IMG/VR virus record: IMGVR_UViG_3300033067_000365 | Span: 5,574-69,573 of that record | Origin: a virus | Taxonomy: Duplodnaviria > Caudoviricetes | Reading direction: 5' to 3' (one strand) | Length of the DNA stretch: 64,000 nt | Part shown: positions 1-64,000 of the stretch, one piece after another | How positions within the stretch are numbered: the stretch's first letter is position 1 | Layout: every line of letters begins with the position of its first letter | Program-made: the position numbers and the translations under genes | The notes under the pieces: generated by a model | Told to the model about the DNA's origin: nothing | Database searches by the model: none | The model's input: only the letters and a program-made list of their open reading frames with translations

Positions 1-15
1 TGAACTTTATCAACA

Positions 16-222
16 ATGCAAAGGACTAATATGAAAATTAAAGTATTACAATGCTATGATTCATTATTGTGGTATGCTAAACATGTTGGTGATGTGTTCG
101 AAGTTATTCGTGAAGAAGAGGCTGTCTATTGGACTAGAGAGAAGAATTCATGGAATTGTTTAAACTGGATTCGTAAATTAGATTGTGAGGTAGCAGATGA
201 GCGAAGTGTTTCTGACCAGTGA
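16..222 (+). CDS. hypothetical protein
   Basis: 68-aa ORF, co-oriented with and overlapping the next gene. Confidence 0.55.
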   Translation: MQRTNMKIKVLQCYDSLLWYAKHVGDVFEVIREEEAVYWTREKNSWNCLNWIRKLDCEVADERSVSDQ

Positions 223-727
223 CACTCATTGGGGACATGTTGGGGTTTGTAAGTTCGTTATGGCAGACGGTACTAAATGCAGACCTTGGGATGACCCCGA
301 GAAGATGAATGAAGACATGATTGATATGTGGAACAAAACTGTCGGACCTAAGGATAAAGTCTATCATCTAGGTGACGTAGTAATTAACCGCAGATTTCTA
401 TCATTGCTTTCACGGTTAAATGGTGACCAGATTCTAATCAAAGGTAATCACGATATCTTTCGCTTAGATGAATACTTACCATACTACCGTGATATTCGAG
501 CTTATCACTATCTCGATAAATATATGTTAACCCATATGCCGATACATGAGGAATCATTGGGACGGTATGAAGGTAACATTCACGGGCACTTGCACAATAA
601 TCGAGTAATGAAGGATGGTAAAATCGACCCTCGTTACTTGTGTGTCAGTGTAGAACATACAGACTACAAGCCTATTAACTTTGAAGAAGTTAAACGTAGG
701 TTTAAAGCACAACAGGAGGTACTGTGA
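197..727 (+). CDS. calcineurin-like metallophosphoesterase
   Basis: Motifs SDTHWGH, HLGD, GNHD, THMP, HGHLH. Confidence 0.85.
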   Translation: MSEVFLTSDTHWGHVGVCKFVMADGTKCRPWDDPEKMNEDMIDMWNKTVGPKDKVYHLGDVVINRRFLSLLSRLNGDQILIKGNHDIFRLDEYLPYYRDIRAYHYLDKYMLTHMPIHEESLGRYEGNIHGHLHNNRVMKDGKIDPRYLCVSVEHTDYKPINFEEVKRRFKAQQEVL

Positions 728-912
728 TTAGCAATATCGAATTGAGTCATAGAATCACATTAAAGGTCGGTTCGACTGATTATGAGATTACAAGAGAAGC
801 TGCTGAACTTCTCTACAATAAATTAGGTGTATTATTAAATAAACAAACTAATTTTCAACTATCATACCCTAACGGTGTACGCCAATGGGATACAACAGCT
901 AAAGCACTTTAA
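724..912 (+). CDS. hypothetical protein
   Basis: GTGA start/stop overlap with the upstream gene; RBS upstream. Confidence 0.6.
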   Translation: MISNIELSHRITLKVGSTDYEITREAAELLYNKLGVLLNKQTNFQLSYPNGVRQWDTTAKAL

Positions 913-920
913 GGAGTACA

Positions 921-1874
921 ATGAAATATTCAGAAGACACAATCACAGCTATTATTGATTTAAAAGCTAACGGCCTATCCTCACGAGATATTGCAGGGCT
1001 ATTAAACATTAGCAAGAGTGGTGTAAATTATGCACTACAACGTAATGCTTTTACTCCTGACTTAGCATATGACCCACGCGAAGTAGCATTTAAAGATGGT
1101 CCTCGTGTATTAGTATTTGACACTGAGACTGCAGCTGCTACAGCCCTTACATTCGGACGATTCAAAGTTAACCTATCTCAAGATAATATCTTAGATAATG
1201 GTGGTTGGATTATTTGTGCATGCTGGCGCTGGTTAGGTGAATCAAATGTTCATAAGATTTATCTAACACCAGAAGAAGTAGCAAATAAAGATGATAGTCG
1301 AATCGTAGCTCAGTTGTTTGAATTGTATGAACAAGCCGATGCTGTACTAGCACATAACTCTCAAGGCTTTGACCATAAGGTTGTTCAAACTCGTGCCGTA
1401 TACAATGGTTTTCCTCCATTACCACAAGTTAAAGTTTTAGATACTTTACTACTTGTTAAGAAGTACTTGAAGCTACCAAGCAATCGATTAGATGCAATCG
1501 GTGAATTCTTTAACTTAGGTCGTAAGATTTCTACTGGTGGTATCTCACTGTGGCGCAAGGTCCAAGAGGGTGATGTACAAGCTATGGAAGACATGGTTAC
1601 TTACTGCGCTCAAGACGTTGATTTGCTGTATGATGTATACCTACGCACCCGTCAACTTGGTCGTGCAGGTTCAGACTTTAATGCTGCGCTGTACTACAAT
1701 GACGATAGGGTTCGTTGCCGTGTTTGTGGTAGTGACGATGTATCTCCAACTGGACGTACAACTGAAACATCCCTAAACAAGTTCGAAGAAGTACGTTGTA
1801 ATAGTTGTGGTGCAGTCCATCGTGACCGTAAACCAATCACTACAAAAGAAAAACGTAAAGCATTGTTGGCATAA
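921..1874 (+). CDS. DnaQ/RNase H-like (YprB/RNase_H_2 type) 3'-5' exonuclease with N-terminal HTH and C-terminal Zn ribbon
   Basis: Motifs FDTET, AHNSQGFD, DTL, YCAQDV; N-terminal HTH; CxxC...CxxC at C-terminus; AAGGAG RBS. Confidence 0.8.
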   Translation: MKYSEDTITAIIDLKANGLSSRDIAGLLNISKSGVNYALQRNAFTPDLAYDPREVAFKDGPRVLVFDTETAAATALTFGRFKVNLSQDNILDNGGWIICACWRWLGESNVHKIYLTPEEVANKDDSRIVAQLFELYEQADAVLAHNSQGFDHKVVQTRAVYNGFPPLPQVKVLDTLLLVKKYLKLPSNRLDAIGEFFNLGRKISTGGISLWRKVQEGDVQAMEDMVTYCAQDVDLLYDVYLRTRQLGRAGSDFNAALYYNDDRVRCRVCGSDDVSPTGRTTETSLNKFEEVRCNSCGAVHRDRKPITTKEKRKALLA

Positions 1875-1895
1875 CACTTGCTTTTGTGATATAAT
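1866..1895 (+). promoter_or_regulatory. sigma70-type promoter with extended -10
   Basis: TTGGCA-18-TATAAT with TGn before the -10. Confidence 0.65.
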
Positions 1896-1931
1896 GCTTA
1901 CCGTTATGTCACAATACAATTTGAAATCACA

Positions 1932-1958
1932 CCCCGAGTTAAGTCTCGGGGCTTTTTT
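1932..1958 (+). terminator. intrinsic terminator
   Basis: CCCCGAG-ttaagt-CTCGGGG followed by CTTTTTT. Confidence 0.8.
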
Positions 1959-1978
1959 GTCTCTTGAAAGGAGTCTAT

Positions 1979-2140
1979 ATGCGACCTTGGGTTAAATGGT
2001 CAGTAAAACACAAAATGAAATTTGTAGTCTATCTGGTTTGGTTGGCTGTATTGCCGCTATTCTTATTGGCTTATGCTGGAGATGCTGCACGAGATGCAAT
2101 GAACGAATTAAACGATCTTAGAAACTTTAAAGGAGAATAA
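1979..2140 (+). CDS. small membrane protein (53 aa; absent from ORF track)
   Basis: AAGGAG RBS; MRPWVKWSVKHKMKFVVYLVWLAVLPLFLLAYAG... has one hydrophobic helix. Confidence 0.55.
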   Translation: MRPWVKWSVKHKMKFVVYLVWLAVLPLFLLAYAGDAARDAMNELNDLRNFKGE

Positions 2141-2141
2141 C

Positions 2142-2657
2142 TTGCCACATAACGATTATACATTTGACGATTTTAAAATTGACGTATATGCTTTCAATGA
2201 AATTGCAGGTAAAGATAAAGAAGCTACTCATCTAGACTTGTGTAAACAATTTTCATTAATTGTAGAAGAATTAAAGGAAACTTCTGACGGTCTAAACACT
2301 AATAATCCAGTGGAAGTATTAGATGGTGTAGTAGATGTGCTAGTTACAGGTTTAGGTTTACTACAGAAATTGGAAGCTTTAGGTTTCAATACTCAGAAAG
2401 CACTGTACAAAACTGCAGCTAATAATCTAAGTAAGTATCCTAATAGTGAAAATATCGCTATCCTTACTGCTCAAAAATTTGAAGCTGATAATGTAAATGT
2501 TTCAGTAACTTATAATTCTGATTATGATTTGTTTGTAATTAAGGATGAACAAGATAAAGTACGCAAGCCTTTAAACTTTGTATCTAATGATTTAGAAGAC
2601 TGCGTACCAATGTTTGTTCTTAGCAATGGTTTTGAAGGATATCCAAATGCATCTTAA
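2142..2657 (+). CDS. MazG-like / all-alpha NTP pyrophosphohydrolase
   Basis: EELKET...EVLDGVVDVL acidic motif; V..NNLSK motif; TTG start after AGGAG. Confidence 0.7.
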   Translation: MPHNDYTFDDFKIDVYAFNEIAGKDKEATHLDLCKQFSLIVEELKETSDGLNTNNPVEVLDGVVDVLVTGLGLLQKLEALGFNTQKALYKTAANNLSKYPNSENIAILTAQKFEADNVNVSVTYNSDYDLFVIKDEQDKVRKPLNFVSNDLEDCVPMFVLSNGFEGYPNAS

Positions 2658-3186
2658 CGGTAAAACTTATTTCTTTGAGCGTGAAGCTTCAGTTATGAAA
2701 CCCTGTAGCGGTTGTGTAGGGGATGATGATATTGAACTATGTGCTGAGTTAACCTTTCGGGTTAACTGTGAGAAAGATCACATTATCTGGAAAGAATATA
2801 AGGAGGAACCAGTGAAACCAATGAGTAAAGAGATTGACGAATGGGTAGCTAATAACATGCCACAAGTGGAAACCCAAATTGCAGGTACAAAGTACGATGA
2901 CGGTAAGGTGCAATACACATTAGTACCTCCGTATGCATTACAGGAAGTTGCGCGTAATTTAACTGAAGGGTTAAAGAAATACAAGGAGCGTAATAACTGG
3001 CAGAAAGTACCTAACGCAGAACAGCGTTATATGGATGCCCTTATGAGACATTTTGAGGCTATTAGAAGGGGTGAAATCTATGACGTTGATAGCAGCGTAC
3101 CAGATATGCCTCACATGGCTGCTGTAGCCGTTAATGCGATGTTCCTATTGGAATTTATGCTAGACCCGAAACTTAAAAAGGATTGA
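2647..3186 (+). CDS. dATP/dGTP diphosphohydrolase (DUF5664-type) domain protein
   Basis: GTKYDDGK...LVP...GLKKY..NNW...Y.DAL.RH...PH.AA.A.NA.FL motif; start moved to ATG 2647. Confidence 0.75.
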   Translation: MHLNGKTYFFEREASVMKPCSGCVGDDDIELCAELTFRVNCEKDHIIWKEYKEEPVKPMSKEIDEWVANNMPQVETQIAGTKYDDGKVQYTLVPPYALQEVARNLTEGLKKYKERNNWQKVPNAEQRYMDALMRHFEAIRRGEIYDVDSSVPDMPHMAAVAVNAMFLLEFMLDPKLKKD

Positions 3187-3188
3187 TT

Positions 3189-3332
3189 ATGGAACTAATT
3201 ATTTACTTAGCTGGCCTAGTATTAGCTGCACCATATTTGCTCATGGCTGTCGCTTCTTTTAAGATTCATAGGGAGCTTAAAGAGGCTGTAAATAGTCCTA
3301 ATGAACACCTTGATTTACCAACAACCTTGTGA
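3189..3332 (+). CDS. small membrane protein (47 aa; absent from ORF track)
   Basis: MELIIYLAGLVLAAPYLLMAVASF... fills the gap between genes. Confidence 0.5.
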   Translation: MELIIYLAGLVLAAPYLLMAVASFKIHRELKEAVNSPNEHLDLPTTL

Positions 3333-3338
3333 TATAAT
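3310..3338 (+). promoter_or_regulatory. sigma70-type promoter
   Basis: TTGATT-17-TATAAT with TG extension. Confidence 0.75.
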
Positions 3339-3364
3339 CACTATTCTCTTAATAAAGGGTAACC

Positions 3365-3793
3365 ATGAATAAAAAATTAAAATTTCCACCTCGTCCTTCA
3401 GCCATTGTAGCATTATGTATTGTGTCTGAATCGGAGATTGTAAAAGTAATGCCAAATTACTCATCTGATTTTGAAAACGATACTGTTGCTTTCAATAAGT
3501 TTTTACATTCGTTAGGTATGGATACAGAAAAGCCAGTTTTACGTCAAGATGGTTTGCAACACCGTAATCGCTTAAATGAAGTGGTTGTATGTAGTCGGTG
3601 GGTTGGCGAAGAAAGACTAGACGAAGCTTGGCTATATAGTGGTTATGCAAGTAGAGAAGCAATCGATAAAGCCAGTGGTTCGAAGATTCTAGAAGACTTG
3701 TATCGTAGTCGTTACCTAACGCAAGACGCTCAAGATTCACTAGAAGCTCGTGACCGCTACAATGTAGTAAAAGAAGAGGAATATTCGTTTTGA
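3365..3793 (+). CDS. hypothetical protein
   Basis: 142-aa ORF downstream of a promoter, overlapping the nrdB start. Confidence 0.7.
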   Translation: MNKKLKFPPRPSAIVALCIVSESEIVKVMPNYSSDFENDTVAFNKFLHSLGMDTEKPVLRQDGLQHRNRLNEVVVCSRWVGEERLDEAWLYSGYASREAIDKASGSKILEDLYRSRYLTQDAQDSLEARDRYNVVKEEEYSF

Positions 3794-4797
3794 CAACTGA
3801 AGCACAAAAACCGAGAATAATGCAAAAGACGGACAGTTATGTTCGGCATTATCCTAGAATCGTAGAGCTTGCAAATAAACAACTAGAGGAACAATTTTGG
3901 ACCAGCTCAGAAATGAAGGTCGAGTTAGATAAGATGCAACTATTGTATGGATTATCTTCAGAGCAATTACATGCTGTAAAAACAGTCTTGCATTTGTTCT
4001 TACGGTATGAGTTAATGGTTGGTGATTTTTGGGGTGGCACTGTAGCAGCTACTTTCCCACGCCCAGAAGTTAGGTTAGCAGCGGCATTGATTGATGCGGT
4101 TGAGAAATCAATTCACGCCGAATTTTACAATCAGTTCAATATTGTTCTGGGCCTAGATACGGATGAACATTATTTATCCTACATTAAAGACCCAGAGTTA
4201 AATGGGCGAGTTGAGTGGCTAGGCTCAGTACTAGGTCAGGAAGATAAAATTCTTGCGACTATCATTTTCTCAATGACTGAGACTGCTTTATTATTTAGCT
4301 CGTTCGCTATTTTAAAAAGTTTTCAATCTAACGGGAATAACCTCTTACCTGTTATTGTACGTGGAACCAACCAATCTGCGATTGATGAAGATTTGCATGG
4401 TCAATTATCGGCAGAAATTATTAACACTTACTATAATGAGATTGGTTCATCTTTAAAAGAAGATACTGCACGTTATTCAAAGGTTGTTGAAGCTGTACAT
4501 TATGCTTACTTACATGAGTGTAGAATTATCGATATGGCAATTCCAAAAGATTCACTAAATGGTATCGCTAAACAAGAGTACAAAGAGTTCGTAAAATATC
4601 GATTAAATCTTTATTTAGCACGACTAGGTTTACCACCAGAGTTTGAGGTTGGAGTTTGCTCTATTACAGATTGGTTTGAAAAGAATACATATGCTTATAA
4701 AGTAGTGGACTTTTTCTCAGCAGGTATGGGTATGGAATATGAATCATCATGGGATGAATTGGCGTTTGAAAGTGCATGGAAAAAGGAACAAGAATGA
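3790..4797 (+). CDS. nrdB: class Ia ribonucleotide reductase beta subunit
   Basis: Di-iron ligands (YE, VEKSIH, TE, DEDLH) and radical Tyr after IHAEF. Confidence 0.9.
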   Translation: MTTEAQKPRIMQKTDSYVRHYPRIVELANKQLEEQFWTSSEMKVELDKMQLLYGLSSEQLHAVKTVLHLFLRYELMVGDFWGGTVAATFPRPEVRLAAALIDAVEKSIHAEFYNQFNIVLGLDTDEHYLSYIKDPELNGRVEWLGSVLGQEDKILATIIFSMTETALLFSSFAILKSFQSNGNNLLPVIVRGTNQSAIDEDLHGQLSAEIINTYYNEIGSSLKEDTARYSKVVEAVHYAYLHECRIIDMAIPKDSLNGIAKQEYKEFVKYRLNLYLARLGLPPEFEVGVCSITDWFEKNTYAYKVVDFFSAGMGMEYESSWDELAFESAWKKEQE

Positions 4798-6533
4798 AAA
4801 CTGTAGATTACTCTGAACTTCGCAAACAACTTCAAGCAGTTCAGGAAGCTCCTGATTGGTTTACAACAGGAGGGATTCAACTTTTCTATGAGAAGTACTC
4901 TTATCAAGATGAAACACCTAAAGCACGTTTTAAAACTATTGCAAGAGCTTTAGCGAATCATGCACCTGCTGTATACCCTTACTGGTGGGAAGCAGACCCA
5001 TATACAAATGGTAAAACATATGCAGAGGTATTCTTTGATGTTATGTGGGATGGTTATGTGAGTGCTTCAACTCCATTGTTAGCTAATGGTGGTTTACGTA
5101 AACGTGGCACTACTGTGAGTTGTGCTGGTGGTTATGTAGGTAATAATCTATATGACCGTTATAATGCGATTACAGAAGCTGCCATTCTGACTAAACATTC
5201 TCATGGTACAAGTTATAGCATTGACCACTGGCCTCACGAAGGTTTCGAACTAAAAAGAGGTGGGCATAGTTTGGGCACACTCCCGTTAATTCGCGATTTT
5301 ATTGCTTGTATGGAAGAAGTTACACAAGCTTCTCGTAGAGGCAGTCTTGCATATTCAATTCGACCACAACACGGTGACTTTGAAAAGGTCTTAGATTACC
5401 TCTATGAAAATACAGAGTCTAATAATGTCGGCTGGCTAATCGATGATGAATTTATTGAATCTTTAAAAGCTAAGGAGACTGTTGCACTGAAGAAGTTTGC
5501 TAAAACTTTAGGTGTTAAGATGCCAAGAGGTAAAGGGTATTATACTTTTATCGATAAGATGAATCGTCATCTAGCTGAAGCTTTTAAGCGTAAAGGCATG
5601 ACCGTAAAAGCAAGTAATCTTTGTCAGGAAACATGTCTACCTTCGGATGAGAATTATACGTTCTCCTGTGTAATTCTAAACTATAATCTAGAATTGTACC
5701 GTAATTGGCCTACACACTTAGTTTGGATTGGGCAGATTATGGCTGACTGTAATATCAGTGAATATATTGCTACGATGGATGAAATGTCAAATATCGACAA
5801 AGAAGCTATGAAGAAGATATATAAATTCACTAAGGATTTTAGAGCTTTAGGCAGCGGCGTTCTTGGGTTCCATACATTACTGCAAAAAGAGCGATTAGTT
5901 ATCGGAGATTTGGATACTTCGTATTTAAATCACGAAATCTTTAAGAAGCTTGACACAGATAGTAAACTAACAACTAAATGGTTAGCTGAAGTATTAGGTG
6001 AGCCTGAGGGATGTAGTGGATTAGGTATCCGTAATGCTACAAGATTAATGATGCCTCCTACTAAATCGACCGCTGAGATTATGGCTGGAGCTAGTGAAGG
6101 TATTGGTTTAGATACAGCAATGGTTTTCACTAAACAATCTGCTGGAGGTGAATTTTTCCGTATCAATAAGGTACTCTTAGAGATTATGAAAGAGCGTGGT
6201 GTTTTTAATGATGATACTATTCGAAAAATCATTGAGGATAAGGGAAGTGTTCAAAACGTTGCTTGGTTAACTGAGCATGAACGGAAAGTATTTCGTACAG
6301 CTTTTGAGGTTAGAATGGAAGATTACTTACGTCTTTGTTCCCAACGTCAGAAATATATTGACCAAGCTCAGAGTATTAACTTGTATTTTACCTCTAACGA
6401 TTCTGAAGAGTATATTAGTGAAATTCACCGATTAGCTTTCGAAGACGAAGGTATCTTAAGTTTATATTATATTTACTCGATGAGGGGTGCTGGCAATATT
6501 ACACGGGTTGAATCTTGTGAAGTTTGCCAGTAA
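4794..6533 (+). CDS. nrdA: class I ribonucleotide reductase alpha subunit (no ATP cone)
   Basis: SNLCQE catalytic motif, VSC and FSC cysteines, PTKST, C-terminal CEVC; start at ATG 4794. Confidence 0.9.
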   Translation: MKTVDYSELRKQLQAVQEAPDWFTTGGIQLFYEKYSYQDETPKARFKTIARALANHAPAVYPYWWEADPYTNGKTYAEVFFDVMWDGYVSASTPLLANGGLRKRGTTVSCAGGYVGNNLYDRYNAITEAAILTKHSHGTSYSIDHWPHEGFELKRGGHSLGTLPLIRDFIACMEEVTQASRRGSLAYSIRPQHGDFEKVLDYLYENTESNNVGWLIDDEFIESLKAKETVALKKFAKTLGVKMPRGKGYYTFIDKMNRHLAEAFKRKGMTVKASNLCQETCLPSDENYTFSCVILNYNLELYRNWPTHLVWIGQIMADCNISEYIATMDEMSNIDKEAMKKIYKFTKDFRALGSGVLGFHTLLQKERLVIGDLDTSYLNHEIFKKLDTDSKLTTKWLAEVLGEPEGCSGLGIRNATRLMMPPTKSTAEIMAGASEGIGLDTAMVFTKQSAGGEFFRINKVLLEIMKERGVFNDDTIRKIIEDKGSVQNVAWLTEHERKVFRTAFEVRMEDYLRLCSQRQKYIDQAQSINLYFTSNDSEEYISEIHRLAFEDEGILSLYYIYSMRGAGNITRVESCEVCQ

Positions 6534-6550
6534 AAGTTAATAAATAAACC

Positions 6551-6579
6551 TTGATTTCTATTCAACCTTATGTTATAAT
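6551..6579 (+). promoter_or_regulatory. sigma70-type promoter for the HNH gene
   Basis: TTGATT-17-TATAAT with TG extension. Confidence 0.75.
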
Positions 6580-6606
6580 ATACTATTATGTAATGTAAGG
6601 TTGAAT

Positions 6607-7161
6607 ATGAAAACTTGTAAGAAATGCTTAAAATTCTTAAGTATAGCAGATTTTAACAAAGATGCTAGTAAAAAGGATGGTTTAGATATATATTGTAAAT
6701 GCTGTGTGCGAAAGAAATCTAAAGAACATTATGCAAAAAATCGCACAAAAAGACTAGAACAAAATAAAGAAAGGTATGCTGAGAATAAGGATATAATTCT
6801 TAGTACCTGTAAACAGAGCTATAAAAAGCTTAAGAGTTCATCCCCTGAGATTCTTATGTTAAGGTCTGCAAAGAGACGAGCTAAAGTTCAAAATTTACCT
6901 TTTGACCTTACTCTTGAAGATATAGTTATTCCAGAGTATTGTCCAATTCTGAATATTCGGTTGCAAGTAGCAGAGAAACATGCAAATGCAAGTTCCCCTA
7001 GTCTTGATAAGATTGTTCCAGAATTAGGTTACATTAAAGGGAATGTACAAGTTATAAGCAACTTAGCTAATACTATGAAATGGGATGCTTCATTTCAACA
7101 ATTAGTTAATTTTGCCAAATGGGTAAATAAAGAAATCAAACCACTATTAGAAAAGGAATAA
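6607..7161 (+). CDS. free-standing HNH-type homing endonuclease
   Basis: N-terminal CxxC...CxxC; CPIL...SPSLDKI.PELGY..GNVQVIS..AN.MK nuclease motif. Confidence 0.8.
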   Translation: MKTCKKCLKFLSIADFNKDASKKDGLDIYCKCCVRKKSKEHYAKNRTKRLEQNKERYAENKDIILSTCKQSYKKLKSSSPEILMLRSAKRRAKVQNLPFDLTLEDIVIPEYCPILNIRLQVAEKHANASSPSLDKIVPELGYIKGNVQVISNLANTMKWDASFQQLVNFAKWVNKEIKPLLEKE

Positions 7162-7162
7162 T

Positions 7163-7408
7163 ATGAAACATTTAGTTGTATTTAAGGCCAGTTGGTGTGG
7201 TCCATGTAAATCGTTGGCAATGACTATGCAAGATTTGCCTTTACCAGTAGCACAGATTAAGACAATCGATATCGATGAGGATATGGAGGCTGCTAGAGAG
7301 TTTGCAGTACGAGGTGTCCCTACGGTATTGCTTATGGAAGATAATCAAGTTATCAAGCGTTCTAGTGGCGCTATGACAGCCTCTCAATTGCAGGAGTTCT
7401 GTGCGTGA
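7163..7408 (+). CDS. trx: thioredoxin
   Basis: WCGPC active site; VRGVPT. Confidence 0.93.
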   Translation: MKHLVVFKASWCGPCKSLAMTMQDLPLPVAQIKTIDIDEDMEAAREFAVRGVPTVLLMEDNQVIKRSSGAMTASQLQEFCA

Positions 7409-7665
7409 AAACGAATGCACTAATTGAAGAAAAGTTCGAAGAATGGTTTTGGGAGAATGAAGACGGTTTTCAGTTTAAGGCTGAACGTTGTTTTCAATGG
7501 GCGCGATTAGCCGCTGAAAATTCTACCTTAAATCAATTCTTAACTGATTGGCTTAAAGGTGCTTACGAAGCTGCTTATAAAGAAGGTTATCGTGATGCAT
7601 TAGCAAGTCTTCATTACACTCCAGATAATGGTTCTGGTAGTGCTGCAGTAATGCATTTACAATAG
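7405..7665 (+). CDS. hypothetical protein
   Basis: GTGA overlap with trx; ends at the convergent terminator. Confidence 0.6.
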   Translation: MKTNALIEEKFEEWFWENEDGFQFKAERCFQWARLAAENSTLNQFLTDWLKGAYEAAYKEGYRDALASLHYTPDNGSGSAAVMHLQ

Positions 7666-7669
7666 ACGA

Positions 7670-7711
7670 AAAAATACCCCGAGTCCTGTGAAGGATATCG
7701 GGGTTTTCTTT
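7670..7711. terminator. bidirectional intrinsic terminator between convergent arms
   Basis: AAAAA...CCCCGA...TCGGGG-TTTTCTTT. Confidence 0.75.
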
Positions 7712-8202
7712 TATGGTTTCCAAGCTGCATATTCAGCAGCAGTTAAGATACCAGATACATACATCTTATGTGGATTAGATGGACGCATAATCGTTAGATT
7801 TTGTCTACGTAAAGCAGGGTCAAATGAAATGTGTACCCAACCTTTATCAGGTGTCATACTGTACTCATGAATCAACTGGTCGTATTTAATACCAGAAGCT
7901 GCGATAGCTTTGCAGATATCGTATGGTGAACCGAATCCGTTACAACGAAAGTCAATAGCGAAACCATCCATATGAGCTGACTTTTCTGAGCCACCTACAG
8001 CTACGTTAACTTTTGGTAAACGAAGCCAAGATTGTACGCTAATCGCTTTACCGAGTAAGTCACGAACTTGTTCCATACCTGCAGCTGCAACTTTCATATT
8101 CTCAAGCTGTAGAGTAGATGGTGTATTATCTACACCTAGTTCTACTGCCTTAGCTGAATATGTACCTTCTTTATATGAAAAGTGAGTTGATAAATTATCC
8201 AT
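7711..8202 (-). CDS. endolysin, peptidase M15A family
   Basis: LSTHFS..E; SWLR...N..VGGS..SAH..G.A.D; DQLI.E; WVHISF. Confidence 0.9.
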   Translation of the reverse strand: MDNLSTHFSYKEGTYSAKAVELGVDNTPSTLQLENMKVAAAGMEQVRDLLGKAISVQSWLRLPKVNVAVGGSEKSAHMDGFAIDFRCNGFGSPYDICKAIAASGIKYDQLIHEYSMTPDKGWVHISFDPALRRQNLTIMRPSNPHKMYVSGILTAAEYAAWKP

Positions 8203-8690
8203 TATTTAATACCTTTAATCATAGCTTGTGTTTTATCTGAGCTAGATTTTGAAGAGCCATAGAAAAAGTTAAAGATTGAAGCAATCGCTGTACCTAATAG
8301 GAAACCTAAAATGATATTAGCGAAGTCTCTTGAACCTTCTGGCATAGTTAGAAAAGTTACACAGAAGAAATATAAGGCAGATACTACTGACCAGAACCAT
8401 GCAAAGCGATATACGAAGTTTTTACTTTCAGAATCACCTTGAGCTAGTGCAGCTTGTTGCATCTCTCTAGCACTACTTCTGTCTTTTACTTCTTGCTCGA
8501 ACATAAACTCTTCGTGCTTCATTGCAGCTTCTTTAACAGCAGCTAATTTTTCAGGAGACATATCTGGCTCCAATTTAACGCCTAGCTTTTCTTCGACATA
8601 ATCTAAGCCCTTGCTTGTAACAGCTTCAGCTATTTTTGGTAAGCCATTCGATACTAGGGAACTTATGATACCTGTTAATAAGGGCAGCAT
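8202..8690 (-). CDS. holin-like membrane protein (3TM/GTA-holin-like)
   Basis: DRSSAREMQ motif, two C-terminal TM helices, FFYGSS.SS..K; adjacent to endolysin. Confidence 0.65.
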   Translation of the reverse strand: MLPLLTGIISSLVSNGLPKIAEAVTSKGLDYVEEKLGVKLEPDMSPEKLAAVKEAAMKHEEFMFEQEVKDRSSAREMQQAALAQGDSESKNFVYRFAWFWSVVSALYFFCVTFLTMPEGSRDFANIILGFLLGTAIASIFNFFYGSSKSSSDKTQAMIKGIK

Positions 8691-8706
8691 ATCTATCCTT
8701 TAATAA

Positions 8707-8724
8707 GTCCCGCCGAAGCGGGAC
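8707..8724 (-). terminator. GC-rich hairpin (terminator or stabiliser)
   Basis: GTCCCGC-TTCG-GCGGGAC on the - strand (UUCG loop). Confidence 0.55.
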
Positions 8725-8729
8725 ATTGT

Positions 8730-8957
8730 TTATAAACCTACGACCAGCTTAAGAACATTAGTCACGCCAATAGACTGTGCAGTAATAACTAACACAGCAC
8801 CAATAGCTAGATATTTAATCTGATTAAGTGTCTTCTCTATTCCAGATAATGACGAGCGTAAATCAATAGAGATATCTTGTAACTTTTTTAGTTCAGTTGC
8901 ATGGTCTTCTACTTTTAATTCGAGCTTAATAACTCTATGTTCGATTTGTTCTTGCAT
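8730..8957 (-). CDS. XhlA/hemolysin-like lysis-module membrane protein
   Basis: Coiled coil (LELKVEDH) plus C-terminal TM helix, next to lysis genes. Confidence 0.55.
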   Translation of the reverse strand: MQEQIEHRVIKLELKVEDHATELKKLQDISIDLRSSLSGIEKTLNQIKYLAIGAVLVITAQSIGVTNVLKLVVGL

Positions 8958-8971
8958 ATTGAGTTACCCTA

Positions 8972-9157
8972 TTATTCGTCTGCTGGTAGTTTCTTATAAG
9001 TAGGTTTCTTATAAGTAGGTTTCTTATAAGTAGGATGTTCCCACTTTGCGATATAATCGCCTTTACCATCGCTGTCGTTTTGTAAGCGAATACTATCCAT
9101 AAAATCACGGTCAGTAAGTTCTGGATATAGTGCTTTAATTTTTTCGTATAATGTCAT
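8972..9157 (-). CDS. XkdW-like small tail-associated protein
   Basis: LQNDSDGKGDYIAKWEHP motif. Confidence 0.65.
   Translation of the reverse strand: MTLYEKIKALYPELTDRDFMDSIRLQNDSDGKGDYIAKWEHPTYKKPTYKKPTYKKLPADE
8991..9034. repeat. 15-bp tandem repeat x3 (encodes PTYKK x3)
   Basis: TTCTTATAAGTAGGT repeated. Confidence 0.9.
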
Positions 9158-9158
9158 A

Positions 9159-9647
9159 TTATGCTGCCCTTATTAATGCACCAGAGAAGCAAAAGAAAGT
9201 ACCTGTATAACTAACTCCTGTTGGGTTTGCACTAAGTTGGTATAAGTACACTTCAAAGTAATCAGTTGTACCATTTGCGTATACTATTGCTGAACCAGCA
9301 GATGAATACCCAATAGCATCTGAACCGCTTTTAAATGCAGCTCCATTTTTATATAGAAGGCTCCATTTCTCAGCATTACCACTTACTCCCGCATTCCAGC
9401 TAAGTTGGTAATATCCAGCAACGGTTGGAGTAAAACGACTAGAGGAAAAGTTATTATTGGTATCAAATTCTTCTGTATCAAAAAGAATTTTTGTGTTCAC
9501 GTTATAGCCGACTGTTGTGGATGATGCTGCATAAGCACTAAACGCAGGCCCATTACCAGCCACGTTAGGAGCTAATCCGCTTTGTTGTACTTGTCCATTA
9601 CTATTAAGCAATGCTCCTAGTTTTGTAAGATATCGTGCAATACTCAT
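9159..9647 (-). CDS. C1q/TNF-like beta-sandwich tail-fibre-associated protein
   Basis: GPAFSAY...ILFDTEEFDTNNNF.SSRFTPTVAGYY. Confidence 0.7.
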   Translation of the reverse strand: MSIARYLTKLGALLNSNGQVQQSGLAPNVAGNGPAFSAYAASSTTVGYNVNTKILFDTEEFDTNNNFSSSRFTPTVAGYYQLSWNAGVSGNAEKWSLLYKNGAAFKSGSDAIGYSSAGSAIVYANGTTDYFEVYLYQLSANPTGVSYTGTFFCFSGALIRAA

Positions 9648-9926
9648 TTAATATTTTCCTTCTGCGAAGACGTTTACAAACACTGTACCGTCTTCTAATG
9701 CCTCAATTTCATGCCACTCATTAGCAACAAGATTCACAGGCTGATTATTTTTAGTGCGAACAACTTCAAGATTTTCTTTACGAATAATAATTGAACCTGC
9801 ATTACACATTGTTAGATGCGCGTAGATGTGCTCATGTCGCGGCAAGCCCTCGCCTTTGTTGGCATGGTAGATGTTGAGCTGCGTGTCGTCTTGGGTGACG
9901 GTGAAGCGTGGGGCTACGATGTTCAT
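9648..9926 (-). CDS. cupin-fold protein
   Basis: H.H...H motif and WHEIEALEDGTVFVNVF. Confidence 0.7.
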   Translation of the reverse strand: MNIVAPRFTVTQDDTQLNIYHANKGEGLPRHEHIYAHLTMCNAGSIIIRKENLEVVRTKNNQPVNLVANEWHEIEALEDGTVFVNVFAEGKY

Positions 9927-10195
9927 AGGGTTTCAGCGCCACCAACTTCTGGTTGCGTCACGCCTTCTGGCATCGGAGGCTCAACAAATTGACCGTTGAT
10001 GTAAGACCAACCAATACCGCAAGAGGACCACTCTCCTTGAATACCGCCAGTAGGAATGTCGGCGATACCGTACCCTTGTGGCGGAAAGTCAATCAACTCG
10101 CCAATGTGTTCATCGTCAAGCCAAATCACGTTCTCGATAAGGCCCGTTTCTTTGTTGTAGTAAGCGTAATCATTTAAAGCCATTGTGTTCTCCAA
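9923..10195 (-). CDS. probable tail fibre assembly/chaperone protein
   Basis: Small acidic ORF after the fibre; GIGWSY.NG.F..P motif. Confidence 0.55.
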   Translation of the reverse strand: MENTMALNDYAYYNKETGLIENVIWLDDEHIGELIDFPPQGYGIADIPTGGIQGEWSSCGIGWSYINGQFVEPPMPEGVTQPEVGGAETL

Positions 10196-11758
10196 TTACC
10201 AACATGTAACGATGATGCGTCCAGCACCTCCAGCAGCACCTGCACCGCCGCCGCCATTGCGACCGCCGCCGCCGCCGCCGGGTTGCGCCCCGACAACACC
10301 AACGCCACCCCCGTTGCCACCGTACAAAGACGTGTAACTTCCGCCTACAGCGCCGTAGCCGCCACCTCCACCAAAGATAGAGTGACTACCGGGGCCTGTA
10401 CATCCAGCTCCACCCCCTTTACCGCCTATCCACTGTTGTGGAAAGGGCGTGTATTCTCCTGGAGCAAAGGCTCCAGCACTAATCCCTGAAACACCGCCGC
10501 CGCCGCCGTAGTTACTGTTACCGCCACCAGCCCCGCCGTAGGCGTATCGTGTAACTCCGTCAACCACGAAAGAAGATGCGCCACCAGTTCCACCGTTTGT
10601 GGTGGAACCAGCCCCGCCAGCACCAACGGTTGCGGTTTGATTGTTTATGGATGAGAGCGGTACAACAAGTTCGTTATATCCACCACCACCACCCCCAGAA
10701 TAGTTGGTACACCCGCCACCGCCGCCACCCCACATCTGGATGCGAGCCATAGTTTGACCGCCTGTTGGCTTAGTCCATGTGCCTGTAGAGTTGAAAGTTT
10801 GAACATCAACTGGAACAGTGGTTGTCAGTGTAGTGTAAGAAGGGTCAGCACCTGCACCACCTGAAACAAGCACTTGACCTGCTGTGCCTTCACGAGCAAG
10901 TTTAGTGAGCGTTACAGAGTTTGCTGCAAGGTTAGTGTTGCCAACAGCACCAGCTGTAGTGGCAAGTTTACCAGCCAACAATACATCAGCTTCAGACTTT
11001 GTATAAACGTTAGCCAAGTTGAATGTAGCAAACGAATCAATAACCAATTCGTCACCAGCAACAGCAGCTACAGCTAAAGTGAATGTAGAACCGTTGGTTG
11101 CAGTGTAATCAGTCTTATCCAGCTTAACACCGTTAAGTGTTGGAAAGATAGAACCAGCTGTATATGACAATACCAAGCTATTAGCATCAGCACCAGTAAA
11201 TACTGTCTGACCTGCTGTCGCAACGTACTTATAAGTAGTGAGAATAGCTTGTGAGGCACTAGATGCTTTAATCCAGTTACCACCATCATAAATCCACATA
11301 CCCTTGTCGTCAGTGACCACTGTACCATTATTAAAGTACAACGCACCAGAGATCAAAGCATTTCCGTCATTATCCAATGTAGGCGCCGACGACTTAGAAC
11401 CGAGATATCGGTCGTCAAAATTATCCAATGCAGTGGCAGCAGCAGCTGCGCTGGCTGCAGCATCAACTGCACTAGCTGAGGCATTAGTAGCCTGCGTAGT
11501 GGCTACGCCTGCTTGTGTCGTAGCAGTAGACGCAGAAGAAGCAGCTTCTCCTGCTTTGGTAGTAGCGATTCCAGCCTGTGTAGTAGCTGTACCAGCAGCG
11601 GTAACTGCAGTATTTTTATTTGTTACAACTTCAGCTGCTACAGTATTAGTTTCAGTTGCAAAAGTAGGTAACGCACCTAAGAAATCGTCAGCTCTTGCGC
11701 TAAAGTTTGTTGGGTCGTCCCTACTCGGAGGCGTTGGTAAGGGGGTAATCGTACTCAT
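10196..11758 (-). CDS. tail fibre protein with Gly-rich C-terminal domain
   Basis: Ala/Thr-rich coiled N-half, DNFDDRYLG motif, VQTF.STGTWTKP...GGGGGG repeats. Confidence 0.8.
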   Translation of the reverse strand: MSTITPLPTPPSRDDPTNFSARADDFLGALPTFATETNTVAAEVVTNKNTAVTAAGTATTQAGIATTKAGEAASSASTATTQAGVATTQATNASASAVDAAASAAAAATALDNFDDRYLGSKSSAPTLDNDGNALISGALYFNNGTVVTDDKGMWIYDGGNWIKASSASQAILTTYKYVATAGQTVFTGADANSLVLSYTAGSIFPTLNGVKLDKTDYTATNGSTFTLAVAAVAGDELVIDSFATFNLANVYTKSEADVLLAGKLATTAGAVGNTNLAANSVTLTKLAREGTAGQVLVSGGAGADPSYTTLTTTVPVDVQTFNSTGTWTKPTGGQTMARIQMWGGGGGGCTNYSGGGGGGYNELVVPLSSINNQTATVGAGGAGSTTNGGTGGASSFVVDGVTRYAYGGAGGGNSNYGGGGGVSGISAGAFAPGEYTPFPQQWIGGKGGGAGCTGPGSHSIFGGGGGYGAVGGSYTSLYGGNGGGVGVVGAQPGGGGGGRNGGGGAGAAGGAGRIIVTCW

Positions 11759-12606
11759 TAGTTATCCTTATTTATATTCAATATTCTATATCCCAAATTA
11801 TATTTAGAATTTAAAACTTCTATTGCTTCATTCCTATAGCTAACTGCCATAGACCAAGCATTTTCTTTTCCATATTTCTTATACGAGAATTTTTTACTTT
11901 TACTTTTACCGTCTACGTCAGTAAAATTTGCTTGAGCATATGTATCAATATTTCCGTTTTTACGTTTCATATTGACTTCGCAAACACCCACTATCTTTGA
12001 TGATTCTATATGTATTCTTTTTCTACGAGAATTCTGAGCTTGTGTACAAACCTCTAAGTTTTCTAATCTATTATCTAATGGATTACAATTTATATGATTT
12101 ACAACTTGATTTTCTGGTATTATAGTATTATTTAATAACATAACAATTCTATGAGCAGGATAACGTTTATGGTTAATCATTACCCACCAACCACATGGTA
12201 TTTTGTCAGTTAATCGCGTTACTAAAGTACCAGCATCTTCACCAACCGTCATTGACCTATTATGTTTAACTTTCCATTTTAAGCAACTTTTACTTGTTTC
12301 ATCATAATATAAATACTTCTCAAAGAAATTTTTACTCATTTCTTTACAGCAATTTTCAGTTCTAATATTTATTAGTTTCCAATCTTTTTGTGGATTTGTA
12401 ATTAAATACTTTTCAAAGGAAAGTGCTTCAGTTTCACTTAGGTTATCTCTCAATATTTCAACAACATAATCATGTTGATTTATAATATTATTCCACTGCA
12501 AGCTTCTTCTGGATTTTACCCATGCTCGTCTTCGTGTACCTTTACCTATATAAAATACTATTCCTGTATCTTTTTGTCTATGTAAATAAACATAGTAATT
12601 ATTCAT
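11758..12606 (-). CDS. homing endonuclease: GIY-YIG-like N-terminal domain + HNH + AP2-like C-terminal domain
   Basis: YYVYLH...FYIGKG..RRAW; VNHINCNPLDNRLENL; VGV...SKKFSYKKYG...AV.YRN; low GC. Confidence 0.8.
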   Translation of the reverse strand: MNNYYVYLHRQKDTGIVFYIGKGTRRRAWVKSRRSLQWNNIINQHDYVVEILRDNLSETEALSFEKYLITNPQKDWKLINIRTENCCKEMSKNFFEKYLYYDETSKSCLKWKVKHNRSMTVGEDAGTLVTRLTDKIPCGWWVMINHKRYPAHRIVMLLNNTIIPENQVVNHINCNPLDNRLENLEVCTQAQNSRRKRIHIESSKIVGVCEVNMKRKNGNIDTYAQANFTDVDGKSKSKKFSYKKYGKENAWSMAVSYRNEAIEVLNSKYNLGYRILNINKDN

Positions 12607-12696
12607 TTTTATTCCCATCAAGAATATCCCAAATAAGATTAAGCAGGGCAGGGATGAATTGCCTTTTCGGGAGCAAACCTAGCTTAAAATATACTA

Positions 12697-13593
12697 TTAG
12701 ATTAAACCTTCAAGTTCTAGGCTACAATAGCTAGTATCTGGATAAGACACTTCAATATTAAAATCCCTAAAGAATCCATAAATAATTAGTGGTTCTTCAA
12801 ATAAGATATCATCTGTTGCAATCCAAAGAACTGGTGTAGCTCTTAAGCCTGATAGTGTCCTATGTACCCTGTTAAGTTCAGAGTTATGGACGAATACGCG
12901 ACTAGAAAGTTTCTTAGCAAAGTTACGTTTAACGAATACACGTTGACCGAACTCATCTACATCTACTCGGCTATAGTCTGTAATACCTGCTGAAGCTCCG
13001 TATTCTGTCGTACCAATTACTTTAGTTTGTCCGAATACTACTTGACCTAACTCTAAGTCAGGCGCTCCATCCAGTTCGAAAGTTACATGAGCATTGCCGT
13101 ATAATGGTGGAATGTCTGTCATAATAACCGTAGTACGTGAATAATCAAAACCTGTGAAAAAGTATGAAAACCAGTCAAGAATACTGTTTGAATCCAAACC
13201 GAACTCTTTTTGATATACAATATTTCCACCTAAATCGTCACGAACCGTAACCTTTAGGTAAGTACCTCTAACAATATTTAATAATGCAAAGGTATCAATA
13301 AACCCTGTTTTGACAGTTACAGTAATATTGTTAGCGTTTTTAGTTGTTGTATTGATTTCATTATCGAACATTGCATACAAATTGCTAGGACCGACTCTTA
13401 GCCACCATGCGGTTGAAGTGTCTGGTTGATGATTTGTATTACTGTTTTGTAACGAAATATATGTGGAATTGTTGTATACTACATATGCATCTACAGCGTA
13501 GGTAGTACCAGAACTCCAATCTGGATAAATTTCAGTAACGTTTTCTGAAATTAATTTATCCGATGTGAATGTTGTGGGTACTGTTAGTTTCAA
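12697..13593 (-). CDS. tail tip / minor tail protein
   Basis: Between TMP and fibre, own promoter; GITDYSRV..DEFG..VF.KR.FAKKL motif. Confidence 0.7.
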   Translation of the reverse strand: MKLTVPTTFTSDKLISENVTEIYPDWSSGTTYAVDAYVVYNNSTYISLQNSNTNHQPDTSTAWWLRVGPSNLYAMFDNEINTTTKNANNITVTVKTGFIDTFALLNIVRGTYLKVTVRDDLGGNIVYQKEFGLDSNSILDWFSYFFTGFDYSRTTVIMTDIPPLYGNAHVTFELDGAPDLELGQVVFGQTKVIGTTEYGASAGITDYSRVDVDEFGQRVFVKRNFAKKLSSRVFVHNSELNRVHRTLSGLRATPVLWIATDDILFEEPLIIYGFFRDFNIEVSYPDTSYCSLELEGLI

Positions 13594-13639
13594 GTTTATC
13601 CCCTAGAATTACCCATACAGGGTCATAAAATATAAGTTA

Positions 13640-13668
13640 ATTATATCACATAAAGCATAATAAGTCAA
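13640..13668 (-). promoter_or_regulatory. sigma70-type promoter
   Basis: TTGACT-17-TATAAT with TG extension on the - strand. Confidence 0.75.
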
Positions 13669-13703
13669 GAGGCAATATGCCAGTTTAACTAGTATGATAA
13701 AAG

Positions 13704-13734
13704 AAAACCCCAAGGATTTCTCCAAGGGGTTTAT
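13704..13734 (-). terminator. intrinsic terminator after TMP (identical to 19994-20024)
   Basis: AAACCCC...GGGGTTTT hairpin with U tract. Confidence 0.8.
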
Positions 13735-13738
13735 AATA

Positions 13739-16700
13739 TTAAACAACGATGGTCTGAACTTTAATAGTATCAGATTCTACAACTCTGTCTAATAGTTTAG
13801 CTGTCTTAGAAGTGTTAATTACTGTAGCTCTGGTTTCAGCGCGTAGACCGTCAACGTTAGCGTTCAATCTATCAATCGCTTGCCATAGCATAGAACTATC
13901 ACCAGAAGAGGCAATGCTCGTAACAGCGCGTACACCTAATGCACCATCAGCAAGTCTTTCTAGCGGCATTACTGCCTCTGGACCAGCTTCACCCATTACG
14001 TTCATTGTACCGTTGGCTGTCATAAATGGTGTAGGCTGAGAATAAACTCCGCTACCACCGAATACACCACCATCAGCCCAACCGAAAATATCTCCGATAG
14101 CACTACCAATAGAACTAATACCACCACCAATAGCTCCGAAAAGACTGTCAGCAGTTTTACCAATATTTCCAAAGAAACCGTCTCCATTTGAGGATACAGT
14201 ATATGCACCTGACTTAGTGGCAATAGCTTCTAGTGTTTTTCCAATCTCTCTTAAATTGATGTTCATGTTATCGTAGAAAGAATATGAATCTGCAATAGCT
14301 TTATAAACAGAATTCAAACCGTTCGTTTGTAATGAAATCAACTCTTCAATTGTTACAGAGGTATTTAAAGCTGTATCATCTGTGAAAGTACTGATTAAAC
14401 CTAATTTGTCTAGAACTTGGTCGTTATAGCTTTTAACAAGCGGTAGACTAGCCACTTGAGCTGCAACTTGAGCAACTGCAATCTTATATTGAGCACCAGA
14501 AGTAGCTGTAGCTTTTACTGAAGCGAGATACGCATCAGCCGAACTTGTAATTGAATTCAAAGCTGAACTATCACCAGTTCTTGCTAATGCTAAATTGCTT
14601 GTGTAAGCTGATTTTGTAGCTGAGGTCATAGCTTGTGGAGCTACAATCCCACCAATCAAATTCTTCAGCCAATCACTAATAGTTTTAGCAATAGCTGTTG
14701 CGGCTTCTCTAGCTGATTTTGCAGCTTCTTCAGCGGCATTAGTGACTGTAGCGAAAGCAGAGCTTAAACCTAATAATGTAGCATAAGTATTTCTACCAGA
14801 AGCAGTATTTAAGTTTTGAGCATCAACTAAATCTCTAAAGCCTTGTAATGTGCTAGGTAATACGAAACCTAATTCAGTGAAAGCTGTTTTAAGTCTTTCC
14901 ATTGTCTTAGCGTTACGTTCTTCTTCAGTATAAAAAGCTTCATAATATGCAGCTGTTGCTGCAGTAAAGTTCTCTAATCCTCCGAACGCATCTGCTAATT
15001 TACTGGCAGCATCTGCACTTACAACTGACGCTGTAAATAAGGTTTGATTCAATGTATAGAGTACATTATTTACTGTAGTTAAACTTACAGATAATCTCTC
15101 AAGAGCCTTGGAAGCTGTTTCACCAACTTTAATCAATGGATTCAAACTCTTAACGAATCCACCCATCGATACTTCAGACACTTGACCTACAATAAGGGAG
15201 GCTAAATCTTCACCATAAGCTTTGATAGCACCTTCGATTGCAGCCTGTTGTCCAGCTGCATCTAAACCTTGTAAGCTAATATCAACTTGTTTAGTAAAGT
15301 TTTTAATTCCGTCAGTATTAGCTCCAATAATTTTTGCATATGCTTCGTTCAGACCTGTAGTAGCACCTAAAGCGAAATCTAATGCGTCCTTTAATTGAGA
15401 GGAAATTGCGGAGTAGTTTGTTCCTGATTTATCTGACCTAAACCAACCACCATCTTGTTGCCACTTTTGATAAGCTGTTAGATTAGCGCCAGTAGCACCG
15501 AACGTACCACTAACGCCAGTAGCTGTGGTTTCAACAGAACCCATACCGAAAGCACGGTTCATTAAACCAGAAGCTGCACCAGCGATAATACCACCAACTG
15601 GACCGAATACAGCGGTAGCAGCAATAGTAGCAATATCTTGAATTGTGCTTACATCTTTACTGATTTGGTAATCACCACTAATACCGCGATTAATTGCCAT
15701 ACCACCTAAAGCACCAGCTGCATATGCACTATAGTAACCTGCAGAACCTGCAGCACTCGTACCTGTAGCAGCACCACCTTCTAACATACCAGCAGCTTCA
15801 GCTCCACCTGCAGTACTACCACCCCATGCAGCTTTAAAACCAGCGCCATAAGCAGATGTTAAAGCTCCAGAAGTAAACGCAGATGATAAGGCTTGACCAC
15901 CGAAAGAACTTAATAATGAACCTGTAGCACTACCAGCAACTGAACCAGCGCCAGAAGTTAGGCTAGAGGTAAGACCTTGCGTAATACTGCCAACAACAGC
16001 CTGTACTACAACAGTAATAGGCTTCATTAATTCAGCTTTAATAAGCTCTCTTAGCTTCTTAGCTCCAGCTTTTCCACCCTGAGTTAAACTTGTCATTACA
16101 ACATCTGTAAGATTATTGGTCAACTCGGTCACAAGTTCAATGGAGATTTCCTTATTTGCATTTCTAACCTTTTGGGCATAACGCTCATAAGCAGCAGCTC
16201 TTGCAGCTTGAATATCACCTTTACTTGATTTCTCAATCTCAACTAATTCCTTCTGTAATTCAACTTCAGCTTTACGTGTCTTTAAAGCTAATTTACGTTG
16301 ATTATCTGAAGCACCAATTAATTCAGCTTGGAGCATTAAGTTTTCATTCTCTTCGGCTAGTTTGAGAGACTCTTCTTTAATTTGCTTATCTAATTTTAGT
16401 TGGTCAACTTTAACAGCTGCAATATCAAATAACCATTTTAATTCTTGCTGACGAGCTTGAGTTAACTTAGCATACTTAGGGTCGTTAGTAATTTCTAAAT
16501 ATTTACGTTCTGCATCATTTAATTCGCCCTGAGCTTGAGTAGTGCCAATAATTAAATCTTTAGCAGATTTCATTGAAGCTTGGAAGAAGTCTGTAGATTC
16601 CTTCTCTTTTTTCCAACGGTCTTCAGCTACTTTAGCAGCATTAGCATTGGCTTCTCTCTGTTTAACTTCTTCTGCTGTTAAACCTTTAGTAGCTTCTCTA

Positions 16701-18997
16701 CGATTTAGAATTGAAGCAATAGATTTGTCATGCTCTTCTCTAGCTCTTTTAGCAGCTTCTACAGCAGCATCAAATACCGCCAGTTTAGTGCCAATAGGTG
16801 CAGTAATAACATTAACTAAATCAATTACTGTTTGCACAGTTTGCTTTAATACGTACCAAACTTCTGCTACAATTACGGCAAAAACTTCCCAAGTTGTAGT
16901 TAGAACATTAACCACACCGCTTGAACTGGCAAACGCATATACAGCTTCACCAGCAGCAGTAATACCATCTTTAATCTTAAACCACAATTCTTGTAAAGGA
17001 TTTAATTCAGATTTAACAACTTCGATTGCACGTAAGTTTGATTCTTTCCAAGCTTCTTGTGCTAAGGCAATAGCTTCATAAGTTTTACCTTCTTGTTCTA
17101 ACTTATTTACCTTATCTAGGGTTGCTCGGCTAACAAAACCTTGTGCCTTAGCGATATCAAGTAAACCCTTTGTAGGTGCGTCACTTAATTTAGCGTAAGA
17201 TTCGGCGGTCTTCTCAGCAGCTTGACCAGCATACTTCTCTAAGTCCTTCGCAAGTCTGATTGTGGTTTCATCAGCTTTTGCACCGACTTTAGCAAAGTCT
17301 TCTAGGATGCCCATAAACTGTAATGTTGAACCACCGCTTTTAGCCATGTTTGCGGCAAAAGCTTCAGCTTGTTTGGTTGACATACCAAATGAAGCGCCTG
17401 TTAATGCAATAGACTTTGATAATGCACTTTGAGCATTCGTTAATTTATAGTATTCTACAGCTAACATAACAGCTGCAGATAGAATAGCTAAAAGACCTGT
17501 CTTGGCAACACCATTCATGGCAATACCTAAGGCTTCTGTTGTACCAATAGTTCCACGTAATACTTGATTTAATAAAGTGAATGGAGCAATTAATGTTGTA
17601 CCGACTTTCTTACCTACATCAGCTAATACGCTGATAAGTAATCCACCTACAGCCATACTAACATCCTTAACGCTTGTAACCATACTTGCGGCGGCAGTTT
17701 TAAGCATGTTACCCATGTCCTTACCAGCTACACCAGCTAAAGCAAATTGGTCGCGTAATTGACCGCCTTGTTGTAGCATAACTGTTAATGGGTTCTGGCC
17801 TGTAGCTAAACCTACGGCAATGTCGGTAATCTGTGGACCTAATGCACGAGATAAGTAATCTACTTGACGGTCACCGCTAGTCTTTTGCAACTGCGCTAAT
17901 TTCTGTCTGTAGTTATCTAGTTTAACTGCCTGTTGGTCTAATGTTAGTCCAGATGATTTTAAAGCCTTCTCAAAGCGTAATAGAGCGTTGTTACTACCAG
18001 AAGATAGCGATTCATTCTCTGCTTTTAGTGCGTTGTCTACTCTATAGATTTCCTTAGCTAAATAAGCATTCGCCTTAGCAACATCATCTACCGCCTTCGC
18101 TTGATTCTTATAGAACGCTGTAACAGCATCATCCATAGCACCAGCTTGTGGTTTAGAAGCTTTAGTCTGTGCTACACGACCAGCTGTTTTCTCTAGTTGT
18201 GCATAGTAAGATTTCATCTCTTGCATATCTTGCTTATAACCTTGTTGGTCTTGAGCATGTCGCAATTGATTGTACTTAAATAAATTATCTGAAGCTTCTT
18301 GTAAACGAGCCATCTCTTTCATCTGAGCATTGAGCGTATCGTTTCTATCTTTTTCAGCTGCTTTTAATGTGTTAACTTGATTAGCAAGTCCTAAGTAAAT
18401 ACCTTGCTGAGTTTTTAATTCAGAGTTAAACTTTTCCAAGCCTTCGCCCTTAGTTGGGTCTAGGTCTGCAGCTTTTAGCTTACCCTTAATTTCACTGGCA
18501 ATCTTACTGTATTCTTTTAATTGATTGGTAGTTAAGAAAATACCCTTTGAAGCTAATTCAGCACGATGTGTCATACTCTCGTACTCTTGAGTAATAGAGC
18601 GAACAGAGCCAATGGCAGAATCGAATGGAGACTTAGATAACTCACGAATATTCTCTAAAGCAGTCTTGTAAGGCTTTAAAGCATTTTCTGTTGTCGCACC
18701 TAAACTTCTAGCTAAATGCAATACACCAGCTTCCGCAGAAGTGCTGCCGTTAGCCATGTCAGCATAACGGCTATTTAGTTTCTCAAGTAGTTTCTCAAGT
18801 TTAGAGGCAGATTTACCTGCTTCGTCTTCAGCTTTTGTTTTCTTTTCAGATGCTTTAGCTACCTTATCGGACGCAGTAGCCATTTCTTGCATAGGTTTAT
18901 TCAGCTTATTTACAGCTGTACCTAATGCTTCTATCTTCTTGGCTGCATCTACTAACTCTTCAGTTTTTACTACAAACCGTAGTTCTTGAAGGTCCAT
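13739..18997 (-). CDS. tail tape measure protein
   Basis: 1752 aa, Ala/Gly/helical; lambda-type LQQGGQLRD motif; C-terminal ADGG...GEAGPEAVMPL; follows the tail chaperones. Confidence 0.92.
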   Translation of the reverse strand: MDLQELRFVVKTEELVDAAKKIEALGTAVNKLNKPMQEMATASDKVAKASEKKTKAEDEAGKSASKLEKLLEKLNSRYADMANGSTSAEAGVLHLARSLGATTENALKPYKTALENIRELSKSPFDSAIGSVRSITQEYESMTHRAELASKGIFLTTNQLKEYSKIASEIKGKLKAADLDPTKGEGLEKFNSELKTQQGIYLGLANQVNTLKAAEKDRNDTLNAQMKEMARLQEASDNLFKYNQLRHAQDQQGYKQDMQEMKSYYAQLEKTAGRVAQTKASKPQAGAMDDAVTAFYKNQAKAVDDVAKANAYLAKEIYRVDNALKAENESLSSGSNNALLRFEKALKSSGLTLDQQAVKLDNYRQKLAQLQKTSGDRQVDYLSRALGPQITDIAVGLATGQNPLTVMLQQGGQLRDQFALAGVAGKDMGNMLKTAAASMVTSVKDVSMAVGGLLISVLADVGKKVGTTLIAPFTLLNQVLRGTIGTTEALGIAMNGVAKTGLLAILSAAVMLAVEYYKLTNAQSALSKSIALTGASFGMSTKQAEAFAANMAKSGGSTLQFMGILEDFAKVGAKADETTIRLAKDLEKYAGQAAEKTAESYAKLSDAPTKGLLDIAKAQGFVSRATLDKVNKLEQEGKTYEAIALAQEAWKESNLRAIEVVKSELNPLQELWFKIKDGITAAGEAVYAFASSSGVVNVLTTTWEVFAVIVAEVWYVLKQTVQTVIDLVNVITAPIGTKLAVFDAAVEAAKRAREEHDKSIASILNRREATKGLTAEEVKQREANANAAKVAEDRWKKEKESTDFFQASMKSAKDLIIGTTQAQGELNDAERKYLEITNDPKYAKLTQARQQELKWLFDIAAVKVDQLKLDKQIKEESLKLAEENENLMLQAELIGASDNQRKLALKTRKAEVELQKELVEIEKSSKGDIQAARAAAYERYAQKVRNANKEISIELVTELTNNLTDVVMTSLTQGGKAGAKKLRELIKAELMKPITVVVQAVVGSITQGLTSSLTSGAGSVAGSATGSLLSSFGGQALSSAFTSGALTSAYGAGFKAAWGGSTAGGAEAAGMLEGGAATGTSAAGSAGYYSAYAAGALGGMAINRGISGDYQISKDVSTIQDIATIAATAVFGPVGGIIAGAASGLMNRAFGMGSVETTATGVSGTFGATGANLTAYQKWQQDGGWFRSDKSGTNYSAISSQLKDALDFALGATTGLNEAYAKIIGANTDGIKNFTKQVDISLQGLDAAGQQAAIEGAIKAYGEDLASLIVGQVSEVSMGGFVKSLNPLIKVGETASKALERLSVSLTTVNNVLYTLNQTLFTASVVSADAASKLADAFGGLENFTAATAAYYEAFYTEEERNAKTMERLKTAFTELGFVLPSTLQGFRDLVDAQNLNTASGRNTYATLLGLSSAFATVTNAAEEAAKSAREAATAIAKTISDWLKNLIGGIVAPQAMTSATKSAYTSNLALARTGDSSALNSITSSADAYLASVKATATSGAQYKIAVAQVAAQVASLPLVKSYNDQVLDKLGLISTFTDDTALNTSVTIEELISLQTNGLNSVYKAIADSYSFYDNMNINLREIGKTLEAIATKSGAYTVSSNGDGFFGNIGKTADSLFGAIGGGISSIGSAIGDIFGWADGGVFGGSGVYSQPTPFMTANGTMNVMGEAGPEAVMPLERLADGALGVRAVTSIASSGDSSMLWQAIDRLNANVDGLRAETRATVINTSKTAKLLDRVVESDTIKVQTIVV

Positions 18998-19093
18998 ATT
19001 ATTCTCCTAGTTATGGATACATGATATTAGATATATCTTTCTTATAGGGACTCTTGAATCCACATAAGAAAGCCTCCGCTAGGGAGGCAATCT

Positions 19094-19484
19094 TTACTTC
19101 TTGGCTTGCTTCTGCTTTTCAATTTCAGATTGTTTGGCAAATGCATTAAGGGCTACAACATCAAATCTCTTTATCAGTTCTAGTTCCCATGCTTCTGGTC
19201 TAATTTCGACTAAATCAAAATAGCACTTCATTTCAGTGTAGGTAATCGGATTTACTCCAAAACCATTACTTGTTCGTGCGTTATGTAAATCTATAAACCA
19301 TTTCCAAACTGCATAACAACTATCTGGCAACTCAATTAAATCTTCTAATTCTTTTGGTTTTATTCCAGTTTGTCGCCACACGTTCTGAAGTTGTTCTCTA
19401 ACAGAGCTACCTGAGGTTTGTTGTCCAAAGGTAAACTCTTGTTTAGCATAATCAACCGCAGTGTCTAGTTCACTTTGGACGAAA
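19094..19484 (-). CDS. C-terminal extension of tail assembly chaperone (gpGT-like), probably reached by frameshift
   Basis: Frame is open from about 19486 to 19094 with no good RBS/ATG; overlaps the chaperone end; GVNPITY.E motif. Confidence 0.7.
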
Positions 19485-19883
19485 GTTTAGCAGCTGTGAA
19501 GATTCCTCCATGACTGCATCTTTAATCCAGCTGTGAGCTGCAAAAATTCGTGCTGCGTTTTCTTTAGAGAATGCGACTTCAGTCTTACCCTCAGAGATGC
19601 CGCGCCAACCGATTACACGGACAATAGCGGCTTCGATAGACAACTCTTCAGCTTCTTCAATTGTCATATCTTCTACATCTTTACCACGGCGTTTAGCTTG
19701 CTGTTCACGTAGACGGAACTCTGCATATTTCTTACGAGCATAAGCTTTTACGGTTTTAGATTGGTCACCACGTACAGTGATAAAAGCGCCTGTTGGTTCC
19801 TGTGTTCCGGGAAGTAGTAGCTCGAATTCGTAGCCAGCTTCAGCAGCGTCAGCAAAGTTGTTTTTGTTTAGGTCAAATGACAT
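19470..19883 (-). CDS. tail assembly chaperone (gpG-like)
   Basis: Between tube and TMP; ends ...LLNFRPK; start moved to ATG 19883. Confidence 0.8.
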   Translation of the reverse strand: MSFDLNKNNFADAAEAGYEFELLLPGTQEPTGAFITVRGDQSKTVKAYARKKYAEFRLREQQAKRRGKDVEDMTIEEAEELSIEAAIVRVIGWRGISEGKTEVAFSKENAARIFAAHSWIKDAVMEESSQLLNFRPK

Positions 19884-19937
19884 ATAGTTTCCTTTCACTA
19901 TGTTAATAAATGGGTATTATCCCGCTATACAGTTGTA

Positions 19938-19966
19938 ATTATATCATAAAAAACGGGAAAAAGCAA
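19938..19966 (-). promoter_or_regulatory. sigma70-type promoter
   Basis: TTGCTT-17-TATAAT with TG extension. Confidence 0.7.
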
Positions 19967-19993
19967 GATGTTTATTGTAGTATAGACGAAAGA

Positions 19994-20024
19994 AAAACCC
20001 CAAGGATTTCTCCAAGGGGTTTAT
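19994..20024 (-). terminator. intrinsic terminator after the tail tube gene
   Basis: Same 31 bp as 13704-13734. Confidence 0.8.
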
Positions 20025-20054
20025 CACAATGGCCTCTAAGGGCAACTGTCAAAA

Positions 20055-21266
20055 TTAAGCAACAGCTGAATCTTGAATTTGAATTGTAGTTGCAGGTAAA
20101 CCAGCAGTTGTTACATCGTTTAATAGAGCTTGGAAGCTTGTAGAAGCTACTAAACCTAATTCGTTGTCATCCTTGCTGAAGCTACCTAATTTAACTTTAG
20201 GAATTGTGAATGTTACGAAGTCTGCGTTATTGGCAGTACTTGTAGTCATTGCTAATACTAAGCTAACTGTGGTTTCATCTTTGAAGTAATTACGGAATGT
20301 AGCGTCTTGGAAGTATACGCTTAAGTTACCTGTAACACGGATACGACCTGTGAAGATATCAGCAACAGAGTTAGAACCAACAGCAGTTGCATTCTCAGTA
20401 GCACGTTCGATTGTGAAATCGGCAGATGTTACGAGGGCAACAGGAGCGCCTTGAACTAACATTACACCGTTAACAGCAGCAAAGATACCATTAGTATTTT
20501 GAGCAGTAGGTGAGCTGAAGTATTGTGTAGTACCTGTTAAAGCTAAGTCTTTACCAGCAAAGCCTACGTCAATAGTGCTTAGACCAGTAGCAGGAAGTTG
20601 AATAGCAACGCTATTTACTTTCATACCAGTGTAAACTTCAGATTGAGCGATATCAGAGTAGAACTCTTCAACAGTGTAAGATTGGTCAGTGTGACCAGTA
20701 GAAGGAACGAATGTTACTTTACCGATTGCTGTAGCAGTTACAGAAATGATTGGACCTTCTTCAGCTAAGAGCGTACCGTTTACAACAGAAACTGTTAATT
20801 CTAAAGCTGAAGCAGTAGCGATAAGTAAGTTGTTACCAACGTTGTCTGTATCTAAACCAGCACCTGTTAAGCGGATAATCATACCGACTTGGAAACCGTC
20901 TGTTAACCATGAACCAGAAGCACGAGTTACTGTGTACAATGTACCAGAAGCTGCGATAGTTACTGAAAGGCTAGAAGCGGTTGGGGCTGTTGTGAAATCA
21001 CGAGCTACAGCTGAACCCATAAAGTCTGCGTAAGTGGCTGGAGAAAGTTCACCGTTTAATGAGCCTTCTGCGCTACGTACACCGTGGCGATAGTCAGCAA
21101 CTTGGCGGTCTGTACGGATTTCGTTAGACTCGTAAGTTTCTTTCATTAAGTTAAAGTTAGCTGTAACACGGCGTAGTAATTTACCACCAGATGCACCAGC
21201 TGGAGTACCGAAGGTAGTTTCCTTCTTGTAGCCGATTTTCTTGGCAGTTCCGACTGAAATTGTCAT
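20055..21266 (-). CDS. major tail tube protein (phage tube-2 type, with internal insert)
   Basis: KETTFGT...LRR.T...ESNEIR.DRQ motif; R.RVTGNLSVYF.D. Confidence 0.85.
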   Translation of the reverse strand: MTISVGTAKKIGYKKETTFGTPAGASGGKLLRRVTANFNLMKETYESNEIRTDRQVADYRHGVRSAEGSLNGELSPATYADFMGSAVARDFTTAPTASSLSVTIAASGTLYTVTRASGSWLTDGFQVGMIIRLTGAGLDTDNVGNNLLIATASALELTVSVVNGTLLAEEGPIISVTATAIGKVTFVPSTGHTDQSYTVEEFYSDIAQSEVYTGMKVNSVAIQLPATGLSTIDVGFAGKDLALTGTTQYFSSPTAQNTNGIFAAVNGVMLVQGAPVALVTSADFTIERATENATAVGSNSVADIFTGRIRVTGNLSVYFQDATFRNYFKDETTVSLVLAMTTSTANNADFVTFTIPKVKLGSFSKDDNELGLVASTSFQALLNDVTTAGLPATTIQIQDSAVA

Positions 21267-21330
21267 ATTATTTTCCTTATTAATTTACATTTTGCAAAAT
21301 GTCTGATTCAGGTAATCAGCAACCATTTAA

Positions 21331-21738
21331 TTAGGCCGAATATACTTCAGCTACTAATTCAATTATCACAGGACACACAAGCCTATCAGTTGTAATGGTA
21401 GGGCCAGCTACTTGCGGGGTACGCAGTACGTGAATCCTGACATTGTTCTCCAGCAAGGTTAGACCTTTACTAAAATGGTTCCTGATTAACTCGGCACGAG
21501 CCAAAACTTCAGCTGTTCCTTTGTTTAACTCACCAGCAACAAAAATTTGCATGGTAACTCGTTCACGATGAAATCCAGTACCCAATACAGGGTCTTCTGG
21601 ACGTTCTATTCTAAATTGAACTCTTTGATATAAACCTGTAGGTGGTGTGAAGGATACTCCCTCGTAACCTGTAGGTTTAGTAGGCGTGAGCGTAGAGAGG
21701 TGTCTCTCTGCAGCTCTTTTTATCTCGATAATTGCCAT
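21331..21738 (-). CDS. tail terminator protein
   Basis: Size and position before the tube gene; G..Q....G.GT....RAE.I..HF..G.TL motif. Confidence 0.75.
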   Translation of the reverse strand: MAIIEIKRAAERHLSTLTPTKPTGYEGVSFTPPTGLYQRVQFRIERPEDPVLGTGFHRERVTMQIFVAGELNKGTAEVLARAELIRNHFSKGLTLLENNVRIHVLRTPQVAGPTITTDRLVCPVIIELVAEVYSA

Positions 21739-22262
21739 TATGTCGCCTTATAATATTCGTTTAACTCTAGTTGATAAATACCTAAAATACTTTCAACGGT
21801 TGGAGCCATAATACCTCTAGGTGCTTGTTGTGAGTATCCACCCTCTAGTGAACCAAAACGAGGTTGTGTAAAACCTTGCGTAGCAACATACGGTACACTG
21901 TTTACAATATGAACTGTGTCACCTAATTTGTAACTCTTAACGTCTTGTTTAGCAAAATCTTTAGTATTAGTAGCGTCTGCGCTATCAGCTCTTATAGGAA
22001 CAAGAACTTTATCGTATTTATCTATGTAGATTCCCCAACCACCTTTAGCTGAACCAGCGATTGGTTGAAACCATTTAAGACGTTCCCAATTGTTGTAGAA
22101 CTTAGAGTAAGCGATATGATTACCGTATGGAGTATTATCAATGGCTTGCACAGCTACGTTGTAACTGAACATTTCAACCATATTCTCCATCTTCTTAATT
22201 GCTTCTATATGAAACTCTTGCAATTGCTTCAAAAGAGCAGTAGTATTGCAGGATATTTTCAT
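21738..22262 (-). CDS. tail completion / neck protein (HK97 gp10-like)
   Basis: DNTP.G...SAKGGW...I.NSVPY..LE.G.S.QAP.G. Confidence 0.75.
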   Translation of the reverse strand: MKISCNTTALLKQLQEFHIEAIKKMENMVEMFSYNVAVQAIDNTPYGNHIAYSKFYNNWERLKWFQPIAGSAKGGWGIYIDKYDKVLVPIRADSADATNTKDFAKQDVKSYKLGDTVHIVNSVPYVATQGFTQPRFGSLEGGYSQQAPRGIMAPTVESILGIYQLELNEYYKAT

Positions 22263-22265
22263 ATA

Positions 22266-22625
22266 TTACCCTTTTACAGCTACTAAGCGATATAAAACTA
22301 TTGCACCTTTAGCGCGATGTTCTACTAAGGACTCAATTGTAAAAGTTTCACCTGATACTACAATCTTATCTTGTACTGTAGGGGTAAAAGCTAAAGTATC
22401 ATTAGCCAGATAGAAAATTGCAGCAGTCTTACCAATTAAACTAGGGTAGCTATATTGATTAGCACTAATATGCTTTTTATACATAGTTACCGTATAGGCA
22501 GTCTCTGTATTAGCTGTACTACCAGTTTCAATATTATACGTTCCTTCAGTTATTGAAAGATAACTCATAGACTCACCATGAGTTGTAATTAATTTCTTTG
22601 TTGATGCTAAGAATTGATTTGACAT
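22266..22625 (-). CDS. head closure / stopper protein
   Basis: Position and size; YNIETG motif. Confidence 0.65.
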   Translation of the reverse strand: MSNQFLASTKKLITTHGESMSYLSITEGTYNIETGSTANTETAYTVTMYKKHISANQYSYPSLIGKTAAIFYLANDTLAFTPTVQDKIVVSGETFTIESLVEHRAKGAIVLYRLVAVKG

Positions 22626-22633
22626 TTAGCACC

Positions 22634-23038
22634 TCAAATATTGAAGCTTAATGAAGGCAAGCCTGTATTGTTTTGTGTAGGACTAATGATGATATTATTG
22701 TCTAAGTTAGCATCGTTTGCTTGCATGTCTGCTTTGCTGATACCACCTGCATAACCTTGTAGTACCTGTAATGATTGATTTAATTCAGGATTCTTAACAT
22801 AGGCTTGTAGGGCAGCAATATAGTTCTTAGCAGCAGCTGCACCTTTAATACTGAAAAGGTCTACGGTTTCATCTGTACGCATTGATAGCTTAAGCATAAT
22901 ACTCTTAGCTGCATCTAGTGATGCTCTGCGAACTGAATTGTCATTCTTCGTCAAGAAGTATGTATACTCAGCATCAGACATAATTGGGAAATTTACATCT
23001 GTATCACCGAGTTCATAACGGATAGATTGTACTGTCAT
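22634..23038 (-). CDS. head-tail adaptor
   Basis: VRYELGDTD....SDAEY.YFL motif right after the capsid gene. Confidence 0.75.
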   Translation of the reverse strand: MTVQSIRYELGDTDVNFPIMSDAEYTYFLTKNDNSVRRASLDAAKSIMLKLSMRTDETVDLFSIKGAAAAKNYIAALQAYVKNPELNQSLQVLQGYAGGISKADMQANDANLDNNIIISPTQNNTGLPSLSFNI

Positions 23039-23145
23039 TTATATTCCTCTATTGATGTAAAATATCTAACATAAATACTGAACATATAATACGCTCAGTA
23101 TTTAAGTTAGATGCCTCCGAAGAGGCAATCTAAACTATCTAATGA

Positions 23146-24159
23146 TTAGTTAGAAGTTGTCAACTGTACAACAGCTTGTGGGCGGCGTACTAAGTTGAGG
23201 AAGTTGGCTTCTGATTCAATAGTGATTTCAGCGCCTTTAGGGTCACGGTATGTGAACACGTAAGCTTCTTCACCGAGGGTGTTAACGAAGTCAAACTTGT
23301 TAGCTGGTGAGAAGTAGGTCTTGAACATCTCTTGTGTACCTGTTGGGAGCATGTAAGCTTCGCCAGCTGGAATTAGAGGTGAACCGTTGTATGAACCACG
23401 GTATTCGATGTACTCAACACCACCGTGTACGAAACGGCGATATAGACCAGAACCTAAACGTTGACGTAATGGCTCTTGAGTGCTTGTGTAGTACTTGTAA
23501 GCTTCTTTAACGCTTGCGTGGTTGATTAACTTACCGAAGAATGCTGGTGAGCATAATACGATAATATTGCTAACGACTTCACCAGTTTGGATGTTGTCTT
23601 GAATGTGAGCAATACCTTCTTCAGACTTAGCGGTTAAGTCAGTAGTAGTAGTACCTAATACGAAGTCGATAGACTTGCGTGTAACACCGAAATCAGTGTA
23701 GAAGTTGCCAGCTACAGTACCGTTAGGAGCATAGATTGCACCAGTAGTGATAGCGTAAGCACGGGCGGCTTCTAGACTGATAGAGTGGTTAGCGCGGATA
23801 CGCTCTAACTTACGTGCAATCACAGCAGCTTCAGTTTCAGCTTGGTCAGCAGAACCGTAAGCGCGTTTACCTTGTACGTCCTGTGGCTTAACGGAGTCGT
23901 CAAGTGGGAAGTGAGGGATAGCGAAAGAACGTAATGTACGTGTGTCGTCTTTGTTAACGTTGTTGCGCTCACCGCGAACTTTGTCGGTAACTAAGCCGAG
24001 AGTACCATCACGAGATTCAACGGTAACTGAGTGTTGTGAAACTGGCTCGTTATCGAAGATGCCTAATTCATTGATTAGACCCCATTTATTTGGGACTAAG
24101 AGTAATTCTTGAGTGTAATCTACTAACTCAAATGGTTTGTCAAAACTGCGTACTTGCAT
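23146..24159 (-). CDS. major capsid protein (lambda E-like, HK97 fold)
   Basis: 337 aa; IPHFPL.D...D.QG.R.YG; follows the decoration gene. Confidence 0.92.
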   Translation of the reverse strand: MQVRSFDKPFELVDYTQELLLVPNKWGLINELGIFDNEPVSQHSVTVESRDGTLGLVTDKVRGERNNVNKDDTRTLRSFAIPHFPLDDSVKPQDVQGKRAYGSADQAETEAAVIARKLERIRANHSISLEAARAYAITTGAIYAPNGTVAGNFYTDFGVTRKSIDFVLGTTTTDLTAKSEEGIAHIQDNIQTGEVVSNIIVLCSPAFFGKLINHASVKEAYKYYTSTQEPLRQRLGSGLYRRFVHGGVEYIEYRGSYNGSPLIPAGEAYMLPTGTQEMFKTYFSPANKFDFVNTLGEEAYVFTYRDPKGAEITIESEANFLNLVRRPQAVVQLTTSN

Positions 24160-24196
24160 GTTATATATTCCTTATTATGTTTATTACGGTAGCTGA

Positions 24197-24595
24197 TTAA
24201 ACTGCATCGTTACATGCAATACCTTTAGCTTCTAACGCAGCATAAATAGCGGCTAATTCAGGAGCGGTATTGTGAGTAGCATCTAAGACTAAACCTGCTT
24301 TAGATACGATAGCTGGACCTTTGATGAGTACGAGCACTTTGGTATCTGTAGTAGCGGCAATAGCTTGCTCACCGATTACGATAGCGTCAGCGACTTCTGA
24401 ACCATCAGTAGCAGTCTGTACAGAGATTTTGTACTTACCGTCAGCTGTTACCTTACCGAGAACGGTACCGGGAACGTAGCTCTTAGCGGCTGCTTCGTTT
24501 ACTGTAACTACGGCGCGAGTGAAACCACTCTCAGGCCATAATTCTTGTTTTACAACGTTAGAAAGACGTTTTGCTTCTGTTGCGATAACTGTCAT
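24197..24595 (-). CDS. head decoration protein
   Basis: GTVLGKVTADGKY...DGSE.A.AI motif; upstream of the capsid gene. Confidence 0.85.
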   Translation of the reverse strand: MTVIATEAKRLSNVVKQELWPESGFTRAVVTVNEAAAKSYVPGTVLGKVTADGKYKISVQTATDGSEVADAIVIGEQAIAATTDTKVLVLIKGPAIVSKAGLVLDATHNTAPELAAIYAALEAKGIACNDAV

Positions 24596-24614
24596 TTTTA
24601 TTTTCCTTTAGTTT

Positions 24615-25598
24615 TTAATTACTTGCTTGCTTGGCTTTAAGTAATTTCGCCACAGCAGATTCTTGAATAACAGGCTCTTCTGTAGCAGAAGCACCCTTTT
24701 CAACAAACATCTCAGAAGTTTCTACAGTACTCATCATTGCTTCTAGAGCAGCGATAAATGCAGTAAAATCATCTTCAGATTCTAATGATAGAGCAGCCTT
24801 TGCGATTGCTTCTACTTTGCCTTCGTCTTTAACGATAGCTTTAACTTTTTCTGTTTTTGCCTTATTGATAGCTTCTTTTTTCTCAGCTTCAAATTTGGCA
24901 ATCGCGTCAAGTGCTTTTTGTAATTCGACCTTTTGCTCTTCGAAAGCTTTCTGGACTAATTCAAATTGAGCTTTTTCAACGGTTTCGACTTTTAATTCGT
25001 CATCCATCTTAGATTTCTCCAATTCTTCTTTGATAACAGAGGTAGATACCTCTTCTTTAATAACCTCGCATGCGGGTGAGGTATCAGTACCTTCTGCAGA
25101 AGCAGCAGGTGCGGATTCTTGTGTAGATTTCTCTACTTCAGCTAATGCTTTCTCAATCAACTCTTGGTCGGTTAGCATTGCTAGATATTCTGTTTCATCT
25201 AATTCGGAGAGTACACCTGCAAGACTTTCAGCTTCGTTAGCTGACTTCAAAATTTCGAAAGCTTCGAGTTTAGATTGAATATAATCTTCATATGTTTCAG
25301 TTTGAACTTGTTCTGCTTCAGGTTCTACATAACCCATCATAGCAGCGAGAAGTTTACTGTCGCTGTAGTACATACCGAAGAACTTCTGTAAGAAGTCTGG
25401 TAATTCCATAGTCACACGAACTTGTTGCATTTTCTGCACAAACTCTTCGCTAAACTTGTTAGCTTTTAGGACTAAGGCATAATCGTGATTATTAGCAGGA
25501 CCGCCTTGGGCCTTTGCTGTAAGGGCAACGTGTGCGCCTTCTTGTTCAAAGCTAATATCAGATAACTTACGTTTAGCTTTACGTTTGGTAGTTGCCAT
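24615..25598 (-). CDS. capsid scaffolding protein
   Basis: Acidic coiled-coil ORF between protease and decoration genes. Confidence 0.7.
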   Translation of the reverse strand: MATTKRKAKRKLSDISFEQEGAHVALTAKAQGGPANNHDYALVLKANKFSEEFVQKMQQVRVTMELPDFLQKFFGMYYSDSKLLAAMMGYVEPEAEQVQTETYEDYIQSKLEAFEILKSANEAESLAGVLSELDETEYLAMLTDQELIEKALAEVEKSTQESAPAASAEGTDTSPACEVIKEEVSTSVIKEELEKSKMDDELKVETVEKAQFELVQKAFEEQKVELQKALDAIAKFEAEKKEAINKAKTEKVKAIVKDEGKVEAIAKAALSLESEDDFTAFIAALEAMMSTVETSEMFVEKGASATEEPVIQESAVAKLLKAKQASN

Positions 25599-26392
25599 TA
25601 TTCTTCCTCTTCAATTGTTTCGACTGATGCCATAGCACCAATACTTAAGCCGTTAATATCACCTGACTTAATCAAGTCCCAAAGCTCGTCATCTAAAGCT
25701 TGTACTGTGGCTAACCAAGTACCTTTTTTAACGAATTTATCTCCGAGAACGAAATCTGTAGGGCAGCAATAACTTTCACAAAACTCGAAAGTACTTGTTT
25801 CAACTAAGTGAAATAAATTAGCCTTCATTGAGTATTTATTAAAATTGTGACAAGCTTTACGAACTTCCGCTTCGGTAGTAGTATCTCCGTGAGCATCAAT
25901 TTCATCTGGAACCATCACAATAAAAGTAGCTTGCTTTAATTCTTCATCTAAAGCTTTTGTAATAGGTAATTTGATACCTAAAAGTTCATCTTCAGTATTT
26001 AATTCAGTATCTGTAATCTCTTTTGTATAAGATTTTACAATCTCTTCCTTTTTAAGGATAGACCGTGACCATGCTCTTCCAGCTGAACCACCCCAAAGTA
26101 ACCAAGCTATGGTTCCTGCTGTAGGTCCACCATCTGGCATTTTCTTTTTAGGGTTATAGTTCTTCTCGTGGCGGCTGAAGAATGCGTACATTCTTTTAAC
26201 AGATTCTAAGCTTAAGTTGCCATTGATAATATCTCTTGCCCTAGCTACGCCTGAACCTACACCTGCATCGGATGCTTGGTCGGCACTAAGTCCACCGCGA
26301 TTCCATTTCTCGCGTAAGGCTAAACCTCTACGAGCATTATTTCTCATAGCGTCAGTGGGAGCGAAACTCTTAGCTTTATTTATTTGTTCCAT
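25598..26392 (-). CDS. prohead protease (XkdF/S78-2 type) with extra N-terminal domain
   Basis: VMVPDEIDAHGD...NLFH...GTWL...W..IKSG..NGLSIG. Confidence 0.8.
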   Translation of the reverse strand: MEQINKAKSFAPTDAMRNNARRGLALREKWNRGGLSADQASDAGVGSGVARARDIINGNLSLESVKRMYAFFSRHEKNYNPKKKMPDGGPTAGTIAWLLWGGSAGRAWSRSILKKEEIVKSYTKEITDTELNTEDELLGIKLPITKALDEELKQATFIVMVPDEIDAHGDTTTEAEVRKACHNFNKYSMKANLFHLVETSTFEFCESYCCPTDFVLGDKFVKKGTWLATVQALDDELWDLIKSGDINGLSIGAMASVETIEEEE

Positions 26393-26418
26393 ACTCGCCT
26401 CTCAATAGTATATACATA

Positions 26419-26447
26419 ATTATATCACATTTTCCATAAAAAATCAA
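26419..26447 (-). promoter_or_regulatory. sigma70-type promoter for head genes
   Basis: TTGATT-17-TATAAT with TG extension. Confidence 0.75.
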
Positions 26448-26460
26448 GTGAAATATTGTT

Positions 26461-26679
26461 TTACTTGAAATTAAGTTCGTAAAAGTACTCATACCACTCT
26501 ACAATATCTCCAGTAAGCCTGTGAAAATATTCAAACCAGTTATGAATTCCAATGGCGTAAGTCTGTTTCCAAGTGTCATTACTCTTAATAAAAACTGAAT
26601 CCGCAGGAATCCAGTTTCCATTTATCTTGACGTAAGGTTCAGATGTAGACCAGTAATCGTCAATCTTTATAAGTTTCAT
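26461..26679 (-). CDS. hypothetical fibre-accessory-like protein
   Basis: YVKINGNW...VFIK..DTWK, typical of fibre-associated peptides. Confidence 0.55.
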   Translation of the reverse strand: MKLIKIDDYWSTSEPYVKINGNWIPADSVFIKSNDTWKQTYAIGIHNWFEYFHRLTGDIVEWYEYFYELNFK

Positions 26680-26921
26680 TAGTAGTACTTTATCCAGATA
26701 TCTCCATCAGAACCTAAGTTATTGTCTGGAGCAGATTGAGAAATTATCACATCGCGTTGACCTAAAGTACCTACAGCATCTAACTCTTTTACGCTTCCAT
26801 CTGAAAATTTAATAATTAATTTACCGTTGTGGGTATAAAGTTTTGTAAATCCTGCTGGAGGCGTAATACCATCATCTACAATGTCTGGAATCTGAATAGG
26901 GGTTAATAACCGATATGTCAT
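26679..26921 (-). CDS. hypothetical fibre-like protein
   Basis: IISQSAP....GSDGDIWIKY motif. Confidence 0.55.
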   Translation of the reverse strand: MTYRLLTPIQIPDIVDDGITPPAGFTKLYTHNGKLIIKFSDGSVKELDAVGTLGQRDVIISQSAPDNNLGSDGDIWIKYY

Positions 26922-28264
26922 GGCTTGATTCCTATAATTGTAACTGCTAAGTCGGTCGTAGCAACAGATGTTGTAATAGTTAATGAGTTTACGTTTACTG
27001 ATGAAACAGCTGTTTGAACTTGCGAACCAGCTAACATAGTATTAATTGTAAAAGCATCCTTATCAACCAGATTCAGATTATGCTCTAAAGTATACGCAGT
27101 ATTTGCCAAGGTATTAATCTTACCAAAATAGGTTAAAGTGTTAGAGACACCACCAGTTGGAGCTTTATTCTCCCATAGACTAGCAGTTGAATTCCAAGTT
27201 AAAACTTGACCGTCAGCTAAATTATTAATTTTTACATCATGTATTTCATCTAGCTCATAGCCGTTTTGAACTTTTACTTCGATTACACCTTGATTTTTAT
27301 GGCTACGTGTAACAACACCAACATAAACCATATGATATGGAGCCTTATGTTTTGTTGTAGTATAAGTTCCAGCGTCAAGTGGACTAAGATATAGTTGAAC
27401 ACCTTCGTTAAATGCTGATGTATCTAAGTTGGTAACCGCACCAACTATTGTTACATAACCGTTCTGATTATGTAGAATATTATTAGTAACTAAACCTAAC
27501 GTCTGTGCAGAAGTTTGGTCACTGGTCGCAATAGCTTTACTTACCAGTGGCTTATTTCCAGCCGCACCAGAGATATAGACAGCCGTGCCTTTTAGAAGAG
27601 TTGCACCTGTCTCATTTCGTACTTGAATAACAAGCGTAGAAGCTGGAGAAGCCTCTGATACCTGCAAATGATAAGTGTTACCGTCTTTTGTAACGTTTAA
27701 ACTACCATCTGGTGAATCTATAACTGTTTGGTCCACTGGAGGGATGACACTTAAATCATAAGTATTTGACCCTGAGTTAATAATACTCACAGTATTATCT
27801 TGTGAAGTTAAGTTAACTGCAGCAGAGATAGCAATATTCTGCTCGATATACTCTTTTATTGCTATTTCACTGGTAACAATCTTTTCACCAGTATCAAAGA
27901 GAAGTACGAGCTGACCTTTGTCATCAAAGTCTGCAGACACTAAGGAACGATTTAAACCACTCTGTAAGGCGTTTTTAGGCAAGAAGGCTTGCTGTATAGT
28001 CTCTCGTTTAGAATCGACTGTAGAAAGCGTTTTAGCAGCATCTAGAACTGCTTTCAGATGCATCGGTACTGCGGGTGCAGACTTTCGCTTTTCATTAGCT
28101 AGTTTTCGCTCTTCAATGCTCACAGCTTGAGATGCAGCGAATAAGGCTGCTTGCTCATCTTCAAATTTACTGAATGATTTATTAGCAGCCTCTATATAAA
28201 TATTTCTAAGTGCCTTAGATTTACCCTGCATGGAGACAGGTAAGTTTGATTCGCTCCAATGCAT
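26918..28264 (-). CDS. putative virion (head fibre/decoration) protein with ChaB-like N-terminus
   Basis: N-terminus W...NLP.S....S...R.I.I.AAN; beta-rich C-half (VRNETGATL.KG..VY.SG). Confidence 0.6.
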   Translation of the reverse strand: MHWSESNLPVSMQGKSKALRNIYIEAANKSFSKFEDEQAALFAASQAVSIEERKLANEKRKSAPAVPMHLKAVLDAAKTLSTVDSKRETIQQAFLPKNALQSGLNRSLVSADFDDKGQLVLLFDTGEKIVTSEIAIKEYIEQNIAISAAVNLTSQDNTVSIINSGSNTYDLSVIPPVDQTVIDSPDGSLNVTKDGNTYHLQVSEASPASTLVIQVRNETGATLLKGTAVYISGAAGNKPLVSKAIATSDQTSAQTLGLVTNNILHNQNGYVTIVGAVTNLDTSAFNEGVQLYLSPLDAGTYTTTKHKAPYHMVYVGVVTRSHKNQGVIEVKVQNGYELDEIHDVKINNLADGQVLTWNSTASLWENKAPTGGVSNTLTYFGKINTLANTAYTLEHNLNLVDKDAFTINTMLAGSQVQTAVSSVNVNSLTITTSVATTDLAVTIIGIKP

Positions 28265-28272
28265 GGGTATCC

Positions 28273-28494
28273 TTATTTATACTTAGATTTTAAAATATCT
28301 TCGACAGACTTGCTAACCTTACCTTTTTTGTAAGCGTCTTCTGCATTTTTCATGGCAGCTAAAGAGGCAATACGAGCCTTCTCTTCAGAACCTGTATCTT
28401 TCAAGGTCTGATTGAAAACACGTATAGCAACTTCTTGAACTGCTTCGGACTTCTTTGAAGCCCATTGCGGAGGATTTGATTTTGAATAAGGCAT
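28273..28494 (-). CDS. ChaB-like protein
   Basis: MPYS....P.W.....E..Q...I.VFN..L....E..A...A..A.K pattern. Confidence 0.65.
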   Translation of the reverse strand: MPYSKSNPPQWASKKSEAVQEVAIRVFNQTLKDTGSEEKARIASLAAMKNAEDAYKKGKVSKSVEDILKSKYK

Positions 28495-28496
28495 AA

Positions 28497-29975
28497 TTAA
28501 CCTGCGTTCTCTAAATTATTTGAACTTGTATCTGAACCAGATGGATTAGTCGCTGTACCTTCACCTGCTGTAGCGAAACCATCACCACTGCGGGAAGTAT
28601 TATTTGGCATAGCGTCAGAGTTAGGCTCTTCGTCTTCTGGTAATGCATCAATACCAACAGACTCACGTACACGATTGAGAACAGGTCGGTCAATTTCAAT
28701 AATACCTGTACTAGCATAACGCTGAATGGCTTTACTGAATGACTCTAAATCTTCTGTCTGAATATTATCAAAGTCCATGTAGCCCATACGTGATGTATCC
28801 CATCCGTTTAGCTCATAAGTTTGACGAACTAATTCGTCATTGATAACTTGTGTAATTCTCTTTAGCATGGCTTCTGCAGCATTACCAGAGAGTGAACTCT
28901 TAATCTGACCTAGTGCAAAAGAACCACCACCATTTTGACCCATAACAAGCAAGTCAGCAAAGAGTGAAGTAAGAATTAAATTCTTGTAATACTCTTTAAT
29001 TTTAGTTGTATCCATTGCCTTATTACCATTCAGGCTTAATAACTCTAAGCTGAATAGTGGCTGGCGCGTATCTTGGTCATAAGCCTGTGGGAGAATCAAA
29101 GCGGATTGCTGATTCATTTGCAAGTTGCGCATTACATTTTCGTAATAAGCGCGGATAGACTTCTGTTCTGGAGAAGCATCTGCAGCTAGATACTGTGGAG
29201 GTAATTTAAGAACTGGCAGACCAGCTAAATCTTTTGCTACACCGTTTGCTTCAATCTCTTCGATTACAGATAAGAAGCGCCAAGCTAAGTAAGCATCACG
29301 TAATGGAGACTTACCATATGGGTCACCCTTGTGCTTACCTGCACGGAACAACATAATCTTAGCTCTTGGTAGAACTACAGCATCCATGTTGCGTCTATCA
29401 TAGCGATTGTAAGGGTCATTAACTAAACTAAGATTCTGACGAACTCCGATAACATCGTTACCATCATTACTAAATACGAAACGTTCAATAGTCTCTTGGT
29501 TACGAATAGGCAGTTTCTTCCAACCGATTAAACCATCATTATACTTAGAACCATTTGCTTTTAAACGTCTACGATAAACCTTCTCATGAACAGAGAATCC
29601 AAAGACATTTGCGCTTAATGCATCGCTAATGAAATCAGACCAAGTTTGGTCTTGCAAATCATTCATCATTTCATTGATAATTCTAGCTTGCTCTAGTTCT
29701 GCAGGTGTAGCATCTGCTGGCGCTTTAAATTTCCAATCTGCTTTACCGACTAGATTATCAAACAGAGTCAATGCTGAGTTGACAGTAGAATGATACGACA
29801 TTTGCTTATATGTTAGAATACTAGCAGGAAAGTTAAGCTCTCGCTTGATTTCATCTTGGCTTAATCCTGCATAAATATTCAAACCGAGATAACCAGCTTC
29901 AGCTAATTTAAATCTCTCAGGTGAATCATTCATGCTGGCCTTTTCGACAGTTTCTTGTTTCTTTGGTCGTGCCAT
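28497..29975 (-). CDS. portal protein
   Basis: 492 aa directly after terL; FGFSVHEKVY; GDP.G.SPLR..Y..W. Confidence 0.9.
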   Translation of the reverse strand: MARPKKQETVEKASMNDSPERFKLAEAGYLGLNIYAGLSQDEIKRELNFPASILTYKQMSYHSTVNSALTLFDNLVGKADWKFKAPADATPAELEQARIINEMMNDLQDQTWSDFISDALSANVFGFSVHEKVYRRRLKANGSKYNDGLIGWKKLPIRNQETIERFVFSNDGNDVIGVRQNLSLVNDPYNRYDRRNMDAVVLPRAKIMLFRAGKHKGDPYGKSPLRDAYLAWRFLSVIEEIEANGVAKDLAGLPVLKLPPQYLAADASPEQKSIRAYYENVMRNLQMNQQSALILPQAYDQDTRQPLFSLELLSLNGNKAMDTTKIKEYYKNLILTSLFADLLVMGQNGGGSFALGQIKSSLSGNAAEAMLKRITQVINDELVRQTYELNGWDTSRMGYMDFDNIQTEDLESFSKAIQRYASTGIIEIDRPVLNRVRESVGIDALPEDEEPNSDAMPNNTSRSGDGFATAGEGTATNPSGSDTSSNNLENAG

Positions 29976-29988
29976 TCATGGCTCCTTA

Positions 29989-31455
29989 TTAATATCCGAT
30001 AGTTGTGAATTGGGGCATTGATACATTATGGCTAGGCATACTATCAAATGGATTTGAACCTGTCATATCAGGTAATGAAAATATTGGTAGTACTGTATCC
30101 TTATTCAGAAGCAACATGCAGTCACTGCAACAGTCCACTTGGTCATCTTTTTTCTTTGGGTCACCGTCAAAAACTTCAAGTTCATCGAAGAAGTCTTTAT
30201 TCCAATTTGCTTTTACTACATTAACGAAGCCAGCTTGTGCAATACTTGAGAATGGTGCAAAACGTGTAATCTTAGATTTAACAGGTTTGGTTAATCTGCA
30301 CACGAAACCCATTTCAGCTAACTTACGTTGCAAGTCTTTTGCATAAGCACCAGCGGCTGCAGCAGGGTCTAACGGAATTGAAATAATCACGCCTTGACCA
30401 TCGTGACGAGCAGTATCAAAGACTAATTTCTCAACCTCGTGAACTCTGTCTCTAATTGATACAATATCTTCTACAGTATAAACCTTGGCATCATCTTTAG
30501 AGATAAGTACGCCTCTAGTCCAGTCAGGATTTGGATATTGTTCTGACGGTTTACTAAAAGCAAAATCCCAAGCTCTAATTCGTTGTTTAGCCCTTCCGTT
30601 TGGAAAGTCTACTAGACCACACCACTCACGTTTGAAAAGTCCTGATGACTCCATACGAGCATACCATGAACCGTCTAATAAACGTTCCTTTTCTACGCGA
30701 GGTAAGGACATTAAACGGCTGATATAATCTGGTTGAGCTTTTAGGAGCGGAGGGTTATCTCGACAAGTCGCACCGATAAACGTAAATGAACTGATACCAG
30801 ATTCATCACCTTTACCGTGAATAGCTTCAGCTTCTTCTATGCTATTATACCACAACATTGTGTTTCCTTGACGGAAAAAGAAGCGTTTATGGCCTGTTTT
30901 TTCTGGTGATGGAATGCCAGTTTGTGGGTCTAAGTAATAGTCTTCTAACCAATGACGTAAAAAGCTGTTATAATCAGGGTTAGTCATTAAGAACATCTGA
31001 GGTGTGTAATCAACATACGCATTACGCATACGTGAAAGTAAATACACTACCATCTCTTCTTCGAAGTCTGTAGCTTCATCGAAAATTACTAGGCTGTATT
31101 GACCACCCTTGTGGTCATACATGTTATTCGCATGCTGCATATGGCTGAACTTAAGTAACGCTCCATTTGGGAAGATAAGTTCAAGTTCGCGGCTTCTGAT
31201 ACGAAGGTTTGGGTAAAGTTGAGTATAGAGGTTTACAGCCTCATGCCAAATAGAACCCGGAGCTGTCAACATCTTAGAAGTCCTACGGAAGATAACTCCA
31301 GTAGCTCTTGGATGCTGCATAAATTTTAAGGCAATAAGTAAAGCAGTATAAGTTTTACCAGACCCTGCTGCTCCACCTGCTAGTGTAATAGTGGCATCAC
31401 TATTTAAGAACATCTCTTGCTTTTTGGATGCTGGTCCGATAACTACTTGACTCAT
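29989..31455 (-). CDS. terL: terminase large subunit
   Basis: Walker A GGAAGSGKT, Walker B FDEA, nuclease WDFA...D.T; DDQVD. Confidence 0.95.
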   Translation of the reverse strand: MSQVVIGPASKKQEMFLNSDATITLAGGAAGSGKTYTALLIALKFMQHPRATGVIFRRTSKMLTAPGSIWHEAVNLYTQLYPNLRIRSRELELIFPNGALLKFSHMQHANNMYDHKGGQYSLVIFDEATDFEEEMVVYLLSRMRNAYVDYTPQMFLMTNPDYNSFLRHWLEDYYLDPQTGIPSPEKTGHKRFFFRQGNTMLWYNSIEEAEAIHGKGDESGISSFTFIGATCRDNPPLLKAQPDYISRLMSLPRVEKERLLDGSWYARMESSGLFKREWCGLVDFPNGRAKQRIRAWDFAFSKPSEQYPNPDWTRGVLISKDDAKVYTVEDIVSIRDRVHEVEKLVFDTARHDGQGVIISIPLDPAAAAGAYAKDLQRKLAEMGFVCRLTKPVKSKITRFAPFSSIAQAGFVNVVKANWNKDFFDELEVFDGDPKKKDDQVDCCSDCMLLLNKDTVLPIFSLPDMTGSNPFDSMPSHNVSMPQFTTIGY

Positions 31456-31464
31456 TTAAATCCC

Positions 31465-31812
31465 TTATACGTTTTCATTCACCACTTTAAGCGAAAATAT
31501 CGGAGAATTCTGTTGTTGAATCTCTGTACCTTCTTCTTCATCAGCATCTTCACCATCATAAACATCTAGTGTAAGTCTGCGATAATTGTCTAATAAGATA
31601 GTGGCAGCTTTTAATTGATTTTGGTGACTAGCCTCTTCATTCTGCATAATATCTGCAGCTTGGGTGATAGCTTTAGCTACGTGAGGTTTAATCTTACGTA
31701 GGAGCATAATAAGTTCACGCTCTTTCAAATCACGTTTAGTCGGCTTCTCTAGGACAGACGACTTCTTAGGTCTTCCGCTTGGATTACCTGATTTACCTTT
31801 TTCGAAGGCCAT
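31465..31812 (-). CDS. terS: terminase small subunit
   Basis: FEKGKSGNPSGRPK N-terminus; immediately upstream of terL; AAGGAG RBS. Confidence 0.8.
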   Translation of the reverse strand: MAFEKGKSGNPSGRPKKSSVLEKPTKRDLKERELIMLLRKIKPHVAKAITQAADIMQNEEASHQNQLKAATILLDNYRRLTLDVYDGEDADEEEGTEIQQQNSPIFSLKVVNENV

Positions 31813-31827
31813 ATTATTCTCCTTGAA

Positions 31828-32008
31828 TTAGTTCTGGTTACGATTCCAGAGTGCGCTTTTCGTAGCACCGCAAAACAATACGCTGTGTCCTTTGCAGTCT
31901 TATTTGGCAATAAGACCCTAGAGTGTTACCTCCATGTTACCTCGCAACAGATTCGAGGGACGCCTTCTACATAGTAGATAACCGTTAGCGCAACGGTCCT
32001 AAGGGGAC
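31828..32008 (-). ncRNA. candidate structured RNA / long leader upstream of terS
   Basis: About 180 nt non-coding region with at least 6 hairpins (e.g. GTCTTATT/AATAAGAC, ACCGTT/AACGGT, CCTCG/CGAGG). Confidence 0.5.
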
Positions 32009-32505
32009 TTGTTAAACTCACAATTTTTATGAGTTTTATTTCTTCCAGAAATACAAGAATAAACAGCAGAAGGTGTAAAACCAGCAGCTATTAGTTCTTG
32101 CTTGCCAGATAATTCTATAATCTTACCAGTTACCAGATTTTTACAAATAATCGTATATTTTCTAATACCTGTCCTACTTTTATTACCAAGAGCATTCTTT
32201 TTACCTAAAGGTATTGGAGGTAGCCCACCACCCTTTGTAATGTTCCAGCCTATCTTATCTGAAGGTCTTAGCATCTCTTCAATAAAGCAAGCAAACTCTT
32301 TATCTAGTCCTGTAACTAAAATAATTTTATCAAGATTATCCCAACCATATTTACTAATGGCCCTACTCAATATTGAGGTAGACATTAGTTTCTCATGGTC
32401 ATTAAATCTTCTACTTACATTTGAACTGATACCAATATATCCCTCATTTAAATAGTCTGAAGAGTCTCTTTTAGTTATCCAGTAGACCGAATAATTGTTA
32501 GACAT
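31999..32505 (-). CDS. GIY-YIG homing endonuclease (NUMOD-type C-terminus)
   Basis: YSVYWI...YIGIS.N..RRF..H; WNITKGG. Confidence 0.85.
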   Translation of the reverse strand: MSNNYSVYWITKRDSSDYLNEGYIGISSNVSRRFNDHEKLMSTSILSRAISKYGWDNLDKIILVTGLDKEFACFIEEMLRPSDKIGWNITKGGGLPPIPLGKKNALGNKSRTGIRKYTIICKNLVTGKIIELSGKQELIAAGFTPSAVYSCISGRNKTHKNCEFNKSP

Positions 32506-32788
32506 TATTTTCGTCAGTAGGTTCTGCTAGTTTCTCTGCTACTGCACCTGCAGCTTTACGACCAGAGATACCACCTAATGTACCAACGCCCATAAAGGCA
32601 ATGGCCTTTAGGATTTCAAGGAATATTGCATCGATTGGTGCTAATACTGTAGATTGGTCTTCGAAGGCAATAGCCCACATAACACCCATCGCAATTAAAA
32701 ATACCATTGAAGTAATCGCTTTAACTACGAAAGCCCATACACGAACTTCAATTTGGTCGGCAGTCATGCCTTTATAACTATCTAACAT
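32498..32788 (-). CDS. two-TM membrane protein (holin-like)
   Basis: Two hydrophobic helices; G.LGG..G motif. Confidence 0.6.
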   Translation of the reverse strand: MLDSYKGMTADQIEVRVWAFVVKAITSMVFLIAMGVMWAIAFEDQSTVLAPIDAIFLEILKAIAFMGVGTLGGISGRKAAGAVAEKLAEPTDENNV

Positions 32789-32789
32789 A

Positions 32790-33020
32790 TTATTCCTTAC
32801 TTTTCTTAATATCTTTTAAAAGTTGCTCGTTATACTTAATCATATCTTCGAGCTTTTCAACCTTAGTTGTCCATTGTTTGTCACGGACTTCAATTTTGTG
32901 GTTGTTTCTATCAGTAGTAATATACATATCCACTAATGGTGGTACTACAAGTAATAGAGCTATTACAGCTGTAGCTGCTGCAATCATAGAAACTATTGAC
33001 GAGTTATTAGCCTTATCCAT
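32790..33020 (-). CDS. single-TM protein with coiled-coil C-terminus
   Basis: Likely start MDKANN at 33020; hydrophobic helix. Confidence 0.55.
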   Translation of the reverse strand: MDKANNSSIVSMIAAATAVIALLLVVPPLVDMYITTDRNNHKIEVRDKQWTTKVEKLEDMIKYNEQLLKDIKKSKE

Positions 33021-33721
33021 ATTGCCCATATTTCTGCTAGAAACACTATTATTAGAAATACCGTAACCATTTCCAGCTTTATTTGATTTTGTAGTTGTTC
33101 TCGTAGCCATCGCTCACCAGCTGCCTTCTTGCGTTTTTCTATTTCTGCTAATGCTTGTTGCTCTTGAATAATACCTACTCGCTTAACAACCTTAGTATAA
33201 AGGTCACCTAATTCGGCAGGACTCTGATAGACCATAGTTTCACGGATAGTTACCTGAAGCTTCTGAATCTCAATCATTGCATATTCAATATCGATAGCCG
33301 AACTCATAAGTTCTTCGTAACCTTGAGATTCTAAGGACTTAGTTTCAGCTTCAGCTAATTTAGCTTGCAATTGAGACATACAACTGAAGAATATTTTTAG
33401 CTGTTCTATCAAACCTATCACAATAGATAGTTCATCTAATTGAACATCTTCTGCAGGTTTCTTTTTATTTTGTTTTGTAGGTTTAGTTGATAGATTATCT
33501 AAGGCTAAATCTGCTATCTTCGGAAGTTCTTTCTTTTTCTTAGGGAACATCTTTTCCCATATGAATTTCCAGATACTGGTTACTTCTTTCGAAATACCTT
33601 TTACTTCATCGAATGTTTTCTTAGCTTTGAGTACTGTACCTTTGTACTCTTTGTATAATTCACAGCCCTGTTGAATGGCTGATACTGCTGCATTTGCTGC
33701 AGCTAGGATAGCTAATGGCAT
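32993..33721 (-). CDS. coiled-coil protein with C-terminal TM anchor
   Basis: Start moved to ATG 33721 (MPLAILAAA) because the upstream extension overlaps tRNA genes. Confidence 0.7.
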   Translation of the reverse strand: MPLAILAAANAAVSAIQQGCELYKEYKGTVLKAKKTFDEVKGISKEVTSIWKFIWEKMFPKKKKELPKIADLALDNLSTKPTKQNKKKPAEDVQLDELSIVIGLIEQLKIFFSCMSQLQAKLAEAETKSLESQGYEELMSSAIDIEYAMIEIQKLQVTIRETMVYQSPAELGDLYTKVVKRVGIIQEQQALAEIEKRKKAAGERWLREQLQNQIKLEMVTVFLIIVFLAEIWAIWIRLITRQ

Positions 33722-33741
33722 ATCTCTACCCTGATAATAAA

Positions 33742-33819
33742 TGGTCCGTAATGAGCGATTCGAACACTCGATATCTTGGCCCCAAACCAAGTGACTTAAC
33801 CAGACTAGCCTAATTACGG
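33742..33819 (-). tRNA. trnP: tRNA-Pro(TGG)
   Basis: Acceptor CCGTAAT/ATTACGG+ACCA; anticodon arm CTTGG-TTTGGGG-CCAAG; TTCGAAT loop. Confidence 0.88.
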
Positions 33820-33827
33820 ATATTAAT

Positions 33828-33868
33828 TGGTGGACAATCTTTGGCTGACCGTAGCCTATACATCGCCC
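33828..33868 (-). ncRNA. 41-nt tRNA-acceptor mini-RNA ending in ACCA
   Basis: GGGCGAT/ATTGTCC 7-bp stem, one internal hairpin GGCT-ACGGTC-AGCC, 3' ACCA. Confidence 0.55.
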
Positions 33869-33873
33869 GTATT

Positions 33874-33966
33874 TGGCGGAAACGGTGAGACTTGAACTCA
33901 CACACCCATCTCTGAGCCTTCTGCTTTCAAAACAGCTGCCGCTAGACCGACTCGGCTAACGTTTCC
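33874..33966 (-). tRNA. trnS: tRNA-Ser(TGA)
   Basis: Long variable arm, loop TTTGAAA, encoded CCA. Confidence 0.88.
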
Positions 33967-33971
33967 TTATT

Positions 33972-34065
33972 TGGCGGGTAGTACATGATTCGAACATGTG
34001 GGCGGCTGTTATACCACCGTCTGTTTAGCAAACAGATGCCATAAACCTGACTCGACCAACTACCC
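33972..34065 (-). tRNA. trnS: tRNA-Ser(GCT)
   Basis: TCTGT-TTGCTAA-ACAGA, long variable arm, CCA. Confidence 0.9.
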
Positions 34066-34143
34066 TAAATTATTTAGATACGAGGAATTTTCTCTGCGTA
34101 TCCTGAACCTTCATTATTCATAAATGCTCCTATATATTATATT

Positions 34144-34219
34144 TGCGAACCGAGAAGGAATCGAACCTCCAACCTTCGGATTTGGAATCCACTGCTCTGC
34201 CTAGTTGAGCTATCGGAAC
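34144..34219 (-). tRNA. trnW: tRNA-Trp(CCA), degenerate
   Basis: D and T arms normal, loop TTCCAAA; two U:U acceptor mismatches; no encoded CCA. Confidence 0.65.
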
Positions 34220-34223
34220 TAAT

Positions 34224-34310
34224 TGGTGCAGCCAGATGGATTCGAACCACCAATGCCCCTAAGGGCGACAGATTTACAGTCTGCTGCCTTAACCGTTCAG
34301 CCATGTCTGC
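34224..34310 (-). tRNA. trnY: tRNA-Tyr(GTA)
   Basis: GCAGA-CTGTAAA-TCTGT, long variable arm, CCA. Confidence 0.9.
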
Positions 34311-34316
34311 ATTATT

Positions 34317-34392
34317 TGGCTCTCTTGCGTGGGCTTGAACCACGGACATTTTGATTAACAGTCAAACGCTCTACCAACTGAGCTACAAGAGA
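34317..34392 (-). tRNA. trnN: tRNA-Asn(GTT)
   Basis: TTTGA-CTGTTAA-TCAAA; full cloverleaf; CCA. Confidence 0.93.
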
Positions 34393-34397
34393 ATATT

Positions 34398-34472
34398 TGG
34401 TACAGCATGGGAGAATCGAACTCCCCTTGCTCGGATGAAAACCGAGTGTCCTAACCGATAGACGAATGCTGC
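34398..34472 (-). tRNA. trnE: tRNA-Glu(TTC)
   Basis: CTCGG-TTTTCAT-CCGAG; CCA. Confidence 0.92.
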
Positions 34473-34488
34473 ATTATTAATTGAGAAG

Positions 34489-34516
34489 ATTATAGCACAA
34501 ATCCTAACGGATTCAA
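34489..34516 (-). promoter_or_regulatory. internal tRNA-cluster promoter
   Basis: TTGAAT-16-TATAAT with TGTGC before the -10. Confidence 0.55.
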
Positions 34517-34556
34517 TAGGCTATTAACAAATACTTGTAATCTTCTCGAAAATGAT

Positions 34557-34623
34557 GTTCAATGTATACCTCTAACGACTTAATGTTTCTTGTGGGGCTT
34601 GCCGACATACCATTACATTGAAC
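34557..34623 (-). ncRNA. candidate small structured RNA after tRNA-Ile
   Basis: Perfect 10-bp closing stem GTTCAATGTA/TACATTGAAC. Confidence 0.35.
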
Positions 34624-34629
34624 TAAAAC

Positions 34630-34705
34630 TGGTACGGAGAACTGGACTTGAACCAGTGGCCTAACGCTTATCAAGCGTTTGCTCTACCAACTGAGCTATC
34701 TCCGC
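34630..34705 (-). tRNA. trnI: tRNA-Ile(GAT)
   Basis: AACGC-TTGATAA-GCGTT; CCA. Confidence 0.93.
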
Positions 34706-34707
34706 AT

Positions 34708-34784
34708 TGGTGCTGCCTGTAGGACTTGAACCTACAACCTTTCGCTTACAAGGCGAATGCACTAGCCAATTGTGCTAAGGCAGC
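34708..34784 (-). tRNA. trnT: tRNA-Thr(TGT)
   Basis: TTCGC-CTTGTAA-GCGAA; CCA. Confidence 0.93.
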
Positions 34785-34796
34785 TAATCCTAGAGT

Positions 34797-34942
34797 ATAT
34801 TCGTATCTACAGAGGACTAGGCTCCATGTAGAACTAGTAGACTTCTGACTTTTGGTGTCTACAACCTCAGTAACGTTAGATTAAGTTACGTAGCTTCTGC
34901 TATTGCTTTTTGTGCCGTTCGGTATTTCCGAATAGCGAATAT
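34797..34942 (-). ncRNA. candidate multi-hairpin ncRNA in the tRNA cluster
   Basis: Closing stem ATATTCG/CGAATAT encloses five hairpins. Confidence 0.55.
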
Positions 34943-35347
34943 TTAATGACCAGTTCTATCGTAGATAGCTCTTCTGCGCTCTGGCGTATAGTATCTAGCT
35001 TGAACTTCTCTTTTAACATTTTTACAAGCTTCGCACCTGCAACCATGTTTGTCATATTTGTTTATTGTACCACATTTTGAGATAGGTCTTCTTGCATCAG
35101 CAGTATTACAGACTAAATGGCTAAAACTAATATTATTTAAATCAAAATAAAGTTCTTTTGGATTCTCACTGTCTAGCCAAGGTGTCTTATGTTCTATTGA
35201 AAATGTTTCTCTTGTCATTTGCTGACCACATTTACAACATTTGCCTTGTCCAGTTTGTAAAATTAAATCCCACAAGATATCTTTAACTAATCTGTGACTT
35301 GCTGTACTAGGATTCATACCTAGCTGCTCTGTTTTCTTATCTTTCAT
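34943..35347 (-). CDS. HNH endonuclease within the tRNA cluster
   Basis: CCKC...SIEHK.PW...N..FSH..CN; C-terminal CRC..C. Confidence 0.8.
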   Translation of the reverse strand: MKDKKTEQLGMNPSTASHRLVKDILWDLILQTGQGKCCKCGQQMTRETFSIEHKTPWLDSENPKELYFDLNNISFSHLVCNTADARRPISKCGTINKYDKHGCRCEACKNVKREVQARYYTPERRRAIYDRTGH

Positions 35348-35371
35348 GTCTATCCTTCGATGACGTTGATG

Positions 35372-35448
35372 TGGAAGCGAGAGGCTGGATTTGAACCAGC
35401 GTTCTTTACCTTATGAGGGTAGCGAGATGACCACTTCTCTACTCTGCT
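35372..35448 (-). tRNA. trnM: tRNA-Met(CAT) (Met or Ile2 not resolved)
   Basis: CTACC-CTCATAA-GGTAA; T arm GCTGG/CCAGC; CCA; one bulged base in the acceptor stem. Confidence 0.8.
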
Positions 35449-35456
35449 ATAACCGT

Positions 35457-35651
35457 TTAGAAACCGTGGGAATCGTCCCAATCGTAGTGAATCTGCGCTG
35501 CAGTACGTCCACTAGGGTTCTTTAGAATCTCGAAATCAACTTCGGACTCTGAATCTACTTCATTCAATACTACATTCGCGCAGTCTTCGCATTCATAACC
35601 TTGGTTAAATACGTTCTGCTTAAAGTATTGATTGCACACGATACATTTCAT
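35457..35651 (-). CDS. small Zn-ribbon hypothetical protein
   Basis: CxxC...CxxC, acidic tail. Confidence 0.65.
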   Translation of the reverse strand: MKCIVCNQYFKQNVFNQGYECEDCANVVLNEVDSESEVDFEILKNPSGRTAAQIHYDWDDSHGF

Positions 35652-35858
35652 TGTGGCTCTTTTCGTTAAATTATAAATTAGTGCTGGTTACTTATCCAGC
35701 TTTCAACTAAGCAGTTGTGAAAGGAGTTTGAAAGCAACTACGAAATTGAAAAGATTATATCGCAGCAGTTTCTTAACAGGAGTTTATGTTAGCAGGGTAC
35801 GTGCGCTTAATACACATATTTACTAAAAATTTAAATTAAAATTTGCTACGATAGTGTA

Positions 35859-35887
35859 ATTATATCACAACTTTGGAGAAATATCAA
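35859..35887 (-). promoter_or_regulatory. sigma70-type promoter driving the tRNA-cluster transcript
   Basis: TTGATA-17-TATAAT with TG extension. Confidence 0.75.
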
Positions 35888-35955
35888 GAGCAAATCAATA
35901 AAATTTCCACAAAGTAGCTCAGTCTACTATCGTAGCCTTCGCATGCGCTTAACGT

Positions 35956-43917: not shown

Positions 43918-44061
43918 TCAGATTACAGCTACAGCAAACGCAATATAGTTTAGTACTAACGACAATGCATTAAACCAAAATACCATTGGTTGCTTTTTAC
44001 GGTCAAATTGAGCCATGAAATACACAGCCAAGAAACAGAACATCAAGTTAATCAAATACAT
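43918..44061 (-). CDS. small membrane protein
   Basis: Two hydrophobic stretches; start MYLINL. Confidence 0.5.
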   Translation of the reverse strand: MYLINLMFCFLAVYFMAQFDRKKQPMVFWFNALSLVLNYIAFAVAVI

Positions 44062-44168
44062 AACGAATCTCCTTATAAACTTCAACAACCATTGTAACAC
44101 AAATACTAGCAGCGCCAGTAATCATAACCATACTAATCGGTAAGATATACATCCAGAATTCAGGTGTA

Positions 44169-44396
44169 CTAATCATCTACACTGTCACTTTCTGCCCATG
44201 TTTTACTACAGATTTGGCATTTGTACATTGTATCATATCCTTCACGAGTTTGTTTATAACGCTTAGTAACAAGATTGTGAGGACAACTATTCTGCAATAA
44301 CTTAATCTTTTCATTTGCCCTCATAATAGCTCCAAGGTGTTTGTTAAGTTCTGAGAGTGTATGTAACTCATCCTGATTCAGTTCATAATCACTCAT
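44169..44396 (-). CDS. hypothetical Zn-binding protein
   Basis: CPH...CxxC..W. Confidence 0.6.
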   Translation of the reverse strand: MSDYELNQDELHTLSELNKHLGAIMRANEKIKLLQNSCPHNLVTKRYKQTREGYDTMYKCQICSKTWAESDSVDD

Positions 44397-44827
44397 TAGT
44401 TAGTTACCTCATAAGCTTTGTCCCACTTACCGATATCAATATTCATGTAGTAAGCACAGTGAAAATAATCGCTTTGAATGTCTGACTTGTCCCAATGGTC
44501 AACTGACATAATAGCCTTAACCTTCTCCAGATACTCCAATGCAACGCCAGAGAATGACGTATCGAGCCAATAATGATTGACCTGAATGCCTGAGTTAAAC
44601 TTGGTCAGATATAAGCGGTGATTCTCTTTCTCTGCTTCTGAGAAACGATGGTCAGCTTCCAGCATATCCAAACGATTCTGTACAAAGTCAATCTTGCCAG
44701 ATACGATACGAACCTTCAAGCTAGAAGAATTTGTACCAGATACGCTAGTCTTCATACCGTACTCTTTGTTGAGTACTTTCAAAGCTGCACGAACTTTATC
44801 GATTGTTTCTTTTTGAACCCATGCCAT
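44396..44827 (-). CDS. LPD29-like early protein
   Basis: D.SD.QSDYF...YY..I.IG C-terminal motif; promoter and AGGAG upstream. Confidence 0.65.
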   Translation of the reverse strand: MAWVQKETIDKVRAALKVLNKEYGMKTSVSGTNSSSLKVRIVSGKIDFVQNRLDMLEADHRFSEAEKENHRLYLTKFNSGIQVNHYWLDTSFSGVALEYLEKVKAIMSVDHWDKSDIQSDYFHCAYYMNIDIGKWDKAYEVTN

Positions 44828-44857
44828 ATTAAACTCCTTGTGTTTGTCGATGATGAA

Positions 44858-44887
44858 AGTATACCACAGATTTTTGGTTATGCGTAA
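44858..44887 (-). promoter_or_regulatory. early promoter (family TGTG(C/G/T)TATACT; also near 45180, 47910, 50128, 51220)
   Basis: Recurrent extended -10 upstream of AGGAG-led ORFs; copies at 44858 and 50128 share the leader CATCGACAAACACAA. Confidence 0.7.
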
Positions 44888-45081
44888 ACTTCTTCAACTT
44901 CGATATCAAATTCTGGAACATCATAATAGCTTTTGTACTCTGCCTTATGTGCTGCAATGTAGTCTTTGGCTGATTGCATCGTAGAGAATGTACGGTCAAT
45001 CTGCCAATGAGAACTACCATCATAAATTGATTCAATCATCACGATAAAAACTTGCATTACTTTCTCCTGTTAAGTTGATTA

Positions 45082-45171
45082 GATGACACAAGGAATCGAA
45101 CCTATTAGGTCGGATACTTTAAATACCCATCAAGCTGTCACTTGCCTTAGACCTTGCTACCTGCCGCCATC
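45082..45171 (-). ncRNA. promoter-driven tRNA-like RNA (atypical or pseudo-tRNA)
   Basis: Acceptor GATGGCG/TGTCATC, T loop GGTTCGATTCC, arm GGGTA-TTTAAAG-TATCC, oversized D region, no CCA. Confidence 0.55.
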
Positions 45172-45361
45172 ATGACTAGAGTATAGCACAGATTTTTGGA
45201 GTTATAATTACTTGACTATTTTCTACGGTTATTATCGTTGACATACCTGACCATACCGCCGAACATCAGCATCAAGCCAAAGAAGCCTCAACCTACTGCA
45301 GCGCCAGCTGTAGAGCCGAATGCAATTGAAAAGATGATAACGCCTGTCCAAAATGTATCGT

Positions 45362-45592
45362 TCATACTTTGATACCTCTAATAAAGTAATAGTCTGGTTC
45401 GTATGCATTATTATACACAAGTACTTCACGCACAAGCTGAAGCAGACAATCTGCATCACTATTGTCACCATCTGTAAACCCACCGAACCAATCTGCAATT
45501 AATCTACGAGCATACATTTCTGGTGGTTCATTGAGTGTACCTAATACAACTTCAACACCATCTTTAACTCCACGTAATTCTACTCGGTTCAT
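45362..45592 (-). CDS. hypothetical protein
   Basis: Coupled start/stop overlaps in the early operon. Confidence 0.55.
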   Translation of the reverse strand: MNRVELRGVKDGVEVVLGTLNEPPEMYARRLIADWFGGFTDGDNSDADCLLQLVREVLVYNNAYEPDYYFIRGIKV

Positions 45593-45777
45593 TAAATAGC
45601 CTCCAACATATGTAAATCTTGAGCAAGTACTTCACACCAAATATGCTCTGGTGCAACTGCTAGTGCAAACTGATGCCAGCTGCCTTGCCTACCTAAGTAG
45701 ATTAGTTGCTGTACATCGTGCTTCCATTTGTATAGACCATCGATTTTCATGGTATTAAGCGTAGCGGTCATTTTCAA
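45592..45777 (-). CDS. hypothetical protein
   Basis: Operon-coupled ORF. Confidence 0.55.
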   Translation of the reverse strand: MKMTATLNTMKIDGLYKWKHDVQQLIYLGRQGSWHQFALAVAPEHIWCEVLAQDLHMLEAI

Positions 45778-45949
45778 AGTCCTCCTGAGATTGCATGAAC
45801 TGTTTAACGGATAACGCTTGAGCTTTTAATAGCTTATTCTCTTCTACCAGTTTAACTAGGATATTGCCGATTGCAATTAACTCCCAAATACCACTGCTTC
45901 TGAGAACTTCAATAGCACCTTCTGTTGTTTGTAAATCTTCGATATTCAT
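45755..45949 (-). CDS. hypothetical protein
   Basis: Operon-coupled ORF. Confidence 0.55.
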   Translation of the reverse strand: MNIEDLQTTEGAIEVLRSSGIWELIAIGNILVKLVEENKLLKAQALSVKQFMQSQEDFENDRYA

Positions 45950-45950
45950 A

Positions 45951-46145
45951 TCAATCCTTAGTTATAGGTTGTTCAAACTCTGATTCTGGAATAACTACAT
46001 TTGGCGCACATTTAGGACAACCTACGGTGTTTGAACCGTGTTTATATTCCTTCTTGCATTGAACGCATTTATTCACCTTTGCAGCTGGTCCACAACCTTG
46101 GCAATTGTGTGGATTACAACTATTACACCAATCTATGTTACTCAT
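45951..46145 (-). CDS. Cys-rich hypothetical protein
   Basis: Multiple CxxC; AAGGAG RBS. Confidence 0.6.
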   Translation of the reverse strand: MSNIDWCNSCNPHNCQGCGPAAKVNKCVQCKKEYKHGSNTVGCPKCAPNVVIPESEFEQPITKD

Positions 46146-46148
46146 GTC

Positions 46149-46775
46149 TTACTCCTTAATGCCGTGGGCGGCTTTTAGAATTGCTCGCACCAATAGCTTA
46201 GGCGACACCGTGTCCCACACCGCATATGAGCCGCCAACCTCTTGCTCAACCTGCTGAATCACTCTTTCCGTTTGTTCATCCGTCAGCGGCTTGCGCTGTG
46301 GTGGGGTGGTGGCGCGACCAAATGCGGCTTTTGCAACCCAGTAGGATTGTTCTTTTGGTGACAACTCCCCAAAAAGTTTCCAGTTTGTTTTCTTGGTGCG
46401 AATCTGTGCAACCTCATAATCACCACGGCCCTCTGCGTAGGCTTGGTCTGCACCCCACGCCACAGGCTCCTGCTCTGGCTCTTTGGGTTGTGCCTGTTGC
46501 AAATCAATCGTTCGACTATTTGCTGTGCTATTGCCAAACACCCAATCTTCTTCTTCTTCACCGACAAACTCAGCATCACGACAACCAGCCCAACCCTCTC
46601 TAAAGGCTTGCTCTAACCATTCTGATTTTGGTTCTAGGTCTATAAAATGTTTTTCAAAGTAGTCGATTGCATCTTTATACCGCTGTTGACTTTCTTTTGT
46701 ACCCACAGCCTCCATTTGAAGAAGACAAAATTTAAGTGCTGAGAGTGCCATATCAAGTGTTTCTGTTTGTGTCAT
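46149..46775 (-). CDS. mosaic early protein (EQEPVAW / RKPLTDEQ modules)
   Basis: Short modules typical of proteobacterial phage accessory genes; locally higher GC. Confidence 0.7.
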   Translation of the reverse strand: MTQTETLDMALSALKFCLLQMEAVGTKESQQRYKDAIDYFEKHFIDLEPKSEWLEQAFREGWAGCRDAEFVGEEEEDWVFGNSTANSRTIDLQQAQPKEPEQEPVAWGADQAYAEGRGDYEVAQIRTKKTNWKLFGELSPKEQSYWVAKAAFGRATTPPQRKPLTDEQTERVIQQVEQEVGGSYAVWDTVSPKLLVRAILKAAHGIKE

Positions 46776-46776
46776 A

Positions 46777-46983
46777 TTAATCCTTAGAACGTGGAAAGAA
46801 CACTGCTACACATACCTCTTTACGTGGGATGTTTTCTTCGCATTCAGCCTTAGATTTACGTGCGTGGTCAATCCATTTAGGTTCTGATAGATTGAGCATT
46901 AGTGCCATAATCCAAGCACCAACAACAATACTCCAAAGAGAAATAGCTATTTCATTTCGGTTCATTACTAACTCCCAATGCAC
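46777..46983 (-). CDS. small membrane protein
   Basis: TM helix then C.......C..V. Confidence 0.55.
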   Translation of the reverse strand: MHWELVMNRNEIAISLWSIVVGAWIMALMLNLSEPKWIDHARKSKAECEENIPRKEVCVAVFFPRSKD

Positions 46984-47109
46984 TAGTTACGTCAATAGTT
47001 ACAACACATAGCATAATAGCAAGAAAATACCACGGTTGTGTAAACGCTCCAACTCCAGCTGTACCCAACGCAATACCTAACATGAAGTATGCGATAAACT
47101 TTGCTAATT

Positions 47110-47370
47110 TCATTCTTTAACTCCAAAATGGTTTCTTATACTTTTTACACTATCTTGTACACCTTGATAGTATGCCATTGTACCTTCATCACCTGACCAG
47201 TTAGCTGTATCTTTGATAATTTTATCTACAGATTGTAACATAATTAACTCAACAAACTTTTCAAACTGTTCAGTGCTACCTAAAATTTGAAAAGGTTTCG
47301 GTGGGTTAATCATCCAACATTCAATCTTTAATCCAGCCTGTTTAGCAAGTTTTTCAATTTGCCTATTCAT
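47110..47370 (-). CDS. hypothetical protein (paralog of 47367-47588)
   Basis: EKF.ELI..QSV...I.NHFGVKE. Confidence 0.65.
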   Translation of the reverse strand: MNRQIEKLAKQAGLKIECWMINPPKPFQILGSTEQFEKFVELIMLQSVDKIIKDTANWSGDEGTMAYYQGVQDSVKSIRNHFGVKE

Positions 47371-47588
47371 TCTTTAACTCCAAAATGTTCTTTGATATTG
47401 TTTGCAACCATCCAACCATACGTTGGTTCACCCATCGCTGTATTTTCAGCAACTTCAACAGATTGTAACACAATTAACTCTGCGAATTTCTTCAGTGTAG
47501 CATTTGCCAGAGAAGTTTCTGTTTGTTTCATACCGTGTTGCATAGCTTGAGTATAAATGGTTTGTAGCAATTCTACGTTAGTAATCAT
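47367..47588 (-). CDS. hypothetical protein (paralog of 47110-47370)
   Basis: KKFAELIVLQSV...IKEHFGVKE. Confidence 0.65.
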   Translation of the reverse strand: MITNVELLQTIYTQAMQHGMKQTETSLANATLKKFAELIVLQSVEVAENTAMGEPTYGWMVANNIKEHFGVKE

Positions 47589-47878
47589 CAAAATTCCTTC
47601 TGTGCAATCATTACACACTGCTCTTCAATCAAGAAAGTACTGCCAATATTCCGCAATTCTTCCACTCGTTCACCCTTACCTTCACCAGTGTAGATAAATG
47701 TAGGAGAATCAGACACAATAATATGTTGAATCTTACCACCGTACTTCGCACGGCTATCTTGTACAGTGCCTGTTACCCAAGCACAATCGAGGTATTTAGC
47801 AATAACCCACTGACCAGTACGGTCAAAGTTAGAGCCTTCGTTAAAGTTTACCTTGGTCTGCGGAATACCTGTTGGCAT
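47588..47878 (-). CDS. hypothetical protein
   Basis: G.V..SR.KYGG..QH motif. Confidence 0.6.
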   Translation of the reverse strand: MPTGIPQTKVNFNEGSNFDRTGQWVIAKYLDCAWVTGTVQDSRAKYGGKIQHIIVSDSPTFIYTGEGKGERVEELRNIGSTFLIEEQCVMIAQKEF

Positions 47879-47891
47879 GTTAATCTTTCAA

Positions 47892-48113
47892 TCAGTTATT
47901 GTAGTGGTGAGTATAGCACACTTCTTCAGGATGCTCAATAACCGACAAAACAAATCGGGTTTCCATACCTAAGAGATTAGCATATGCTATAGCTTTTTGA
48001 GTAGCTTCTTGGCTATTCTCTGCACAGATTAATAAAGGCTTTTTCTCGAAGATACCGATAGAATCAAACTTACGGACTTCTAGTGTTACTTTGAATGTAG
48101 TTTGTTTAGTCAT
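47892..48113 (-). CDS. hypothetical protein
   Basis: Start moved to MTKQTT. Confidence 0.55.
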   Translation of the reverse strand: MTKQTTFKVTLEVRKFDSIGIFEKKPLLICAENSQEATQKAIAYANLLGMETRFVLSVIEHPEEVCYTHHYNN

Positions 48114-48300
48114 AACCATGCTCCTTAATTGCTTCTTTAACGTCACGGTCTGCATCATCTGCATCACGCCAACCACTCATGTATCCCCATGTATGCATAT
48201 CAAGAGCAAACTTCAAGATACTATCCTCTAAAGCATTAATGATACCATGTTCTTTAGCCTTTTGTAAAACTATTTCGTTGAATTTTTCAATTGTTAACAT
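48106..48300 (-). CDS. hypothetical protein
   Basis: Operon-coupled ORF. Confidence 0.55.
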   Translation of the reverse strand: MLTIEKFNEIVLQKAKEHGIINALEDSILKFALDMHTWGYMSGWRDADDADRDVKEAIKEHGYD

Positions 48301-48481
48301 TTCTATTCCTTGTTTGATTCAAAGCATCAATCACATGTGATAACACCGATTGTTTGTCCCATTTAAGTGTACGATGTTTTGCCTTGTTGCACTTCTCGCA
48401 CACCGTCCATTGTTGTTTATAACCACCTTCATAAGGTTGAATAGGGTCACTCCAAGGTAAGTACTTATGAAAACAAATCAT
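48287..48481 (-). CDS. hypothetical Zn-binding protein
   Basis: C.HK....CxxC. Confidence 0.55.
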   Translation of the reverse strand: MICFHKYLPWSDPIQPYEGGYKQQWTVCEKCNKAKHRTLKWDKQSVLSHVIDALNQTRNRNVNN

Positions 48482-48678
48482 ACCTTGATTTCCCACAATA
48501 CTTTATCTTCTGGTGTTTTCTGTTGTAGCCTAGCTACATGATTCTCAGCTAAACCTTTGATGTGGTCATAATCTGGACCCCAAAATACAGTCACCCACCA
48601 AAAGCCAATGTAACGTTCTTGGAAATAATATGCTGGCTCATAACCATAGATTGTTTTGCGAATGATTCGAAATTTCAT
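48478..48678 (-). CDS. hypothetical protein
   Basis: ATGA overlap. Confidence 0.55.
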   Translation of the reverse strand: MKFRIIRKTIYGYEPAYYFQERYIGFWWVTVFWGPDYDHIKGLAENHVARLQQKTPEDKVLWEIKV

Positions 48679-49004
48679 TTTGGACTCCAGATGACTAAAT
48701 CATAGCAGAAGTATAGCACAAATAAACCATACCCTGTAAACAAAGCATATTGCCAGAATTTATAAAGTTTATTATTCTCTTTGCGAGTACGTTGTTCAGT
48801 TTCTAACTCTTCAACAAACATAGGGTGAAAATCTTTAGGTGCAGTATACACCAAAGCTTCACGCAATTCTACTTGTGCCATAGCATTCTGATATCGTGCG
48901 ATTGCTTTATCTAGAGCTACAGCTTCTGCAGAAGATTTGCAAAGCTTATCGCGCAATTGTAGCATGTAATCAAGCCCTTGCTGTGTACTGTTCGATTGCG
49001 TCAT
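48675..49004 (-). CDS. hypothetical protein with C-terminal TM
   Basis: Hydrophobic C-terminus. Confidence 0.6.
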   Translation of the reverse strand: MTQSNSTQQGLDYMLQLRDKLCKSSAEAVALDKAIARYQNAMAQVELREALVYTAPKDFHPMFVEELETEQRTRKENNKLYKFWQYALFTGYGLFVLYFCYDLVIWSPK

Positions 49005-49152
49005 CTACATCTTCTCCCTTATCCATTGCATTAAAGATTACTGATACCATTTCAGATGGATAACCATCTAGACCATACTGACGTTCCATATGGTACGCAG
49101 CGTCAGAATTACCTGTAATCATATACTGAAAATACTGGTCACTTAATTTCAT
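48970..49152 (-). CDS. hypothetical protein
   Basis: Operon-coupled ORF. Confidence 0.5.
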   Translation of the reverse strand: MKLSDQYFQYMITGNSDAAYHMERQYGLDGYPSEMVSVIFNAMDKGEDVDDAIEQYTARA

Positions 49153-49484
49153 CGTTCTTTCCTCAAATTAGCAAGTTTGTTAATATCAATACGTTTACCA
49201 TAACCTGTATCATTGTGGAGCTTTTCAGTAATACCTACATCACCAAATCGGCTTACCATGACGATGCGTACAGTTGTACCAGCAGGTACATCGTATTCGT
49301 CCATTGCTGGCCCACTATCATCCCAATAGCCGCGATAATACTCCATGCGAGTATCTTCCGTAAGTTCACCATATTCAAATTCCCATGTGTTTCGTTTATG
49401 TGGTTGCATATTACTTCTCCAAATCCTTTTGTTTCCACGACTCTTGAACTTGCTGTAATACGGACAATCTGTAGATAGCTTCAA
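49149..49484 (-). CDS. hypothetical protein
   Basis: IVM.SRFGDVGIT motif. Confidence 0.6.
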   Translation of the reverse strand: MKLSTDCPYYSKFKSRGNKRIWRSNMQPHKRNTWEFEYGELTEDTRMEYYRGYWDDSGPAMDEYDVPAGTTVRIVMVSRFGDVGITEKLHNDTGYGKRIDINKLANLRKER

Positions 49485-49582
49485 GGTTAGAAATTATACC
49501 ATGTTTCTCAAATGGTGTTAGTGCAGAATCATTTAAGATATTAACAACTGAATTGAATGTGTTGCAATATTCATTATTCACA

Positions 49583-50095
49583 TTAAACTCCTTGCTCTTC
49601 AGCCATTAAAGCTGCCCACTTCAACCAGAAGTAACGCTGCCCTTGGATATCGTGGCTAACATAGTCTGGTTCTTCTCCAAAGGCACGAGTAGATTTTACA
49701 TCTAAACCCATTTCTTCTAAACCCTTGTGAATATTAGACATAATATCTTCCCGAATATCATCCTTGAGTGTCCAATTCAAATCTGGGTGTTTTTTATCTA
49801 AGAAGCTACTAACTGCATTATCAATAGCAAAGCATGAAAATCGCTCAAGGCTTGCCTTACGGATATCACCAGTACAACACCAGTATGTTTCTTGATTATG
49901 TGCCAACTCTTTATCTGCTGCATCGTGCAAGATATCGGAGATTTTGTATTTGATTTTGATTGACATATTACATTCCTTTATAGTTACGGACTTGAGAGGG
50001 AAAGCGTTGAAGATACCTAAGTCATGCAACTCTTGTGTTTTGACTGCCAACCAGCCGTGACCAGCATCTGCGTAGAACTTGTAAACTTTTGACAT
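49583..50095 (-). CDS. hypothetical protein; possible fusion of a truncated early gene to a second gene (internal RBS and ATG at 49966)
   Basis: Two RBS/ATG starts in one frame. Confidence 0.6.
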   Translation of the reverse strand: MSKVYKFYADAGHGWLAVKTQELHDLGIFNAFPLKSVTIKECNMSIKIKYKISDILHDAADKELAHNQETYWCCTGDIRKASLERFSCFAIDNAVSSFLDKKHPDLNWTLKDDIREDIMSNIHKGLEEMGLDVKSTRAFGEEPDYVSHDIQGQRYFWLKWAALMAEEQGV

Positions 50096-50180
50096 TTTAA
50101 ACTCCTGTTGTGTTTGTCGATGAAAGAAGTATAACACAAAAAATCCCTGTACGGAATTAACCATACAGGGAAGTCAAGTA

Positions 50181-50405
50181 TTAAGGCTCCATTGGTTCCT
50201 TTTTGATGCTTGCGCCACAGTCATCACAATAGCTGTAACGCCAGTGAATCTGCGTGTACATTGGGCCACCGCATACCTTGCAATCTTCATCATCGTCACT
50301 AGGCATTGGTGACTTACCAAAGATATTACCTAAGTTTTTAGTGTACTCTTCTTGAGATACACTGAATGGGCGTGGTTTAGCTCCCTTACCTGCATCGTGT
50401 GCCAT
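50181..50405 (-). CDS. hypothetical Zn-ribbon protein
   Basis: GKG.KPRP.S motif; CxxC...CxxC. Confidence 0.65.
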   Translation of the reverse strand: MAHDAGKGAKPRPFSVSQEEYTKNLGNIFGKSPMPSDDDEDCKVCGGPMYTQIHWRYSYCDDCGASIKKEPMEP

Positions 50406-50743
50406 TACATACCTTTCGATTTAAAGTGAAACATCATATCATTCAACCAATTTTGGCGAGTGTATTGCAACATAACACCATTGTTCTCATTTATATCAGT
50501 ATTCATTTCTTCATGCGTAACATGACCATTACCAACTAACCATTCCTTCAAGGAGAAGGCATCATCAAGAATAACACGGATATGCCCACGTAGCATATTT
50601 TTAGTTTCATCCGTCATTTTACCTTGTCGCCATAGTTCTTGAATATTATCACAAATATATGGTGAATTATCATCTTGACTTGTGTATTCAGTAGGTAGCA
50701 TACCTTTTACACGCATGAGGACTTGACTAGGTTTCAATGGCAT
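50405..50743 (-). CDS. hypothetical protein
   Basis: Start moved to MPLKPS after GGAG. Confidence 0.6.
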   Translation of the reverse strand: MPLKPSQVLMRVKGMLPTEYTSQDDNSPYICDNIQELWRQGKMTDETKNMLRGHIRVILDDAFSLKEWLVGNGHVTHEEMNTDINENNGVMLQYTRQNWLNDMMFHFKSKGM

Positions 50744-50744
50744 A

Positions 50745-51194
50745 TTATTCTCCAAAATTAATACGTTTATAAACAGCAACAACACGCTTACGAGCATTGT
50801 TATGGAATGTATCGATAACCTTACCGTTAACGACTGCAACAGCATGACCTGTTACGTTAATGATGTACTCACCATATGGCGGTAATTGTTCAACCAGTTT
50901 ACCGAAAGTGATACCATCTTGCCATTTGCGTGAATCAATATCGGTATGACGAGCAGCAAAACGAGCGCGTTTACCATCACCATGCAAGCTAACCAAACGA
51001 AAACCGCACTCTTCATAAGCACCATGCAAAGTCTTGAATGTAGCGCCCTTACGGTCAGGACGACCATGCTTCTTCAGAACACGGTGGGCTACATCATATG
51101 GTACATCAGCAGCGTTAGCCAATGCACGTACTGTACAGTCATTTGATTCAGCAGAAGATGTAACACCACGGTCAACGGAAAGAACTGTTTTCAT
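50745..51194 (-). CDS. conserved phage hypothetical protein
   Basis: NDC.VRALA.A....Y...H ... GHA..V..G...D; promoter and AGGAG. Confidence 0.7.
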   Translation of the reverse strand: MKTVLSVDRGVTSSAESNDCTVRALANAADVPYDVAHRVLKKHGRPDRKGATFKTLHGAYEECGFRLVSLHGDGKRARFAARHTDIDSRKWQDGITFGKLVEQLPPYGEYIINVTGHAVAVVNGKVIDTFHNNARKRVVAVYKRINFGE

Positions 51195-51261
51195 ATCAAC
51201 TCCTTGTTAAGATGCGAGAAGTATAGCACAGATTTTTAGTTTATGCTAATAACCCTACAAC

Positions 51262-51573
51262 TTAGTAAAGATTTTCTGAGAACAAACGTCCCTTACCGTC
51301 TATAGTCATATCGCCACCTACACGGCGAATGATTTGACCATTAGTTTCAGCGATAATCCATGCGTCATATCGGTCATAGAAGTTACCAAACTGGTCAATA
51401 AAACCTTGTTCAAGTTCCATAAGTTCGTAATCTATACAATCGACAATGTTATGCATGATTTTATCCCAATGACGAGCGCCAGCTACAATGGCGATTTTAC
51501 CATTATTAAACAAGACACGATTAGCTGCACAGACAATACGTGAGTTATGCATTTGAATCCTCTTGTTGAACAC
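51262..51573 (-). CDS. conserved phage hypothetical protein
   Basis: IVCAA...GARH...QGF.DQ.G.F..R..AW.IA. Confidence 0.7.
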   Translation of the reverse strand: MFNKRIQMHNSRIVCAANRVLFNNGKIAIVAGARHWDKIMHNIVDCIDYELMELEQGFIDQFGNFYDRYDAWIIAETNGQIIRRVGGDMTIDGKGRLFSENLY

Positions 51574-51871
51574 GAATAGTGTATTCTTTGAATTGCCGAG
51601 CTTGCCACTGCTTTTCCCATTCTGGATTACGCTTAACCTTTAAACACTGTGGGTAGTAGTCTTCAAATAGTTGACGAGCATATTCAAAGAACCATAGAGG
51701 TAAACTAATCACAATAGCTAAGAAAATAGCTAATGGTACAGAGAAACAGAAGATAGCTGTACTCTTGATTGAATACAGATACTTAAACTGAAACTCTTTC
51801 AGACTTGTCCAGCTTTGACATAAGACCGCCACGAGCTTTGAAGTATACTCGGAGATTTTCTGTAAGTTCAT
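51545..51871 (-). CDS. hypothetical membrane protein
   Basis: Central TM helix. Confidence 0.5.
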   Translation of the reverse strand: MNLQKISEYTSKLVAVLCQSWTSLKEFQFKYLYSIKSTAIFCFSVPLAIFLAIVISLPLWFFEYARQLFEDYYPQCLKVKRNPEWEKQWQARQFKEYTIRVQQEDSNA

Positions 51872-52262
51872 TTACTTTATCCTTTACTTTTTGAAAGATT
51901 GATTTAGTTTGTTTTGCTTGTACAGTCTCACCTACAGGCAATGCAGCATCTAGTGTTGACCACAAGTACTCAGATAATAACAAACACATGATAGCACGTT
52001 TTTCCCATGCTTCGTAGTCATCCTTAGTATCTGTAGGTGCTTCACCTTCAAAATAATCACCTTCAAAACCTAGCTCTTTCATTAGAACGCCGATTTTATG
52101 GTAGGCAGACCTAACCTTACCAACCTCCATTACATTATAACAGATACCAGCAGCTAAGTTAAGCTTATCTGGCTCTTCGTAGTAGGCTCGTGCTACATCA
52201 ACCAATGCTGGAATTAATTCTAGGCGTTCTTCATATGATAACTCAATTTTAATTTCGGTCAT
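51783..52262 (-). CDS. hypothetical protein
   Basis: 159-aa ORF in operon. Confidence 0.6.
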   Translation of the reverse strand: MTEIKIELSYEERLELIPALVDVARAYYEEPDKLNLAAGICYNVMEVGKVRSAYHKIGVLMKELGFEGDYFEGEAPTDTKDDYEAWEKRAIMCLLLSEYLWSTLDAALPVGETVQAKQTKSIFQKVKDKVNELTENLRVYFKARGGLMSKLDKSERVSV

Positions 52263-52461
52263 GTTCGTTTTCCTTCACAATTAGATATTTCTTACGGTTT
52301 TCACAAAGTACAGTTTCTTCACCTACAAAGTTAGCTGAGATTTCTACAACATTTTGAAAACTACCACAGATACGTACAGCAGAGCGCATGTCACTTTCGT
52401 TAACAGTCTGCCACATGCAACCTGATAGTGCAATACACAGAATTACGATTAGCTTTTTCAT
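52249..52461 (-). CDS. putative lipoprotein
   Basis: MKK...LSGC lipobox-like signal. Confidence 0.6.
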   Translation of the reverse strand: MKKLIVILCIALSGCMWQTVNESDMRSAVRICGSFQNVVEISANFVGEETVLCENRKKYLIVKENEHDRN

Positions 52462-52775
52462 TAGATAAACTCCGATTGAATATCAGTATCTTCCATACGA
52501 ACAGCTGCAGTATTTGCGTAATCGTGCTTCTTAGCTAATTTAGCGATATCATACATTTCTACTACACGCCCAATACCTTCGATAAAGTACTCTGTACCGA
52601 ATCGTGCAATATTCTCTGCAGCATACAGAATAATATCATCTAGTGATTCGACCTTGTGGAAGCATTCACTAAATTCTTTGATTTCATTTGCAACGAACTC
52701 AGGGTCATCGTATGCTGGATGCATATGAATTTCAATGTCTTTTTCAATGGTTACTCGGACTTTACGTTTAATCAT
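52461..52775 (-). CDS. hypothetical protein
   Basis: Operon-coupled ORF. Confidence 0.6.
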   Translation of the reverse strand: MIKRKVRVTIEKDIEIHMHPAYDDPEFVANEIKEFSECFHKVESLDDIILYAAENIARFGTEYFIEGIGRVVEMYDIAKLAKKHDYANTAAVRMEDTDIQSEFI

Positions 52776-53320
52776 CAGATTTTACCTCCCTTACTTGTAT
52801 AGAACTTATGTTTGCCAATTACAGCGACTACCTGCTTTTTCTTTGTCCAGTGATTATTGACATGTTTCTCAGCATACCACAATACATTAGGTCCAAGAGT
52901 AGGCTTAAAACGGTCATTAACCATGCGTTCAGACACCTGAAGTATCTCGGACATTACCTTTATCTCATAAGCTGGTACAGAGGCTTCTAAAGCTTCACCG
53001 AACGGCTTATTGAGCAAAGTATAACTGAATTGTTTATACTGATTCACAATACCACAATAACTTGCAGGATAATACGGATGATGTTTACGATTGTAAATCA
53101 CAGAAGCCACAGCTTCAATACCTTTCGTACCTTCACCACGGGCTTCATGATATAAGGCAGTAATCAAGCAACTACGTTCAGAAGCTTTATACTCTTCTAG
53201 AATACGGTTCTGTTCTTGTTGCTCAATCACCAATGTAGTTACACGATAGCCTAACGCAATAAGCATGGCTAAAATGCAAAGCAACGTTACTTTGACAAAC
53301 ATATCAGAGTATTTACGCAT
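52775..53320 (-). CDS. SleB-like cell wall hydrolase (Hydrolase_2) with N-terminal TM
   Basis: CL..ALYHEARGE...AVA.VI.NR...C.IV.Q.KQFS...IG.H.FY; start MRKYS. Confidence 0.85.
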   Translation of the reverse strand: MRKYSDMFVKVTLLCILAMLIALGYRVTTLVIEQQEQNRILEEYKASERSCLITALYHEARGEGTKGIEAVASVIYNRKHHPYYPASYCGIVNQYKQFSYTLLNKPFGEALEASVPAYEIKVMSEILQVSERMVNDRFKPTLGPNVLWYAEKHVNNHWTKKKQVVAVIGKHKFYTSKGGKI

Positions 53321-53465
53321 AGGCTGATTCTCCACGCTTAGTTTGGCGTTGTTGTGAGAAGTCTTTCTTTTTGCGTTTCTTATTACGCTGTTGATAGTCT
53401 TCGTATCCAGCATCATCGAATCGTTTATTCTTGCCTTTGTTGTTCTGAAGGTAAGAGCTTTGCAT
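53313..53465 (-). CDS. 50-aa basic protein (absent from ORF track)
   Basis: MQSSYLQNNKGKNKRF...RNKKRKKKDFSQQRQTKRGE; promoter and AGGA upstream. Confidence 0.55.
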   Translation of the reverse strand: MQSSYLQNNKGKNKRFDDAGYEDYQQRNKKRKKKDFSQQRQTKRGESAYA

Positions 53466-54115
53466 TTTAGTTTCCTTAGTTAGTTAAGCAGTCTCTAGTG
53501 TATCACACAAATCGAGAATTTTCTGAGCTTCCTCAAAATCTACCGCTTTTGCCATGAAATCCACGTTTTCTGTTGCGTAATCGACACAAACTACATCATA
53601 CAATGACTTAATTTCTGCATTACGGACGATTACAAATTCTTTTTCCATGTGATATTTCCTTTTAACGGTTGTTTAAACGCAAGACATTAGCTTCTGCTTC
53701 TGTCTTCAGATAGTGCAAGGCAACATCTGTGTACTGAACGGTATCGAAAGTTTTCCAGTAACCGTTTGTCCATTTAACAATGTATCTCATTTTTTAAACC
53801 TTTCTTTGTAAGCATTTTCAATTTCTAATCTTAGCAGGGTTTCTGCAATTAACGTTTGACCGTGAAGTGCTTTATACACATCATCTATTTGAATACCAGC
53901 GGCATTAGCTTCGTGAACTAACTTCTGCAGTTTCCATTCAAATTCTTGAGCATCAATCATACCATCCCTTCTCTTCGTTGTTAAACTTGTTGAATAAATT
54001 ATCTTCTAAGTCTAGTATACTACAGATTACATCTCTTTCATCTTGTTTACTAACAAATTCGATATTTTCTTCAGAGAACCTAGAGTATACATCAATTTTT
54101 TGCTTCTGTGCTTTA

Positions 54116-54382
54116 TTATTTTTCAAGTTGTTCTAACCTCCATGCCTGATGCTCTAATACTTCGATTCTACCTGATAACTTAAAGATTAAAGTATCAGCC
54201 TCAGCTAAGTCCTCTTCAAGCTCTGTTAAAAGTTCCTCAAGTCTTTCAGTTTCCTCGACTTGCGCCTCAAATGCTCGACTATTATTCATTTCTGCATCTT
54301 CAGTACGAGCATATAAATTAGCCACTACTAAAGCGCCAGCTAGATAAGCCTCAAGTTCAAGTTCTCGTAAACTCTTCATCAT
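54116..54382 (-). CDS. coiled-coil hypothetical protein
   Basis: GGAGG RBS; heptad pattern. Confidence 0.6.
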   Translation of the reverse strand: MMKSLRELELEAYLAGALVVANLYARTEDAEMNNSRAFEAQVEETERLEELLTELEEDLAEADTLIFKLSGRIEVLEHQAWRLEQLEK

Positions 54383-54836
54383 TACCTCCACTAATATTTC
54401 TAGCAATAGGTTTGAAACTTTCTAATACAGAGAAATTCTCACGAAAAACTTCAACCTTACCTCTTCGATAAAGATTCTCGACAGCTATTAATAAAAATAG
54501 AGCCTTTAAACAATCTTGTAGAAGTTCTGGTGTCATTTCGACTGTACCTTCTCCTAATGCAAGAATGAAACAGACTAGTGATAGCCAGTACAGATACTGC
54601 TGTGCTTCGTTTGTATTTGCCGTGTACTCTCCAGAAGCTAGAGTACTGCGAATTGTATTCATTAGTACAGCTAAGTGCAATACCTCTACATCTTCTAGGC
54701 GTTCAAAGAAATCACCAGCAGTTAAAAACGAATTTTCTTGCAAATCTTTAGCCGCCCTTACGAGATAGGTTGGTAGTCTATCTCCAGAATTAGCAATCTT
54801 ATTTACATCTACAGCAAAACCTACATAGTTAATCAT
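54357..54836 (-). CDS. hypothetical protein
   Basis: 159-aa helical ORF. Confidence 0.6.
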   Translation of the reverse strand: MINYVGFAVDVNKIANSGDRLPTYLVRAAKDLQENSFLTAGDFFERLEDVEVLHLAVLMNTIRSTLASGEYTANTNEAQQYLYWLSLVCFILALGEGTVEMTPELLQDCLKALFLLIAVENLYRRGKVEVFRENFSVLESFKPIARNISGGNDEEFTRT

Positions 54837-54950
54837 AGCAAAGCATCCTCTACATCAGATAAATCAGGCTTAGTGACGTAGTGACGCTTTTTATCTAACA
54901 ACGCTTGGCTTTCAACTGTACGTACATTGTTACAAGTTGGAAAGGGCCAG

Positions 54951-55286
54951 TTAGTCATCGGTTGTGTTGGCTGTGTTGTTTGCATTGTATGTACCCTTTA
55001 AGAAATTACGCATTGTAAAATCTAACTTAATCGTTAGAGAGACTTGATTGTACACCATAACTGGTTCTTGTCCCTGCATTTTAAAGACCCTAGGCTTAAA
55101 ATATTTCCGACTAATCGTACCAATACCATTAAGCTTAACACTTTTACCTTCACCTAGGATGTTTTGAATGTGTGCAACTAAGTGTGATAGTACATCCTCC
55201 ACCTCATAGATATGGTACTTAGTCGATTTTGAGACTAATCGAATTAACTCCTTAGTCTTAACTGGTGCAACTTCTACTTTAGCCAT
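54951..55286 (-). CDS. HU/IHF-like histone-like DNA-binding protein
   Basis: KELI..VS.......V..V.......L..G..V.L.GIGT...K...PR. Confidence 0.8.
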   Translation of the reverse strand: MAKVEVAPVKTKELIRLVSKSTKYHIYEVEDVLSHLVAHIQNILGEGKSVKLNGIGTISRKYFKPRVFKMQGQEPVMVYNQVSLTIKLDFTMRNFLKGTYNANNTANTTDD

Positions 55287-55507
55287 TTTACAATCTCCAT
55301 GAAAGAGGGTACTACGTAATTCTTTACGTCTTGCACGTTATCCTGCATAGTTTGCACTACGCAGTCACCAAAACAATTCTTAGAGATAAATCTAAACTTA
55401 GTGGATGGAGAGGCAGCAAATGTAAACACATCGTAAGTATTTAACTCACCTACAGGTTGTGCAAAATCTTCAGGTTTCCAATCGTTTAAATCATGTTCAT
55501 TTAACAT
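55274..55507 (-). CDS. hypothetical protein
   Basis: Operon-coupled ORF. Confidence 0.55.
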   Translation of the reverse strand: MLNEHDLNDWKPEDFAQPVGELNTYDVFTFAASPSTKFRFISKNCFGDCVVQTMQDNVQDVKNYVVPSFMEIVKWLK

Positions 55508-55508
55508 A

Positions 55509-56411
55509 TTAACCTTCCTTTACGTTATTAGGGATTAACTGGCGAAATTGAATCCATCCGCATAAGTTACCACTGTGAGGTTGATAATACTTATCAATGT
55601 GTGTAACACCTTCAATTTTTAGATATTCTTCAACAAATGGTACATCGTTAATTGGTGTAGCGATATGCTCAACAGGTGAAGCGTGTACTGGAATTGAGTT
55701 AATCAATCGGTCAAACACCATAGAAGCCTTCTCTAAGCTACCATCATTCTTACGATAGCTAATCTGAGCGCAACAGCTGGCGCTAATCATACGAGCCTCT
55801 TCCATAGTAATATATTTATCGTGTTCATCCACATAATGCAGAATATTAGTATGAGAATCCCGATATGTTTTTACATATGGTACATGCCACTCACCGACAG
55901 CTAAATTCTCTGGTGTACTTGCATCATAAGCAACAGCCATAACTGCAGCTAATTCTGCAATTTCAGGTTGTGCATCTTCATGGTCACGCAACCAGAACCA
56001 ATTGTTAAAATCTGTAGCAGTAACGATTGTCTTAATTAACTGATACGGCTCAAGAACACGGTTGACAATTTGCTTGTGTAGTCCAGCATCCTTTAGTGCC
56101 TTAGCATACTTAACTGCTGAATCACGAGAAGCTAACCACAATGTTTTTGCACGTTCAATATCAGATACTTCGGCTTTAGCTTGCATACCCGCTTGATTAG
56201 CACCCCAATGTACTGGCATAGCTGGCATAGTTTCGACTAGTTCAATAACTTTATCAATTGGAATAGCACGAGAACTAGCAGCGTTACGGCTAAATACTCG
56301 GTGGGTTAATAACTCGCTGTGGACAAAACGTGGGTACACTAGCTCAAACGTAGTGATTCGCGCTTCGTGTGTTTCATTATAACTATCTTTAATGATGTTT
56401 GCTGATATCAT
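55509..56411 (-). CDS. thyX: FAD-dependent thymidylate synthase
   Basis: SELLTHRVFSRNAASSRA; LHKQ..NR.LEP; R.H..AQ.EI; H.SP.EH. Confidence 0.88.
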   Translation of the reverse strand: MISANIIKDSYNETHEARITTFELVYPRFVHSELLTHRVFSRNAASSRAIPIDKVIELVETMPAMPVHWGANQAGMQAKAEVSDIERAKTLWLASRDSAVKYAKALKDAGLHKQIVNRVLEPYQLIKTIVTATDFNNWFWLRDHEDAQPEIAELAAVMAVAYDASTPENLAVGEWHVPYVKTYRDSHTNILHYVDEHDKYITMEEARMISASCCAQISYRKNDGSLEKASMVFDRLINSIPVHASPVEHIATPINDVPFVEEYLKIEGVTHIDKYYQPHSGNLCGWIQFRQLIPNNVKEG

Positions 56412-56415
56412 TTAA

Positions 56416-56883
56416 TTACCTTTCATATTTAACTAACGTAACAGAACCGCCTTTAGCTTTAACAGCATCTGCAAAGCCTTGTAGCATACCTAGAATGCGG
56501 TCTTTATCACCTCCAGCTAGTCCCATACCAATGTACGGAAAACCGAAGTTACGATGCCCATGCTCTTTAACCAAACGGTCTAGCACTTTCTGGAATGCTT
56601 CGTACTCAAAATAATCACCCTTACCATCGTAGCCTTTAGCAAAGTCGTATTGGGTATAAGCGTTCACAATAGTAATAGGGCCATACATAATACTATATGT
56701 TCCTAGCTTATTACGGTCACCATAAAAGGTCAAGCAATCAGCTGCATAAGCTGCAGGGAATTCTTTCTTAATTTGTCGTGCAATACCTTTACCCATAGTG
56801 CAAAAGCAGTTACAACCGTGAACGATGTAATTGAAATGCCCTTCACGAGCAAGTTCAAGTAAATCACCTTCCATATGTTTCAT
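56416..56883 (-). CDS. macrodomain (Appr-1''-p processing) protein
   Basis: GDL...IVHGCNC..TMG.GIA..I; P.IG.GLAGG. Confidence 0.88.
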   Translation of the reverse strand: MKHMEGDLLELAREGHFNYIVHGCNCFCTMGKGIARQIKKEFPAAYAADCLTFYGDRNKLGTYSIMYGPITIVNAYTQYDFAKGYDGKGDYFEYEAFQKVLDRLVKEHGHRNFGFPYIGMGLAGGDKDRILGMLQGFADAVKAKGGSVTLVKYER

Positions 56884-57753
56884 TTATTTTCCTTTCAAAT
56901 CTTCTAAGAATACTCGGCGCATCTGGTCATTAAAACTTAACCATTGTTCTTTTGTAAACATACGCAGAATTTCGAACGGAGCATTATGCCACATCGATGG
57001 TAAAAGTTTTGTAATATCGTTCGGATTTTTATACATTACTTCAACATTTTTGGCAGTCATACGCATAAGCTTCTTCTTACCTACATAGTATGGTGTCTTA
57101 AGTTTACATGGCGCTAACTTAGTTTTGTCGTCTACACGATATACCATAAAACCTTCATCACGGTCTGTCTCAGCCATATTAATTGCTTCTTGCAAGGTCA
57201 TAGTACCTACAGGGTTATTAGGATGAAAATGACCGTTAGATTTTTCACGCATACCTAATAAATGCAACCCATAACGTTCTTCAACAATATGCGGGTCTTG
57301 CGGTACGACTACTTCAAATAATACGCTAGTATCTTTATCGATAATTATGTCATATAAGCCATAATCTTTTACGATTAATTCTTTAGCCCACTGAGCATAT
57401 TCAGAGGTAGTAGAGCCAGTAGTAGATACCAATAACTCACCGTTATGCAGAGTAGCACAAGCCATATAGCCATTGATTTTCTTATAGACTTCTACCTTGG
57501 TATCTAAACCTGCAGCAGCCCACCATACACCGTGTTCCTTGTAGTTGAATGATTTGCGTGGTGCAGCTTGTACTAATTCCTTTGTATTTGAATCATATAC
57601 ATGCCCACGGCACTCCATCAAGTCGTATTCATTAAACCACAGATACTCGTACATGGCTCGGCGGTGATATTTAAACGTAGTATATTTACCGTCATTCTTC
57701 ATGACAGCCAAACCACGGTTAACTAATAACATCTGTTGGTCAAAGCTTAACAC
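56884..57753 (-). CDS. T4 Rnl1-like RNA ligase
   Basis: ECRG..Y...K.FN..E; K.NG motif I; STTGS; FE; EGF; K.KT..Y. Confidence 0.8.
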   Translation of the reverse strand: MLSFDQQMLLVNRGLAVMKNDGKYTTFKYHRRAMYEYLWFNEYDLMECRGHVYDSNTKELVQAAPRKSFNYKEHGVWWAAAGLDTKVEVYKKINGYMACATLHNGELLVSTTGSTTSEYAQWAKELIVKDYGLYDIIIDKDTSVLFEVVVPQDPHIVEERYGLHLLGMREKSNGHFHPNNPVGTMTLQEAINMAETDRDEGFMVYRVDDKTKLAPCKLKTPYYVGKKKLMRMTAKNVEVMYKNPNDITKLLPSMWHNAPFEILRMFTKEQWLSFNDQMRRVFLEDLKGK

Positions 57754-58147
57754 TGAAACGCTCCTTCATTTGTTTAATTTTTTCTTCTGGTACACCGTGG
57801 ATGTTAACACCATCGTGGCGATTCTCAACAATCACACTAATAAAATGAGCATTAAATTCTTCAGCTATTCCTTGATAAACTTGAACCTCTTTTTCCGTAG
57901 TACTTGTATTAGATACAGCTACAGATTTACCAAGATGACCGAGAACATAGCGAGTATTAGCTTGACATAAATTATGTGCAGATTTTAGGCATGCTGCATC
58001 AAACTCATATAGGCCGTTCTCCATATAGAAAAAGTCATCAGCTTCGAACACTCGCTCTACAACACCCGCTTCCCACAATCGTTGTGCAAACGTACTCTTA
58101 CCTGCGCCACTTACGCCACGGATAAGATATAAGATAGGTTTACTCAT
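57740..58147 (-). CDS. P-loop polynucleotide kinase (Pnk N-domain-like)
   Basis: IRGVSGAGKST; EADD.F; V.NT.T; HGVP.E. Confidence 0.8.
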   Translation of the reverse strand: MSKPILYLIRGVSGAGKSTFAQRLWEAGVVERVFEADDFFYMENGLYEFDAACLKSAHNLCQANTRYVLGHLGKSVAVSNTSTTEKEVQVYQGIAEEFNAHFISVIVENRHDGVNIHGVPEEKIKQMKERFSVKL

Positions 58148-58650
58148 TTTAGTTTCTCCAGTTCAGCTTCAAGTTGTTTACGTTTGGCCTGTTTTAGGTA
58201 TTCTGCACCTTCTGCTCTGGTCAAATTGTACCACGTATTTAATACTTCTAAACCATTCTCAAGTTCATCAGGCTTAAAATACCATGTTGAATTTAAACTA
58301 TCATAGAAGTAACATGGTACATCTTTCATAGCTGCATATAAACGTTCGTTTGAGAAGTAATATAGTTCGTCATTAAACATAGAATAGTTATTGACGTAAA
58401 TACATACTACACCTTCCTCATAACTACGGCTCTCTGGAAAGTTAGTTGGGCGATTGACCCACCATGAAATATCCCATTGAAAGTACATATCCTTGTAGCG
58501 ATTTGTCAATGCGTGATACACATCACCAGTATATTCCTTGGCGATAATATCATCAGCAAACAATGGTAGAAGTTCAGCAAAAGCTGACACCTTCTCATAT
58601 TTTAATCGTGTAGTTTGCAAACGTGTCTGCAATGTTGGGTGAATCGACAT
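58144..58650 (-). CDS. hypothetical protein
   Basis: 168-aa ORF in operon. Confidence 0.65.
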   Translation of the reverse strand: MSIHPTLQTRLQTTRLKYEKVSAFAELLPLFADDIIAKEYTGDVYHALTNRYKDMYFQWDISWWVNRPTNFPESRSYEEGVVCIYVNNYSMFNDELYYFSNERLYAAMKDVPCYFYDSLNSTWYFKPDELENGLEVLNTWYNLTRAEGAEYLKQAKRKQLEAELEKLK

Positions 58651-58651
58651 A

Positions 58652-58834
58652 TTATTTCTTACCTTTCAATTTTAAGTATTCTTCATCATCTAAGTCACGC
58701 ACACCAGCACAAGGTTTATTGATAGCCTTTTCAGTTGCACGATTACCTAGGCGTATTAGACCACACTTTCCGCAGTAAATGAACATGCCCTTAGCATTTA
58801 GTGAGCGATTAAAGTTATGACCACTTTGACTCAT
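58652..58834 (-). CDS. small Zn-binding hypothetical protein
   Basis: H.F...C.KCG...N..T..AI..PC. Confidence 0.6.
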   Translation of the reverse strand: MSQSGHNFNRSLNAKGMFIYCGKCGLIRLGNRATEKAINKPCAGVRDLDDEEYLKLKGKK

Positions 58835-59036
58835 AAAATTCCTCCTGAATCTGTCGGTTCCATCCGCCTTCGTCCCAAGACTTAAACGTAGCTTTAGACT
58901 TAGCGATTAGACCATCTGGTAATACTCGTGATGTACCAGAGAACCATTCCTCTTCAAATGCACAAGACATAGAAGCTAAATCGTGTTCGTGTACTAAGTC
59001 ATAGTACCACCACGGTAAAACATTATTCCAGCTCAT
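58815..59036 (-). CDS. hypothetical protein
   Basis: Start MSWNNV. Confidence 0.55.
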   Translation of the reverse strand: MSWNNVLPWWYYDLVHEHDLASMSCAFEEEWFSGTSRVLPDGLIAKSKATFKSWDEGGWNRQIQEEFYESKWS

Positions 59037-59037
59037 A

Positions 59038-59232
59038 TCATACCGCCGAGCAAAGGAGTACCTTACCAGAATCATTAACCCCGTGAACCATTTCATCTAA
59101 CTCTTTTGCTAAGTCTTCCATATAGTGACGACCTGTGACACTATCCCCAATGAAACGACCATCATAATAATTACTATTCTGACGGTCACGCTCACATAGA
59201 TAAAGCTCTAATACTTCTGTGAATTTGCTCAT
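59038..59232 (-). CDS. hypothetical protein
   Basis: ATGA overlap. Confidence 0.55.
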   Translation of the reverse strand: MSKFTEVLELYLCERDRQNSNYYDGRFIGDSVTGRHYMEDLAKELDEMVHGVNDSGKVLLCSAV

Positions 59233-59438
59233 TTAATACTCCAATGAATTAGTCCAATCAAGTAAATCATAGCCGAAGCCATTTCCACCAAGATTAGAGG
59301 TTTATCTTTAGCAATAAATCCAGCTATACACCAGAGTGTACCACCGATTGCACTGAAGATTAAGTTTAACGGAAAAATATTGAATGCGGTTAATACCATA
59401 CCAATTAAGTAGGTTATTGTGCCTAGCCATTTAATCAT
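59229..59438 (-). CDS. small multi-TM membrane protein
   Basis: KW.GT...G..LTA.N..P.N...G..LW..G. Confidence 0.7.
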   Translation of the reverse strand: MIKWLGTITYLIGMVLTAFNIFPLNLIFSAIGGTLWCIAGFIAKDKPLILVEMASAMIYLIGLIHWSIK

Positions 59439-59887
59439 AATTGTGTCTCGCTGTACTGTTGGATTCTTACACCAGAACCTTCGAGTAATGCAAGTCCAGA
59501 TGTATCACGGTAAGGTGTTTTGTACACCAGTCGCCTTACACCAGCCTGAACCATCATTGCACTACATTGTACGCATGGTGCAAGAGTGACATAAACTGTC
59601 GAATCAATACAACTTACGCCTTCACGAGCAGCTTTTAAGATACAGTTGAGTTCGGCGTGAATTACTTCTGGTTTAGTGACGAGTGCTGGCTCATGTGGAA
59701 ACGACTGTGGTTCAAGGGTTTCACAGCAGTTATCACGGCCTCTAGCAGTGCCATTATAGCCAGTAAGGGTTACCCCATGACTGGTGACTAATACAGCCCC
59801 TACTTGCGCTCTCTTGGCTTTGGACAGCATTGAATGAGTTATTGCAGTCTGCATATAAACGCTGTCAAGTTCTTTTTGATTAGCCAT
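59435..59887 (-). CDS. dCMP deaminase
   Basis: VGAV...GYNG...HAE.N...PC..C. Confidence 0.88.
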   Translation of the reverse strand: MANQKELDSVYMQTAITHSMLSKAKRAQVGAVLVTSHGVTLTGYNGTARGRDNCCETLEPQSFPHEPALVTKPEVIHAELNCILKAAREGVSCIDSTVYVTLAPCVQCSAMMVQAGVRRLVYKTPYRDTSGLALLEGSGVRIQQYSETQL

Positions 59888-60143
59888 GAATCACCCTTAC
59901 TACTTTTTCTGGTTTAGACTTTTTACTCATTGACATAACTTTTACTGCTTGAGCGTATGTTTCAACTTTGCAGTGTCTTAGGTAATCATTTAACCACCAT
60001 TGAATATCGCTAGTAGTAGAATAAGCCCAACCATTACGGTCCTTATAGGTCCACATAAATCCTAACCAACCTCGTTTACGAACAGCAAAAGTACCATCGG
60101 CAAATTCTACAATATGGGGTTTGAACGGGTTATAAAATTTCAT
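59880..60143 (-). CDS. hypothetical protein
   Basis: Start MKFYNP. Confidence 0.55.
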   Translation of the reverse strand: MKFYNPFKPHIVEFADGTFAVRKRGWLGFMWTYKDRNGWAYSTTSDIQWWLNDYLRHCKVETYAQAVKVMSMSKKSKPEKVVRVIHG

Positions 60144-60477
60144 ATTCTTTAATTCCTTCATCAGTTGTGTAACGCACAATCTTAACACCAAATCCTTTGA
60201 GCATAGCTTGACAGGTTGGACAGGGTTTAGCAATAGCCATATCACCATTATCGTGGAAACGCTGCACTAAAATACTATGGATATCTTTACGACCAGATTG
60301 TAACACAGCATTTAATTCTGCGTGTTGGTAAATCTTTTCGTCCGATTCACCAGCTTTAACTGCAAAGTGTAACATCAAAGGATGCGACTTATTGTAGTTA
60401 TTTGCACCAGTTCCAAGTACACGACCTTTACGGTCAAAGCACGTAGCTACAATGGTGTAGCGTTTCCTAGCTGACAT
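60130..60477 (-). CDS. second Zn-dependent cytidine-deaminase-fold protein
   Basis: HAE..A...KPC..C; G.N.Y.K.HP. Confidence 0.8.
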   Translation of the reverse strand: MSARKRYTIVATCFDRKGRVLGTGANNYNKSHPLMLHFAVKAGESDEKIYQHAELNAVLQSGRKDIHSILVQRFHDNGDMAIAKPCPTCQAMLKGFGVKIVRYTTDEGIKEYEIL

Positions 60478-60918
60478 TTAGATAGTGCCTTTCATTTTCT
60501 TGAGCTTACGTTGAATATTAGCTAACATATTTGCCTGACGTTTCAATTTTTTACGTGCATATTTATATCTGTTAAGAAGTTTAAAATGTGCTAAAGTTTC
60601 TGGTTTATCTGGGTCACACGAACTCCATTCAGTTTTAATTGCTTCTTTAAGCGCCATTTGCAAATCGCCGTGATTCTTTAGAGCGTCCCGATTTAAAAAC
60701 ATCATGAAATTTAATTCGTCTTGTGTAAGTTCGTCCTTATTAGGGAATTTAAACAGTGTTAAGTTTACTGGCTCACCTCCTAACAAGAAAGCTTCTTGAC
60801 TAGGCTTACCCTGCACAGCTTTCTCAGCGCGTTTCCAGAAGATTTCAGCTAAAGCACGTTCGTCTTCACCAAGACCCATACGCTCTACCAAGTTTTCGAA
60901 TTCACATTTCATTTGCAT
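60478..60918 (-). CDS. hypothetical protein
   Basis: AAGGAG RBS; first gene of the leftward arm. Confidence 0.65.
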   Translation of the reverse strand: MQMKCEFENLVERMGLGEDERALAEIFWKRAEKAVQGKPSQEAFLLGGEPVNLTLFKFPNKDELTQDELNFMMFLNRDALKNHGDLQMALKEAIKTEWSSCDPDKPETLAHFKLLNRYKYARKKLKRQANMLANIQRKLKKMKGTI

Positions 60919-61054
60919 TGCAGCTCCTTTAAGTTGTTGAAGTCTCTACTGTATCATAACTTCTGGCAGTTTGCAACAAATATTTCTAACATTTTTGCTT
61001 GCATTCTAACCTCACTTATGTTATAGTTCAGTTTTCAATGTTAAGGAGAACCTT

Positions 61055-61351
61055 ATGAATGACCCATACAATCAATTATCTGTAGCGTCAGGTGTTACAG
61101 ATGGTAGCCAAAATAAGTCAGAAGTTTACTACGAAGGTGAACCGCACTTCTGGATTTGGTGGAATGGTAAAGATGAAGTTGCTAGTCTTGACCTTGTGCT
61201 TAATCACCCACGCCTAGGTTTGTGCGTAGATGTACGTACAAGCACAGTCTTGCGTAAGTTTGACTGTGGTTTCGAGACACGTAATACCATCTATATTAAG
61301 GCAACTCCAGAGATTCGCGCTATGTTTAAACCGACTATTGAAGGTAAGTAA
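61055..61351 (+). CDS. hypothetical protein
   Basis: AAGGAG RBS; V.TS.V....FET.NT.Y. Confidence 0.65.
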   Translation: MNDPYNQLSVASGVTDGSQNKSEVYYEGEPHFWIWWNGKDEVASLDLVLNHPRLGLCVDVRTSTVLRKFDCGFETRNTIYIKATPEIRAMFKPTIEGK

Positions 61352-61791
61352 TGACTGAAGTTCAACCAACAATTATCCGTAACGCCATTCTTACACCAGA
61401 TGGTACTTACCTACGCAGCTATCATGTGCATGACTACAAGGAATATTTTGATACAGTATCTAAAGAAACATATGTAGTCGATGGTGGTAATCAATACTTA
61501 CGCCGTTCAGTCAATGGTTGGGTAGCTGAAGATTTAACTGTTACAATGGACGACAAATTCAGTTTGATTCGCTGTGCCTTCGTATGGAAATCCTATGGTA
61601 AGGACATGGAGCATTTACCACACGGTATCTATATCGCTTTATGTGATATGACTACTGACCATATCGAAGCTATTCTGAATACGCAAGTACACATCCGTGG
61701 AATTTATGTTGAAGAGTTGATGATTGCTGAGTTACAGTACCGAAAATGTGGTATGATTCGTCCAGAGATGTTTAAATTCATAAAGGAGTAA
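61351..61791 (+). CDS. conserved phage hypothetical protein
   Basis: NAI.TPDG..L.S.H.HDY...VDGG..YLRR. Confidence 0.7.
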   Translation: MTEVQPTIIRNAILTPDGTYLRSYHVHDYKEYFDTVSKETYVVDGGNQYLRRSVNGWVAEDLTVTMDDKFSLIRCAFVWKSYGKDMEHLPHGIYIALCDMTTDHIEAILNTQVHIRGIYVEELMIAELQYRKCGMIRPEMFKFIKE

Positions 61792-62033
61792 TATGACAGA
61801 TGTAGAAAAGTTTTGGGCTGCAGTGTCAGCTAAGTTTGGAGATAACCGCCAATGGCATCAGTTGCATCCACAAGAGCAACAGCAGGTTATTATGGGTATC
61901 AATATGATTTTATCGGTAGTAGCACGATGAACTTTCCTAAGTTAATTTGGCATAGTCCAAAGATTTTCTATTACGCAGGTTTGTATCTTAAACTTGGTAA
62001 CAAACGTTACCGTATTTTGAAAGTAGGTCCCCG

Positions 62034-62936
62034 ATGATTCCAGAAGGTTTTAAACCAAGTCTTGCTATCGAGCAAGCTAAAGTAAAAACACAACCTACAG
62101 TTCGATATCTCAGTGAAAAGCTTGATGGTATTCGTTGCGTAATCTTTGGCGGTGTAGCGTACAGCCGTAGTCTCAAGAAGATTCCTAACCTATCTATTCA
62201 AGCGTATGTAGCGCATCACGCTACAGTTTTGGAAGGTATGGATTGTGAAATTATTGTCGGTGATAAGAATGCACCAGATGTATTCACACAAAGCACTAGT
62301 GGTGTAATGCGTATTGAAGGTGAACCTGACTTTACATTGTGGGTATTTGATTATTTTCACCCAACTAAAACATGGTTAGAGCGTTACACACAATTGATTA
62401 GTATGGTTGCCAATAAACGTTTTCCTCAACGCTGCGCTTTGTTAGCACATGTACCAGTTGAGACTGACGAAGATATCTCTGCACATGAAGCTAATTTTCT
62501 TGCACAAGGTGCTGAAGGTGTTATGCTTCGTGATGCTAATGCTCGATATAAGTGTGGTCGCTCTGGTACAAAGAATCCAGAACTACAGAAGGTCAAGCGT
62601 TTCGTAGACAAGGAATTTGAAATCATCGGTTGGGAACCAAAGTATCACAATACCAATGAAGCAAAGACCAATGAATTAGGACGCACAGAACGCTCTACAA
62701 GCAAAGAGGGTATGGTAGCCCTAGACACTATGGGAACGCTCCTTCTACGTACCTCTGAAGGCTTAGAATTCGGTTGTGGTAGTGGCTTTACTGATGCTCT
62801 ACGTGCAGAGTTATGGGAAATCCGTGATACACTAGCTGGTCAGCTTGCAAAGGTTAAGTATTTCGATGTAGGTACTGGTTATAGCGTACCACGCTTTCCA
62901 GTGTTTCAAGGTATTCGTCATAAAGACGATATGTAA
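62034..62936 (+). CDS. lig: ATP-dependent DNA ligase
   Basis: EKLDGIR motif I, D.EI, FDY, EGVM.R, K.K, G.GF, RFPVF..IR. Confidence 0.92.
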   Translation: MIPEGFKPSLAIEQAKVKTQPTVRYLSEKLDGIRCVIFGGVAYSRSLKKIPNLSIQAYVAHHATVLEGMDCEIIVGDKNAPDVFTQSTSGVMRIEGEPDFTLWVFDYFHPTKTWLERYTQLISMVANKRFPQRCALLAHVPVETDEDISAHEANFLAQGAEGVMLRDANARYKCGRSGTKNPELQKVKRFVDKEFEIIGWEPKYHNTNEAKTNELGRTERSTSKEGMVALDTMGTLLLRTSEGLEFGCGSGFTDALRAELWEIRDTLAGQLAKVKYFDVGTGYSVPRFPVFQGIRHKDDM

Positions 62937-62945
62937 GGAGTAAAT

Positions 62946-63971
62946 ATGTCAGAACGTCAATTAGCAACAATCCGTAAAATCGCAGCTATCGAACCTATTG
63001 AAGGTGCAGATGCAATCGAAGTAGCTGTAGTCGATGGTTGGAAAGTAGTAGTTAAGAAGGGTGAATACAATGTAGGAGATTTGGCTGTATATTTAGAAAT
63101 CGATAGTTGGGTTCCAACAGAATTAGCGCCGTTTCTATCTAAAGGTAAAGAGCCTCGTGGATTTGAAGGGGTAAGGGGTGAACGCCTACGCACTGTAAAG
63201 CTTCGTGGTCAAATTTCTCAGGGCTTATTGTTACCACTCCAAACTGTATTTGAACTCCCTAGTACAACACAATGCGATGTAATTTATACAGATGTTACAG
63301 AAGTTCTTGGTATCAAAAAGTGGGAGCGACCTATGAATGCTCAACTTGCAGGTATGGCACGAGGCAATTTCCCTGCGTTAGTGCCAAAGACTGACCAAGC
63401 ACGTATTCAGAATTTGACACGTAACTTTGAAAAGTTGCAGGAAGATACATGGTCAATCACAGAAAAGTTGGATGGTTCATCTTGTACGTTCTACCTTGAT
63501 AAAGAAGGTGAGTTTCATGTGTGCAGTCGTAACCTAGACCTAAAGCAAACCGAAGGTAATACATTCTGGCAGTTAGCTTTACAATTAGATATCGAAGGTA
63601 TTATGCGCCGACATAGTTTGTTTGGTATGGCAATCCAAGGTGAGATGATTGGTGAAGGCATTCAAGGCAATCAGTACAAGACGAAGCTTGACTTTTATGT
63701 TTACGACATGTACAATACAAGCACTGGCGAGTACATCTTGCCAATCCAGCTTGAATCTGCATGTAAACGTTTAGGTTTAAAGCATGTACCTATCTTAGTC
63801 TCTGCTACCGATATCAAACTACAAACCATCCAAAGTATTATCGACTTTGCTGAAGGTAAGTCTCAATTGAATGGTTCAGAACGAGAGGGTGTTGTATTTA
63901 AATCTAATACTATTCATGATTCCAGTTTCAAAGCTATTAGCAATAAGTGGTTAATTAAGAATGGAGAATAA
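62946..63971 (+). CDS. RNA ligase, DRB0094/Rnl5 family, with N-terminal OB-like domain
   Basis: LATIR.I....PI.GAD.IE; EKLDGSS; QGE.IG.GIQ.N.Y; REG.VF; FKAISN. Confidence 0.88.
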   Translation: MSERQLATIRKIAAIEPIEGADAIEVAVVDGWKVVVKKGEYNVGDLAVYLEIDSWVPTELAPFLSKGKEPRGFEGVRGERLRTVKLRGQISQGLLLPLQTVFELPSTTQCDVIYTDVTEVLGIKKWERPMNAQLAGMARGNFPALVPKTDQARIQNLTRNFEKLQEDTWSITEKLDGSSCTFYLDKEGEFHVCSRNLDLKQTEGNTFWQLALQLDIEGIMRRHSLFGMAIQGEMIGEGIQGNQYKTKLDFYVYDMYNTSTGEYILPIQLESACKRLGLKHVPILVSATDIKLQTIQSIIDFAEGKSQLNGSEREGVVFKSNTIHDSSFKAISNKWLIKNGE

Positions 63972-64000
63972 TGGCACTATTCGTTAAGCATGTCAATTGC
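63971..64000 (+). CDS. partial ORF, possibly a T7-type primase/helicase N-terminus
   Basis: MALFVKHVNC resembles the start of a primase Zn-finger; truncated by the window end. Confidence 0.4.
   Translation, partial: MALFVKHVNC

Follow-up and report, generated by a model that had tools for sequence, protein, structure and literature searches.

The tRNA-like domain of tmRNA is a natural non-tRNA that carries a G3·U70 pair and is charged by alanyl-tRNA synthetase (AlaRS), and phage T4 makes two small stable RNAs, species 1 and species 2 (rnaC and rnaD), which are about 120-140 nt long, not alanine-type and co-transcribed with the phage tRNAs. AlaRS itself is the textbook synthetase that ignores the anticodon. 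The bacterial alanine identity set consists of A73, G2-C71, G3·U70, G4-C69 and G20 (PMC9976931). The synthetic substrates minihelix-Ala and microhelix-Ala have a 7-bp acceptor helix and no anticodon (Francklyn and Schimmel 1989, cited in PMC9976931). Truncated and fragmentary tRNA genes have been described in prokaryotes and phages; most such fragments trace back to integration events or to CRISPR activity, and a single end of the tRNA survives in them (PMC9897764). Our searches of the full-text literature returned no description of a natural phage alanine minihelix.

Here we describe a 41-nt alanine-type mini-tRNA, made up of an acceptor stem, one hairpin, A73 and CCA, at positions 33828..33868 (minus strand) of the window, which is the whole 64,000-nt stretch of phage DNA that was analysed. 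By its sequence it is a tRNA-Ala-derived optional cassette, 44 nt long as an insertion, in a phage tRNA operon, and it is without both the anticodon arm and the T arm. The DNA comes from an uncultured freshwater phage, an IMG/VR virus contig of 69.6 kb that is 87% complete by CheckV and whose large terminase shares 88% identity with its counterpart in Limnohabitans phage DC31 and 45-49% with those of Curvibacter and Pseudomonas phages. The tRNA array of the window holds ten genes (Thr, Ile, Glu, Asn, Tyr, Trp, Ser, Ser, Pro and one found by Rfam only), the first 5.5 kb of the contig contain two more tRNA-like genes, and no tRNA-Ala was found in the contig at this level of completeness. The Rfam-only tRNA (35376-35447, minus strand, 50 bits), missed by ARAGORN, lies upstream of an HNH endonuclease gene (34943-35347), and the gap between tRNA-Ser(GCU) and tRNA-Trp is occupied by a 15-codon ORF (MNNEGSGYAEKIPRI; 34074-34121, minus strand) with a TAGGAG ribosome-binding site. 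The 41-nt element lies between tRNA-Ser(UGA) upstream (33874-33966, minus strand) and tRNA-Pro(UGG) downstream (33742-33819, minus strand), both called by ARAGORN and Rfam, and it occupies a slot of tRNA size whose spacers are of normal length, 5 nt on the tRNA-Ser side and 8 nt on the tRNA-Pro side. The discriminator of the neighboring tRNA-Ser(UGA) (33877) differs by allele, being G in the window and in the relative L005, U in L004, L012 and L061, and A in L175.

Read in the minus-strand direction (33868..33828), the element begins with the 7 nt of its 5' acceptor strand; after a 5-nt linker come a 4-bp stem closed by a 6-nt loop and a second linker of 4 nt, and the 7 nt of the 3' acceptor strand then lead into A73 and CCA. 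The letters and the placement between tRNA-Ser and tRNA-Pro given by a first-pass annotation of this DNA are both exact. The 5' strand GGGCGAU (nt 1-7; 33862..33868, minus strand) pairs with the 3' strand AUUGUCC (33832..33838, minus strand) to give seven acceptor pairs, G1-C72, G2-C71, G3·U70, C4-G69, G5·U68, A6-U67 and U7-A66, of which G3·U70 and G5·U68 are wobble pairs and the former joins the G at 33866 with the U at 33834. The discriminator A73 and the encoded CCA take up 33828..33831 (minus strand), and CCA is also encoded by the adjoining Ser and Pro tRNA genes. Above the 7-bp stem comes a 5x4 internal loop and then a D-arm-like hairpin (33843..33856, minus strand) of 4 bp (GGCU/AGCC) closed by the 6-nt loop ACGGUC. 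RNAfold returns this structure as the minimum free energy fold of the element alone (-13.9 kcal/mol, z -2.15), and the same structure is obtained when the flanks are included.

The element falls outside the established classes of small tRNA-related RNA. ARAGORN calls neither a tRNA nor a tmRNA at this site, and no Rfam family, RF00005 or any other, matches at E<=10. A canonical tRNA folds as a cloverleaf with an anticodon arm and a T arm, whereas here an acceptor stem carries one hairpin, and tmRNA combines its tRNA-like domain with a T arm, pseudoknots and a tag reading frame, whereas the element is 41 nt only. The name minihelix was first applied to it, but the element is no classical minihelix because the T arm is missing: there is no 12-bp coaxial acceptor-TΨC stack and no GGUUCGA-type loop. 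With minihelix-Ala and microhelix-Ala it shares the 7-bp acceptor helix, G3·U70, G2-C71, A73, a single-stranded CCA and the lack of an anticodon; it differs from them in being naturally genome-encoded, in that the 5x4 internal loop and the 4-bp D-like hairpin replace the T stem-loop, and in that its 4-69 pair is C-G rather than G-C. It resembles the T4 species 1 and 2 RNAs as a module other than a tRNA within a phage tRNA operon, presumably freed by tRNA-processing enzymes, although it has no sequence or Rfam relation to them. The fragmentary tRNA genes of PMC9897764 resemble it in being tRNA-derived, patchy in distribution, missed by tRNA finders and set among intact tRNA genes, but the element differs from those fragments in keeping both acceptor strands and the CCA while its interior has been lost.

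On letter-for-letter identity, the ends of the element derive from tRNA-Ala, because they are the same as those of real phage tRNA-Ala genes. When IMG/VR was searched for both acceptor strands with ACCA, 45-72 nt apart, 58 matches were obtained, at least 28 of which are full-length tRNA-Ala genes called by ARAGORN. These share the acceptor stem, discriminator and CCA of the element at every position (7+11 end letters), come from very different phages, are nearly all UGC (two are GGC) and have 20 distinct bodies; the remaining matches lie in coding DNA and are roughly as many as chance would give with 18 letters fixed and the gap variable. An earlier fallback reading of the element as a deleted tRNA-Val or tRNA-Ala remnant is thus supported for its alanine half, whereas nothing indicates valine. 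A host origin of the acceptor was considered and rejected: among about 185,000 bacterial species genomes, only 4 have a tRNA-Ala(UGC) gene that combines this stem with an encoded CCA (genomes without an encoded CCA escape the search), and the stem is therefore far more common in the phage contigs searched than in these genomes.

The shape of the element alone, a stem followed by NCCA, is weak evidence. A generic 7-bp stem with NCCA was seen in 6 of 156 inter-tRNA gaps against 4.0 ± 1.9 expected from shuffles (∼2.6%), and there is no class-wide excess of acceptor-like stems with NCCA in such gaps over shuffles. Adding the demand for G1-C72, G2-C71, G3·U70 and A73 lowers the chance rate by an estimated factor of roughly 1/860. 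Hence chance becomes negligible because the element ends exactly in the alanine type and not because of its bare shape, and by this reckoning of its letters the element is more than chance. Within the bacterial alanine set, G3·U70, A73 and G2-C71 are present, whereas position 4-69 is C-G instead of G4-C69 and no loop position can be assigned as G20; the C4-G69 pair is also found in the natural phage tRNA-Ala genes that carry this stem. The first-pass annotation had stated that G3·U70 together with A73 lets AlaRS charge minihelices, which agrees with the published account (PMC9976931), and, since AlaRS ignores the anticodon, an RNA of this kind would be among the few tRNA stubs that a cell could still charge.

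The interior is of a different character. Comparison of the inner 23 nt with the bodies of the matching tRNA-Ala genes, with long deletions allowed, gave no significant likeness (p=0.41). The hairpin resembles a D arm in the UA ahead of its stem, the A behind it and the GG in its loop, but the linker ahead of it has 5 nt in place of the expected 2 nt, its 6-nt loop is below the size of a normal D loop, and no T-loop motif is found in the interior. Derivation of the interior from a full-length tRNA-Ala by one deletion is therefore not supported, the likeness being not significant and the linker and loop sizes off. A stretch of 12 nt (element nt 6-17; 33852..33863, minus strand) recurs unchanged as nt 3-14 of the tRNA-Pro(UGG) allele found in the relatives L017, L018, L019 and L030, a length of identity that 7 of 500 shuffles reach (p about 0.014), and in these four relatives that allele sits in the slot after tRNA-Ser. 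A chimeric origin, with alanine-type ends joined to a Pro-like D arm, is possible on this comparison.

We assessed the distribution of the element among 80 relatives gathered via the terminase and in wider collections. The only true copy elsewhere is that of L005/L145, which differs from the window at a single position of the unpaired 3' linker (33842, minus strand), where L005 has G and the window has A. Counted by distinct contexts upstream of tRNA-Pro among the relatives, the element is present in 1 of 27 (L005) and missing in the other 26. In L004, L008, L012, L013 and L061, tRNA-Ser(UGA) is followed by tRNA-Pro after 10-13 nt with no element between them; aligned with L004, L012 and L061, whose Ser(UGA)-Pro spacer is 10 nt, the window carries a 44-nt indel (33825..33868, minus strand), and this indel is clean, as removal of the 44 nt gives back the spacer of L004 and L012. 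Contigs from Logan, ENA and JGI that carry the closest homologues of the downstream ORF (96-85% identity), the two nearest (96% and 91%) included, are without the element. Searches of IMG/VR with the exact element, with the acceptor pair around any 15-44 nt interior, with the interior pattern and with both junction patterns, of JGI metagenomes with the interior pattern, and of cultured phages by BLAST yielded no further copy beyond L005/L145. Other short pattern matches were rejected as copies, as they fall within coding DNA, away from any tRNA.

Between about 33880 and 33400 the window and L005 share 95-100% identity, against 77-94% elsewhere, and they differ in the tRNA-Ser allele just upstream of the element. 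Within the same block the tRNA-Pro shows five differences, all of them compatible with its structure. Because both copies of the element lie in one recently shared, near-identical block, they count as one observation and carry no signal of covariation or constraint; two copies with one unpaired substitution and no compensatory changes do not make a conserved RNA family. The first-pass annotation had named an unconserved element and a full tRNA in the relatives' slot as outcomes that would speak against its proposal. The element is indeed unconserved beyond one near-identical relative, but the slot in the relatives is empty, and the junction patterns found no full-length tRNA in it in IMG/VR. 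A tRNA-Ala with the acceptor of the element was likewise found in none of about 80 relatives. In the window, a segment at about 32000-32600 that contains a homing-endonuclease-like ORF (31999-32505) is missing from L005, and is therefore an insertion in the window phage.

A sigma-70-like promoter sequence with an extended -10 (34489..34516, minus strand), matching the consensus at 10 of 12 positions, lies upstream of tRNA-Glu, and, likewise by consensus matches only, no terminator-like site was found between it and the ORF downstream of the element, so that co-transcription of the element with the array is plausible. We favor, at about even confidence, an interpretation in which the element is a lineage-restricted relic derived from tRNA-Ala, or a passenger cassette, without a selected role. 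A tRNA-Ala gene would have been gained by module exchange and then shortened and rearranged, possibly via recombination with a tRNA-Pro gene. The 41-nt element would be transcribed together with the tRNA array and cut by RNase P at G1, which we infer because an acceptor helix with a 3' ACCA provides the main RNase P determinants; the 8-nt trailer would be trimmed to the CCA by exonucleases, releasing a 41-nt RNA that may be chargeable to some extent by AlaRS. Co-transcription and excision of this kind probably take place.

Much in the locus fits a relic without a selected role. As expected of a relic, both ends are homologous to a real tRNA, shared as they are with at least 28 full-length tRNA-Ala genes, while the essential anticodon and T arms are missing; the indel is clean, and other shortened tRNAs occur in the family. 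Against this, no full tRNA-Ala was found in the slot of the relatives, nor any with this acceptor among about 80 of them, and decay in place is therefore undocumented. The interior, with its 5-nt linker in place of 2 nt, its 6-nt loop, its lack of a T-loop motif and its insignificant likeness to tRNA-Ala bodies, does not look like the product of a single deletion, and both helices of the element are perfect.

A second reading, which we regard as possible but put forward only tentatively, is that the element is a working, non-decoding, alanine-accepting mimic of tRNA, one that would be excised, charged by host AlaRS through G3·U70 and A73, and active through its acceptor end. Such an RNA could act by competing for AlaRS or by soaking up defence toxins that read the acceptor stem and the CCA end. 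Hipps and Schimmel are said to have found in 1995 that expressed minihelices inhibit growth by competition for their synthetase, which would favor a mimic. The acceptor identity is complete except for the 4-69 pair and is accompanied by an encoded CCA, many real phage tRNA-Ala genes use the same acceptor, the element is laid out like a cassette between spacers of its own, and the interior is no simple deletion product. In addition, the toxSAS enzymes, which act against phages, recognise pairs of the acceptor stem and modify minihelices in vitro (PMC11559606), and by analogy they offer a concrete precedent in principle for a decoy role, with no link of such a system to the window phage. The case for a mimic is weakened by the distribution, which consists of two copies in one recently shared block, with no covariation and with the element missing from all other relatives. 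Moreover, because there is no T arm, the element is without the 12-bp acceptor/T stack of the minihelices that have been tested and of EF-Tu ligands.

Nor does the phage genome offer a consumer for an alanylated RNA. It contains no FemAB/FemX-like transferase or acetyltransferase, no aminoacyl-phosphatidylglycerol synthase domain and no CCA-adding enzyme; in the absence of a Fem-type or aminoacyl-lipid transferase no phage-encoded user of alanyl-RNA was found, which tells against a mimic. The role of alanine donor, which like that of a decoy had been proposed in the first-pass annotation, was rejected on this ground. The more far-reaching claim, that host AlaRS loads this 41-nt non-decoding RNA and that the element is one case of recurrent phage alanine-type acceptor mimics that compete for AlaRS or divert enzymes, defence toxins among them, seems to us unlikely. 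If it were true, a mini-RNA expressed and alanylated in nature would take the biochemistry of minihelices beyond model substrates and into biology, and would point to a phage tactic against synthetases or against acceptor-stem-reading defences. On its own, this copy is too little to sustain the claim of a mimic, being in effect a single, unconserved occurrence; it is useful as a well-defined substrate for tests and as a data point for any census of shortened tRNAs in phage arrays.

RNase P accepts hairpins with a 3' RCCA as substrates, and it is conceivable, if distinctly improbable, that the acceptor helix and ACCA persist solely as a cleavage site at which RNase P releases the 3' end of tRNA-Ser(UGA) as well as the 5' leader of tRNA-Pro, in which case charging would be irrelevant. 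The exact position of the element, 5 nt past the CCA of tRNA-Ser and 8 nt ahead of tRNA-Pro, would suit such punctuation. In relatives, however, this Ser-Pro pair is processed across a spacer of just 10 nt, and the element is therefore not needed for Ser-Pro processing; RNase P cleavage at tRNA-Pro already parts the two tRNAs. Lastly, a hairpin formed by chance in an AT-rich spacer and ending in CCA by coincidence, in keeping as this would be with the lack of enrichment of such stems in inter-tRNA gaps, is very unlikely, given that all 18 end letters are those of a natural tRNA-Ala acceptor, that the spacing is that of a tRNA slot and that a D-arm-like UA-GGCU-A..GG motif lies within the element.

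Other shortened or unusual elements are present in these arrays. The slot before tRNA-Pro is variable among the relatives and may hold one of several tRNAs. A conserved, structured non-tRNA element of ∼80 nt lies just upstream of tRNA-Pro in three of them (L016:152-232, L022:5287-5366 and L026:4880-4952); it has two hairpins with two compensatory pairs, ends in ACACCA in 2 of 3 cases and has no Rfam match. A 52-nt element of L036, L038, L083 and L080 was considered as a second mini-tRNA and rejected, its fold being no better than those of shuffles. In Limnohabitans phage DC31 (L001:7272-7342), and at the matching site of L019, an unannotated 71-nt tRNA-like gene between tRNA-Pro and tRNA-Tyr has a 7-bp acceptor stem, a T arm and CCA, with an irregular anticodon region that includes CAU. 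The contig of the window itself bears, at its start and outside the window, a 65-nt tRNA-like gene (G000:C1:86-150, the same as L172:86-150, plus strand; Rfam tRNA, 46.9 bits) in which the acceptor, D and T arms are kept, the 3' strand of the anticodon stem is missing and no CCA is encoded; on these features it is a second shortened tRNA of the window phage. In the slot between tRNA-Ser(GCU) and tRNA-Pro of L060 (6192-6251), a 7-bp stem (TTGAAAG/CTTTCAA) without CCA encloses a T-loop-like hairpin with the loop motif GGTTCGAA and looks like a tRNA remnant, and L052 (3518-3565) carries, 10 nt from a tRNA, a 48-nt remnant of tRNA-Leu(UAG) that retains the anticodon loop, the T arm, the 3' acceptor strand and ACCA. 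Shortened tRNAs in L052, in L060 and in the contig of the window are therefore part of the normal turnover of these arrays.
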